In this document: positions 1 through 64,000 of the stretch, piece after piece
Position numbering within the stretch: position 1 is the stretch's first letter
How the letters are laid out: the number at the start of each line of letters is the position of its first letter
Origin: Phyllosticta citribraziliensis
Taxonomy: Eukaryota
Assembly (NCBI RefSeq): GCF_038025025.1
Contig: NW_027117346.1
Coordinates: 868,001 to 932,000, forward strand
Length of the DNA: 64,000 nucleotides
Direction of reading: 5' to 3'
Program-made: the position numbers and the translations under genes
Notes under the pieces: generated by a model
What the model saw: only the letters and a program-made list of their open reading frames with translations
What the model was told of the DNA's origin: nothing
Database searches by the model: none

Positions 1-180
1 TGTCAGTAAAGACGCGGTATGTATCTGGGATGCAAGGGTACAGGTGGTGGAAGCGGGAGCGGTGGAGAGTCAATTGCAGCCGCACAGCAACAATGGCAGG
101 TCCACAATAGCAAAAAGACACGCACCGGGGGCTTTGTTGATGCGGAGCTTGAGGCGCTGGAGGAAGTTGATGGGCGCCAT
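1..180 (-). CDS. Probable 5' end of a gene running off the left edge (first exon MAPINFLQRLKLRINKAP, then intron)
   Basis: Minus-strand ATG at 180 in context ACCATGG, followed by a GTGCGT donor at ~126 and a branch-like CTGAC at ~2-6. The rest lies outside the window. Confidence 0.4.
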
Positions 181-1198
181 GGTCAGCTCCGCGGCGGAGA
201 GGAGCAGTGGCTAGGGCGAGGACAGAGACCTGGCTGTGGGCGGAGCTCGAGGTGGGCAGAAGGTCGTGGTGTTGATGATGTTTCCGCTGCATCGTCATGT
301 CATGGCGGGCGGCAGGCGGAGGCGGAGGCAGAGGCGGAGGAGAGGTGGCCCTTGCGTCTGGCCCGCCTCACCTCTCCAACGGAAACCAACCAACCAACAA
401 ACCAACTGGACCCAGCACAACATACAGCTACGAGCCGCTAGCACAGCTACCGACCAGCTAGTCGCGTTTGTCGGCTGGCTGTGCATGGCATGGCTGTCGG
501 ACACGACTACCGCTTCGATCACGCCCCATGTCCGATCAAGCTCAATCTCGGCGACGATGCATCAAGACCCGCTGCACGTCTGCCACAAAGGCTCCAGCGC
601 TCGCCTGTCGATTCGCTCACGGCGACTCGCTGCAATCTCACCTCCATCCTCTCATCAGTCACTTCACTTCCACTCGACAAAACACCACAGCTTGCCCTCG
701 CTCCCCCTCAACCAAGCCTCGCCTCGCAACCATCAAGCGCCGGCATCTTGCCTGTATCGCGCCCTGGCCAGCGCCCTGCCTGCGCAGAGAGAAAAGCCCC
801 GTCGTCTCGTTGCGCTGGCCGACTGAAGCTGAGGCTCTGCGCCCTCTCTCCTGACGACAAGGCCTATATACAGCCACCAGCACCCGCCGTCAGCCCTTAC
901 AACCACCTGAACCTCCTACCGTCGCCGCCTCTCACGCCCCCTAATCGCCGCCCCCCTGGCGTTTGCCTTCTAACCGCCTCCTCTCCTTGAGCATGCGCGC
1001 CTAGCCGCCGCCTGTCGCTTTCTCTTCAGACTATCGATTATCTTCCATTCTTTTTACATTTTTTTTTTTTTTTTTGATTTTCTCCAATTTCGTCATCCCA
1101 CCCAACTACCCCTCCTTCAGCCGCCGCATGCAAGTAATTTTTTAATGTCTCTGCGGCCCGGCCCTGCTCTGCTTCGTTAGCTTCAAGGCCCTGAGAAC

Positions 1199-3667
1199 AT
1201 GTCCTACCGGCCTGATGCGGATGTCCGTCCGTCTTCTCCTTCATCTCCCCATGACGCACGGTCGACCTCCCCGCGCCAGCCGCCGCGCCAAAATCAACTC
1301 AACGCCGCCACGCGCCCGACCATTCGAGTAGTCGAGGACCCGGGCTCTCCCATACAGGACAAACCTCGGCCTCCGCCTGCCGGTACCCCGTCGCATGCAC
1401 TTTCGCCAGACCCTGCGCAAGGATCCCGCGTCAACGACCGGGACTCTGTGGTTTCAGATGACACTCATTCAACCAATTCCCGGGCTGCCTCGAGCGCTAG
1501 TTCTTTTGTCAGGCAAATGGTGTCCAATTACGAAGTTCGTAGCAAAGAAAACCTCGCGCCACTGCCAAGGCAGACCTCTCAATCTAACCGCGCCTCAACT
1601 TCGACCCACAACTCGGACGCAGACACGTTGAACACGCTGACATCAGCTTTTTCCCCCACGGCCTCTACCAGATTCTCACAGGGGACGACGCCCCCCACGT
1701 CGCCGATACCCTTTTCAGACCGCAAGCACGACAGCTTTGGTAGCCTAGGTGTAGCCCACGACGACACTCGTAACGTTGGTCCGACCATTCGTCCCATAGT
1801 TACCTCCACCTCGACCGCTTCAGGATCCCACGCGCCTTCGTTGGAACCCGCCCTAGAGCTGACTGAACGCGGCTCTCAACCCTCTCTCGTGTCTTCGGAT
1901 TCTTCTGCCCCCACTGTCACCTACCACGATCAAGACCCCGACACTTCGTGGGCGACTAGCTTCACCGAGCACACATCCGCCGAGAGGCCGCCAACCCGCG
2001 GTAAGGATTCGGAAAGCCGAAAGAGCTCGTGGGCTAGCCTGAACGTCGCCCCGCATGAGAGAACCCCTTCCCGCGACAACGACCACTCTCCTGAACGACC
2101 TCCCACTCGGGGAAGCAATAGCATTCGGAGTGGGCAGACTGGTCAAACAATTCTGAGGAAAAAGTCGTCAGCGCAGCTGAGGAGTCCCGCCAGAAAAGAG
2201 TCGGAACAATCCTTGGCACAATCCGACGACTTTGACGATACCGTCATCCACCACAGCCGGCCAGACTCGTCACCGGTCAGTCCCACACATGATTCGAGGC
2301 ACGAAGACGACGAAGACGATACCGTTATCCACGAGCCCTTTTCTGGTCCAGGGTCCGAGCGCTTCCAGCGGCCATACCGTATGACGACGCACAGCGGATA
2401 CTACAGATGGAGCCCTCCTCTGTCGACCATTGAGTCGGCGTCCGAACCGCGGACGGGGTCGGTGGCGAGTACGCTTGCTCTAAGCGGGGCGAGCCAATCG
2501 CATAGACGGCAGACTTTGGGAAGTTATGGCTCGTCCCAAATGGGCCCTTCCTCAGGGCCATCGAACGGTCTGCCCTCCACACCGAGCGAGCCGTCTGCCG
2601 GCCAACGCCCTCAGTTTACTCCAAAGAATGGGGTGCTTCCAGAAGCTCGTCCAGATTCGAGTGAGGGTGCCGATACGGTTCCAGAGCTCAATCAGCACAA
2701 CTTGCGCCCATCGCGGTCAGGGATGCTGAGCAGGAATTCCAGTGATGGACGACCAGATACTGCACTCTCTGAGCGTAGTTCTTATACAAGTTTGTTTTTG
2801 AACAGTTTGCCGTCGTGGGCAAGGTAAGCTTCCCCACTTTGCAAGCTTTGGCCCCGACAAAAGGGCCGCGCGTCATTTAGAAAGGCCCAGAAAAAATAAC
2901 TAACGGCTATCTTTAGATTTTACTATCGCAACGGTGACCGCACGTCATTTGGCACGGTTAGTGACAGTACATCAAGCTCGGCCTCCCGCCATTCTCGGTC
3001 AGGGACGATGCAGAGCGGTGCTAGCCGCTCTCCCACCGAATCCACGTTCCCGGTCAATCCCATTTGGTCTCCGCGACAACGTCCACTCAAGAACCAACGA
3101 TCCAAAGCTTCTCACCTCCGTAACATTTCGTCGTCGCAAGATTCTGGAATCAACACCATTCCACCAAGATCAAGAGACCGTCACGGGTCTGCCAGCCACC
3201 GTAGCATGGACGAAATCAACTCTGGCGCAAGCGGCCGTCCCGAGACTTATGTACCACACCTCCGCAAAGATCGCAGAAGCGCCGCCCTAAGCATATGGAC
3301 GGTACCGAGCATTGACACGGCTTTCGGCCACCTCTTCACTGGACGCGGCCAAAAATCCAACAAGTTCATTCTCATGTTCTGCCTCGGCTTCGTCATGCCG
3401 CTCACTTGGGTGATTGGAGCCTTTCTGCCCATCGGTCCGCGACCTGGCGAAGAATACGACCCTCAATCGCGCGCAGAAAGAGGCAAAGAGCAGGAGGTGA
3501 CGACAGACGTCGAGGGAGAACTTCAATGGAGCGACCGGGACTTGGAAATGGAAGAGCGCAAATGGCGCAAGGCGTTGTGGTGGCGACGCGTCAACCGCTG
3601 CTTTGCGGTGCTGGGCATCGCAGTCATTGCAGCTGTGGTCGCCGTTGCGCTAACAGCGGAACTGTAA
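1199..3667 (+). CDS. Fungal serine-rich protein with two C-terminal hydrophobic (TM) segments; 2 exons
   Basis: The 542-aa ORF is joined to the 3' ORF by intron 2824-2916 (GTAAGC..CTAAC..TAG), giving ..LPSWAR|FYYRNG... Hydrophobic segments are FILMFCLGFVMPLTWVIGAFLPI and FAVLGIAVIAAVVAVAL. TATATA at ~864. Confidence 0.8.
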
Positions 3668-6600
3668 CGGTCTTGCGTTCCAAAAATTGTTGCATATTTT
3701 CTCATTTCCCGCTAGGTGCGACACATGAGTGGTGGCATATACCCTTGGTTTTTTCTCCTTTTTTCATTTTTCCACGTCTCATGTGCCACGTCACGCACCT
3801 CCATCTCCCTTTCGTCTTGAGTCTTCTCGTTGCTCTCTGGCGCTTTTTCAGCACCAGTTCATACATCTCTTCGCCATTTTTTCCTTGTGGTTTTCCGAGT
3901 GCCAACTTCCGGCCACCAACAGCTCCACGCTTCCTCATTTCCTTGACTCAGTTTATGCTTCTCCATGCTTTGGTCTCTCTGCGCACAGATTCTGCAAGAG
4001 GAGTCTTGCAATTTGCCATTCTTGCTTGGAGTTTGTTCTTCCGTTGGGTTTGTTTCACTGCTCTGCATTTAAATCCGGCATTTGGCAGTCGGACCTAAGG
4101 CTCCGTGATGCCCTTGTGCACACATGCTGCCTACCGACTCGTTTGCACTGCTCTGTGCTATGTCATTTGTACTCTTGTACTGTTGTAGATCGGCATGGGC
4201 GCGTTTTGGCTTGCTGCAGTGCTTGCTGGCTGATACCCACGGCTCTTGTTACATGTTTGTCTGCATAGTAGACGGTTGTTTATTTCTTTGGTCGCAACTT
4301 TGTCAGATTCTGGGTTCGACAGTGCGACGCATCAGTGGTGGATGCCTGAGAGGGCAAAGTTTGACCGTTGAATCTTGGCTCATAGTGCGGGGGTGGAGGT
4401 GGGGTGTGCTGGCTGTTGCAGGGTGAGAGCCTGAAATCTACAACCGGGGCAGCTGGTGGTCACTGGCAGGCAGGGAATAATCGAATTGCAAGTGGTTGAT
4501 GCTGATTACACATCTGGATTACTAAATTCATGTGATGAGCGCAAGACTACATATGAGGGTCATAGTGAGGGCGTCAGAAACCCAAGGCTGCTCTGTTCAG
4601 GGGGCATTGGCTGCAAGTCTGTGCGCCCTTGACCCCCCTATCGCCGCTCTACATCTTTCGTCTCGCGAAGGAGGCATCGAATTCCCATCTAATCGCGAGG
4701 GGCACCATTGCACGCACCTCGATCTAGTCTAAACAACGCATTGGCTTGCTATTTCTCGATTATCTAAATCTTTTGCTTTATCGATTCTTCAGTTCGACGC
4801 CTTTTAGGCCGTTCATCCTGCCTTGCGACATTTTCCTTGACCAAACCAATCGACTCTTCCCACCAGCCTCTTCTTTACATCACTAGTCCTGTAGTCCCAC
4901 GGCACTCGTGCAATCCCAGCCTGACGCACGCAACCCCAAAACCCTGACGTCGATCTAGGCAACTTTCCGCCTCGCGTCCTCGAAACCAAGCATCTCCAGA
5001 CCCTGCCATGGGCGCTTGTTCCGTCTCGGAGCGTTTACCCGCGCCGTTGGTGTCTGACCTCTTTGTCCCGTGTCTCATCCAGCCAGCAACAGCTTTCTGT
5101 TTCTCGCTCTGTTGGTGGGCGCGAGCGAGGGTCAAAGACACGTCTCCATGACTTCTGCCCAAGCATTGAGACAATGACATAGGATGTATGGATGGATGGA
5201 TGGGCGACGGACGGGCCGCGCCGCTTTGTTTGTGCCCTGCATGCGTGTCTACCTTGTCCGTCGCCTTCTGCCGGCTGGGTTGCTGGCCAGCCGTTAATCC
5301 AATCATTCACTTCACTGCCGGCTGGAGAGAAGGCAAGGCAAAAATCGCGGGTAAGACAGACACACTCGTTGCTAGGTTGGCTTGGCTATCTTGTTTTACT
5401 ACTACCACCTAACGTCACGTCGCTCTCCTCTCCTTCTCTGATCAGTTTTACGTCTTTCTTTGTCCGCCTGTCACTCATCTCCCCCAAATCTCTCACCAAC
5501 AAAGCCAAAGCCAAGACCACCCAAGACGCACTGTGTTGCATCAATGAGGCCGTCTGGCCAGCTTTTCTAGACCGTCGTCTCTTCCAGACCACTCTTGACG
5601 CACACTGTCATGTCAAGTCACGTCGAGCCGAGCCGCGCCGCGCCAAGGGGACCGTGTCCAGACCCTGGTGGCTCGCTCGCTCTCGTCTGTTTTGAGCGCA
5701 CGCGAGGGTCTTGTTGATCTAGACCCTGTGTATCTACCTGTCCGTGGGCCTGGCCATTGATCGAGTCGACTGAGACAGATGGACGACGAATGACCAGACA
5801 GGCAAGTGGGATATTGGCGAAAGAGGGGGGAAAGGCGATGTTGGTCAGACTGTGCGCGCGCGCCGCTGAGGCGCTGGATTACGGTCTTCTTGGGGAAGTG
5901 TTGGTGGTAATGGTCTTCTCCGTTCCCATCTGTCCAGAGTTGAATAGCTTCTTCTTATAACGTAATATGCAGGTGGAGCTTTGCCGCAGATCAACTCACC
6001 ATGGAAGCTCTTTCCTAGCTCCCATACAGCGAGAGACAGGAGCAACACGACACTATGGCACCTGATCAGACAACAATGGGCGGTGCGACATGAGCGGCAT
6101 GGAGCGGCCTGGACAGCTTACCATTTCCTTCGTCTCTCTCTCTATCTTTCTCGCGGGACGAGCCAGGCAACAGCAATGGCGGTCGACGACAAAGCCCCAA
6201 GACAGTGAGCCAGCCAGCCAGCCCGGCCTATCTGCCTGCCTGCGTGCATGCAGAAGCAAGTGGACGACGCAAGCAAGCAAGCAGCCACCCGCGAATCTTC
6301 AAGCAAGGGCGCCGACAGCAACAGACGGAAGCAGCCGTCCGTCCATCTGTCTGCTCGTTTGTCTGTCTGTCTGCCTGTCTGCCTGTCTGCCTGCCTGTGG
6401 ATGTATCCGCTCACACCCGGCGCGCGGCTTGCTGCCGAGGAAAGGACGGCCATGCACTCCTCATTCACGGCGGTGGTGGCGCATTCTTGTCGAAGCTGTA
6501 TTGCAGGATCGTGACTTTTTTTCTGCCTTGCCTGCCCGCTTGCTTGCCTGCCTGCGGCACCCACCATCCACCGCTTACGTAGGCCCGGCGTGGCAAACCT

Positions 6601-8134
6601 TCCGATTCGAGAATTATTTCCCGACTGCGGCGGTAAGTGATATACCCAAGCCAGCACCTCGAGCGGGGCGGGCTAGTCTGGGCAATGAAGGGCGTGACGT
6701 GATGTTTGAAGTAAGGGAGTGGCGGAGGTGTGGGGTCGGGTGCGTGTGTAGGTGGGTGGGGAGCATGGAAGCCTGGGTGCTTGGGCACGAGCACGAGCTC
6801 TTTCTCTCTCTCGTTTCTGCGCCTGTTTGTCTGGTTTGCCTCGTGCGTGACTGTTTGACTGGTGTCAGTGGGGAAGAAGATGCATCGTTTTTCTGTTTGG
6901 TTGTTTGCATCATTGTTGTTGTCGTCATCGTTTGCCGGAAATATCGTGAAACTTGTAGCTGTTGATTCCGAAGGTAGAAATTAGTATGGGTCGGAGAGTG
7001 CAGATTTCTGTTCGATCGAGTTCAATTGTCTGTTGGAGGAGAGCTTGCACTGCGTGTGAGAGATGCCCCTTGCGCCGCAACCACAGAAGAACTTCGACAA
7101 CAGCCAACAACTACTCTTACTTTTGGAAGGGACATCAGCAAAAGCTTCAAGACTGCTCGCCATACTCCCCACTGGAACAGCCAGATATGTCGTCATGACG
7201 GCGTGTCCAAAGTTGAGCACCACAAAACACTGACGTCGAAACAGACCTGTCATCCCCGCATTCGACAAAGTCCCACCAGCAACAAAATGGTCCCAGCCAT
7301 CGACTCAAAGATTGGCGCTGCACTTGCAACCACGATGACCAAGGGCGCAGGATCGGAAAAGACGGCACGCCCCGAGCGAGCGGAACCAACACCACCACCA
7401 TCACTGCTCGTACAAGCAAAGGCCAGCAGAGCCAGGCAAGGAGAAGGAGGCTGAGCAATTGGTGCTGCCACATCTAAACGACGACGACGGACAGTATACA
7501 AGACATTTCACGCCAGCAAATTGTAGGACAAGGAGTATCGAGGACCCGAAAGCCAAACATAGAGATACGTATCTGATGGTCGCTCTCGAGCTACAGTACA
7601 AACACACAGTGGTGGCGAGAAAAGGACGCGCGTCTAAAAAATGCAGGACACAGAGCCGAAGCAAAAGCAGCAAGCAGATACAGATAGTTGATGAGGCAAG
7701 CAAAAGACGAAGGAAGCCAGAACGCAGAGCCAGAAACAAAAGAACCAAGAAAACGACCGTGGCGCCAATCCATGCAAATGCATGCCTTGCGGCTTGTTGT
7801 TTGTTTCCCCCGATCCGGATCAAAAAACTCCAAGCCAGAACCCGACAAGACAGAAGCTGCCGCCGCTGCGAAAGGAGGCGAGCGAGTGGTATACCGCAGC
7901 AACGGCAGCAACAGGCAATGAACAGACCAAAGACTCCCCCAGAAGACACTTCCCCCAGCCCGACCAACGACTCCTGAAACAGTGACTTGACAGACGGCGA
8001 GAAAGGAGGCAGGGTAAAAGCAAGAAGACTGTAACGCACAACCAAGCAACGCAAGTCAAAGCAGACTTTCCATCGACAGTGCAATTTACCCTCTTATCCC
8101 CGACATCTCATCTCCCCGTGCGGGCCAGGCCGAC

Positions 8135-9043
8135 CTACTTGCCCTGCCTGAACTGGCCCCAGAGGTTGTGCATGCGCTGCTGCTGCATGGGGGTAAAGTC
8201 CTCATAGCACGAGTCGATCGAGTAGTCCATGTAATTGTGAATGGGGTCGACGCCGGACAGGCCAGGGCACGAGTTCTTCGCGGGCGAGGTAGGGCAGCCG
8301 TCGGTGCTCTCGGCCTCGGCGCGAGTGTCGTCGATGAGGTCGCCGTCGCCGTCGCACGAGTTGCCCTCGAACGTGTGCAGCAGGCCCATCCAGTGGCCCG
8401 TCTCGTGAACCGCCGTCATGCCCTGGTTGAAGCCCAGCTGGCTGCCGCCGGGCATCGTGCCCGCGTTGACGCTGCACCCGTCCGTGTTGTAGTCCGACGC
8501 CGACCCGCCCCCAATGGCCGACGGCATGGTGCAGGTGCCCAGGATCCCGCCCCCCAGGTCCGAGTGGAAGTAGATGTTGAGGCTGGCGTAGCCGCCCTTG
8601 CGAAGCGCCTTCTTCATGTCCTTGATGTCCTGGCTGTCCGACTTGGCCGATGCCCACGCGTCGTTCTTGGTCAGCTCCGACCCCTTGAGGTTGAAGCTGA
8701 TGCCGTGCGAGTTGTACGCCTTGTTCAGGGTCGTCGCTTGGTCGTTGGCCATCTGCTGCCAGTTGGAGAACTGCCCTGCCTTGGCGTTTGTCGTCACGAC
8801 GTGGAAGTACGTGTCGATGGCAATGTCGCCGCTGTCACGCGCCAGCATGGCGGCACGAGCGGCCGCTGACCCGCCCTTTGCCGTCTGCGCGCTGTGGTGG
8901 TCCTTGATGGCCGCCATCAGCTCTTCTTTGGCGTGTCCTTGCTGGGAGCCGCAGTCAAAGTGCGAAAGCTCTGCGTGCCCCGTGCCGTTCCCGGCAAAGG
9001 CAAGGCCGCCCAGAGAGGCGAGGAGGAGGATGAACTTGTGCAT
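8135..9043 (-). CDS. Secreted zinc metalloprotease, peptidase family M43 (pappalysin-like), intronless, ~302 aa
   Basis: Signal peptide MHKFILLLASLGGLAFA, zinc motif HETGHWMGLLH and Met-turn HNYMDY. TATATA at 9170-9176 upstream. Confidence 0.92.
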   Translation of the reverse strand: MHKFILLLASLGGLAFAGNGTGHAELSHFDCGSQQGHAKEELMAAIKDHHSAQTAKGGSAAARAAMLARDSGDIAIDTYFHVVTTNAKAGQFSNWQQMANDQATTLNKAYNSHGISFNLKGSELTKNDAWASAKSDSQDIKDMKKALRKGGYASLNIYFHSDLGGGILGTCTMPSAIGGGSASDYNTDGCSVNAGTMPGGSQLGFNQGMTAVHETGHWMGLLHTFEGNSCDGDGDLIDDTRAEAESTDGCPTSPAKNSCPGLSGVDPIHNYMDYSIDSCYEDFTPMQQQRMHNLWGQFRQGK

Positions 9044-9589
9044 GCTGGCTCTTGAGGGGCAGTCTTTTGGTTTTGATTGGAAATGACAGATGAGGGAGTT
9101 GTGGGATCGGAGGAAATCTGCACTGCTGAATGTGCTGATGATGGACACTTGAGAGCCCCCATCTCCCACTATATATCCTCCTCATGGCGATGGTCTGGAT
9201 TCCATGCGATATGGTGGACGTCTAGACGTGCACGATGGATGCCTCTCTAGAACGTCCTCGTGGCAATTCTGGAGCTTGACCATTCTGGACGAAAACGGCT
9301 TGTTTCCAGGGTATCACTGTACGACAAAGCAGCCCTACACGCAGACCCAACGTCTGGCTCGGCAGGTGAGACCTGGGACTAGTGAGCTTGTGCCTAGAAT
9401 TTCGATACACGCGGCAAGGAGAGGGCCCAGAAGGAATTTATGCATCATCATTGTGAAACTCGAAAACATCTAGAAGGGAGCAGTCAAAAGCACCTATGCC
9501 ATCCTTATACAATGTCCCAGGACCGTCAACGCCAGGCGTGCAATAAGTCAAAGAATATCCAAAGAAACGTTATCTTGCAATTTTTCCCA

Positions 9590-11187
9590 TCAAGCCTCGC
9601 CCGGTCTCAAGCTTCGGCCGGTGGCGTGGGCCGAGCTGGGGTTGTCGTTATTCCAGGTCAAGTAAGTGTGGTCGCCGAGTTTTCTAGACTCATGTCAGTC
9701 GAACGATCGCCGTGGCTTTGTCTGCCGCAGCCGGTACTTGCCTTGGCTTGATCAGGTGGGTAGCCGTGAAGAGGGTGCCCAGAAGTATGCAAAGTCCACC
9801 GACCACGACATAGGCGATTCCGAGGAACGGGTTCTTGCCGCCCATCACCGTCCTGGTCGAAATAAGTATGGACTTGGTACCACCATACTCTGTAACGTCG
9901 AAGTCTGCGTGCGTCAGCAGGCCCGCCATCTCTGACAACGCCACCCTCACTTACTATCATAAATGTCCATCTGGTACCGTCCAACCCTCATGGTAGCCGT
10001 ATCATTCCGCAGCGCAAGCTTGCTAAATGCCGGCAATCCGGCTGTCCTCATCCAAACCTGGAAAGACTCGTCTTCGTTGAGGTTTGGGATTGGGTTGTCG
10101 TCAGTGTACCCGTCCGGATACCGCTTCCGCCAGTTCGGAGGAGGCGAAACCTGATCATTCGTGTAGGGCGCCTTCTTGTACAATTCCTTGTCGCTTGCCC
10201 AAGCGATGCCCTTGTTGGTCATGTTGTAAAACCTCTCGTCGCCGGTTCCCACGGTGATGAGCTCGAGCGGAGTCTTGAAGGTGTCGTTGAACAGTGAGTT
10301 TGCAATCAAGCCGCACGGGTAGTAAGCCTTTCCATTTTCATCCAGCTTCAAAGGATCGCAGTCACTGCCGGAGATTGAGCTGTTGCTGCGAAACGTGCCT
10401 TGGAGTTGCGTGGCATCTTCCGACTTGACGTAGCGGCGGTGGTTCTGGTAAAAGTCGGTAAGGCGGTAGTACATGAGGACTGGCGGGCCAATGTCGTTTT
10501 CAATGTCGAATTGGAGCGAGCAAACCGAGGTGTTGACCGAGACCGAACTCGAGTAGTTGACCATGACTGTGCTGTGAGCCCATTTCGGCCGGCCTCCGGT
10601 AACTTGGCGAGACTTGAAGTGGCTGTTGACCCTGTCAGAAGGCACATCGACAAAGTCGCTAGCCTCGGGCGGGTAGCGAAGGTTGGTCGAGTTCTTGGCT
10701 TTGGCTGCACAGTCTGAATAGTCAATCGCAATCTGCTCAACCTGCACAGAATCAATACACATTCGGCGGGTTTGGCTTTGTCCAATGCCCGGGCCACGGG
10801 CTTAGCAGTAGGGCGACGCACCTGGGCACTCGCCCATATCAGCAGTCCACCGATGGGAGCAAAGATGATTCCGACAACAAAGAAGAGCGGCAGGACGGTC
10901 TTGGGTGTGAGGATGGGTCTGCGAAAGGCTGCTGTCAGCAAGTGCAATTCGGGAGCGGCGGCAGCATGCGGGATGGACGACGTACTGCCAGGCCTTGAGG
11001 CGCTGCTGGCGAAAGGCGGTGTCTTAATCACAGCAAAGAACCATCAGCACATGAGCATTTTCCGAGGGTTGGCGTGTGGCAGTTGCGTACTCGCAGGTCT
11101 CCTGCTCTTTGTCTTCTTTCCATCATCCGAGTGCGGTTCCTGGCTACTGATCGAGTCCGTGTGCTGGACGTTCGTTTGCGACATCAT
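9590..11187 (-). CDS. CDC50: CDC50/LEM3 family P4-ATPase (phospholipid flippase) beta subunit; 6 exons
   Basis: Motifs [76 protein letters not shown] and KPRKLGDHTYLTWN. Introns at ~11023-11090, 10919-10985, 10742-10821, ~9905-9954 and 9684-9741 (GC-AG). Confidence 0.95.
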
Positions 11188-12241
11188 GGGCGGCGGGGCA
11201 GCGCGGGCGACAGTGGGCGCATCCGGCAGCGATGGGAGAGAGGAGGGACCGCAGATCCGAGGCGCGCGGTGGAGTTGAGATGCGGTGCTTGCGTGGAGTA
11301 CGGAGTCGGAGGCGCGTTGGATGGAGGCCGCCCGCTTCGCTCTAGCTATTTTGGGATGTCCGCAGCCCTGAAGTGGCTGCCTGCGTGGCGCAGGCTCTCT
11401 GGCCTCGGGCTGTCTGCCGGGGCCCGACTAATCCGCAACTCAACTCCATCGATTCATCATCAACGACATCCGGACGAGTACCGGCGCAGACAACGGAACT
11501 CAGGTCGCTCCCGGTCAACTCCATCGACCACGTGAGTGACGGGTCCCTTTCGTCATTGCCAAGCGCCTTCCCGTCCGTCCCGGTGACTTGACAATTGAAG
11601 CTCTGCTCTGCCCCATTCCAGCCCTCCAGTTATTCTTAGCCGTTGTGACTCTGACGTGTCAGCAGGAATCCGGACAAGTAAACAGGATCCGGGCCAAGAG
11701 TACGCGTCTCCAATTGACTTTCAGCATCCAGATGCTACGCCCAACAGCCTTTCTTTCTGCGCCCGATCTGAGACGGGCGTGCCGTCGACAGGGCGGGGTT
11801 ATGACTGACCGCTGCAGCGTTTGAAGTCCAGACTCAACTGCACGTCTCCACCAAAGGAGCAAGCTGGCCATTGTACCTGTCTACAAGCATCGATTGCTCC
11901 CCTGCTGATTCAATCGTGCTGCGAGCCCCCAACTGGTCACTTTGCCGTCGATGCGCCGCCGTCAATCGGAAAAAGAGTTTGATCATCTTACCATTTTCGT
12001 TTCATCACAGCGCTTGCACCATGGCGCATCATTTCATCCATGCTGTGTCTCCTTTATTCGTTGCCTATCTCGTCTAATCTCGCAGCAAAGCCTCGCCATT
12101 CCAAGCAAGTTTCCTCCAAATCATGGCCATTCTCGATGGCTCCAGGTATTCTCGCTCCAAATCACCCAGGTGTATCATTTCCTTGCCTCCAGTCAAAACA
12201 AAGCAGCACAGCAAGTACAAGTCATTCAATCACATTCCCAG

Positions 12242-13861
12242 TCACTCGATTCCTCCACCACTCACAGCCCGGCTTCTCCTCGACACCCTGCTGCTCTTCT
12301 TCTTCTTGCTCTCCTGGGCCCAGCCCTTCCCACTCGGTCCATGAAACAAGACCATGTGCACAGGCGGCCACCCACAGCAGAAGCGGCTCTTTTCAGGCTT
12401 GCGGCGGCCGCAGCTTGCGCACTGCAGCACCAAGCTCCGACTGCCGCTGACCGGCGAGCAAGACCTAGACTCGAGCCCTTTGCGCGTCAAGACGGCCGCG
12501 CTCTCGCTGCGGCGCCGCTCCAGCGCTGCCATCATGAGGGCTGCCGCAGCTGGCGGGGTCCGCGGCGGCGTGTCTGGGTTCATGTAGTCGCGGCCGCGCG
12601 AGCTGGATGCCGGCGAGCACGGCGCCGCCATGGCCGACGCACGACGCGTGGCGTGGGCATACGGCGAGGGCGAGCGCATGTATGAAGAGGACGAGGCAGA
12701 CGTGGGTGGCAAGGGGCGGAAGTACGACGAGTGGTTAGGAAAGGGGGTCAGAGGAGACGGGGTGTAGGGACGTCGTGACCCAACTCCTCCACTTCCCGGT
12801 AGGTGCAGATGCATCGGGCCAGGCGTGTTGGGAGCGGTGCCAGGGCTCTCAGGGGCCGGCGTGTTCTCTTCGTCGTATGAGGGCAGGCGGGCTAACAAAG
12901 GGCAAAAGCTACCCCACGACGACGACAGTGTGGGCGCGGCGGGTGCGCTGGCTCGCCTGTGCACGCCGCCTCCAGCAGCGCTGTCTCCAGGAGTCGTTGT
13001 CGAGAAGCCCTTGCCAGCCGTGACGGTAGACGAGGAGCTAGAAGAAGAGTCGGTGGCTGAGGATGACACCGTGGTGGTCGACGACGAAGACCCAGACGAC
13101 GATGAAGACGACGACGATGTTGAGAAGGACGATGAGAAGGTCAACGTGGCGTACGATGGGCGGCCGTGGTTGCTGGACGCCACGACGTCGCGGTAGTCGA
13201 GCTGCTGCTGCTCCTCTTCACTGGCGATGCGGCGAAGCCCAACAACCTCGCCGCCGCCGCCATTTTCGCCTGTCTTGCCATGATCCGTTGTCCGTCGTGG
13301 CGAAGCAAAAATGTCCCGCGCCTCGCCTTCTGCCTCATCCTCTTCGTTCGCCTCCACTCCCTGCTCTTCCTCCTTCGCCGCCTCACTTCCCTCGCATAGC
13401 CGCTGTGTCTGCAGCAGCGCCGGCGCAGTCACCAGATGTCGATGCTGTTGGGGCCGCAGTGGCTGCGGCGGCACTCGACAGTCGGGCAGAGGCGCCGCCT
13501 CCTCGCCGCCGTCGTCCAACCGCGCATGTGGGCAAATAGACGACGGGCACCGCGTCCGCTGCTGTTGCTGCTGTGCAAAGCGGTACGTGCTGGAGTGATA
13601 AGAACCAAAACGGCGGTGGTGGTGTTGGGGAGAAGCAGCGGGCGGAGCAGTAGGAGCGGGAGCAATTGTCGAAGGATTGTTATCCCACGCCAACGCCGGC
13701 GCCGACGGCGTGACGGACATGGAGCGCAGCGCGGCGTCGAGCGTGGTGAAGGAGCTGAAGGACGTCGTTCGGCTCTGTCGGCGCGACGACTGTTGCTGTT
13801 GCTGTTCTTGGCCCGCTGTCGTCTTCGACGGCACTTCCGAGCCTGGCAGTGCTGGAGCCAT
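12242..13861 (-). CDS. Hypothetical low-complexity (Ser/Gln/Pro-rich) protein
   Basis: Uninterrupted ORF of ~540 codons from ATG 13861 (context CAACATGG). Its trinucleotide repeats (poly-Q, poly-S) keep frame. No recognisable domain. Confidence 0.5.
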   Translation of the reverse strand: MAPALPGSEVPSKTTAGQEQQQQQSSRRQSRTTSFSSFTTLDAALRSMSVTPSAPALAWDNNPSTIAPAPTAPPAASPQHHHRRFGSYHSSTYRFAQQQQQRTRCPSSICPHARLDDGGEEAAPLPDCRVPPQPLRPQQHRHLVTAPALLQTQRLCEGSEAAKEEEQGVEANEEDEAEGEARDIFASPRRTTDHGKTGENGGGGEVVGLRRIASEEEQQQLDYRDVVASSNHGRPSYATLTFSSSFSTSSSSSSSSGSSSSTTTVSSSATDSSSSSSSTVTAGKGFSTTTPGDSAAGGGVHRRASAPAAPTLSSSWGSFCPLLARLPSYDEENTPAPESPGTAPNTPGPMHLHLPGSGGVGSRRPYTPSPLTPFPNHSSYFRPLPPTSASSSSYMRSPSPYAHATRRASAMAAPCSPASSSRGRDYMNPDTPPRTPPAAAALMMAALERRRSESAAVLTRKGLESRSCSPVSGSRSLVLQCASCGRRKPEKSRFCCGWPPVHMVLFHGPSGKGWAQESKKKKSSRVSRRSRAVSGGGIE

Positions 13862-14945
13862 GTTGCGTGCGTGGGTGCGAGCGTGCGTGTGAATGTAGCA
13901 AGGTATCGAGTCCCGTACGTAGTAGGTATGTAGGTAGGTACCAGACAGACGTCCGTAGCTAGCAAGCAAACGAAGAAGACAGCAAGGCCCTCCAGTCTTT
14001 CTTATTTCCCTTCTTCTTTCATAAATCCTCTTTCATCCGGAGCCCCCTCCTCTCTCCAAGCTTATGTACATATCAAACCTACCCCACGATCACCGATGCC
14101 GCAGTGTTCACTCCGGAAAGAGGTCGCGATCGGACTCAGATTCCACCCGACGCAGCAGGCGCGTTCTTTGTTGACAGAGTAGAGACACTATTTCCGACCA
14201 GTGGCGAGTGGCCGTGGCCCGGCACATGCCTCTGGCAGAAAAGGCATCGCGATGCGGCTCCCGCATGACACTTGCATCGAAGATGGCCCATGGCATTCTC
14301 GCGCACGCGAGTGCCAATGCGACCGTAATGTGTCTATCACGACGGTCGATTGAGCGATATGGGTCAAAAAGGGCATCCAGCAGGCACGCGAGAGCCAATG
14401 CAGCCATGACATGTCTACGGCAAAGGTCGATGTGGGCGATGTGGACGGTTTGGCACAATTAAGCTTGTTCGAGCACTGCAAGAGAATAAAACCCGGTAGA
14501 TAAGTCTATCTGGTGCCTGCGCTTGTCGCAGCATGCACTAAAGTCTCGCGCAAACTCTCAAACTGGCCCCTGTCTGTCCAAAGGGGCGACTCAAACGAGA
14601 TCAAAAAGCCGGAATGAGTATGGATAAGTCGTGAACTTGCCGAAGATAATATCTCCTCCTGCTTTCATGAACGTCGCAAAAAAGCGACGGAAAGCAGTCC
14701 CAAGACGTGATGGTGTGAAAAAAGTGGATGGTGGGGGTATCAGAGAAGATGACATGGATGGGGATATAATGTGATCCCGCCGGTGCAAAGACGCGAACTG
14801 GGTCAAAAAACGGAAACGGAAGCACAAAGGGGCAGGGCAGGGCGGACTGACACCGGCCCAAGCCGAAACAGTAAACCGAAGGTTGTGTCCCAAAACAGGC
14901 TCCCCAAAACGCCCCTCATACATATCCAAGAACGCCGCTGTCGTG

Positions 14946-14964
14946 ATGTGTGTGTGTGTGTGTG
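14946..14964. repeat. (TG)n microsatellite
   Basis: tgtgtgtgtgtgtgtgtg read directly. Confidence 0.9.
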
Positions 14965-15279
14965 CGTGTCCCAGCCGTCAGAAAAAGCGGGGAAATGTGC
15001 GAAATGTTCCACCGTGTGCGAGCTTGCCGCCAGAAGTTTGTCCTGGAGCAGCTTGGAAGAAGAAACCGAAAACGCCTTACCGTCCAGAATATGCCGAATT
15101 GATGAAATGAAAATGCTCCGAACAGTCTGTAATAGCTCCCCAAACACCGTCGTGTCGACAAAGCGTAGAATCTCGACAAGAATCCACTGTTCAAAAGCTT
15201 CTTCGGGAATGGTCTCAGAGTTTCACACGGTCAGCGATCGGCCGGCGAACTGCTGCATGCGTCGTACTCGTGCTCGCCA

Positions 15280-16452
15280 TTACTGGTCGAACTCGATGAC
15301 GCTGCCGAGGTACTTTTGGAAGTGGTGAGGCTTGAACCAGCCAATGCGATCATATGCCGACCACAGCTTGCTCGCCTTGTTTACATCAATCTTGCAGGCC
15401 TGCTGCGCCTTGGTCTTGTTGAAATCCTCGCCCTTTTGGAGGGCCTTGACGCGGGCAGCAAAGATGCGGCGCTTGTTGGCAATGTAGGTCGCGCAGCTGA
15501 GTCGCAAGACGCCCGCCATGATGAGCTCCGAAGGGTGGAGAAGCTCGCGGTCCGGGTCTGTCGAGAGGTCGAGGGGCGGGCCTTTCCAATCCGTCTTCAT
15601 AATCTTCCTGCCATCTTCGGGCAAAGTAGACAGAGGTGGCGAGTAGTCCGGAATTGAGCGGAAATCGACGTCATCCCGAGCGGTCACGACTCTCGGTGCT
15701 TTGGGTGTGGCGGCAGGCTTGACTTCGAACGAGTCAAGAGGGACCGCCTTGGGGGTTCGCTTAGTGGCGCGAGGCGCGCGAGGGACTCTGGCGGTGGCGG
15801 GCTTTGTCTTGCGAACGCCAGCAGGCGCAGGTGCCAATTGCTTCAATGGCTTGCTCCTCTGCTTGTTGCCTGCTCCGCGGCCATAGACGTGCCAGGTGGC
15901 GCGCTCGTTTCGCAAGTACTCCCTGGGATTCCTGGAATAGAGGTCGAGAACGCAAGACCTGAAGGAGATGGCCAATTCGTAGTCGGACCTGGAGGGAAGG
16001 ACCGAGGGGTGGCGGGGAGCCGTGGCGGCGATGTGCTGCGAGATGATGTTGTCGTGCTCAGGAGTCGAAGAGGTGCTTGGGAACAGGGGGGCGGTGGTGT
16101 CGATCCTGTCACCGCTCGTGGACGGAGGGAACAGAGGCGGGTCCCTGCTCGTGTCCTCTACCACCGAGCCCTGAGAGTCCTCCTTGTGTGTTTGCTCATA
16201 GGGCGAAACAGGTGGAGAGGGAGGCAGGCCTTGGGTCGAGGCGCGCACGTTGCTGGGAACCGCGTGGACGGTCGTGTGCCTGATGGAGTCGGCAAAGGGC
16301 GAAGATTTGGCAGGTTCCGGAGCAGAGGCGACATGGTTGGGAATTGGCGATCTGGAGAAGCTGTCGGAGCGCTTCATTTCGGGCGGTGAGAGGAGCGAAG
16401 AGACGGAGAAGAGTTTGGCGGGCTTTTGAGTAGTTGGCGGGCGGGAGTCCAT
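15280..16452 (-). CDS. FUN19: SWIRM-domain protein (Fun19/YOR338W-like), ~390 aa
   Basis: C-terminal SWIRM: WKGPPLDLSTDPDRELLHPSEL..LRLSCATYIANKRRIF..AQQACKIDVNKASKLWSAYDRIGWF. The start is uncertain because the frame stays open upstream to ATG 16992. Confidence 0.88.
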   Translation of the reverse strand: MDSRPPTTQKPAKLFSVSSLLSPPEMKRSDSFSRSPIPNHVASAPEPAKSSPFADSIRHTTVHAVPSNVRASTQGLPPSPPVSPYEQTHKEDSQGSVVEDTSRDPPLFPPSTSGDRIDTTAPLFPSTSSTPEHDNIISQHIAATAPRHPSVLPSRSDYELAISFRSCVLDLYSRNPREYLRNERATWHVYGRGAGNKQRSKPLKQLAPAPAGVRKTKPATARVPRAPRATKRTPKAVPLDSFEVKPAATPKAPRVVTARDDVDFRSIPDYSPPLSTLPEDGRKIMKTDWKGPPLDLSTDPDRELLHPSELIMAGVLRLSCATYIANKRRIFAARVKALQKGEDFNKTKAQQACKIDVNKASKLWSAYDRIGWFKPHHFQKYLGSVIEFDQ

Positions 16453-16857
16453 TGTTTGCGACCAAGAGTTGGCAGAAGAGCGTAGGTCCAGCTGGGGAGG
16501 GCCGGGGGGTGTTTTAGGGCAGCAGGCGGCGCCGGGGAAGGTGCTGGAAGGCGTGCGCTGGAGGGACGGGGTGTTGCGTTGGTCGCTGAGGTGGCGAGCG
16601 ACTGGCTTGTTATAGGTACTGTAGCTGGAGCCAATAGGGGCAGGGTAGTCTTGGCCGGTCAGAAGTGGAATTAGGCAGAACCAGGACGGTCGGATTGATG
16701 GATTGAGAGAGGGAGGGAGGATGAGTGAGTGGGAGCGAGAGAGTCGGAGAGAGAGTTGAAGAAAGCTGAATCGGGAGCGAGCGCGATGGATGTGGCGGAC
16801 AAAGGCATCCTTATGAACGAAGGCACGCTTGGGCCGCCGCAGAAGGCTGAGAGGCTT

Positions 16858-16904
16858 AGGCTGGCTGGCTGGCTGGCTGGCTGTGGGCTTTGGAGCTGTC
16901 TGGA

Positions 16905-16938
<34 letters not shown>
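16858..16938. repeat. (GGCT)n and (CAGGCT)n simple repeats
   Basis: ggctggctggctggctggctggct followed by caggctcaggctcaggctcaggctcaggct. Confidence 0.85.
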
Positions 16939-16939
<1 letters not shown>

Positions 16940-17410
16940 AGGGAGCTTGGTCGATGACTGGAAGGAGCAGATGACTGCTGATTAGACATCATGCGGAAGC
17001 GTCGCTCGCACAATAGCCCAGGGCAGGACAAAGGACGAAGACGAGGACGAGGGCCGCCACGCGCCGCCCGCAAGGGTTACGAGGAGTGCGACAAGGCGGC
17101 AGATCGCTGGTGTCAACTGATAGGGACGAGTGGCAGGGCAGTCCATCATCAGGCACCTGAGGTGAGCCTCTGCTGACGAATGGCACTCGGGGACGGCGAG
17201 GGTGTGGCGGAGCGGTGCGCGGCGGCATGATGCCATGGATGGGATTGGCGATGGATGTGATTGAACCGGGTGCTGTGGGTGGATGGGATGAGGCGGCGCT
17301 GACTTGACTCCATCGATTGGAAAAGGTTGTGGCGGGACGTGGATGGATCATGGTGGAGGAGACATGACAGAGGCGCTAGCGAGGCGCATCCTTGGGGTTG
17401 AGGTGGTTCC

Positions 17411-17441
17411 ATTGCCCATTGCCCATTGCCCATGCTGATTA

Positions 17442-17472
<31 letters not shown>

Positions 17473-17482
17473 TCTCTCTCTC
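17411..17482. repeat. (ATTGCCC)3 plus (CT)n microsatellite
   Basis: Direct reading of tandem units. Confidence 0.9.
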
Positions 17483-20475
17483 ACATTCCTCTCTCATGGC
17501 CGCAATTGATGCCATTGACTCCCCATCTCAAAGCAGCCGTGTGACTGCAGGAATGCGCTCAATGCCCTCCCACGGCCAGGCCAACGAACCACGGTTGTGT
17601 CGCATCCCCACCTCCACCCACCCACTCACTCCACGGCCTCACCTCACGCCCCCAACACGCCCGCGCCAAAAACGACCAACGCGTCCGGCGACAGCCTAAA
17701 CACCATGGCAGCCAACAATGGCGCCTTGGCTCGCGTCGGGTGGCGCGGCCTGTCTCGAGACGCCGACCTGACTGACCCTTGGGTTTGATTTGCACGTGTA
17801 GCAGGACAAACCAAGCAACATCAACAACCAATTCCCGTCGCCGTCCGTCAATGCCTGCCCGCCTGCGCGCGACGAGAATGCAAACGGGGCAGCCATTGAC
17901 GGGCGCAGACTCTCGCAGTCTCGCACCCAACAAGCTCTGCTCCAAACGACTGGGCCCAAGAGCCTGCTGACCGGTTCCTCTCCCCTAACCCGTCGACGTC
18001 ATACCCGGTCCGTTTCTGGCAAAAAGGGCCTCCTCGTGGACTGCTGGTGCCAAAGGGCGCATGTGAAAGGGCTCCGAAACCTCCTCACCTGACGGCTTAT
18101 CGCTTCTTGTCGCCATGAGCCCGAGACATTCCAATTGCGATCATGGGGGCACCTCTGCCAGGCCTCTACCGCCGGCCATCTGCCCGCCCAAACACCTCTC
18201 CTCTCCCCCACACATCTGTGTTTGCTGCGCGACGGGCGGCTGCACGCCATCACCATACCATGACCATCTGGGTTGATAGGCCCCGCCCGTCGCCTCAGGT
18301 CGGCTGCAGAGGTGATCCGTGGGACCCTGCATCTTTTATCGTGCGCCTTCTGCGGGTGTGCTGCCCGCGCAAGCGGAGGCCTCGACCTGGACAACTCTTG
18401 ATTGCTGCTCGAGCTGCCGTCTCGGGCTAGTGGCCACAATCCAGACTGCCCCCAAGACCCTGGCTTCCATTCCCTCCACTGCCCAACTCCTCCATCACCA
18501 CCGACCGCAACTTCAACTTCATCGACAGCCGGAGCGAAAGGCGCCTCTGCCGCGGCCCCAATGTCGTCAAATACCCACGTGTGGGGGTGCGGTGCGGTTC
18601 GCGCCGACTCCCTCTACCGACACGGACACCAAGACGTCAGGTCAGGCCCCCCTTTCGAAAAAAAGACGTCAAACATCCTCCATCTGGGCTGCTCTTGCAC
18701 GCGCCCCTCTGCCTCTCCCTCTGCAGTACGAGGCTGTACAGATCGGTCCCGTCCATGCATGTCAATTAAGATTGCTGCAGGCGCGCTGTCGCACAGGCCT
18801 CTGGCTTGACAGAGGCCACCAGGTAGGTCGCCTGTGGGACCACCCAGTCAGGACACAGTCTCTTGCCCTCTTTTTTTTTTTTTTTCTTCGTTTTTTTTTC
18901 TCTTCGCTTCTTCTCCAGCCTTTTCGCCGTCGGAGCCCCGGTTTTCAGAATTTTCAATTAGGTTGCAGCCGCCGGTTGCTGGTGCCTGAACCCTGTCGGC
19001 CCCGAGTGAGTCAGTCAGTCTCCATCCCACTACTACAACACCATCCAAGCCTTCACGGTGGGTTCCACAGCATCTTGCTGCTCGCATTCGCAACCTCTTT
19101 TCCAGGCTCACTGCCTCTTTTTTCTTCATCACATGGTCACCGTTGACCTTGTCCTCTCCCCAACGGCACACCCGCGGCAGCATGCTTTGCACGGCATCCG
19201 CATTTGCAGCGGAGAATTCCTCCCCGCATTGAACCCGTCCGCACAACTGCTTTGCTCAACCACCATCTACCTCGGAATACCTGCAATCCACCCACAATTG
19301 CCCTCCTCCCCGGTTTCCGCAGCCCTGTTGGTGCGACAGGCCCTTTACAGTAGTCTACTCTACGCTTCCCAACATCACCTGCCCCTATCTGCTGCTTCAA
19401 GACCCTCACACTGCCTCTGATTCGCGTTGCCCAAATCGGCTTACCCAGACGCTTGGGACCGCTCAACGCTTCCCGCGCCGCTAACTCAACCACCATCACC
19501 ACCACAACCATGACCATGACCTCACAGATGGCCAATTTCCCTCATCAACACCATGCAGGAAATCATCGCCCGCCTCTCCTCTTCCATCAAGATCACTGCC
19601 ATGGAATGACCAATCGCCTCTGCTGCGCCGCCATGGTTGCGCCGCCAGGCAACCACATAGTTCAATCACCTCGCTTCAACACACCCATTTGCTGCGCATC
19701 CCAGTCCATCTTGTTTCCTGTCGTCCATCCTTCCCGTTCTTCCGAGACACACAACCATCCTATTTGCCCCTACCCAACACCACACGAAGGGGCGGCCAGG
19801 CCAGTATCGCCACTTTTCTGGTCTGGCCGGCCATGATCCGTGCAATCAACTCTTCCCCCTCCTCCTTCTCCATCATCTAAATTGTACTGTACCTCCATTT
19901 TTGGCCCTTGTGCACCTGGCGTCGCACCGCCGCGCTGCAGCGCTGCAATCACGTACATACAGACGCCGTGTCTCTGTTTCTCCCTCTCCGTCCCTCTCCT
20001 TCTCTCTTTCTCTCCTCAACCATGTCATGTCCACTTCTGTCCTGTCTCTGACCCCGGCCGCACACGAGCGAGCACATACGGTGAGAGAAGCCGAGAAGCC
20101 GGGGTCCGTCTTGCATCTGGCGTTGTGTCGGACGGGGAGAGACCACCACCACGCATACACACAGACATACAGACATGTCAGGACCCCCCGCCCACCCGCC
20201 GACCGGTCTGGAGGCCATGGGGTACATGCGTACATACCGTGTGTATCTCTCGGTCTGTCTCTGTCTTTACACGCCTGCCGTGCGCTCGGACACACGCTTT
20301 TGACAGTCCGGATGCCTGCCTCCTCCTGCTGCACACCATCGATGTTGACGATGATGGCTGCCGGACCGGCCGCCTCCCCTCATTCAACGACGCATCGCAC
20401 GGCGGCCCGCGCAGAGCAGGGCAGGGTCAACGGCTGTATGTATGTGCCGCGGAGATCGGGGTCAGACGAGAGGCG

Positions 20476-20500
20476 GCATGGCATGGCATGGCATGGCATG
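20476..20500. repeat. (GCATG)5 pentanucleotide repeat
   Basis: gcatggcatggcatggcatggcatg. Confidence 0.85.
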
Positions 20501-23304
20501 ATTGTCGATCTCGTTTGCTACCTGCGTGCATCCTCCTCATGTAGGTGCGCGCATGGACGTATGTTTGCTGTGTGCGCGAGATGTGGTTGTGGATGTAGTA
20601 AGAAAAGCGGTGGGCGATTGCGATGTGATGTGATTGCGGGATGAGATGGAGATGGGGGAGTGGGGGAGGGGTGAGGAGGAGATGAGGAGACCCGTAGAGA
20701 ATGACATGATGGGAGGGGAGAGAGGTAGGCGGGAAAGGAGGGCGGCGTTTTGATGGTGAGGTAGGTTGGCAGGCAGTTTCGCCTGCTCATCACACCTTCG
20801 AGAAGGACGACCACTCGCTCACAGACCAGAAGCATCAATATATCTACACGTACTGTCGACGAGTAGCATACACACCCATCACCCTCTCGTCAGACAGCTA
20901 CCCACCCACTAGCTATCTTCATTCATGTTTGAAGAGGTGACGAAGGTGGAGAAGATAGTTGAGAGGTTCTGGTAGACCTGGCTACCCATCTACAAACAAA
21001 TCTGTCTGTCTGTATGCCCAACACCCATCATGCCACCGCGAGCGCACCACGTCGCTCCAAAAAGCGAAAACCAGTATGAGAATAACCAAGCGCAAGCGCA
21101 AGCGCGCGGCAACCTCTACAGCATCCAACCGCTCCTACCTGCTCTATCTAGCTGCGCTTCACTGACTGCACATGGACATATCTCGCCCACCCAGAACTCC
21201 GATGTTTGCGAATCATTAGATTTCAGCGAGCGGGCAGCAGATGGAACAGCACACAGGATAGCACACAAGAGATTCAAGTCAGGCTCAACTACCGACTCAA
21301 TTACCTCACCATGCCTACATGCCTACAGCGGCAACTCAACACATGGCCGTTCATTCGAGAATTCCTGGTCAGTGCTGCCAACTGACCGCAGACGCCGAAC
21401 CGGCGGGGTACGCGGGAGAAGAGAAGTAGGAAAAAGAATAGGCACAGGAGGAAGGGGGAAAGAAAAAAAAGTAAGGCAGAAAGAGGGAAAAAAGAAAAGA
21501 ACAGGGGAGGGAAGGGCATGAGCGATGGTTCTTCGGTGCCAGATACTAGCGATCTAGCCTTGCAACTGGAGTAAGCCTGTGTCCTATGCCATGTCCCCTA
21601 CATGTGTTCGCATATACCCACCATCGCAATCTTCCCTTTCCTTGCCTATTTTCTCCACGGTTTTCCTTTTCCCCGCCGCCGCCGCCGCCGCCGCCACACC
21701 GCCACGTTCGGCGCCCTCAAATACTTACTTGCTTTTGGCCCCTCGGAACCCGACACCTTGTCCTCGGTTTTGGATCAGTTCGGTACGCGCTGGAGCGGCT
21801 TGCGCGCATTGGACACTGCCTTGGTTGCAAGGAGCGTCGATTGGCGAGCTGCTATGCTGTGCCGTGCCCCGTCGGTCTTGTCAGAGGAGAGAATGGGCAT
21901 GGAGTGAAGGTATAGTGTGGTGTAATTACTTGCTTCCCAGATACACGCATCGCGGAATATTCTTGATGGGGGTAGATGGACGGTTGAACGAGTTGAGGAG
22001 GAGGAGGATGAGGAGGGGCAACAACACGACGATGCAAACCCATTCATCGATCAATCGGTCATTGCAGCGGCGACGGCGTCCAGCAGAGCCCAGCCCGGCG
22101 CAATCCAGCCCACTATGCATGTACGACGGGAGGCGGCAGTAAGGCCAGGGCAGGACCGAGCAGAGTAGGCTAGCAAAGGGACGATTTCGAAAAGTGCAAG
22201 GACTGCGCTGAGACGAACATCTGGCGGTGAGTGAGTGTGTGGGTGGCATTGATAGTAGCATTGCTGATGGCATGCCCAATGATGCAGAGAGAGATGGAGA
22301 TGGAGAGAAGGAGACAACGCCGAAGAAAAAGAAAAGAAAAGGACCAAATGGGAAAAGATAAGAAGGCAAGGAAACACCTCCGGCCAGTCAGTCAGTCTGT
22401 CGCCAAGCAGCAAGACGAAGCCAGGCAAAGCCTCGCAACGAGGATGATCGAATTATGGAAATGGTCCCATGAACAAAACGAATGATTTTCTTTTGCTTCC
22501 CCGTCGACCGTCGCCGCTGCCCATGTGCCATACCGCACATGGATGGCATGCCACCCAGCAATCCCTGCCGAGCTGATGATGTTGCTCCCGCCGTCGCTTG
22601 TCCCGTCCATGAAATCAGCAGCACGACGAGGACGACGACGACGCTTATCCCATGAGCTCAAAGAATAAGACAGCAGCACACCCTCATCCAGTGTAGCCAA
22701 GAAAGAAACAGGAAGAGGTGAAGAGAGGAAAAGGAAAACAGAGACGGAAACACCTCTTCAGTGCAACATGGGTTTGATTTAGATAGGGTGCCGCCTCCGC
22801 CAACACCAACCATTGCTTTTTTCTCTTCTCCGTTATCGACCGCGCGCCACATAAAAGAGAAGAAGAGAACGAACGCCCCCAGAAAGGCCCACCCCCTCTC
22901 CAAGCCTCAAAAATGAAGAGAACTGCCGCCTCCACCGCCAAAATTGCCCGCCCGCTCCGACGGCCCGTCAGCGGTGGGTTTGGCGGCGTGACTAAGCTAC
23001 GCCTCCGACCAGCCATGCCCACCTTTCATCTGGGAGGAGTGAGATGCAGCTGTGATGATCAATCCAGCCGAGGCGGAAAAAGGCGGAGGAGCATGACCAC
23101 GCCATCATCTATCAAGGCACCCGAATGCCCGGTCTTTCTCGGAAAGTAATGAAAGAAGAGGATTCCGTCCGCCGCGCTCTCCCGACGCATGTCCACCATC
23201 CACTCCAAGCCAAAGCTTCGGCGCAATCACATACTCGAGTGTCTGTCTCATTGCAAACCTGGCGTCGTGACAGAGTCGTTTGCTGTTTGGATAAACATGT
23301 GCTC

Positions 23305-24760
23305 TTAACCACGGCGACTACCACCAGCTCGGCCTAGCTTCAAGCGCTTTGCCGCGTCTGACTGACCGACTGACTTGACCGACTGGGTGTTGACAATTGG
23401 TTGGCTCTTGGGCGCAATTGTAAAGCTGCGCATCTGGGTCTGTTGACGTGCGCGGTCAAACATGGCTGGCGGTGCGAGAGCCTTGGCACGTGCAGCGGCT
23501 GCAGCTTGCTGCTGCGATGATGCCTTGACAGCAGTACGATCGGGAAGGCGCCTGCGGATTTCGGTTAGCATACTCCTTGAGATGGAATTATATGAGACAT
23601 ACGTAGGATCGTAAGCGGCCTCTGTAACCTCCTTCTTGCGGTAGTCATCGGACCGCTTGAGGATTGGTCGAGTCCACTCGGCCATCAGGCGCTCAGCTTG
23701 AGTCTTGATGCTGTTCTCTGGTCTCTTGCTCTTTGTGTAGAAGTGAATGACCTTTCCTATGCCACTGGCGACCAGCGAGTCTTTGGTGATGGGAAGTTTC
23801 GCCAAGGTAGCAAACAGCTCACGCTGAATATTGTATGCGGGCAGACTGCCGTCATTCAGCGGCTCCAGGAAGAAACGGACCGCCTGGAGCAAGTTGATGT
23901 CGGGATCCACCAGGTTATTCTGCAGATTGTTGCGGTTCAGAAGAGCGACCACTTCTGGCAGAAGCTTGAGCTTGTTGGTAGCAGGCAATCCGCGCTCACG
24001 GCCCTCGTTGTCAGCCTTTGCAGCGTCAGTCATGCGACGGCGCATGTCGTCAATCTCCGCGTCAGCTTGCGCTTCCAAGTCCTTTTCCCTCGTTAGCAAC
24101 TCAACAGTCAGATTTGCCATGGAGTACATCACTCACGATACCCTTCTGAACGCGGCGCTTTGTTTTTGGCTTCAAAGCAGCATCCATCTTTGCATCCAGC
24201 TCACGCTTGCGACGCTCATCGGGAGGTAGATTCTCCCAGTCCTCTGGCTCTGGGGTTGCCTTTTTCCTGCTCCTCCTCTCCCTCGGACCCGTCTCCACAG
24301 GAGTAGCACCAAGGTCATTCTCGTCTTCGCCGCGCCTCTTCCTGCTCTTCTTTGGCTTCTCTCTCCTGCTCTCCTTTCTCTTCTTCCTGCCTCCTTCACC
24401 GTCGCCATCGCGCTTCCTCTTGTGTACACCGATCAGATTGACGTTGCTCTCGTCCACCGCGATGGCCGGACGGTCTTCGATGGCGATGGCGTTGGGGTCA
24501 AAGTCCTCGAATTGTGCCTCGTCGACGTCTGATAGAACTGAATCTGCGTCGGACAGATCGTCTCCCTTGTTCTCAGCCTCCATGTCGCCCGTGCCTTCTC
24601 CAGCTTCCGTGAGCTCCATGTCTTGCTGCGGAGCTCCGATGGGTGGATTTGGGGTGGACGCCTCTTCGTCAATCTCGGGGCGGACAGGCTCTTGCGGGTC
24701 GTTGCCAGCTTCCGGCAGCGTGCTGGGGTCGGGAGTCGAGTCGAATTCAACGTCCTCCAT
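23305..24760 (-). CDS. IWS1: Transcription elongation factor IWS1/SPN1; 3 exons
   Basis: Acidic N-terminus, then the TFIIS-N-like IWS1 domain (LLQAVRFFLEPLNDGSLPAYNIQRELF..SGIGKVIHFY..WTRPILKRSDDY). Introns at 24082-24136 and 23552-23602. Confidence 0.93.
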
Positions 24761-25127
24761 GGTTGTCGCAGTATGGATATCGCAGCGTGGAACGGGTGCA
24801 GTCGTCAAAGGTTTCACAGAGCGATGTGAGAGCTTGGAGATTCAAAGCGTTCGATCGAAGGGTTTGTGGTGAGGTTGCGGTTGGTTGTCGTTGTGGGAGT
24901 TGAGGTACAGCGCGCGCCGAAGGAAAGTCGCTCCGCGTCGGCGGTTGTCCGTGCACGAGGCAGGTATGTAGTAGCCGCACCTAAAGCAGCATCACACGTC
25001 ATCTGCGGTCACTACTTCTTTGTCGCGCTAGGCTAGCAAGATTTCCGCGCAACCTCGCCGCAGCATCCAGCTCCAGCGCAGCGTCATCGTCATTTGCAAT
25101 TGAATCCCACTTCACAACACCACCACA

Positions 25128-25391
25128 ATGTTCGGAGGACGTGGGTCATCCAATCAGCCCTTTTTGCGTCTGTGCTAATCTGTCTTGTAGCCCCACCACC
25201 GCCCAGCAAGGCCGAGTTGGCCAAGCAAGTCAACGACGCAAACCAGACTCTCAACTTTGCCTACGCAGCCTGCACGCTCCTCTACCTTTGTAAGACTTGC
25301 CCGGAGCAAATCCCCGTGTAGCCTTGCTGACGGTATAATTTACTCAGCTCCCTTGGCCGTCGACTACGTCACAAGCTTCTTCGGCCGCTAG
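25128..25391 (+). CDS. TOM5: Mitochondrial outer-membrane translocase subunit Tom5 (~51 aa, 3 exons; only partly visible in the ORF track)
   Basis: Exons 25128-25140, 25191-25289 and 25348-25391 splice to MFGGPPPPPSKAELAKQVNDANQTLNFAYAACTLLYLSPLAVDYVTSFFGR*. This matches the fungal Tom5 pattern MFG..P..S.EE/AE..LYLSP..D.V. Confidence 0.88.
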
Positions 25392-25726
25392 ACACGGATG
25401 CTGTACCAGTACTGGATTGAGATGGTAGGGCGAAAATTGGCACCGGAGCCAGGGTTGGGCGTTTAGCAGGTCTCTCTCAACGGGTCAAGTCTCATTTGCT
25501 TTGGGGAATATGCAGCAATGGTCATTAAACCTCTGCATCTGAACTTGCGCGATCTACCTGTGCCATGGTGGTCGGCCTGCTAGAGGCGCCTGCGCAAGCT
25601 TCACGGCCTCCGCTCCCTCCCTTCCTCCCACCTTCTTAGAATGCACGGCATGGTATCTTGCGCAACCCAAGACTTATTCAAAGCCGAAAGCTCTCCAACT
25701 TCTCTCCATCCCAAAGTGTTATCGGA

Positions 25727-26929
25727 TCATCTCGTGTTCGCAGGTGAAGTGCTGAGGTCGTGCCATTCGGTCCACTCCTTCGTGATCGAAGTCAACTCCT
25801 TGCGGAGATGCTCCAACTGCTGGTCAAAGTCGCTGAGAACCTACAAACTGTTAGCAGGGATCTGTTGCGGGGAGTTTGTACGAGCGCCAACCTTCTTTAT
25901 CGCCTTCACGCTCTCCTCGTCCAGCGGCTCTTCCTCTACCTTGGTCTTCCTTCCCGTCCTTTCGACTTCTTCTTGTAGCCGTCTTGCACTCATCCGAATG
26001 CCGTGCAGCTTGCCCCAGATCTCCTCTTGCTTTCCATTCAACATGGGGTCAAAGACCTTTCGCTCGAGCGCCTTGAGCGTCTTCTTGAGCTCTTCTTCCC
26101 TGGGATCCATTGCATAGCCCCGATTCCTCAAGACTTGTGCTTTGGCAGCCAGCTGCAGGCATCGCTTGGTGAGCGCAACATGTTTCCTCTTCGCCTCCGT
26201 CACGCGAACCGAAACCTCCAAGTCATGCTTCCGGAGAAGCTCGTCTAGCGTGTTGTTCATCTCATGCAAACGAGACTGGAGTGCTCCAACAGCCTTTGCC
26301 TGCTGCTCAAGACGTGTGCCAACCGAAGTGAATCCGCGGCCGATGATGGGAATGGCGCCCTCGTTTGGCTTCTTTGCCAGTGCCTCCTCCCATGCTTTGG
26401 GATCTTCGTCGGGGGGCGCAACGTAGTATGGTGCCTTTTGGGGCTTCACTTGGTTGTAAAAGTAGTATTGGAACGCAGACGAGCTTTGCGAGGGGTCCCA
26501 TTTGTTGATGACCTCCTTCATTTGTTCGGGGATGGACTTTTGGTCTTGACAGGGTGAGATCAGCCCATGTGCCGAGAATAGCGGTATTTGGACAAACTTA
26601 CGAGCCGGAGGTGGTGGCTGCCACACGGAGCTGGAGGCATTGGGTGCCCCCAGAGGTTGCGGGGGAGGCAGAGGAGTACCAAAGACGCTCTGGCCTAGTG
26701 GCGCTGATTGGGTGGGCGCAGGCTGGTTCTGTTGTGGGTTTGTAGAGCCTCCAAAAAGGCTGCTTCCTTGAGGTTGCTTTGAACATGATGAGCACCCGAT
26801 TGCGCCATGGGTCGTTGGATCAATTACCTGATTATTTTGACTGGCGCCGAGGCTGTTGCCGAAGAGCCCAGAGCCACCGCCCTGCTGGCTACCCCCAAAG
26901 GTGCTCCCCTGATTCCAAGAAAAAGACAT
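25727..26929 (-). CDS. NUP57: Central-channel FG nucleoporin Nup57/Nup54; 4 exons
   Basis: N-terminal FG/GLFG/SLFG repeats, KWDP..FQYYFYN core and coiled coil (LAAKAQVLRNRGYAM..EEEL). Introns at 26777-26827, 26545-26601 and ~25841-25891. The last exon is VLSDFDQQLEHLRKEL..R*. Confidence 0.9.
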
Positions 26930-27325
26930 CCTGCTGTATTGCTGTAAAGAAGGAGAATCAACGCAGTCGGCCAGGAAGCAAAGCGCAAAGGCAGGCGCAA
27001 AGTCGGCGAGACGCGTCGCTGGTGAGATGTGAGACGAAGAACCGCAAATGTCGCTCTAGGCGTGAGGCTCGGGGAGTGTGGAAAGCGTCTTGAGCCTCAG
27101 TCGCGGCGGCTCATGGCGGTGGAGGTGCGGGCCTGGTTGCTTGGGTGCGATGGTCTGTTGTTTCTTTTGGACCAAGCGGGAATCGAGCTTGACGCCGCGC
27201 GGCTGATTCTCGGCGGCGAGCTAGGGACTCTGGGGACGAGAGCTCCACACGGTGCTCGCCCGCCAGCTCCGCATCATCCAATAACCTCACCTTGATTCTG
27301 GATTATCCACGCCAGAACACTCAAC

Positions 27326-28090
27326 ATGGCGGCCCGCGAACCCAGGTACGACTTTTGGAGAAGAGGCTGCTACCATGCTTGACCTCATGAATTGGCCTAC
27401 CAAAGCCCGTGCTGATTTCGTATCGCAGGTTCAACGACCGCGTGCTGATCGATGTTACTCCTATGCCCGACCACATCCCCAAGGTCAAGGAAGTCGGCTC
27501 TACCTCTGCTCCCCTCATGAGCGCTGCGTTCTTCATTGGTGCGAGATGCAAACCCTACAACGACGACTACATGATGTGCAAGGATGATTCCAAAGGACGT
27601 GGTGAACTGGAGTGTCTCAAGGAGGGCAGAAAGGTGACGAGATGCGCCACCAGCGTGTAAGCTCTCAATCACATCTGTGCGAATGGTTGCAATTGGAGAT
27701 GACATGTCCTCCACGACAATCGCGTCCATGCGGGGTGCTCGGGGGACTCGGTACAAGTACGGCGCTGATGACGCTCGTGCCGCAGGCTCGAAGATATCAA
27801 CAAGCACTGCCTGAACGAGTTTCGGTACCATTGGAACTGTCTCGAGTCAAAGAACCACCAGCTGTGGAAGTGCCGCCGCGCGGAGCGCGTGCTGAACAAG
27901 TGTGTCTTTGAAAAGATTGTTCGTCGCCCAAAAGCCATATTCTTTCGGCTTTACAAGACTCTTCGGCGTCTTGCTAACGTGTCAGTAGAACCTGGAGAAA
28001 ACTATCCCGGATACACCCAAGGGCGAAGTCCCTGTCCATCTGCGTGAGAAGCAGCTATTTGCTGATGACGGCTTCCTTGGATCACCATAG
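27326..28090 (+). CDS. NDUFA8: NADH:ubiquinone oxidoreductase 20.8-kDa subunit (NDUFA8 orthologue); 4 exons
   Basis: TSAPLMSAAFFIGARCKPYNDDYMMCK..CLKEGRKVTRCA..CLNEFRYHWNCLE..CRRAERVLNKC with CX9C pairs. Introns at 27346-27428, 27657-27785 and ~27919-27988. Confidence 0.93.
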
Positions 28091-29665
28091 ACTACGAGAT
28101 GCAGGACTCATTTGTTAGACATGGTGCCCGACAGCCTCAATCAGAGATGTGATCCGTCGGTATCCTCAAGAATCAAGAAATACCAAAGCACTTGTCCGAC
28201 CTTGGGCCCCTTGTTTTCTTCTTCATCGCAGTGGTTACATCTCTGCCGGTTCCACCATAGGCCAGGTTTAAACAAAAGCTCGAGCTTCGGGCAGCAGTTT
28301 GTGCATGTTTCTGTGATAGAAAGAGACGGGCGGAAGTCTCCCTTGTCTACGTGGTTTGGATGCTGCATCTCTCTTACAAAGTTTGACAAGCCTACTTCTC
28401 TCCATCATCCACATTGTGCGCTATGCCTCGAGGTCGCTCTAGGCAGAAGTGTCTCCCTCAAGTTCTGACCGGCGCGGAGACAGAGACAGAAGTTGCACCA
28501 ATTTTGTAGATAAAGAAGCATGTCTACTGCAGCTTCTGTCAAAAGGACGGAAGAGGCCAGCGTTATCTCAACTAACCACTCGCCAGTTACGAAAGCATGA
28601 TAAAAGGTCGACCACTTCTCGACGCACATCGTACATTCCATCGAACGAGGAATCTCTACGGGGGTGAGCAACCGGCACCCGAAACTTGCCAGAAACTCTA
28701 TCTACACATCGGGATCAACCGAAGTGGAGAGGATTAAGACACCTGCAGGGACCACATTCAGGGAATGTTCAGTCCTTCAGAACCAAGAAAAGAGGCAGGG
28801 GTGAAGAGTATTGGAAAACTCTGATGAGAGAGAACTGAGAACTGATGTATCTTCCCATAGCCACCGCCTTTGCCTGCGCGAATACCTCACACCGAGCCTC
28901 ATTGCTAGACACTCTACGCTACCGCTCCGGACTGAAAAGAAACGAGACCCGAATTGGAAATATCCCACAATCAGGATGCCGGCGTGTAGAAGACATCTTT
29001 GCATTTGACTGATGCCAGGCCACAACTTAGGTACCGCATGTGGGTTCATGTCATTGTTCCAATGGCAAGATCTCACTGGAGCACAGCAACTGTATCATGC
29101 GTTTGATTGTATTCTTCAAGAAAACTTTCGCGCTTAGGAATATTCGGCGTGGGGAGCTCTTGTTGGTTTGCTGGGTGGGCCTGTTTGGCAGACGTCCGAT
29201 GTCACATGACGAATACGCCGCGAACGGGGGGCGCCCAAGTCGCTCTTGCAGGATTCTGCTGATGTTGTCGCATGCTGACAGCTTATAAGATTCTGATCAT
29301 CACTGAATTGATCTTGTCCTCGACGTGGCGTCTTTAGGACAGTCTTGCAATATTGTAAGACCCCTCATCTTCCAGATGTGCTGATATGGACGATACCCCA
29401 AGCACTGTCACTCTACAAATACTTCCAACCTGGTTGCTGACGTACCAGACAGGCCGAACACCGAGGAATCACCTCAAAACATGGGTATTCATTGCAAATT
29501 CCAAATCCAAGTCTTCAGGTTTTGTACACTATGTTTACATAGAAGCTAATTCTCCATCACCGGCTACCACCAAAGACTCCAAGCCTGAAATAACCGAAAG
29601 CCATCGCATCAAGAATCGAAACAACCCGTCTCATCGTCACAGAAAGACACTCTCGGAGGCAACAC

Positions 29666-30868
29666 TTAGGCCTTGTTGGCGGCCGAGAGGTCACGAGCGT
29701 GCTGGCGGCCGGAGCCAGACGACTTGAGGATGTTGGCAACGACGTACTCGAACCACTGCATCAGCTGCTTGACGGTGAAGTTGTCAGGCAGCTGGGCGTC
29801 GGGCTTGGGGACGCCGGTGGCCGTCGCGACGGCCGTCACGGCCTGGGTAGCGACGGACGTGGGGATGAGCGAGGAGAGGCCGGCAATGTCCGAGGCCGCG
29901 GGAGTGGTGGCAGCGGGAGCGGCAGCGGCAGAGGTGACGGCCGAAGAGACTTCGGCGACGCCAACGGCAGAGCTGCTGGCGACGGGGGTGGCCGCCGCGG
30001 AAGAAGTAGCTTGAGCAGCGGGAGTGGTGGTGGCGGGCGTAGTAGCCTGAGCAGCCGACGAAGCCGGCGTGGTGGCAGCGGCAGCAGTAGAAGCTCCCGT
30101 GGCCGCCGCACCGCTGCCGGCCGTGTACAGAGTAGGACCAGGAATGGTGTAAGAGCTCATGCTGGCGTAGATGTTGACGAGGATACCAGGGTCAGTCTCG
30201 CTGTACAGCTTGGTACCCAGAGTACCGCCAGTGGTCAAGTCATCGGAACCGGAGCCGGTGATTTCCAGGTTGACACACTGGGGGTAGTTCTGGGCGCCGT
30301 CCTGGCTCTCGGCGCCGTGGAGAGCAATGATTTCGTTGCGGAGGACGTAGTTGCCGGCGGCGATGCTGGACGGGATGGTCGTGACCCAGGAGTTGTTGTT
30401 GCTGATCAGTTCGTCCGAGGCCCAGGTACCCGGGACGCTGGAACCGTCAATCAGGCCGGCGGCATCGATCTTGACCCACTCCAGAGTGGTCTTGTCGACA
30501 GTGGTGCAGTTGCCATTGCAGTTGGCCAAGTAGCTGATGACCGGGCCATGGTGGCTTTCAGGCCACTCGGTCCATTCAAGAGTGACGTTGCTGCCAGCCG
30601 CGACGGATGCCGAGGTCTGGGCGTTGGTGGCGCCCTTGTGGCAGATGATGTTGGCGTCGGTGTAGGCATCAGGAGCCACATAGCCGTTGTCAAGGTCATC
30701 GGGAATAGCCCAACCGATGACGACAGGAGCCGGAGTCTGGTACTGCATCGAAGGAGAGTAACCCTGATGGTAGGTACCGTCGGCAACGATGCCCTGGAGG
30801 GTTCCGTGGGCGGCGGCCGTGGAAGCAAGAGCACCCAGAAGGGCGGCGTTCTTGAAGATGGCGGACAT
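29666..30868 (-). CDS. AA9 (GH61) lytic polysaccharide monooxygenase with Ala/Thr-rich C-terminal extension; intronless
   Basis: Signal peptide ending AAA|H (His1), second His in WPESHHGPV, and [28 protein letters not shown] at 31099-31105. Confidence 0.95.
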
Positions 30869-31873
30869 TTTTGGATTGGGATTTGGAGACAGAACGGCTT
30901 GCGTCTGCGATGAAAGAGCGAAGTGTTGTTGGAGGGAACGGAAGTGCTGTCAAAGCAAGAGAGAGTGTATGGATTCCAGCTTCACACAGTGAAGGATAAT
31001 CCGAAGAAAGAAGGTGATGAGAGAAAGAACGACTGCAGACTGCAAGAGAATATCTTGGTGGAGAACAAAAAGACCCCTCGGGGTAGGAAGAGCGGCTCTA
31101 TATATCGGTGCTGAGAGGCATGCTGTGGCTCTTGCGTCCAGACCTCCACGGTCGAGGCAAAGTCCTGTGGGCGGACACGAGCAAGGGGCCCTGGAGAGGA
31201 TACATCAGCTCGGGCAGTTGAAAACGGTATGGTGGCAAGTTGGAGCGTCTCGCCAGTATGCCAACAGTGGTAAGGGCGCAGGACGCGTCGTCACTCGGCC
31301 GGTGGGAACAAGTTTAGAAGCGCCGGGGCTTTGATCTGCGCAGGCATTGCTGCTGGCGAGGATCAAAAGGCGAGATTGAAGGATATGGAGGACACGGTAT
31401 GCATGGCACACCCACCGCTCGCGTGCGTTGCCCTCCTGGGATGCGTTGGTCCTCCTCTCCGCCCTTCGCGAAGGTGTTGAATCTCGCCAGGCTCGTCTCG
31501 ATTCGCCGCAACCCGGACCCCGGCTATGGCGTGACCACCCCGAGCCTGTAGGGCAGGTCTAGTGTGAGCGGGCCAGAGACATCCTCCGCTTTGATCTGAG
31601 TAGAGGGCAATGTCGATATCGCCAGGATTCCCTTCAACCACGCGGTATTGCGCCGACGAGGTGGAGTAGAGGAGGGCCGAATTGCGCAGGCGGCGTCACA
31701 TCTCACCACGCTCGCCTGCGCGCTGGAGGTATTTCCGACAGATATCAGACAAACGGACTGGCTTGACTCGTAATCGATTCTCACTCAGTACCGCCGGAGA
31801 GCATTCTTGGCCCTGGTCCATGACTAGGAAGTGCGGGACAAGCCTTTTGGAATAGGTTCCTCCCGTCCCGAAC

Positions 31874-31887
31874 CGGTAACCTTACCG
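31874..31887. promoter_or_regulatory. CGG-N8-CCG inverted repeat (candidate Zn2Cys6/ClrB-type site) ~1 kb upstream of AA9
   Basis: CGGTAA-CC-TTACCG. Confidence 0.4.
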
Positions 31888-34370
31888 CCACCTCGCCTCG
31901 CAGCGTGAAACAAAAAGCCCCCGCTCCCTCAATCTACCTCACGCACAAAGACTTCTCTGCCTGCTCTCGCCCTCCCGTCTTTTGCTGCAACTTCAACGCC
32001 TCTCTCATATCCGCTGCCGACTTACCGAACCGACGGCGTTTGCCGAACAAACAAAACTTTTCAAACTCCCCGAGTGCCACAGCTGCGGTGCATAGTTCGG
32101 CCGCTGTCGAGAATGATTCACATCATCGAAACAACGAGAATCACGGAACACCATAGTACACATTGGAGCTCAAAAACGCGCTCGAAAAGAGTCCAGCATA
32201 GAAATATCCATGGCCCAATCAAATCCCCGAATCTAGGATAGGCCTGTCCCTCGCCTACAGCTGGCCTCGATTATAGACAGGCTTTGGGCAACACCGAGCC
32301 TCTCTACCAAGGCGATATTTCCAATCCCTGTCCCGTGGGGTCTCTGTCTTGCGGTGCGAGACTCCGAACGACCAACACATCGACGAGAGACGTACGTACG
32401 TTCATTGGTGGCCTTTTCTCTCGGAAATCCCTGGAGAACTGCGGGCAAAGCCATGCGAATGAAAACGACTGAAGAGTCTTACCGCCTGCTTGGTTGCAGT
32501 TCGCGAGCATCAAGAGCGGACCAACACCTGGCTCGACAGCTGGGCCAGAAGACCACCCCTGACCTGCTGCACGCCGCATCCCCTGGACAGACCGCCACGG
32601 CGCCAACGTTCGAGGCTGCAGCAAATATGATTGCTCGCAGCAGACGGCACTGCGGCGATGCGTGTGCTCCTGGCAACTTGCGTTCCCTCGCTATGGTTTG
32701 CATCTTTGAGAGTCTCCCGTCACGAAAGCCAGCCGAAATTACACAGCAGGAGATTGCCTAGGAGCTTGCGAAGCGACAGCTGTGGACAGCAGAGATTGCA
32801 CGTCTTTATGCACTCGACGTGCCGATGTCCCGGCCGTCTCCTTTGATCAATGAGTGGGCCTGAAGCCAGCAACTGGCCTTATCCGCGTTCAGAAAAACCC
32901 CCCAACATGCCGCTGGAAGACGGAATTGAGAACGACATAGCAGTCAACGGATGGCTGTTCCTACAGGTATGTACATTTCCAATTCCAATCCGACACCATC
33001 ACCTGTGGTTTAGAGAAGGCAACGACGATTCTGTCGATGATTACCTCGTGCGGTCTTTCTATTTTGCTTTTCCCTGTCGTACAAGTGATCAGCAGTTCGA
33101 TCAACCGACCCCTCCACACTTCTCCCCACGGCCAATAGCCTTGGCAGAAGCTTGTCCGAAGCTTGTCAAAAAGCTTGTCTCTCGGATCCGACCTTCCGTC
33201 GAGATTGCTTGCATTGCGCGTCAGATCTGCGGCTCGCCCTGGAGAGTAACCCTGAAGCAATGGGTGGGTAAGTTGTCTATGTTTGACACGGAAAATTGGA
33301 GCCCTCAATTCACCTGTAAGCTCATCTGGCAGCCACGTCCCCTGAGTTTGAATGCGCCAAAACTGCGTGAGGGATCAAGGGAAGATTTTCGAGCGGAAGT
33401 CACAGCTCGAGGCTTTGTTCCAGGGCTGTCATCCATGAGGGGCTTATGTCTCTCCAGGTCTACATCTGTGACCGTGATGAATCCTCCCAATCTTCCACCT
33501 GCCTCCACCTGCCTTTCTTTCGCATCATTTCCTCCATGGACTTCGAAGCCTGTCTACGGTGGATTTTTAGAGGAACGAGACTTCTCAGCACTAGGTGCAA
33601 TCTGATGATGCTACGATTCAGGAAGTATCAAATGCTCCAGTCTTTTTAACTATCCCCACTGTCTGAAAATCCAAATTTCTCACTACCAACTCCGCGTCTT
33701 ACTACGGACATCTTATGAAACAATCGTCTCGACGCATAAGAGTTCCTCCCTCCGCAAGCAAATGCCGCAGGACCGCCACTTGACGAGTGATTCTTCCCAA
33801 GCAGCTCCGTTCCAGATCACAGTCAAAATAAAGAGCAGAAGCTCAACAACGAGAGCTTTCTCCTTCCGCTGTTCGTCTCCCTATCTTTCTCTCTTTGACG
33901 TAGACCGCTTTATACTACCACGGCCGCACAAAACGCCATGCGCGTTTCTCCTCTCCAAGGAGCTCATACTTACCTCGCCCTCCAGCAGGAAAACCGGCGT
34001 CTCTCCATTTCCAACAGTAGTAGCAAGAGCAGTCGTATCGATTGCAATATCACCATCCTGGCAAACCCTCGCCCGTCCCCTCCCCCATTTCCCCTGCCTC
34101 CGCCCGCTCATCCACCTACCTACCTACCACTCCGAGCCGCCGCCTGCCGGTCTGGCCCAACCAGATCGCGACCTCAGCCATCCGCTTACATCCGAGCCGC
34201 GTCATAATGCTAAAAGCTCGAATGCCTCTTTCGTGACGTCGTTGCTATTGTTTCCGGTCTACAATACCTACCGGTCTCGTCCTTGCGGCGGTCTGTGTCA
34301 GGGCCTCTCTTTATCCCTGTCACATCCGAAGCCCGCACGCAGCGTTAGAACACACATCATCAACGCATAC

Positions 34371-34403
34371 GGCGGCGGCGGCGGCGGCGGCAGCAGCAGC
34401 AGC
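34371..34403. repeat. (GGC)7(AGC)4 trinucleotide repeat
   Basis: Direct reading. Confidence 0.85.
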
Positions 34404-35683
34404 TCACCCACAAAAGCAAGCCTTGACACATTCACTCAACCCCCCATTCAATCGATTGTGAGAATTTTTAATTCGGTTTTTGAAAAAGGAGGTTTGCTAG
34501 CTAGGGAAGCCTCCGAGCTCCAGCCACCAATCTCCATCCAGCCCTTTTTCCAGCCCTTCAAGTCCTCCCAGATGACCCTCGCCCCCCGTGCGCGCACTTT
34601 CCAGGATCCACTCCCAACTCAACTTTTCCCTAGCCAGAAAGCCAAGCCAGGTTGTACCCCCAGGAAGCGTAGTTGTGGTACAAGTTGGGGTGGGGCTACC
34701 AGAATTCTAGGGCTCAAAGGGGAAGAAGCGGGTGGTGTGGGTGGTTGATTTTGTTTTCCTCCGCCACCAATGTGACCCTCGTCCGTCGACCGCTCCCCGA
34801 TTCTGCTGCCCGTCCGCCTTTTTTTTTTTTTGCAAGACTTTTTGAACTTTTGAGTTTTTTTCTCCCATCGCCACTCGTTGGTGTTCGAGTGGTTTCGCTC
34901 GGCGGCGAAAGAGGGAAAAAGAGGAAAGCCCACCCGCCCTCCCATGTGAATATGTCCGATGATGTGTGTCGATTGCCGGGGGTGTTTTTGGTCGATCGAG
35001 CGATGATGCGTGGATGCAACAAGTAAAGACCCCGGCGCTGTGTTTGGAAAATGAAGAAGACCGCTGAAGAAGAAGGAAGAAGACGAACCGGTCATGAACA
35101 TGCGAGGGGGATTAGAAAGAGGCAATGTCCATGAAGCAAAGCATCTCGCACGTGGATGCCGCATTGGGGACCCAAGAACAAGTTTCGGAAACCAAGAAGA
35201 CCAGAGTTGGGGGCGAACGGTGTATGCGAATGGGAATTGTGTGCAAGAAAACAATTGGGGATGGACCAAGACTGACGGGCCCAAGCAGGAGACTGTGGAC
35301 AAGTCGCCGTCCCGTTGCCAGAAGGTCCCGCAAGCAATGCCGAAAATGCCGAAAAACAAAAGGGAGAAGAGTCGTGCCGACTTTTGTGTGCGTCGTCTGT
35401 TATTGTACAAGACGAGGGTCGTATTCGAAGAGCCTCGGTTCGGCGGTAGACCGGTGAAAGTTGAAGTTGGCCATGATGTGTTACTTGCTTTTTGTGGTCA
35501 TGGTGTATCGTGACTCTGATGCCAGGAGACGAGCTATGCCCATGGAATGAAATTCAATCACAGGGAGAGACCCGCTCTTCCAGAACGAAGAACCTGACCC
35601 AACCGGAAGAAATAAGCTGTGATACGTGTCATGCTGGTCGTAAGAGTCGTAAAGTCGTCAGGTACTGGACTTTGAGCGACCGT

Positions 35684-38600
35684 CTAGTAGCCACCGTTGA
35701 CATTGCCGTTTACACCGTTGTTGACACCGTTGACGCCGCCGTTGGGACCGCCGTTCATTCCGCCGTTGATGCCGCGGTTGTACGAGAACGTCTGCTGAAC
35801 AGCAGCCTGAAGGTTGTTGGGCACAGCGGCATTGGTGAGCCGGTGAGGCTGCGGGGAGGCCAGGTTGGAGCCGAATCCGTTGGACATGTTGTTGAACGGC
35901 TGACCATTCATCGGCTGGGTGGAGCCAAGCGCCATGGTCGCTGGGTATGCCAGCTGGTTGGGCGCGCCGGTGGCAATGGGAGTGATGTTGCCGCTGGAGC
36001 TGCCGCTCATGCGACCATCGAACTCGTGGACCTTGGTCGCGATGCGGCGACCATAAGGCGTAGAGCGAATGGAAGGCAGCATCGGGCGGCAGGCCTCCAC
36101 GAGGCGGACCTTGGTGGGGGCATCCGAGTAGTCCAGCTACAGCACGTTAGCAAAGTCGGCCGACGTAGGAGAAGGCTACTACTCACAGCAGTCTGGACGA
36201 CGTAGTTGCCGTAAGAGTCGCGAATCAAACGCTCAAGCTCGCCAACCTGGAGAAGCTCTTCAATCAACGCGCGCTTGGACTCGGCATTGGAGACACGGAT
36301 GCACTGGAGCTGTTAGCGACGTCAAGGTAGAAGTTGGTTCGAAAACATACCTTTTCCATCACGTTGGAACTGAACTTCTGCTTGGACAGCTGGCAGACAC
36401 GGCCACGGAAGCTCTGGCACAGAGGGACCGTGAAGCCCTCCTCTTGCAGGTCCAGAATGTATTGCACAACGTAATTGCCGAAGGGATCCTGGACGAGGCT
36501 GATGGCGTTGCCCGTGATCTGGGCAATCAGAGTGTTCCTCTGGTGGCCAGAAGAGTGATCGATGCAACGCTGAAGAACGCAGCAACCATGGCGGTGAGTA
36601 CCAACAATGACACAAGCATCGCCCACAGCATGGAAAATGAAGGCGGCGTCCTCAGAGCCGAGATGGTTCAGGCACTTTTGGATGACGTGGTTACCGTTGA
36701 GGTCCTGGATCAGAGTAACGACGTTCTGGCAGAGCGCAGCGATGATGGTGTTGATCTGGTCGCGGGTAGACACGTATTCGATCATCTTCTGCAGAGCCCT
36801 CGTGCCATGCTGGTTCAATGCGATAGAAACCATTTGGGGAGCAGCGTTGATGATGAGACGGGTGCGCTGCTCGTCGTTGCAAAACTCCAACATCTTTTGA
36901 CACAGGTAGTTGGCGAAGGGATCCTGCATGAGGTCGACGACATGCTCCTTGGTGGCGTCGAAGATCTTGCGAACAACGTCCAGGTTGCGACCCTCGATCT
37001 GCTTCTGCAAGTAGCGGCAGCCATGCTGATCCTTGCAGAGCTCAACAATGTCGTGGGGCAAAAGCGAATCGAAGTTGTAGTTGGTTTGCGACCGCAGGTG
37101 GTCCTGATGGTTCTGCATCCGGCGCTGCTGGATGACGCGGGCCTGGCTGTCGGGGTAGCGAGGCTGAGGTGCCGGGGCCGTGTACTGGCTGTACTGGCCG
37201 TACGCGTTGGCGTAAGGGCTGCTGAGCATGCCATTCATGCTAGCGAGGCCGTTCATGGCATTCATACCCGTCATGTTGAGGCCGTTGATGCCGTTCAAGT
37301 TGGGCATTGGCATTTGACCGTAGGAGGGCTGGCCGCCCAGAGGCTGGTTGCCATATTGACCGACCTGAGCGCTCAAGTTCAAGTTTTGCATGTTCATGCC
37401 CATCATTCCGTAGCCACCGTAGTTGAAGTTGGTGGCAGGGTACTGAGGGGCCTGGGGAGGCGACATGGTGTTGAGCGCGTTGGTGTTGAGAGCGGTTGTG
37501 GGGGGCGAAGAAACGGCAGCAGTGCTCGCAGGCATGAGCGCGTTGTTGTTGTTATTGTGATTGGGACCGAACGGAGCGGCACTCGCGTGAAGGCTCGACC
37601 GGGGCGAGCGGAAGCTCTGGTGCTGGTCTTGCATCTGATTCTCAGAGGCAGAGACGTCACGGCTGTGAAGCGCGGTCGCGGGAATGCGGCCCATGCTTGC
37701 GTTATGCTTGTGAAAGTGATTCTCAGCGTGAGTGTTGATGCCTGTGTTGGAGTTGGAGGTGCCCAGGCCGTTGGCGTTCTTCATGGTGGGGATGTCGTTG
37801 GTCGAGTACGACGACGACAGCTTGGGCATGCCGTTGGAGGCGGGCGGGCTAGAGAGCAGACCCGGGCGCTTCTGGTCGCCGAAACCAGTAAATCTGACTT
37901 CGGTAGAATGCCTGTTGCTCAGGTTCGTGCGCCCGTCCGAAATGTTGTTGCCAAAATCGAACTCGTCAGACTTGTGAAGATTGTTCGCGGGCATACTGTG
38001 CTGGGCGACGTGGCGGCTGCGGGTGGGCTGCCAGTCGTTGGCGGTTGTGGGCACCTCGGGGCCAGGCTCGCCGGGGGAAAGAGCCAGGTCAAGGGCGGCC
38101 GAGCTGGCCGACAGGCGCATGGAGCCGTCGCCGTCGCGACGAACCAAGATGGGGAACTTGTCGTCGGTGGTGTTCATCTGGAGATAGCTTTTGACATCGG
38201 GCGAAGCGGCAGGGTTGTGATCTCTACCGTTCCTCAGTTGGTCGTCGTCGCCGAAGAAATCCATGTGGCCCAAGACGGATTTGAGGTCCGGAAGGCCAGT
38301 GCTGTTGTCGGCGTGGATGCGCTGACGAAGGTCAAGGCCAGTGACGGGGACAGAGTTCCTATTGAGACTTTGACACGATTAGCTTGTGAGCGAGCAGACG
38401 CGCAAAACGCGACGGAATGCAGGTTGACGTTAAAGGCCACCGACTGCAAGGGCGAGGCTAGGACCAGCTCGTCGGCGCTCAGTTTGCAGGCGAAGGGGCC
38501 AGGTAGAAACGCGAAGCCAAGCAAGAATTTTGCGCGTTGGGGCAGGGTTACACGGTCAGGCGAGGATCTTCAAAAGGGTAAGACTTACGCAGCACCGGTG

Positions 38601-40106
38601 CGAGGATTCATGTTGGCGATGCTGAGCTCGTGAGAATCTTCTTCCTCGTCCGAACCACGACGAGAGCCAGGCATTGACTTGGATGGCATGTGCGAGATTC
38701 CGTGAGAGACGTGCGGAGGCGAGGTGATCTGGGAGCCCGAACGGCTTGGACGGTTCGAGAGCGTGGTGCCCGACTGAGGCGAGGTGAAGCTCTGGACTGA
38801 GTAGCGCTGGGGACGGGAGAAGGCAGTAGGGAAGCCGTTGTCGCGGTACTCGGGTGGAGTCGTAGGCTCGGACTGAGGCGCAGGCAGATTGGTGCGATTG
38901 ATCTCGTCGCCAAAGCGGGAGTAGTCAATCTGCGTGCCCTTGAATGGCTTCTCGTAGCTCTCCATCTCAGCGTCGAACCGCGCACGCTGCTCCTTGAGAG
39001 CCTCCAGGTCGTTCTTCTTCTTCTCAAGCTGATGCTTGTTAGCCGACCTGTCGCTACCAATCACAGTCGTAGCACCGCTCGAAAAGTGAGAGTATGCCGA
39101 AGACGTATCAGTGGGCAAGGGAACACCTCCAAAACTGTCAGAGGTTGGGGTGTTGAGAGAACCCTCTGAAGGAGGATAAGAAGACATGGTTTGTGCAGTA
39201 CCGTAGCACGTTACTTTGGGTATCAAAGCCACGGGCAACAGGCGCTGAACTTGAATGCAGAAGTGCGAACCACCAGGGAGCTGGAAGAAGCTCAAGGGTG
39301 ATGAAGGGACGTAACAACGAAGCAAAGAGAAGGGCAGAGGAGAGGATGATGCGGAGGATGAGAAGATGGTGCGGAGGAGGAGGAGAAAGATCGTGGAGGC
39401 GGAGTTTTAACAACCTCATGCGGCCCCCGCTTTGAGCACAGGGCGAGTGACGCCGTTGAACGTCGAGAAGTGAAATGAACTAGCCCATGTTTGGGCGCTG
39501 ACAGACAAGGCACATGGGAAACGCGCATCGAAATCAAAACGCGAAGAGGAAATACTGCGCCTACCATTTGGACCTTGTGAAATGTCTGTGACAATCAGCC
39601 TCGAGTCCCAATTGGCAGCAACTGCTCCTCCATACGAAACCAAATGCCAACGCCAATTGCCAAACGCCAAGGACGATGCCCGAACACCCAGTTCCGCAGC
39701 AAGCAGCACCACCCCGGATGACGAGAAAAGAGCAAGGAATGAAGAAGAAGACTCAATTGGAGCTGAAGAGCTGGGGAGAGGTGCCAGAGGCGGATGGGAT
39801 GAGACGAAGCAGATGGAGAGAGCTTACCGCGGAGGTGAAATCGACGCTCTCTGCGGCCTGTCGGCGCTGCTGGCCAATTGGCGACAATGGGGATATTGTG
39901 GGCAATGTTGGTACAGTGTTGGTCGTAAAGCGCCGTGGCAAGGTGGCGCGGGCGTCATTTGCAGTCGACGTGTGGGCCTGCATTTGGCTGGCAAGACTGC
40001 GAATGGGGGAGGTAAAGCCAGGGAAAGACGACTCGTCGCGAGGAGACTGGGGACTGCGAAAGCGGCGGTCCTCGGGGCGATCCCCCAGGCCGTTGGAAAA
40101 GGCCAT
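35684..40106 (-). CDS. PUF4: Pumilio-family RNA-binding protein, Puf4/Mpt5 type; 6 coding exons including a 21-nt microexon
   Basis: Eight PUF repeats with recognition motifs CRYLQ, NYLCQ, TRALQ, NHVIQ, CCVLQ, NYVVQ, SNVME and NYVVQ (Puf4-like code). Exons at 40106-39828, 39585-39565, 39028-38589, 38358-36351, 36303-36187 and 36136-35684. Confidence 0.9.
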
Positions 40107-43023
40107 GGTGTTCTACCTGAATGGGGCCCGAGACATCAGCATGGGCGTGAAGAAGGGAGACGTGTGGGGTTGGCTGGCTGGTTGGTTGGGGCTGGCGGAG
40201 CGGCCAAGCTAAGTCAAGTTGCGCTCGGAACCAGCTCAGTCTCGCAGTCTTGACAGAGGCAGAGAGACGGGGCGCTCACACTCAAAATCGTACACAGGGC
40301 GGGCGCCCTCTGAAGTCCGGACTCGACTCGAAATTCGAAGGAGGGCGCACAGGAGACTGCGAGGTGGGCTGCAGAACTACCGCTACGTTGTACAGTGAGA
40401 CCCCTGGCACTTGGCCGTTGCTGGGACCAGAGGAGGGCCGAGGCGTCGATTCGAGAGGGCGGGACGAGGTATGGTACAGCAAAAATATCGTACAAGTACA
40501 GAGGGCCGGGTCGCGAGGTGTTGAGAAGAACAGAACGAACGAGGTAGGTCGCGAGAGAGAGAGAGAGAGAGGAACGGGACGAGTTTCAGGCGGGCGAGGT
40601 GCTTAATGCCGGAGACCCTGAGCAGCAGCAAGCCACCACGGAAAAGCATCCCAGCAGCGCAGCACGCCCAGAGTCCAGCACACGCATCGCCCCCATAGCT
40701 TCATGGCGTTAGGTTGCCCAGTAGCCGCCGACGCGCGTGCTGCGTGATTGGGGCGAACTCTCTCCCGTTCCCACTCCTCGATCCTCTCTTTGACACCGTC
40801 TGCGTCCTCACGTCATTCGCACCACCGACTCGCGATCGACAAGTCCCAGATCAGCACTGCGCCAGCTCCAGCTCCAGTCGGGCGGCAATACTGTGCGGTG
40901 TTGTATAGTCACCTACGACCAGTTGAGGCCAGTCCGGCGCCAGCGCCAATAGCTGCCCCCGCACTGCGCGGGCTGGACTCGGCCTGGCCCATATAACGGC
41001 GACGCGGCGGCGACTACGACTACGACTACCGGGCGACGACAACGGCTCCCGCGGCTGTAGAGGCGTCGCGTGCTTTGCGGTGTGCCGGTGGTGGTCAATG
41101 AGGTGTCGTCGCGGTGGTTGGACGAACCAACCAACCTTACCTTGCTTCGATGCCAACCCACCCACTCACTCGTTCGCCTTCCTGCCACCTTGACCGCGAC
41201 CCGGACCTGGACCTGGACTGGACCTGGTACAACCAAGCAGCGCATTGCCAAAGAGGCTTTGGCGGCCACTCTACACCGCCTGTCCCCCCAACGGTCCTCG
41301 GCGTGTTTGCTCATGGCTGGACTTCTAGTGCCTGACTAGACCGCAACAATGCAAGCGGCGGCATGTAACCGCGTCCCTAATCGATTGTCGGCCTAGGGCG
41401 TGGAGCATGGCTACCCAGGCGTGAAACAGCCTTGGCCGCTGACGATGACGACTTTTGGGCGGTCCGAAGCGGCGAGGCGCATGCCGCGGCGATTGAATTG
41501 CAGCCGCCGCCCAAAACCGTGGCCATGGCGAGAGTGGAGGTCTTTGGGAACCTGTGAGTCGCGCGAGACGACTCAATCATTTTCTCAACAGCCGCGCCAG
41601 CCCTACCGACAGCTTCGACCACCAAGCGGAGCGCGCTCGCGGGCGGGATCTTCTGGATTGTGCCGAGCACGGGGACGATTGCGCGCTCTGCCACCCCGAG
41701 ATCTCCATGACTTTGCAACGCCTCTGACTCGCTGGCTGCGTCGCGTACCTCTGCTCTGGTATCGTCCGAAAGGAATCGCGGGGCAGCCTTCAGAACTCTC
41801 CATACGTGTCCACCTACCTACCCAAACCGCGTTGCGTCGGCCCAATCGTTTGACCATTGTCTGCTAGCTAGCTACCACCTACCTCCGTCAGAAAGTAGCA
41901 CGTTGCATCCGGTCACTTTTGGCCGCGCCGGCAAGGCGCCGTTCGCCTCTCGTCTTCCTGCTGCAGGCACGAGACTGGACCCACGACAGAGGACCCAGCA
42001 TCTGCACTCTTCGGCCTTTTCTGGCCGTCATCAAGTCCAGTCCACCGGTCTGTCTGCCTGAATTGGTCAATTTGATGACTCTTAAGTCTGCTCCGAATGC
42101 GGAAAGCTGTGACCGCAACGTGGAAAACCGACAGAATGCTCCGAAGCTGTCTTCCCGCTTCTTGCGGCCCAAAAGTTTCGATGACCATATGCTTTCTTCT
42201 AACTCCAGTCCATCGCCAAAGTCTATGGAATATCCCAAGCCAAAGATCATGACAGTCCCTCGTTCGCGGTGTCATTTGAAGACAGGGATTTTCTCAACTA
42301 CTGCTCACAAGTGCTCTTTCCCATACGGACAAGTTTTGCATTGCTGCATCTCGCAAATGAAGGCCTAGAGCAGAGAGAATCATGGTCCCAATCTTTCCAG
42401 CATTTTGACAAGCCTTCACTCAATCGAAATACAACGCTAGCCGCTTTGTTGGTTTTCAACTCCAATCATACAAATTTCGTGGAATCTGGTACTTCAGAGG
42501 ACTCCTGGAAGGACTCCTGGAAGGCTTCTGGAAGAAAAGTAGAAATGGGTTGCGAGTATCAATCCCTTCGAGGAGTAGATTCAATAAAAGTGACCCTGAG
42601 AGTATTCTTTGGCCCGCTAGTTCTGTTGACTTGCCCCCTGCTCCAATTTTGCTCAAATGTCCAATGACGAGCATTGCTCAGTGCAGGGCAGCATTCTCAC
42701 CTGAGAAGTCAAGTTGCAGCGAGATTGACATATAGCTTCGCTGTAAATCAAGCTCACAACATGAACGCAGGGCAACACGTCACACTGCCATTGACGTGCT
42801 GACGCGGGGTACGGTAGTTGAGCAGACCTGGGAGCCTCAGGTTGACATGTGTGGCCAAGTCTCATGGTTATCGCCAAGGCATCAAGGCCGAAAGTCTTGG
42901 CAGTGCGGGACTCGCGACCGACATCTTCACCCTCGCTGCTCCGCATATCCACAACTCCCCTCTCCAAACCCATCCCTTCACTCTTGCCCACCGTAAATCG
43001 CAATCGGCGCGCAAGAAGCCAAC

Positions 43024-44814
43024 ATGTCCGCCGGTGCAAAGGCAAAAGCCTCCAAGAACGCTTGGCGACGCGCCAAAAGCAAGGCCGACAAGGCGAAAAA
43101 GGCAGAGGTAAGACATCGCACTCGACCTCATTCTCATCTGGATGCCGCTCACAACCACCAGATACCCGCTCCCGAATCGGAGGCCGTTCCCGAAAAGGCC
43201 AACGATGGTACCGCCGAACCTCAGGCTGAGCCCAAGACAGGAAATGAGACGGCGACCGCAACCAACGGTCAGCCCGCCGAGGGTGGCAATGACGTCGCCA
43301 TTGAAATGGAAGTAGACGACCCGCTGTACGAGCAATTCAAAGACATCTTCGATAGGTTTGGCTACGGCGAGCGGCAAGACGAGACCAAGGCCGACGACAA
43401 GCCTACCATCTACGAGGCCGAGGACGCCATATTCGACGAGGAGAGGGAGGAAGAACAGGAGCAAACAATTTCGAAAAGAGAGAGAAAGGAGAAGAATAAG
43501 TTGTCTGTCGCCGAGCTCAAGGCGCTGGTCAAGAAGCCTGAACTGGTCGATTGGACAGACACATCGTCACCCGACCCTCGCCTGCTGGTTGCCATCAAGG
43601 CTCACCGCAACGTCGTCCCTGTTCCCGCCCACTGGTCGCTCAAGCGCGAATACCTATCATCGAAACGTGGTATTGAGAAGCCGCCCTTTGCGCTGCCCAA
43701 ATTCATCCAGGACACGGGTATCGCCGAGATGAGAGACGCAGTACTCGAGAAGCAAGATCAACAGTCGCTCAAACAAAAGCAAAGGGAGCGGGTGCAGGGA
43801 AAGCTGGGAAAGCTTGACATTGACTACCAAAAGCTCTACGAAGCCTTCTTCAGATTTCAAACCAAGCCAGAGCTAACACGATATGGTGAGGTCTACTACG
43901 AAGGCAAAGAGTACGAAACCAACCTCAGGCACCTCCGGCCAGGCGAGCTCAGCGAGGAGCTCAAGGAGGCTCTCAACATTCCACCTGGTGCCCCTCCGCC
44001 GTGGTTGATCAATCAACAGCGTTTCGGCCCTCCCCCATCCTACCCATCTCTCAAGATTCCCGGTTTGAATGCCCCACCGCCTCCCGGTGCTCAATGGGGC
44101 TTCCATCCTGGTGGATATGGTAAGCCTCCCGTGGACGAATACAACAGGCCCCTTTACGGTGGCGATGTCTTTGGTGTGCTTCAACCGCAGCAAGAACAGC
44201 CTGCTGGTGAGCCGGTGGAGAGAACACTATGGGGCGAGCTTCAAGAACCCGAGGAAGAGTCTGAGGAAGAGGAAGAGGAAGAGGACGAGGATGGAGAGGA
44301 CGAGGATGAGGACATGGGTGGTATGCAGACTCCGGGCGGCCTCCAAACGCCCAGTGGCATGACTTCAGCTGTGCCGACCGAGTACGGCGGTACAGAGAGT
44401 GTGTCGGGCGAATTCAGCTTGCGCAAACAGAAGCGTGGCACCGAAACAGAGGAGCCGGCGCAACAGCGGTCGGCTTACACGGTCCTTCCTGAACGCGACG
44501 TTCGTGCCCAAGGCTTCTTTGGAAGCGAGCGTGCATATGACCTCAAAGCTTCGCAACAGGTGCCTGTGCTTGGCCAAGAGGACAGCAGTAGAAGAAAGAG
44601 GAAGGCTGGTGACATCGATGTTAGCGTTGATGTGGATGCGCTCGAGCGTGAAGACAAGCTGAGCAGAGACGAGATCAAGAAGCAGTACGAAGCGCAGCGC
44701 CATGCCGAACAGCAGGGAACCTGGGGAGGTTATCAAGACGATCTCAGCTCCATGATTGCCGAAGAGAGCGCGAAGAGGTTGAAGAAGGATCAGGAGCGCC
44801 GCAGTAGGCGCTAG
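43024..44814 (+). CDS. CUS1: U2 snRNP splicing factor SF3B subunit 2 (Cus1/SAP145)
   Basis: DUF382 (VPVPAHWSLKREYLSSKRGIEKPPF..LDIDYQKLYEAFF) plus PSP domain (PPPWLINQQRFGPPPSYPSLKIPG). Likely in-frame intron at 43108-43161. Confidence 0.94.
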   Translation: MSAGAKAKASKNAWRRAKSKADKAKKAEVRHRTRPHSHLDAAHNHQIPAPESEAVPEKANDGTAEPQAEPKTGNETATATNGQPAEGGNDVAIEMEVDDPLYEQFKDIFDRFGYGERQDETKADDKPTIYEAEDAIFDEEREEEQEQTISKRERKEKNKLSVAELKALVKKPELVDWTDTSSPDPRLLVAIKAHRNVVPVPAHWSLKREYLSSKRGIEKPPFALPKFIQDTGIAEMRDAVLEKQDQQSLKQKQRERVQGKLGKLDIDYQKLYEAFFRFQTKPELTRYGEVYYEGKEYETNLRHLRPGELSEELKEALNIPPGAPPPWLINQQRFGPPPSYPSLKIPGLNAPPPPGAQWGFHPGGYGKPPVDEYNRPLYGGDVFGVLQPQQEQPAGEPVERTLWGELQEPEEESEEEEEEEDEDGEDEDEDMGGMQTPGGLQTPSGMTSAVPTEYGGTESVSGEFSLRKQKRGTETEEPAQQRSAYTVLPERDVRAQGFFGSERAYDLKASQQVPVLGQEDSSRRKRKAGDIDVSVDVDALEREDKLSRDEIKKQYEAQRHAEQQGTWGGYQDDLSSMIAEESAKRLKKDQERRSRR

Positions 44815-45533
44815 AGGCCTGTTGACGAAGAAAAAGATAAAAGTATTACACACGCTGAAGAAGGATCTGGCAAAGCTCCAGACGGTCAAGATACCAATTG
44901 AACAACGGAATTGCATTGGGAAAGGGTTCCATAGCCGGCGGGCGTTGGAGGATGGCGAAATTTCCGGAGTGATGGACAGGAGTACCACTAAGAAAATGCT
45001 TTGCTCTTTTGCCACGGATCCCGATGTCGACTGCGCTGGAGACAAGACGTGAAACTGTCAAGAAGCACACCTGCTGCCAAGGGAAACTTGATGACGACGA
45101 GCCACGCCTTGAGGATAGAGAGCTGACCATGTCTCACTGGATACAGGGCAGTTCCGCGGTCAATTTCCCCACAGGTCTCGCTGGGTTGCGTGGCACAGCG
45201 GGCAGCAGAGCCTCTGATCCGCCATGGCCACATCAGACCCAGACCGACGCCGCTCACATGAGCAATGGAGCAGCTGCATGAAGTCCCCAACAAGAAGAGA
45301 GGAGACCAAATAGACCGTCATTGAGCCATCCATTCTGACTGGATTGGGATTTGGACTGGCATCAAGTCCGAGCTTGGAGCGCAACCCACCGTCGGAAACG
45401 CCTGATCACGTGACTCGAGACTTGGCTGTTGGTCGAGCTCCTTTCTCGTTAGAAAACTTCGGCCATGAAAGCCATACCTACGCAACCGTACTATCGCAAC
45501 AACCAGGTCACCTCATCTGCACTCAGCATCGTC

Positions 45534-47413
45534 ATGGATCGCGAAAGAGACAGGGATCGCAGGTAAGTCATGCCCAGTGACGGCTTGTTGTGCTGTTGAC
45601 CCGGCCGCCGCCATCGCCATCGTGGTGGTCGTGCGCGGTTCACAAACACGGCCTCAAGCTACCACAACCACGGCGCCCACCCCCAACGCAGCACGAAACC
45701 TGACACAGACAACCCAACAGACCTGGCGGTGAGCGCTACGCTCCAGGAGCTTCTACTTACAGGCCTGGCCGCTCGCCTCCTCCCCGAGACAGCTACCGTT
45801 CTACACGATCACCGCCCCGTCGTCCTCCGCCCGCCGACACCTACGTTCCCGCCTCTAGCAGAATGGCACGCCCTCGAAGCCGATCGCCCGCCTTTCGTCG
45901 ACGCTCTCGCAGCCCTCGCGGTGGATACATGAGGCCAGAAAGTGATACATGGAGGAGGCCAAGGTCACCGCCTCGACGGGAATACTCTCCAAGGCGTGAG
46001 TTCTCGCCTCGTCCGGCTCGCTTTGATGACAGGAGGGACACACGACCTAGGTCGCCCCCTCGCGAGTTCATCAGTGACCGGTACGATAGGCGTTCGCCTC
46101 CGCGTATCAGAGAGCGTTCGCCGCCTCCATTGAAGCGCAGCAGAGACGTTTCGCCCGTGGGCAGCCGCGGCCGCTCACCCCCGCCAGCAAAGAGAGAGAG
46201 GCTGGCTTCGCCGCCGCCTAGAGCGAACAGATATGAAGAACCAAGGCCAAGGGCCTACAGGTACAACAGGATGCCGTGGGGCGGGCCTGACCGTCTGTCT
46301 ACTTACACTGAACATAGTCCTCCGCGACGTCCCTTCTCCCCGCCTCGTGAGCGGAACTTTCGCCCGCGCTCTCGCTCGCCCCCGCCTCGCGAAGATAGGG
46401 TTGATCCGTACGGAGTTGACACTTGGAGGCGTCGGTCTCCGTCTCCACCAAGATTTGCGACGTTGGACGCCGGCGTCCGGTCCGGTCGTGAATCCGTCGC
46501 GTCGTCGCGCCGCTCTTCACCTCCCGTTCACCCCAGCAGACTCGGATTGGTTGCCGACGACCGTCCGCCTCGACCTACCGACTTTTCTCCAAGGCCGCGC
46601 TCGCCGTACCGCCCTCCGCGCTCGCCGCTTGAGCGAGAACGTTCTCCACCTAGGCGTGAGCCAATGCCGATCCGCGAGCCTCTTCCATCACGGGAACGCG
46701 AGTATACAAACGGCAATGGTCCACCCCCCAGCGGTCCTCGTAATGGCGACTTTTCCCGCGTCCCACCCACTGGACCAGCAGGTGGACGCTACGGTCCAGC
46801 CATGTCACCTCCGTCAGGTCCCTCCATGTCCATGTCGGCGCACAGCCGCAATGCGAACCCGATACTCAGTGCACCTTCTAGACCTCGCGGTGGTGGACGT
46901 GGCAGTTTCGGACGAGACTATTCTCCATATGAGCCTGCTCCTCTAGGACCTCGACGCGGATCGGGCCCGTGGGCAGCACGCGGAGGCGGTCCATCCTATC
47001 ACAGCGGTCCACCAACGGGACCTCGCGGCGGACACCACGGCGGCTCAGCACCTTTCCGCGGCTCAGCAAACAGCACGTCGACGACGTATCCGCGAACGCA
47101 GCGCTTCAACACGACGACCACAACACAGCCTCCGCCAAGCCCAGCCCAGAATTATCTCGCCGACTTGCCACCCATCATCCCTGGCGGCCAGAAGCAAAAG
47201 GACGTGGTCGACTCGAGCCGCCTCTCAAAGCTCGAAGACGAAGCCAGGAAGCTCCGCGAGCTCATTGCCGAGAAGGAAGCCGTGGGTCGCCGCGGCAAGC
47301 TGGAATGGGATCGCATGGAGCGCGAAGGCGAGACGGCCAGCCTCCGGGCCGACCTGGCGGATGAGCATCTCAGGAACCTCAACGGCGAGCCGATGAGCAA
47401 CGCGGCGTTTTAG
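45534..47413 (+). CDS. Arg/Ser/Pro-rich (SR-repetitive-matrix-like) protein with C-terminal coiled coil; 3 exons
   Basis: Exon 1 MDRERDRDR, then intron 45563-45720 (GTAAGT..CTGAC..CAG) joining in frame to the RSRSP-rich ORF. A second intron lies at 46261-46317. Confidence 0.82.
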
Positions 47414-48525
47414 ACGGATGCCGCGTCGACGGAGCCGCCGGAGCGCCAGGTATGCAGTAGGGGTTATGCTTGGTGATGCAGACATTGCGATGAATGGCGG
47501 ATGGTGGTCCAACACTATTTGGTGTACGATTCGACAGAGCGATTTCAACTCGACCACCCGGCCCTTGAATTCACAGCCGCGGTCTGCTGGTTCGACCAAG
47601 AGGTACGGCGCCCGGCCGAGACAACAAAAAAACCGAACCTCAAGCTTCCTTGTACCACTACTACTACGACTTGGACCCACTCCGCCCAGTCTTTACGGCA
47701 GAATACTCGTCTGCGTCTCTCACGATCACGGATAGTCTATGGCGATCAGAATGCTCCCTCGACTTACGACTAGAGTCCCCGCGGGAATCACGACCGCTTC
47801 TACCCCTACCTGCCTCCCATCTTCCCCCTCCCCCCGTCCTTAATCCCACACTTTTCCCCCTCCCGCCCACACTTCTCCCGTCCTTCGTCGGCTTTTTTGT
47901 CTCTTTCTTCCCTCCCTCTTCTCCTTCGTCTCTTTCTGGATAATCTGGCGCAGGAGGCGCATGGCGTCTGTCGGTCGTGGCCGTGGTGATGGCTGCGGTG
48001 GTGGTGGCCCGTGTCGTTGTCATGGCGCTGAACTGGACTGATGGACTTCTTTTCAAAATGCGGACCGGGATGACGACGGTGTTGTGGCTGGTTCAGTTGG
48101 CTGGCTGGTGCGGATGCGATGGCCCGTCTGTCCTTCCGTCCTTCCGGTCTGAATGGAGTTACCCAGTGATAGTAAACAAAAAATTCAATTGATGAATGGC
48201 ATCATGCATGGATGGAGAGATGGAACGATGGGATGCTCCTGGGTGTGCTGTGTTAATTTGACTTGTCGACTTGTTTTTGATTGGCTCCTGAAGAGGCTTC
48301 CTGTCGGGCGACAGCGTGAGAAATGGCGGATTGGTGGTTCGCGGAAAGGAATACCAAGAGCAGCCACAAGTCACATTGCATGATCCATGTTTATCCATTC
48401 ATCGCACGTGCGCTTTGAAGCTCAAGTTCAATGGGTATTGTTTTTGACTTGCCTATCCAATGCTGACCTATCTGCCAATCACTCATCCCAAGCTCTATCA
48501 AGGGCCGTTGAAATGGACGGCCTAC

Positions 48526-50818
48526 CTACTTGGCCCTATTCATCGGCCCCCAGTTGGCACGTGGATTCTGCTGATACCGGACCAACTTCTTGTCATCGCG
48601 GTCCTTGCCGAGCTTCTCGTCAAAGACGACGTCCATCTTATGCAGACGCTCCAGCTGCGATTCCTTCTCGACGCCCTGGGTCAGCGGTGCCGTCTCGTCG
48701 CTCTGAGCGGCCTTTTCGCCAGCCTCTTCTTCCTGTTCCTTCTCCTTTTCTTGCGCCGTCTCGTTGCTCTGATCGGCGTCTTTGCCAGCCTCTTCTTCCC
48801 TTTCTTTTTCTTGCTCCTCCTTTCCAGCCGCCGTCGTCGACTCGCCCTGCAAGCGGCGATTCTTCCACACCCCCCAGCCAGCCGTGCCCTCCTTGACGGC
48901 GCCCTCCTTGAACGGCGCCTTCTGCCGCACCCACTCGCGCATAATCTCCCACACAGCGGCCCACGGGGCGTCCGTCTTGATGGCGCCCGCGCGGCAGTGG
49001 GTGCGCGTTGTGCGGTAGCCGGCGTGGCGCAGGGCGCCCTTGATGGCCGCGCCCGACGGCGCCTGGCAGTGCAGCACGCGCGCGAGGCCGCTGATGTCGA
49101 AGAAGAAGGGGTGCGAGTCGGTCAGCGCCGGGTCGATTTGCGGAATGATGGGAGAGGGTTCTTCGGGCTTTGGTGTTTTTGATGACGGTATATATTGTGG
49201 CGCGGATGATGGGACGTAAGGGGATGCGGACTCAGCGGGCGAAAAGAGCGTTTCGTCGTGTGCGGTGCGCAGCATGCCTTCAATGCGCTCGGTCGTCGCG
49301 TACACCTCTTTGTCGAGGTCGGGGAGGTAGCCGAGAATCTTCTCAATGAAGGCTGGGTTGTGCAACGGTCCGCCGTACATGGGTCCGGCAATCTGAGGTA
49401 CAAGTCAGGTCACAAGAGTTCAATATTGACCTTTGTCCACTTACATGAGTCTTGAAACCGCAGTGCGGGCAGTTGGTGGGCGCAGAGGGACCTTGAGCCA
49501 TGCCGTACTTGTAAAACGGCCCCTTTTTGCCATGGACCGTGGAAGTCTTGCCAATGAATTGCGGCGTCCATGCTCCACAGCCCGAGTCGCAGTTGTATAC
49601 CAACATTGACTTGCCTGCCAGGAACTTGACATCCGCAGGACTCTTCTTTACTCTCACGAAGACTCTGGCGTAAAAGTCGATGGACAGGGAAAGCAGGGGC
49701 TCAATCGCGATTCCGTACTTGGCAGCGGTTGTGGCAATCGAGTGCAGGATGAGGCGCAAGCCGCCTTCATGAGCGTGATGACCCTTGACAGGGAGCCCGC
49801 CGTAGAGGCTGTACGCCTTCTCAGGGTAGCCAAATGAGTTGAAGACGCCGGCATCTGTGCATGTGACACACAAGAGACCACCGTCCGTGACTGCCTGCAA
49901 GGCGCCATCGAGGAATGGAACTGCCGAGCCATAGGGATCAAGGTCAATGACATGATATTTGGGCTGGGACGCGGTCGCAATGTCTTCTCCGACAAACTGA
50001 TACATGTGCGCGACGGCATTGCCAGCATTCGGCTTCACAACGTCCTCAACCTGGTTGTGGATGACGTTCAACTTCATGGCCCGAACAGCATCAGGAGAGA
50101 GATCATTGCCAGTAATTGAAGTGGCAAATGGTATTTCCTTTGCATATCGGAGAGCTCGGAGACCGGACGCGGAGAGCGCATCCAGAATGCGAAATGCAGG
50201 TTTCTTGGCGACGCCATTCGTAGAAGCATTCTGCTCCTCGCTGGCGGGTTGCTCTGTCCGCGGTTCTACGGCTGCAAGCAAATCTTGATCCTTCAGCACC
50301 GAGTCATCAAAGTTGGTGATCTCGCCACTGGATTTCTGTTGCTCACTGGCACCTGGTTCCGCCTCTGCCACTTCTGCCTCCTCTGCATTCTTCTCAGCCT
50401 CGTCGCCAGTACGCTGCCTCTTGTTTTCGTTACCAGTATGTTGTTCCTCATGTCCATCACCAACAGGCTTCCTCTTTTTGTTTGCCTTTGCCTTTGCCTT
50501 TCTTTTATCTTGCTGCTTCCGCTTGGCTTCCTTTTCGGCAAGGAAGGATTCGCCAAAAGCATAGATTGCGAGGACGCTGAGGTCGCGATTGAATTGCTGG
50601 ATGGGATTGTAAAAGACCTTTTGTCTTTCCTCGTCGGACTCGCCCTTATTGGCTTTCTTCGGGTCTGTCGAAGTTGCGGCGTTGGGCGGGACGAGAATGT
50701 GGGCCAGTCCTTCTCTCACGGTAGTATACTCTTTGCCCTCGTGTTGGATGCGTTGGCCAGCCTTGGGGGGGTCGGAGAGCGAGGCGGCAGGGGTGGTAGG
50801 TGCCGTGGCGCTTTCCAT
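48526..50818 (-). CDS. TRM1: tRNA (guanine26-N2,N2)-dimethyltransferase; 2 exons; possible non-AUG N-terminal extension to 50938
   Basis: VFYNPIQQFNRDLSV, ILDALSASGLRALRYAKE, IDLDPYGS, GGLLCVTCTD, DFYARVFVRV, CPHCG and IKTDAPW. Intron at 49393-49444. Confidence 0.95.
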
Positions 50819-51046
50819 GGTGGAAGCAGTCGAGCAAAAGTTTCTCGCGGCGGTGTTGTAGGACAAGCGTGGAATCTGGGCCGCTGGGATCACGTAGAAG
50901 CCGCGGGAGAAGCGCGGCAGGCGGCAGAGGAGAGCCAATGTTGGGACGTTGGCGCGTGGGCGGGCTTTGGGTATTCGGTGTGGATGGTGGTAGAGATGGT
51001 GACTTCACGGCGCATGGCAGACAGTCGACCGCGGTGAGGTGGAGAG

Positions 51047-51062
51047 TCCCAAAATTTTGGGA
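51047..51062. promoter_or_regulatory. 16-bp palindrome with RRPE-like AAAATTTT core upstream of TRM1
   Basis: TCCCAAAATTTTGGGA is its own reverse complement. Confidence 0.45.
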
Positions 51063-51466
51063 GCACGGTCCAGTCTGGTTCAGGTCCCCCCGGCCGGGAA
51101 GATCATCCGCGACGTGAGCTTATTTTAGTTGTTGCCGCCTATACGAAAATCCAGCATCTCACTACCATCCATCGGCTCCGTCGTCCAAAGAGGCTTCGTA
51201 TTTCCGCAGCCATTGGATTTCAACATGAGCTCCGTGCATAACACCTGATAGCGGGGTCTGGGACGGTGGCAGCCGCCGGGCCTAGCTATTTACAGCCTTT
51301 GTTGCCTGGTGGCTTGCTCACGGACTATCACCACGACCACGATAAATACTCGCCCCCAGCGCCTCACTCTCCTATTGCCTCCCTGTCATCGCTTGACTTC
51401 TTGCAGTCTTTCAGCTTGAACCTCTTTCGCATTGCGAATCATTCTTCCCTTCTTTGCAAGCTAAGA

Positions 51467-52754
51467 ATGGGCCGGCCCGCACCCCCTCCCGTCTACCGCG
51501 ACGACCCTGACGCTGTTTCTATGCACACTACGCGCGGCGACTATGAATACGACGATAGTCTCCAAGTAGACGATCAGCTGCCTGCGTACTCCGACCATGC
51601 AGGTCCCGTCTCAAAGTCAAACATCCCCAGCCAGGGACGAGCATCTCAGCTCCCCGAAGACGAGTACTCTGTGATTGAATGCGGCAACACTCAATACGCC
51701 TTCGGAAAACCGGTCAATACCAAGGCCGTGACTTTTCGGATCGATGAGCGTCTCACCGAGCCTTCGTGTCTCTTCAAGTATATTAGCGACGTTCTGACGG
51801 TGCTGCCGCCGAAGCCCCTCGTCCAAGTCCACGGCTATCACTGGCAGACGGTGCGCAAGGGCAACAAGAAAGAAAAGAAGCAAGTTGTCGACTTTGACAT
51901 CAAGCTCAACATGCAAAACTACCTGGGAGAGCCTACCCAGGACTGGTGCAAGCCAAGGACCGTTGGCAGCGCAGAAAAAGCTCTTCGTGGTGGTTTCAGG
52001 AAGACTGTTGCGAAGGATCCAAAAGGGGACTTGGAGGTCGGCGACTTGAAGCAGGATCTTTACGATTGGTGCAAAGAGTACTGCAACTCGAATCGGATGC
52101 TGAAGAGGTGCGCAAACCACATATCTGGTTCGGAAAGCCCACGCTGACATGAATGCTCCTTGTAGCTTCCGCATCAACCGCACCATCTCCGGTCTTGACA
52201 CCAACTTGATCCATCAACGCATTGAGGCTCTCATCCGGCAAACCAACTATCGTGGACACGTTCTCATCACTTTCCCGATCGAGAGCCGCGGCGTAGACAT
52301 TTACAACCCTCATCGCATCAACCGCTGGCGTACCACGCCCTGGATCCGCTGGATTTTCTACCTCTCTTTCCTTTGGCTGTTCACATGGCCACTGCTCTAC
52401 TTCTTCACTGCCCGTTGGGCCGTCTACACCGTCGACTGGCCCTTTAGTATCTCCATGTCGCAGTCACCGTCTGGCTCGGGACGCAACAACCGCAAGTGGG
52501 CGACTGTCAGCGAAGAGGCCTGGTTTCTGAAGCATCGGAAGCTCATTCGGCGCCTGGCGTTGTCGGGACACCAAGGCAATGCTGATGAGCTGGATTTGGA
52601 CGAGGAGTACGAGGAGCCGAGGGCAATCTCTGGTCGTTCAGGAAATGAGCATGTTGACACCGCTGTTGGCATTATCCAGGCTGGTGTCGCAGGATGGAAT
52701 GCTGTTCAAAGAGGCATGGGCCGGGACCCAGATGGATGGGGTGCTGACTGCTAA
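51467..52754 (+). CDS. Fungal hypothetical membrane protein; 2 exons
   Basis: Intron 52108-52165 (GTGCGC..CTGAC..TAG) joins two ORFs in frame (..LKS|FRINR..). It has an N-terminal LPAY motif, a Trp-rich TM segment WIRWIFYLSFLWLFTWPLLYFF, and ends GWGADC. Confidence 0.8.
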
Positions 52755-53507
52755 GACCAGACCTTCGCTGGAGGGCACCAAGGAGCATTCATAAGCTGTA
52801 CCATATTGTATGTACCATGACTTTTGCAACCGCAGCCTGATGCTTGTTCTTTTCTATTTTGTGAAACCAGATTCTTACCAAGGCATACGATGGTGCTTGG
52901 AAGGTACTGTTCAAATCTTCGCATCTCCAAGGACTCGCGTGAGAGAGGGCGAGCCGAATGGCCTGCCTTATGTCCGACCGGGAGTCCGACATTTCCGATT
53001 CCGAGAGCGAGAGCGAGGACCTGACGCTCCACCGCACGCATGTCTTGGACTTGCGGAGTCAGCCTTGATTGTGGATCGTGTCGGTAGCTTATTTGGACGT
53101 CGTCCAAGGCTTGTTGACGAAAGTCATGGGACATGCTACCAATTTCTTGGGTTGGAGTTTGAGTGCTCCCTACTCCCATCACTTGTAGATGCTTGAATAA
53201 TGCTCCTGATGACTTTGCAACAAGGTAGTATGAATGTCGGTCACCTCTGAGAGCAGAGTGCTCTTCGTACTGCAATGTTTGCAACTCAAGTTGGACGAAC
53301 GGTGGAACCGGAATGCAACCAGCAGGCGTTGATATTTACAACCTCAATACAAATGCAAGCAACAGCTTCAAGAACCCAACAATTCTCCGGCCATTCTCCC
53401 AGAAGTAAAATACAGCAAAACTCGCTAACTGCAGCGCAACAGGAGCAGCATCAGCTCAAAGTCCACCAACTCCTCCTTTGCATGAGAAGTATCCCAAAAT
53501 GTTCCGT

Positions 53508-55233
53508 CTAGTACCAAAGCGCCTTGTTCCAAAACAGGCTCTTGTCGTTAGCCAGGTCGTCGTCGGTGATGTACAAGGTGGTGTTGAAGCAAATCTGGTT
53601 GCCCTTGGTGTTGTTGTTGGCGTTGTACTTGGGCCAGAAGAGCTTGTCGTCGGCCCACTTAGTGTTGGGGTTGCCCGTCAGCACGAACGACATGAGGTAC
53701 TTTTGCATCTTGACCTGCATACAATCCCTTGTTAGTATACTTGTTTGCTTTGGTTGGAGTCAGAGTGGAGGAGGTCACTTACGGCAACGGTCGAGTCGAT
53801 CGAGCTGCTGCCACCCATGCCACCGCCCATGCCGCCGGCGCTGCTGGTCGAGTTGGACGAGGTGGAGTTGGAGGAGCTGGAGGACGACGAGCTGCTGCTG
53901 GAGGACAGCGAGTAGGTGGAGTACCCTAACCCAAAACATTAGCAGACAAATCTTTTTGGGGCGGCGAGAACGTCGTACAGTAGTAGCTCTGGTCAGTGCC
54001 GTGGGTGGCACTGTCCAAAGAGACCCTCGCGTTCCAGGTGTTGTTCTTCAGAGCGTGGGTCAGGGCAAGGTTCTTGCCAGTCAGGTCGAAGGACTGCTTC
54101 ATGTCGGCGAAACGAAGACCGGGGCTCTCGTAGTCGTCCTCGGGGTAAAGTTCGAGAAGCTCCTCGACGACGTCGTCGGTGATGGACGGGAAGAAGATGC
54201 GGAGCTCGGTCGAGACATCCTCGGTGGTGTTGACGCCCGAGTAGGCCTGGCTGTTGGCCTCGTGCTCCTCGTGCGAGATGACCAGGGGACCGCTGAAGTT
54301 GAAGTGGCCGGCGTAGAGGCTGGCCTCGTAGGTGTCGGCGACAATGTCACCATCAACGCGAGGCTGGAACTGGTAGGTGTAGGTGTCCTCGACATCCGTA
54401 GCGGCGTCGACCAGAGTGGTGAAGTTGACCTTGCGCATGCAGTCAAGGTTGCCACCCTCACAGCCAACAGTGGAAGAGACGTTCTGCCAGAACTGCTCGC
54501 CGTGGTGGTGGCCAGCGCCAGGGACGAAGCCAGGCGACATGATGTAGGCCTTGTTGAAGTTTTGCTCGGCGCGGCCAGCAAAGCGCGTCAGCTGGAACAT
54601 GACCTGGGAGCCACCGGCAGAGAAACCGACAGCCGTAATGTCATCCGGGTTGCCACCAAACTTGCTAATGTACTTCTTGGTCCAGGCAAAGGCGTGCTGA
54701 ACATCCCAGATGGCCGTGTTAGAGACACCACCCTGGTGGTTGTAAGTCGGGCCGTTGGCGAGACCAGTCATTCCGAGGCGGTAGTTGTATGCGACGAAAA
54801 CAAAGTCCTTGGTCAGGTCGAAGAGACCTTCAGGGGTGTTTTCAGACTTGCTGCCTCCAGTGAAACCACCACCGTAGGTCCAAACCATGACGGGAAGGTT
54901 CTTGCCCTCGCTGTTGGCGGGGGCCCAAACGTCCATGTACAGGCAGTCCTCTTCGGAGGAGCAGTCGACATCGGCATCGGCTAGGTCACCGGTGTTGACC
55001 TCGGTCTCGACAGGGGGCCACTGAGGAGCGGCCCAGCGAAGATCGCCAGTAGGAACAGCAGCGAAACGAATGTTTTGGTACTTGTAGTATCCAAGAGACT
55101 CATTACCGGCGGCTGCAATAATAGTGGAGTAGTCGAGAGTGACCGAAGGCAGAGTTGCGTTGGTAGTCGAAGTCGGGGCGGCCTGGCCAACGACGGCCAG
55201 GGAAGCGAGAGGAATGATACTCTGGACCTTCAT
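53508..55233 (-). CDS. Secreted type-B carboxylesterase/lipase; 3 exons
   Basis: Signal peptide, EDCLYMDVWAP signature, YGGGF oxyanion loop, nucleophile GFSAGG and His in ATHGTD. Introns at 53926-53978 and 53715-53782. Confidence 0.92.
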
Positions 55234-56714
55234 CGTGGTCTCAGTCGGGCAAAAGAGTGTGCTGAGGTTGATGGACCATGACTGCCGCGGAGCGACATTC
55301 TGCTCTTATAGATGGACAATCGAAAGTCGGCAGCTCCCGAGAGATTCACTGAGGGCGTGGATCGACGCGTCAGCGTGTGCTGGCGCAGTGTCCATGTGGT
55401 AAAGGCGAGCAACTTGACTTGGCTCTAGCGCTGGGGTTCAACAAGGCGTTGCATCTGTATACGCGGCTTCCGGTGCGGTGTAGACAAATCTCCGCAAGGG
55501 GAACGCATCATGTTCTAACCAAGTTAGCCCGTAACCGGAGCAGCGCACCCTCGGAATACCGAAGACCGCTAAACCAACGCGGCAGGTTCAGCCTCGTTGT
55601 GGCATGCGAACTCGACTGTACAGTGATGGCGAAGCAGGAGCCACAGAGCGATGCTGCGAATCTGGAAAATATACTTAGTTTCCCAAGCAAGGACGAGCCT
55701 TGTCCAGAAGCGCTATCAGGCGGGCCGAAGCCGGTGCCACGCTTGCTTGGAAACCGTCTCCTGTTTGTACTACTGTACAATGGTATTTGTGAAACACTTT
55801 TTGAAGCTCCTTTGCCTGTTCTTTGCGGTTGCAGTCAATTGAGTTGCTCATCACCATTCAAACAAACTTCAAAGACGATTAAAGAAGAGCCACTCGCCCA
55901 GTAAGTAGGGAAGACGGGTGGAAGAAGTAATCCACGAGTCGAGCGTTGGGGGTAAAGTAGATGAGATTCCTTGTCCGCGGCCTTCGCGTATCGCCACGGG
56001 TTGACCACAAGGTTCGCGACTGGGGGGCCGCATCGTGTCAATCACACGCCTTTCCAAAGCGGCATCGTCTTGGCTTCTAGTTTTTATGTAAATGTTGGAG
56101 GAAAAAAACAATTGATACTCGGAGATAGAAGGGCAGCTCGGGAGCCCGTGGTATGTCCTGGAGATGTTGCTCGGGTCCGAGTTGCCTCGGTGCTAACTCC
56201 GCTCGGAGTTGTTCGATGTCCGCCGCTTGGGCGGCGGTCACCAGTTCTGCCACTATCAACACACCATCGCCGAGATATATTCGATTCGGGGACTTTCTCC
56301 TGTTCTCCTGGTTTTGAAAGATTGCTTGCTGCACCCGAGGCAGGCGCTGTTGTCGAACTGATGGAGCACTGCGTGGGCGAAGCGATGGGAAAAGGGTCAC
56401 TCTTGAGCAGGCGGGACGGTATCGTGTCCATATTCCAGAGATCGATCCCGGAGAGGTCGATTGTGGAGCGCTCCTACGGTTGAAGTACACATATTCCCTC
56501 GACTTTCAATATAAACAAGTTGATCCTGTTGCTAAGATGAACAGGAATGCCAGAAGTCGGCCATATCTGCGTCTATGATCCCGTCAAGATCAAGAACGCT
56601 CCCTATGCGGTATCACCATAAAGTAGACCAAGTCCGAAACGCCCAGAGAAGAGAAACGCCGCTTGCTTTGGCGAATGAGTTGCACAGAAAGAGAAAACCA
56701 AAGAGAAAGAGGCC

Positions 56715-58819
56715 TCACATCTCGTCTTTCCACCGATCCGACTCCCACTTCCTGCAACGACCGAGTGAGTCTGTAAAGACGCATTGTTCCTGCAAAGATG
56801 GCGCCGGAGTTATAGTTGACGCTGGAGCCTCGGTGGGAGATGGGTCCACACAGATGAGACCGAACCATTCTTTGGAGCTGCAGCTTGTCGAAGTCGACGA
56901 TGCCGTGCTTGGAGCATTCGTTGGACTGTTACACCCAAACCAACCAGGACTTTCGCAACCGGCAGTCGAGGTAATCATTGCAGATGTCTGGGACGGCTCG
57001 GCCGTGGCCGTGGTGGTGGTGGTCGGATCATTGCAGCCGAACCAACCAGGGGTCTTGCAAGTTGACGTCGAAGAAGAAGATGTCGTAGTAGTTGGCGGCG
57101 TCGGCACTGTGGACGTTGTAATGATCGTGTGGGTCTTCTTGTCGTTGCATCCAAACCAACCAGGAGTCTCGCACGTGGTTGTCGTGATTGTTGTGTAGTA
57201 TGTCGTAGACGGGCCCGAAGTCGTGCTCTCATCAAGACAGCCCCACCAGCCCGGTGTTTTACACGTCTCAGTCCTCGTCCTCGTGGTCGTAGAGGAGCTA
57301 CTGGACGTCGTAGTTATGTCTGAGCCATTGCTTTCGAAGAACTTCCAGTTGTAGCAGTCAGTGCAGCCCGGATCTTGTCTGCACTCTGGAACGCTGTCAT
57401 ATTTTTCAATCACATCGTCGATGACTCCCCAGATTCGATGCGTTCCGGCACCAACTCTCCATCCAAGATCGCCGACTGTGTCGTATGTGCATTCGGATCC
57501 GGTATGACAGACGCTCTGCATCGAGTAGCCAGCAATGGTGCAGACCGAAGTGGCCGTATTACAAAGACCCATGTACATTGGATCCGCCGTATGGCCGAAG
57601 TGGTAGACTCCAGTATCGACACGATCTTGGTGACTCCCCAGATGATAATCCGGAGGCGTAGGAAGCCCGAGACGAGCTGCCGCCATGGCCTCACCCGGAG
57701 CTTCGAAAGTGATGACAGGAAGTCCGTATGTAAGGCCCAACAAGCTTCCAGTGGCACCACCAAGAGAGTGGCCGGATATCCATACGTCGGACTTCGGATA
57801 TAGGTCAGTCACATTGTGGTAAAGGTCCTTGACGGCGTAATAGTATCTGTTTTTCTCTCGCAGTTCCTGGACCAGACAGGTAGAGTTGCACGTATATGTA
57901 GACGTCATACAACTGCAAACCTGCCGCCACATGTACTGCCCTCCTTGACCACAACAACAACCGAAGAAGAGATTGTCGTTGACCTTGTCATTTGTGGTGG
58001 TTTCTGATCCATCGAAAACGGCCGGCGATGTACCCTTGAGGCCAATCACCACGGTGCGGTTCTCAGTGTCGGCAAATATGTGGCCGCGGAGGCCGTCGCC
58101 TTCCCATCCAAAGTCTTCGGTGTAGTTGAAGCCACCTTTTACCTGTGACCAATCAGCATGAATTCTTGACCTTTTCTGATCCACGCACATCTCTCCATTC
58201 TCCGGTCCCTGGCTCGGTGACATATGCGTCGGCAGCGATGCGCGCATAAGTCAGAACACTCTCTTTGTCTGTCACGTTGGGACCTTGAACTTCGTCTATG
58301 GTCCACGCAGACGCAGGCAACGACACGGCCTTTCCAGTAATACGTTTCGTATCTAGAATGTCGTCTATGGTCTCGGGTCGGCGATCAACAAGTCTTTGGA
58401 TATTCATCGGTTGCGACCTAGCGCGCAAACGTGACGGGTGATGGCGCCTGGAGCCATCATCGTTGGCAATCCACAGAGCAGTCTCGGGCGTTATGTCAAG
58501 CCGGCGGTGCAAGTTCGGATACTTGTGAGTGCCGTGGTGGAAGACGTGTTTTAGTTCCTAAAGCGGCAATCATATTAGCCCCGACCATTTCGTCATGACG
58601 ATTCGGTCCGAGGATACTCACAAAGGTCAGCTCCCTTGGCTGCAGGACTGGCGGATGATGCGCGGCCTCTGGAGGAAGGACTGGAAGTATAGGAATGCCA
58701 CGTTCCTCTTGGCCAAAAAGCGCGGCGTTGGCTGGTTGGGTCGCGGAGAAGGTGAGGAAGGATAAGAGGAGGTTGGCAGTCAGTCTGCCGGCGGAGGAGC
58801 AGTGGCGGCGGGACTTCAT
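56715..58819 (-). CDS. ATG15: Autophagy-related vacuolar lipase Atg15; 3 exons
   Basis: N-terminal signal anchor, [27 protein letters not shown], lipase GHSLGG and YHFGHTADP. Introns at 58558-58621 and 58143-58188. Confidence 0.94.
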
Positions 58820-59021
58820 GGCGGCGGTCATGATACGCAAGAGGAGGCAGGCATCACAGGACGCGGAAAAGCGAGGGCAGAGTCGCACGGATCGCGTTGA
58901 CGGGAGTCTTATAGCAGTCTGATGAGAGAAGGTGGCGGAGAGGCAAGCGGGTGGATGGATGGGAGCTAGGAGGAGAGCAGGAGCAGCTCGTACGGACTAG
59001 AGGGTCTCATATGACGACGGC

Positions 59022-59035
59022 GCTTATCGATAAGC
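59022..59035. promoter_or_regulatory. Palindromic double GATA site in the ATG15/VPS9 divergent promoter
   Basis: GCTTATCGATAAGC, with GATAAG on both strands. Confidence 0.55.
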
Positions 59036-59209
59036 TACATGTAGGAGCAGGCACCCAGGCACCCAGGCGCCCAGCGGGGGCGGCGGAGGCGCCATGACAA
59101 CCATCGCCCGCAAAGTGCCGGTACCTAGCTCTCCATAACCTACTCACGATCCATTCCCACGACTTTCAGACATGGTCTTCACCCCCCTCATTCTCTAGCC
59201 ATCGCCGTC

Positions 59210-61619
59210 ATGTCCCACGAAGAAGACACCCCGAAGCCGCTGCAGTCCTCCAAATCGTGGTCTCGCTACGACTCAACCCCACAAGGTCACCATCGCGGCC
59301 GCGCAAGCACCGTCGGGGCCACCATTCCCGAGATCCTGCACCCCAAGGCCTTTGCCGTTTCCCCCAAGAGCGACACCGGATCCGAGGGTGCCGACGTCTT
59401 TACCACTCAGAGTGATGATGGGGAGCATTCACGCGACGACCCTGACGACACGCTCAAATTCCCCCAGACGTTCGAGGAGCTGCCCATTGAGATTAGGAGC
59501 CAAGCCGAGAGGTGCGAATTAGCCGCTGCCCGTGATTATCTTTTCCAGCTGACAGTAAAAGCTTCCTCGAATCGCTCTCCGCCCGCGTCCACCCGACTCC
59601 AATCGCCATCAACGCCCTCGCCGAGCTCTTTCAAGACTTCTACGTTCGCGCATACTCCTCGATAGACACACACATAGCTGCTCTGTCCACTAGAATATCA
59701 CGTCATGGCTCAACAACATCGCTCTCTTCCAAAATCTCGCGGAAGGCCGGTCCTGAGCAGCAGATGCTGACCCCAACGGAGATTGCAGACCGGAGAAAAG
59801 CGCGGAAGCTGCTTGAGCTCAAGCGCACTGCTCTGGAGGAAGCTGTCGAAAGAGCAGTCTGTGAAAAGGTTGGAACTGCAACATTGCTCAGTTGTAGCCC
59901 CTGTATCATGCGTTGCTAAATATAGCTCAGGTTTACTCTAGGATATGGCGACATCGAAGCACCGAAGATGGGGAGCGGGATGAGAAGCTCCGCTCCAGAA
60001 CAGCTGCGCTTTCGGTTGTTGGCATCGGCTTGAAAGAGCTGCTCGGTCATGGGTCGGATATTACACCAGAAATGCGCAAGTCTTTGGAAGAGAAGGAGGA
60101 AAAACTACCTCAGATGTTGTCCGACGCAAGACGGGATATCGAAAGGATGAACAACGAAGAGTACCCACTCGGCAAGCTTACGCACCTTGTAGCGGCTCAC
60201 AAGAGCATCGTGGAAGCGCTGTCCCAAATATTCCCAACTTCGTCCTCGGCCGATGAGATTCTCCCTACCCTCATTTATACCCTCATTACTTCGTCGCCGG
60301 AGAATCTCTGCGCGATCAGCAACCTACACTTCATCAAGAGATTCAGAGCCGTGGGAAAGGTCGACGGCGAAGCAGCATACTGCTTGGTCAATTTAGAGGC
60401 ATCCATAACCTTTCTGGAGAACGTGGATCTCTCCACGCTTCGCGCAGACGAACTTCCCTCTGGGCCTGGGAAGTCCAAGAGCAGACCAACGACTCCACGC
60501 TCAGAGGCACCCCCAATGAATCTTGGAATAACTCCGGCAAAAGCGAACCTCGACCCTGAGGACGCTGCGTTTGACAGAGGCGCATCGGACGGAGACCGTA
60601 TGTCCCAGCTTGACAGGTCACAGCGGCGCATCTCCCATCTCATCCAGTCCCAAACAAATCGTATCGAAAATGTCAGTGAGGCCGCCCGGCAGGCTGTCCT
60701 CGACAGCGCCGACCAAGCCTTTGACAGCATCAACGCAACAGTTGAAAACAGTTTGAAATTTCTCTTTGGCCGTCTCAAAGAGCAACAAGCTGGTGGACCT
60801 GCTTCTGCACTCGCGCAACCCAAAACGCTGGAAGATGTGCGCAAGCTGGTCAGTACGCCACCGCCCATTACAGACGACAACGCGTCTGCAACAAGCAGCA
60901 TCACAGAGGAAGGCAGCGAGCCATTAAACTCTCGGCCTTTTGATCCCAAGGTCACAGACCTATTTGGAGGTCGGCGCCGCGGCACGTCGACGCGTGAACG
61001 CTCCTCCGACAGCGCCATGTCGGGCGGCAGCGGCAGTAACAGGCGTTTGGCGTTCACCCCGGCAGACACATCGAACCCCCTGTCAGGTACCCCACCGTTG
61101 GCCCCCGACTCCAGTCTCAACAACCCCAACAATGGAGAGGGGCTCAGCCCAGCAGCAGCTGCTCCGACGCCGGCCCCTCCTGTCTCTCCGGGCGCGTCGG
61201 CCGTTGAGTCGATGCGTAATCTAGGCAACAGCCTCAACCCATTGCGCGGCTTTGGTGGCATCAACATGCTTCCGCGGTTTGGACGTAGCGTCACAACCCC
61301 AATATCACCGTCACCTTCCCTTGCCACCGCGGCACCTACTTCCACCGCTTCTACTAATAATGCGACTGGCGGCGCTGACGCTACTGCTCCAATCAGCTCT
61401 GACACCGCTATTGGTGGCCCAATCGGAGGCACCCCAAATAATGCGAAAAAAGATAAAGCCCTCCGCAACATTGAAGAGTTGAGCAAGACGCCGCCGCCTA
61501 AACGCAAGTTTATCGATTGCAAAGATGCGCGAGACTTGAAAATTGGAGAAGTTGATGATTTACTAAAAGAGTACCAGCGTCTTGCTGACTTGTTGAGGGG
61601 AGTGGTTCGGCTGTCGTAG
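59210..61619 (+). CDS. VPS9-domain Rab5 guanine-nucleotide exchange factor (Muk1-like); 3 exons
   Basis: VPS9 motifs PLGKL, SADEILPTLIYTLI, SNLHFIKRFR and GEAAYCLVNLEASITFLE. Introns at 59512-59561 and 59869-59931. Confidence 0.9.
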
Positions 61620-64000
61620 ATATTGCATGAGTGCGGTTGTGGTAGAGAATGATCGCTCCCTAAGTGCAAGTGCAACAGGTCGCAGCTCTCAAAGAGACAC
61701 TTTGCGGCTGGCAGATGACGTGGGTAGTTGTGACATTCCTATTCGTTCTTGTTCTCTTTTATCTCCTTTACTCCTTCCTTACCTTCTTCGGCGTCTTGGA
61801 ATCGTTCTCAGGCTGCATAATCCGGCGTTGTTTTCTCCGTCTATTCTTTCTGCTTCTTAGCTCCTCATACGCTTTGTCGACTGTTCAATTTGGATGTAGA
61901 GATTCGCGGGCGGGTTTCTATGCTTGTGTTCTTCTGCATCGCACCGGTAGTTAATAGAGGCTCTGAGACTATAAATGAAATTGGCAGGTGGATTTCTTTC
62001 TTGACCTTGTAGTATGATCTACCTCTGGAGAGCAGTGAGTGTCTGGGACCAAGGGAGCAAAACTTCTTTCGTGATGTTTGGAGTTGGAACTGATATTTGC
62101 GAAATCTTGCCTAAGGCTGTAAGGCAGGTGTTCTGTGCACCAAGGTAGGCATTATACTCCGGAGTTCTGAAGTCCTTGTTATCACGTTCTTGTCATCACA
62201 TCTCCCCGGACCTCGCACATCCGATGCACGCGCGCGGATCTGACGAGATCGTCACGTCTCGCTCGTTCGCGATGCGAAGTCAAAGTACAGCGTGAGGTAC
62301 TGAGGCACAAAATGACTACGTCACTGAGACAATGCGAAACGTGAGGCACAGAGGTACTCCACCTCCGCCCTACCCGCTCGCCATGGTTGAAATTCCATCT
62401 CATCTCATTCCATCCCATCTCGTAGTCGGACCGCCCGTGACGACAAATATCGCATCTCGTACTCCGCATTTTCGCCACCACCACCACAACAACTCCCAAC
62501 ACCAGCGGCATACGAACACGAATTTCCTGGCCAGAGCTGCTCGGCGTGCGTGCTCGGATCGAGCGCCCACAGACTCACCTACTTCAGTTCCACGACACGG
62601 CCAAGCGCTTCCCCTTCTCTCCTGAGATCTCCGTGGCTCTCCGTCCTTCCACTGCCTGGCATCGCGAAACAAAGACGATCTGAAAAGCCACACCCGCAGA
62701 CTTACTCAGTGCTTACTCGAATGCATAGCAAACCGGGAAACACGAGCAGCCCCATTCAGCCAGCCGCAACCGCACGAATAGACGGGAGCTCCGCGCAGAT
62801 CAAGGGAACGGATGTGCGCGCGACGGTACGTGCGTGCGTATACCTGCCTGCCTTAGTGAGCCAGTGGAATAATGCAGGGAGCACGGCAATCCCGCCGCCG
62901 CATCCGGACGATCCGGGGACGCAATCTGCCTGAGGCTGAAGGTCGGCGCGGAGGCTCGGTTCCGACGGCTCTTGTTCTCTCCTTTGAAATCCAAAGACCC
63001 AAGTGATCATCAGCCTTGAACTCGGCGGCGCGAGAGTGGGGTTGGGAAATGATGTGATGGTGGAGGTCTTGGGATGTTGGCGTTTGGTGGTGGCGACGTG
63101 ATGGGACGAGCGGGCACTGCTGGGGAGCGTCAGTGGCTGGCGCAAACGCGTAGACGCGTGTATCAGCCGCGAGGCTTGTTATCTGCGATTCCAATGACTG
63201 CAGATGAATAAGAGAAGAGGTTGGAGATGTGGCGCCGCAGCTGTTGGTCGTGCGTGCTTAGACATTGCTCATTCAAGACGGAGCTGGGCAAAGCGGGGGC
63301 GACATAAACAAAGACATTCAGCTAGAATTGGTCCTCGGTACTCATAGGAACGTCGCCAGTTGACACTGCCCAGGCTCGGAAGGGCTTTCCGCAGGTACGT
63401 GCGTGCGGTCCTTGGGATGATAGAGTTTAGGTTTGGAGGGCTCCCGTCAAAGGGGCTGGTAATCATTGTCGCGACGCGCTCAGTGCGTTGCCCGCGTTCC
63501 GCGCGCACTGGGAAAGGCTTGTCGCTGCTATGCTTACGCAAAGAGGGCCTTATTACCCTATGCTTAAGGCACAGGGCACCGATTCTTGGATAAGCATAAC
63601 CAAAGCCCGAAGATTCACATTCTCTTGGATCATTTATGCGCGCAGATGGCGTTCTCTCCGGTGCCAGGTCAAACATCCACGGCCTTGATCTGTGGGGATA
63701 AACGCCTTTCTCCTTGTCGTTGCGATGGCGTACGCGATTCTCCGCCGCAGACCCTGGGAATAGACGGCTTGGTGTTGAGTCTTCAGCCTCTTCATTGGAC
63801 GCGATCCGCAGAAACGCACGATTGTATGTTAAGAGTCCTGTAACAAGTTCGGAATGGCGGAGAGCCAAAGCTGTGAATGGGCGAAGTCATGAAACAGCAA
63901 ATAGTCGAAACACATTGAACTCAAACATCGCCGCCGACATCACCTCTTGCTCTCCGCCCTGCTGTGTCAGCGATGGTCTAGGCTAACACCTGCCAAAATT

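What the first reader, a model, noticed from the sequence alone, without database searches (positions are those of the whole stretch)
50819..50938. TRM1 has an ATG-less, mitochondrial-presequence-like 40-codon extension starting at a TTG in strong context
Seen: upstream of the first in-frame ATG (50818) the frame reads LALLCRLPRFSRGFYVIPAAQIPRLSYNTAARNFCSTAST. It has five Arg, no Asp or Glu, and ends in an RNFCS cleavage-like motif. It starts at TTG (50938) in context CAACA-TTG-G (A at -3, G at +4). An in-frame TGA lies 23 codons further up with no ATG in between. An out-of-frame ATG uORF (51015-50890) overlaps it if transcription starts that far upstream. Known: yeast Trm1 serves both nucleus and mitochondria through alternative in-frame starts, and several fungal tRNA-related enzymes use near-cognate starts for the mitochondrial isoform. 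Inference: leaky non-AUG initiation makes a mitochondrial Trm1 isoform that standard annotation would miss.
Basis: partly seen in the sequence, partly recalled or inferred. Interest (0 to 1): 0.72.

Follow-up and report, generated by a model that had tools for sequence, protein, structure and literature searches.

The report
UUG-started mitochondrial leader on fungal TRM1
A fungal tRNA-methyltransferase gene (TRM1) carries a 40-codon mitochondrial-signal-like leader that has no ATG and most likely starts at a UUG codon, and many related fungi show the same layout with CUG or GUG, which standard gene annotation misses.

Summary
The gene is TRM1 (PF02005) of a Phyllosticta species.

- **RNA cover.** RNA contigs from two studies cover the TTG. 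They end 38 to 41 nt upstream of it, with no splice and without reaching the out-of-frame ATG.
- **Relatives.** I fetched 80 metagenomic fungal TRM1 loci. The frame upstream of the main ATG is open for at least 31 codons in 66 of 66 distinct loci with at least 200 nt of upstream sequence. The other two frames are open for 27 or more codons in only 28 and 23 of 66.
- **ATG-less leaders.** 29 distinct leaders, the window included, have no upstream in-frame ATG. All 29 have an NUG codon (20 CTG, 8 GTG, the window's TTG) with A at -3 and GC at +4/+5, mostly exactly 40 codons before the main ATG.
- **Composition.** These leaders are almost free of acidic residues, 7 D/E in 1142.
- **Context logic.** Where relatives use an upstream ATG, its context is poor: purine at -3 in 6 of 39.

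This is the weak-start then strong-start layout of leaky scanning. The best reading is a near-cognate-initiated mitochondrial isoform. That kind is known for fungal tRNA synthetases, but four library searches found no report of it for TRM1. Translation itself is untested. Confidence 0.72.

The parts
50936..50938 (-). Proposed near-cognate start codon UUG (TTG), context aca TTG gct (A at -3, G at +4, C at +5)
   Evidence: It sits at the same distance (-40 codons) and in the same context as the CTG or GTG of 28 distinct ATG-less TRM1 leaders from metagenomes.
50819..50938 (-). 40-codon ATG-less N-terminal extension, presequence-like: 5 Arg, 0 Asp/Glu, amphipathic N-terminal stretch
   Evidence: maximum 11-residue hydrophobic moment 0.68. 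BLASTP of the extension plus 20 aa against the N-terminal extension of P0006 gives 46% identity, E 2e-7.
50828..50842 (-). R-N-F-C-S, a candidate processing-peptidase (R-2/R-3-type) cleavage motif 4 to 8 residues before the main Met
   Evidence: Read from the sequence. An R-x-[FLIYM] motif lies within the last 15 leader residues in 41 of 66 distinct loci. Cleavage itself is inferred.
50816..50818 (-). Main AUG in strong context (acc ATG g), start of the annotated 746-aa isoform
   Evidence: It is the annotated start in all five Phyllosticta models. Purine at -3 of the main ATG in 63 of 69 distinct leaders.
50939..50979 (-). 5' untranslated stretch before the UUG (38 to 41 nt). RNA contigs end at 50976 (X2, then adapter letters) and 50979 (X3).
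   Evidence: tables 7 and 8. A DNA run (X4) continues beyond this point. This is a hint of the 5' end, not a mapped TSS.
50890..51015 (-). Its ATG lies upstream of the ends of both RNA contigs.
   Evidence: sequence. One search shows no RNA contig covering 50980-51173.
51005..51007 (-). In-frame TGA that closes the frame 23 codons above the TTG
49445..50815 (-). Remainder of TRM1 exon 1, after the main ATG
   Evidence: The X1 RNA contig is contiguous over 49445-50783.
49393..49444 (-). 52-nt intron (GTAAGT..CAG)
   Evidence: RNA contigs of X1, X2 and X3 skip it (table 5). Ends read.
48526..49392 (-). TRM1 exon 2 including the stop. Spliced products are 786 aa from the UUG and 746 aa from the AUG.
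   Evidence: 646 of 647 residues of P0004 and 699 of 742 of P0001 are identical.

Best explanation
The TRM1 mRNA of this Phyllosticta starts about 40 nt upstream of a UUG codon that sits in the optimal fungal context (A at -3, GC at +4/+5).

A minority of scanning ribosomes initiate there with Met-tRNAi. They make a 786-aa protein whose first 40 residues form a basic, acid-free, amphipathic mitochondrial presequence. That isoform is imported and probably cut near R33-N-F-C-S, which leaves an enzyme almost identical to the nuclear one. It would make m2,2G26 on mitochondrial tRNAs.

Most ribosomes scan past the UUG. No AUG in any frame intervenes over the 120 nt to the main start, so they begin at the strong-context AUG (50818) and make the 746-aa nuclear/cytosolic isoform.

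Shown here: the sequence anatomy, RNA cover of the UUG, conservation of the open frame, the composition of the leader, and the start-codon context across lineages. Inferred: initiation at the UUG, import, the cleavage site and the ratio of isoforms.
For: **1. RNA.** X2 and X3 are RNA, because both skip the 52-nt intron. Their contigs cover the TTG and stop at 50976 and 50979 with no joint in the leader. X2 has no difference from the window anywhere in the leader.

**2. Open frame.** Frame 0 upstream of the main ATG is open for at least 31 codons in 66 of 66 distinct loci. The other frames are open for 27 or more codons in 28 and 23 of 66.

**3. Start codon.**
- 34 of 78 sequences (33 loci and the window) have no in-frame upstream ATG.
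- Their 29 informative distinct leaders all carry an NUG: 20 CTG, 8 GTG and the window's TTG. All have A at -3 and GC at +4/+5, 31 to 51 codons before the main ATG, and most lie at exactly 40 codons, as in the window.
- In eight of them an in-frame stop lies only 2 to 5 codons above the NUG.
- Two leaders 94% alike differ by GTG against CTG at this codon.

**4. Context logic.** In the 39 distinct leaders that do have an upstream in-frame ATG, that ATG has purine at -3 in 6, G at +4 in 4, and both in 2. The main ATG has purine at -3 in 35 of 39 and 28 of 30.

**5. Composition.** Between the NUG and the ATG there are 7 D/E in 1142 residues and 168 R/K. The same frame upstream of the NUG has 70 D/E in 1069. 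The 40 residues after the ATG have 161 in 1160.

**6. Homology.**
- The window's leader plus 20 aa aligns to the extension of a Lasiodiplodia-like ORF (P0006) at 46% identity, E 2e-7.
- In a Botryosphaeriaceae-like ORF (P0007) the aligned column holds an internal Met, which must be a real ATG.

**7. Indels.**
- In the ~10% diverged DNA contig of X4, all 16 gap letters lie at 50987 or further upstream. None lies in the leader (tables 4 and 8).
- Among metagenomic pairs, the leader is gap-free in 11 of 16. In three pairs with 15 to 36% leader divergence, the 120 nt above the NUG carry 5 or 6 gaps.

**8. Precedent.** Fungal tRNA synthetases are dual-localised from upstream near-cognate codons, and swaps between weak AUGs and near-cognate codons are described as recurrent (PMC7049704, passages read). 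Trm1 serves both cytoplasmic and mitochondrial tRNAs in yeast and humans (PMC10275265, passage read).
Against: - No ribosome, peptide or localisation data exist for this organism or any relative examined.
- No presequence predictor (TargetP, MitoFates) was available. The targeting call rests on composition and a hydrophobic-moment figure.
- The amino-acid sequence of the leader evolves fast. Summed over 16 non-independent pairs, substitutions by codon position are 108/104/140 in the leader against 80/78/292 in the following coding part. The dN/dS-type signal is weak, and the constraint is on frame, length, composition and start context.
- The window is the only case with TTG. From recall, UUG is usually a weaker initiator than CUG.
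- The deepest RNA run (X1) has a contig that stops at 50783 and nothing over 50784-51173. The tool says such a hole proves nothing, but X1 gives no support either.
- The adapter letters after 50976 in X2 also occur at a mid-gene coverage break (49779). The 5' end is therefore only hinted.
- The substitutions of the other Phyllosticta-like organisms inside the leader were not shown, because the read laying tables were cut. I could not check whether the TTG and the open frame hold within the genus.
- The leader alone shows no significant BLASTP match to P0007.
Confidence: 0.72

Rival explanations
1. The stretch is only 5' untranslated leader in Phyllosticta. An ancestral ATG-started presequence, as in Botryosphaeriaceae, lost its ATG by an A-to-T change. 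The mitochondrial isoform is no longer made from this gene, or import relies on signals inside the main protein, and the frame is a young relic.
For: - Botryosphaeriaceae-like P0007 has a real ATG in the aligned column, so ATG to TTG is a single step.
- Amino-acid constraint on such leaders is weak.
- The window is the only TTG among 29 leaders.
- X1 gives no RNA cover of the leader.
- From recall: in yeast, the shorter Trm1 isoform can also enter mitochondria (Ellis et al. 1987).
Against: - The TTG keeps the exact context (A at -3, GC at +4/+5) and the exact 40-codon distance found at the CTG or GTG of 28 other ATG-less leaders.
- The leader keeps 0 D/E and 5 R.
- A ~10% diverged relative has 8 indels just upstream and none in the leader.
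- ATG-less leaders persist across a whole order-level group, which shows that loss of the ATG does not mean loss of the isoform.
Confidence: 0.15
2. The extension is translated, but from another near-cognate codon and not the TTG at 50938. Candidates are the in-frame CTG at -34, GTG at -25, ATC at -24, ATT at -19 or TTG at -16. Several may be used together.
For: These codons exist in frame (row WIN). From recall, multiple near-cognate starts are known in other fungal leaders, such as N. crassa cpc-1.
Against: - Only the TTG at -40 has purine at -3 and G at +4.
- Only this column is conserved as NUG across lineages.
- A start at -25 or later would lose the amphipathic Arg-rich N-terminal part.
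- The in-frame ATA at -52 lies within 2 to 5 nt of the RNA contig ends.
Confidence: 0.08
3. A longer or spliced transcript supplies a real ATG. For example, the ATG at 51015 could be joined in frame by a 44-nt GT..AG intron (51008-50965), or an upstream exon could be used.
For: Removing 51008-50965 (GTGAAG..AAG) would put the ATG at 51015 in frame with the leader. This is my own reading.
Against: - No RNA contig shows a joint in the leader, whereas the true intron is skipped in three runs.
- Both RNA contigs that reach the leader end at 50976-50979, inside that hypothetical intron.
- 44 nt with an AAG acceptor and no branch-site-like motif would be a poor fungal intron (established knowledge).
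- In eight relatives an in-frame stop lies 2 to 5 codons above the NUG.
- Annotated Pleosporales models, including the 5'-partial P0043, show no upstream ATG exon.
Confidence: 0.03

Closest known systems
S. cerevisiae TRM1, with two in-frame AUGs (Ellis, Hopper and Martin 1989, Mol Cell Biol 9:1611; only the title was seen, in a reference list; details recalled)
   Same: It is the same enzyme family (PF02005). One gene serves nucleus/cytosol and mitochondria (PMC10275265). An N-terminal extension made from an upstream in-frame start improves mitochondrial import. 44 of 78 sequences examined here (77 loci and the window) keep this two-ATG layout.
   Different: The window has no upstream ATG. 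The upstream start is a UUG. The extension is 40 codons; from recall, the yeast one is 16.
[quoted passage not shown] 2020, PMC7049704, passages read)
   Same: An upstream near-cognate codon in otherwise strong context is followed by a predicted mitochondrial presequence and then a strong-context AUG. Weak AUGs and near-cognate codons have been exchanged repeatedly between fungal lineages.
   Different: The protein differs: a tRNA methyltransferase, not a synthetase. TRM1 is not mentioned in that paper ('trm' 0 occurrences). Those cases have ribosome-profiling support and this one has none.
Yeast GRS1 (UUG), ALA1 (ACG-ACG) and HFA1 (AUU) mitochondrial isoforms (recalled; ALA1 and HFA1 are also named in earlier scan notes e1-575084 and e1-574100)
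   Same: A non-AUG-initiated N-terminal extension carries the mitochondrial signal of an enzyme that is otherwise cytosolic. GRS1 uses UUG, as here.
   Different: The genes and the clade differ (Saccharomycotina). Those cases are experimentally proven. None concerns TRM1.
Non-AUG peroxisomal isoform of fungal 6-phosphogluconate dehydrogenase (PMC7214817; search listing and start of abstract only)
   Same: A cryptic targeting signal is encoded in what is annotated as the 5' UTR of a fungal gene and is reached by non-AUG initiation.
   Different: The signal is a peroxisomal PTS2, not a mitochondrial presequence, and the enzyme is different.

Membership tests
TRM1 / N2,N2-dimethylguanosine tRNA methyltransferase (Pfam PF02005) | Significant match to the TRM domain profile above the curated cut-off | tested here: met
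   270 bits against a cut-off of 27, E 4e-80; top hits are annotated Phyllosticta and Botryosphaeriales TRM1 proteins.
Dual-localised protein via an upstream near-cognate start (DualNCC sensu PMC7049704) | In-frame near-cognate codon upstream of the annotated AUG, with no in-frame stop and no AUG in between | tested here: met
   (0 ATG in any frame over 50938-50819)
Dual-localised protein via an upstream near-cognate start (DualNCC sensu PMC7049704) | Near-cognate codon in strong context, followed by a strong-context main AUG | tested here: met
   aca TTG gc and acc ATG g
Dual-localised protein via an upstream near-cognate start (DualNCC sensu PMC7049704) | The mRNA contains the near-cognate codon | tested here: met
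   RNA contigs of X2 (to 50976) and X3 (to 50979) cover 50938. X1 gives no cover.
Dual-localised protein via an upstream near-cognate start (DualNCC sensu PMC7049704) | A dedicated predictor calls the extension a mitochondrial targeting sequence | tested here: inconclusive
   No TargetP or MitoFates was available. Proxies fit: 0 D/E, 5 R, hydrophobic moment 0.68, an R-x-F motif, and 7 D/E in 1142 residues across 29 leaders.
Dual-localised protein via an upstream near-cognate start (DualNCC sensu PMC7049704) | Ribosome occupancy or protein product starting at the near-cognate codon | not testable with these tools
   No ribosome-profiling or proteomic data could be reached.
Dual-localised protein via an upstream near-cognate start (DualNCC sensu PMC7049704) | Conservation of the extension and its start codon in relatives | tested here: met
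   for other orders. Within the genus only the absence of indels could be seen.
Two-AUG TRM1 layout (yeast type) | An upstream in-frame AUG that starts the extension | tested here: not met
   no ATG between the in-frame TGA and the main ATG. 44 of 78 sequences examined do have one.

The most novel reading that the evidence does not exclude
Near-cognate initiation of the mitochondrial TRM1 isoform is not a Phyllosticta oddity. It is the fixed, ancient state of whole fungal lineages: CUG in Pleosporales-like fungi, GUG in a second unnamed clade, and UUG in Phyllosticta.

AUG and NUG have been exchanged repeatedly at the same codon position, and context has been tuned in the opposite sense each time: perfect context for NUG, poor context for AUG. 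Every current TRM1 gene model in these lineages would then lack its mitochondrial isoform.

A conserved 4-codon out-of-frame uORF nested inside the presequence of the Pleosporales-like leaders may further set the ratio of isoforms.
Probability: 0.6. Interest if true: 0.6.

Novelty: new member of a known kind. Interest (0 to 1): 0.5.

Why it matters
- **Function.** TRM1 makes m2,2G26 on both nuclear-encoded and mitochondrial tRNAs. How the enzyme reaches mitochondria in filamentous ascomycetes is not annotated. If the UUG/CUG/GUG starts are real, the gene models of TRM1 lack the isoform that serves mitochondrial translation. This would hold across Phyllosticta and the Pleosporales-like fungi, a group that includes many crop pathogens and endophytes.
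- **Natural experiment.** The data set compares 39 weak-context AUG starts with 29 perfect-context NUG starts at one homologous position. It gives a clean view of how start-codon identity and context are traded against each other to keep a leaky first start.
- **Annotation rule.** Look for ATG-less, acid-free open frames above strong-context ATGs of enzymes that also act in organelles.

Tried and rejected
- **Whole genome.** No genome is held for this window, so I made no genome-wide checks.
- **The listing of cluster members.** I wanted extension-bearing ORFs of other Phyllosticta hidden inside the 90% clusters. The shared database was switched off and the query could not be made.
- **Short or partial ORFs with the leader (lengths 'shorter', residues 1-110).** 14 candidates, none at E <= 0.001.
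- **Read laying.**
  - The tables were cut (198 substitution rows and 16 indel rows not shown), and the cap is one call. The substitutions of organisms B and C inside the leader could not be read.
  - X1's lack of cover over 50784-51173 is a hole and is not counted as evidence.
- **Hairpin after the start codon.** The window has a local 6-bp GC stem 18 nt after the UUG. The leader as a whole folds no better than shuffles (z -0.47). Across 23 leaders the mean z is -0.37. This gives no support and I dropped the idea.
- **BLASTP of the 40-aa leader alone against P0007.** Not significant.
- **dN/dS-type signal.** Only a modest third-position excess in the leader. I do not use it as strong evidence.
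- **Upstream gaps in the L011-L022 and L030-L022 pairs.** These are artefacts of a locus cut at its end, and I left them out of the argument.
- **Excluded loci.** L014, L052 and L053 had no identifiable main ATG, and L062 is cut after 3 leader codons. They are excluded from the start-codon counts. L073 has an atypical distance from ATG to motif and may hold an intron. It is counted but is doubtful.
- **Literature.** Four searches found no report of non-AUG initiation for TRM1:
  - Trm1 + non-AUG + mitochondrial (14 papers)
  - near-cognate + mitochondrial targeting + N-terminal extension + fungi (8 papers)
  - Trm1 + near-cognate (40 papers, 15 listed)
  - dimethylguanosine + alternative translation + mitochondrial + in-frame (1 paper)

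  In the K. marxianus preprint the 'trm1' hits were TRM112. Subscription journals and supplements were not searched.
- **Ellis et al. 1989 (PMC362578).** Not held.
- **TargetP/MitoFates.** Not available.

Full report
**Observation**

On the minus strand the window holds a two-exon TRM1 gene.
- Exon 1 runs from 50818 to 49445. A 52-nt GTAAGT..CAG intron covers 49444-49393. Exon 2 runs from 49392 to 48526. The protein matches PF02005 at 270 bits.
- Its product is 646 of 647 residues identical to an annotated Phyllosticta citribraziliensis protein, and 699 of 742 identical to that of P. citrichinensis. The window is therefore a Phyllosticta (Botryosphaeriales, Dothideomycetes).

- The first in-frame ATG is at 50818 (acc ATG g).
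- Above it lie 40 in-frame codons without an ATG, which read LALLCRLPRFSRGFYVIPAAQIPRLSYNTAARNFCSTAST. They hold 5 Arg and no Asp or Glu.
- A TTG lies at 50938 in context aca TTG gct.
- An in-frame TGA lies at 51007-51005, 23 codons further up.
- An out-of-frame ATG at 51015 opens a 41-codon uORF that ends at 50890.
- All five annotated Phyllosticta models start at the downstream ATG (MES...), as do the annotated Botryosphaeriaceae models.

**RNA evidence**

I laid four coded runs on 49200-51500. X1, X2 and X3 are RNA, because their contigs skip 49393-49444.
- X2 comes from an organism nearly identical to the window. Its contig covers 50126-50976 with three differences, none in the leader, and then runs into sequencing-adapter letters.
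- X3 comes from a ~2.4% diverged organism in another study. Its contig covers 50650-50979 with 8 substitutions and no gap.
- X4 is DNA and carries on upstream.

Three things follow. The mRNA contains the TTG with 38 to 41 nt in front of it. No splice joins the leader to an upstream exon. The ATG at 51015 is not covered by any RNA contig.

The coincidence of two contig ends within 3 nt hints at the 5' end. It is only a hint, because the same adapter letters also occur at a mid-gene coverage break in X2. X1, the deepest run, has a contig that ends at 50783 and nothing until 51174. The tool warns that such holes prove nothing.

In the X4 contig that differs from the window at 39 of 384 aligned places, all 16 gap letters (8 indels) lie between 50987 and 51033. 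None lies between the main ATG and 50986.

**Relatives**

Two Logan-derived ORFs of Botryosphaeriaceae-like fungi carry an extension before the annotated Met.
- P0006 reads MRLTPILSQLSHISRAAVVPAWRIPTSLSARQFHSAKPT-MAETST.
- P0007 has an internal ...VLMRLTLSLRRF....
- The window's leader plus 20 residues aligns with P0006 right through the extension (46% identity, E 2e-7). The leader alone against P0007 is not significant.
- The internal Met of P0007 must be a true ATG. MAFFT places it in the column of the window's TTG.

I then scanned metagenome contigs with an alignment of N-terminal parts. This returned 80 fungal TRM1 loci with upstream DNA.
- 77 of them have an identifiable main ATG.
- In 66 of 66 distinct leaders with at least 200 nt upstream, the main frame is open for at least 31 codons above the main ATG (median 53).
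- The two other frames are open for 27 or more codons in only 28 and 23 of 66.

An N-terminal extension is therefore a general property of TRM1 in these fungi.

**Two ways to start the extension**

- **With an upstream ATG.** 44 of the 78 sequences (77 loci and the window) have an upstream in-frame ATG. Their nearest named relatives are Helotiales- and Mycosphaerellales-type proteins.
- **Without one.** 34 of 78 have none. These collapse to 30 distinct leaders, one of which is cut at a contig end.
  - All 29 informative ones have an NUG codon with A at -3 and GC at +4/+5: 20 CTG, 8 GTG and the window's TTG. It lies 31 to 51 codons above the main ATG, and in most of the CTG group at exactly 40, as in the window.
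  - The nearest named relatives of the CTG group are Pleosporales such as Pyrenophora, Ophiobolus, Ascochyta and Plenodomus. An NCBI 5'-partial Plenodomus model (P0043) shows the same ATG-less extension.
  - In eight leaders an in-frame stop lies 2 to 5 codons above the NUG, so nothing further upstream can start the frame.
  - Two leaders 94% alike have GTG against CTG at this codon.

Where the extension starts with ATG, that ATG sits in poor context: purine at -3 in 6 of 39, G at +4 in 4 of 39, both in 2 of 39. The main ATG has purine at -3 in 35 of 39 and 28 of 30. A weak first start, made either as a poor-context AUG or as a perfect-context NUG, followed by a strong AUG is the signature of leaky scanning. 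Selection would have no reason to maintain these contexts if the first codons were not start sites.

**Nature of the extension**

- From the NUG to the main ATG, the 29 leaders hold 7 Asp/Glu in 1142 residues and 168 Arg/Lys.
- The same frame in the 40 codons above the NUG holds 70 Asp/Glu in 1069, and the 40 residues after the main ATG hold 161 in 1160.
- In the window, a 100-degree helical wheel of residues 1-16 puts Arg6, Arg9 and Arg12 on one face and Leu3, Leu7, Phe10 and Phe14 on the other. This is my own reading. The maximum 11-residue hydrophobic moment is 0.68.
- An R-x-[FLIYM] motif lies in the last 15 residues in 41 of 66 distinct leaders. Examples are RAFH, RNFH and RALH, and RNFC in the window. 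This fits the R-2/R-3 rule for the matrix processing peptidase, which is established knowledge. Cleavage itself is inferred.

The amino-acid sequence is poorly conserved. Substitutions by codon position sum to 108/104/140 in the leader against 80/78/292 in the following coding part, over 16 non-independent pairs. The constraint is on frame, length, composition and start context, as is usual for presequences. The leader is gap-free in 11 of 16 pairs. In three pairs with 15 to 36% leader divergence, the 120 nt above the NUG carry 5 or 6 gaps.

**Mechanism proposed**

- The 43S complex loads at a cap near 50976-50979.
- It meets UUG 50938 in optimal context, and a minority of complexes initiate there.
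- No AUG in any frame lies between that codon and the main AUG, so the rest initiate at 50818.
- The long form (786 aa) is imported and trimmed near R33. The short form (746 aa) stays nuclear/cytosolic.

The steps from initiation onward are inferred.

**Rivals**

- A relic leader after loss of the ATG (0.15).
- A different near-cognate start inside the leader (0.08).
- A spliced or longer transcript that supplies ATG 51015 (0.03). A 44-nt GT..AG removal of 51008-50965 would put that ATG in frame, but no RNA contig shows it and both contigs end inside that interval.

A start-enhancing hairpin was tested and found no support.

**What is known**

- Trm1 modifies cytoplasmic and mitochondrial tRNAs in yeast and humans (PMC10275265, passage).
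- Yeast TRM1 uses an upstream AUG to improve import (Ellis et al. 1989; title seen in a reference list; details recalled).
- Upstream near-cognate starts give mitochondrial isoforms of fungal tRNA synthetases, and swaps between weak AUGs and near-cognate codons are described as recurrent (PMC7049704, passages).
- ALA1 and HFA1 of yeast were met earlier in this scan (not tested here).
- Four library searches found no report for TRM1.

**Verdict**

- It is a new member of a known kind, and the pattern extends beyond the window to whole lineages.
- Interest 0.5. Confidence in the main reading 0.72.

Noticed in passing
L003, L005, L007, L008, L011, L024, L030, L033, L044 (ATG at -49 from the main ATG); L012, L020 (-46); L029, L032, L036 (-67 to -85): Inside the presequence-coding leader of the Pleosporales-like loci there is a conserved out-of-frame ATG that opens a 4-codon uORF, ending 31 to 34 nt before the main ATG in most loci. 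The ATG is kept even where the overlapping amino acid changes (Trp or Cys codon after a codon ending in A). The window has no such ATG. It may tune how many ribosomes reach the main ATG, or it may be a by-product of the conserved W/C residue.
   Followed up: partly
window 49445-50783 (-): The annotated P. citribraziliensis model P0004 (647 aa) lacks about 99 residues that the window encodes in one piece. The X1 RNA contig is contiguous over 49445-50783 and 49200-49392 with only the 52-nt intron. The extra introns of that public gene model therefore seem unsupported by RNA.
   Followed up: partly
window 51174-51500 (+): A divergent neighbour gene is transcribed from about 51174 (X1) or 51239 (X2), at much higher contig depth than TRM1 (11329 against 521 in X1). 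Only about 200 nt separate the two apparent 5' ends, which suggests a shared bidirectional promoter. I did not identify the gene.
   Followed up: no
window 50783 (-): The deep RNA contig of X1 stops at 50783, 35 nt inside the main coding frame, with no loose end and no other X1 contig up to 51174. The cause is unknown. It may be a graph break, a filter, or a real minor 5' end.
   Followed up: no
L016-L019, L023, L025, L038, L039, L054, L058: A second, unnamed fungal clade (nearest proteins P0096, P0030 and P0107, all without names) uses GTG in the motif [I/T/K]-V-A-[C/G/F]-L, 27 to 35 codons above the main ATG. Its taxonomy was not resolved.
   Followed up: partly
window 48560-48900 (-): The C-terminal part of TRM1 holds a Lys/Glu-rich stretch with repeated motifs (...EKEKEQEEEAGEKAAQSDETA...). 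Its length differs between Phyllosticta species (746 aa in the window; 742, 735 and 755 aa in P0001-P0003).
   Followed up: no
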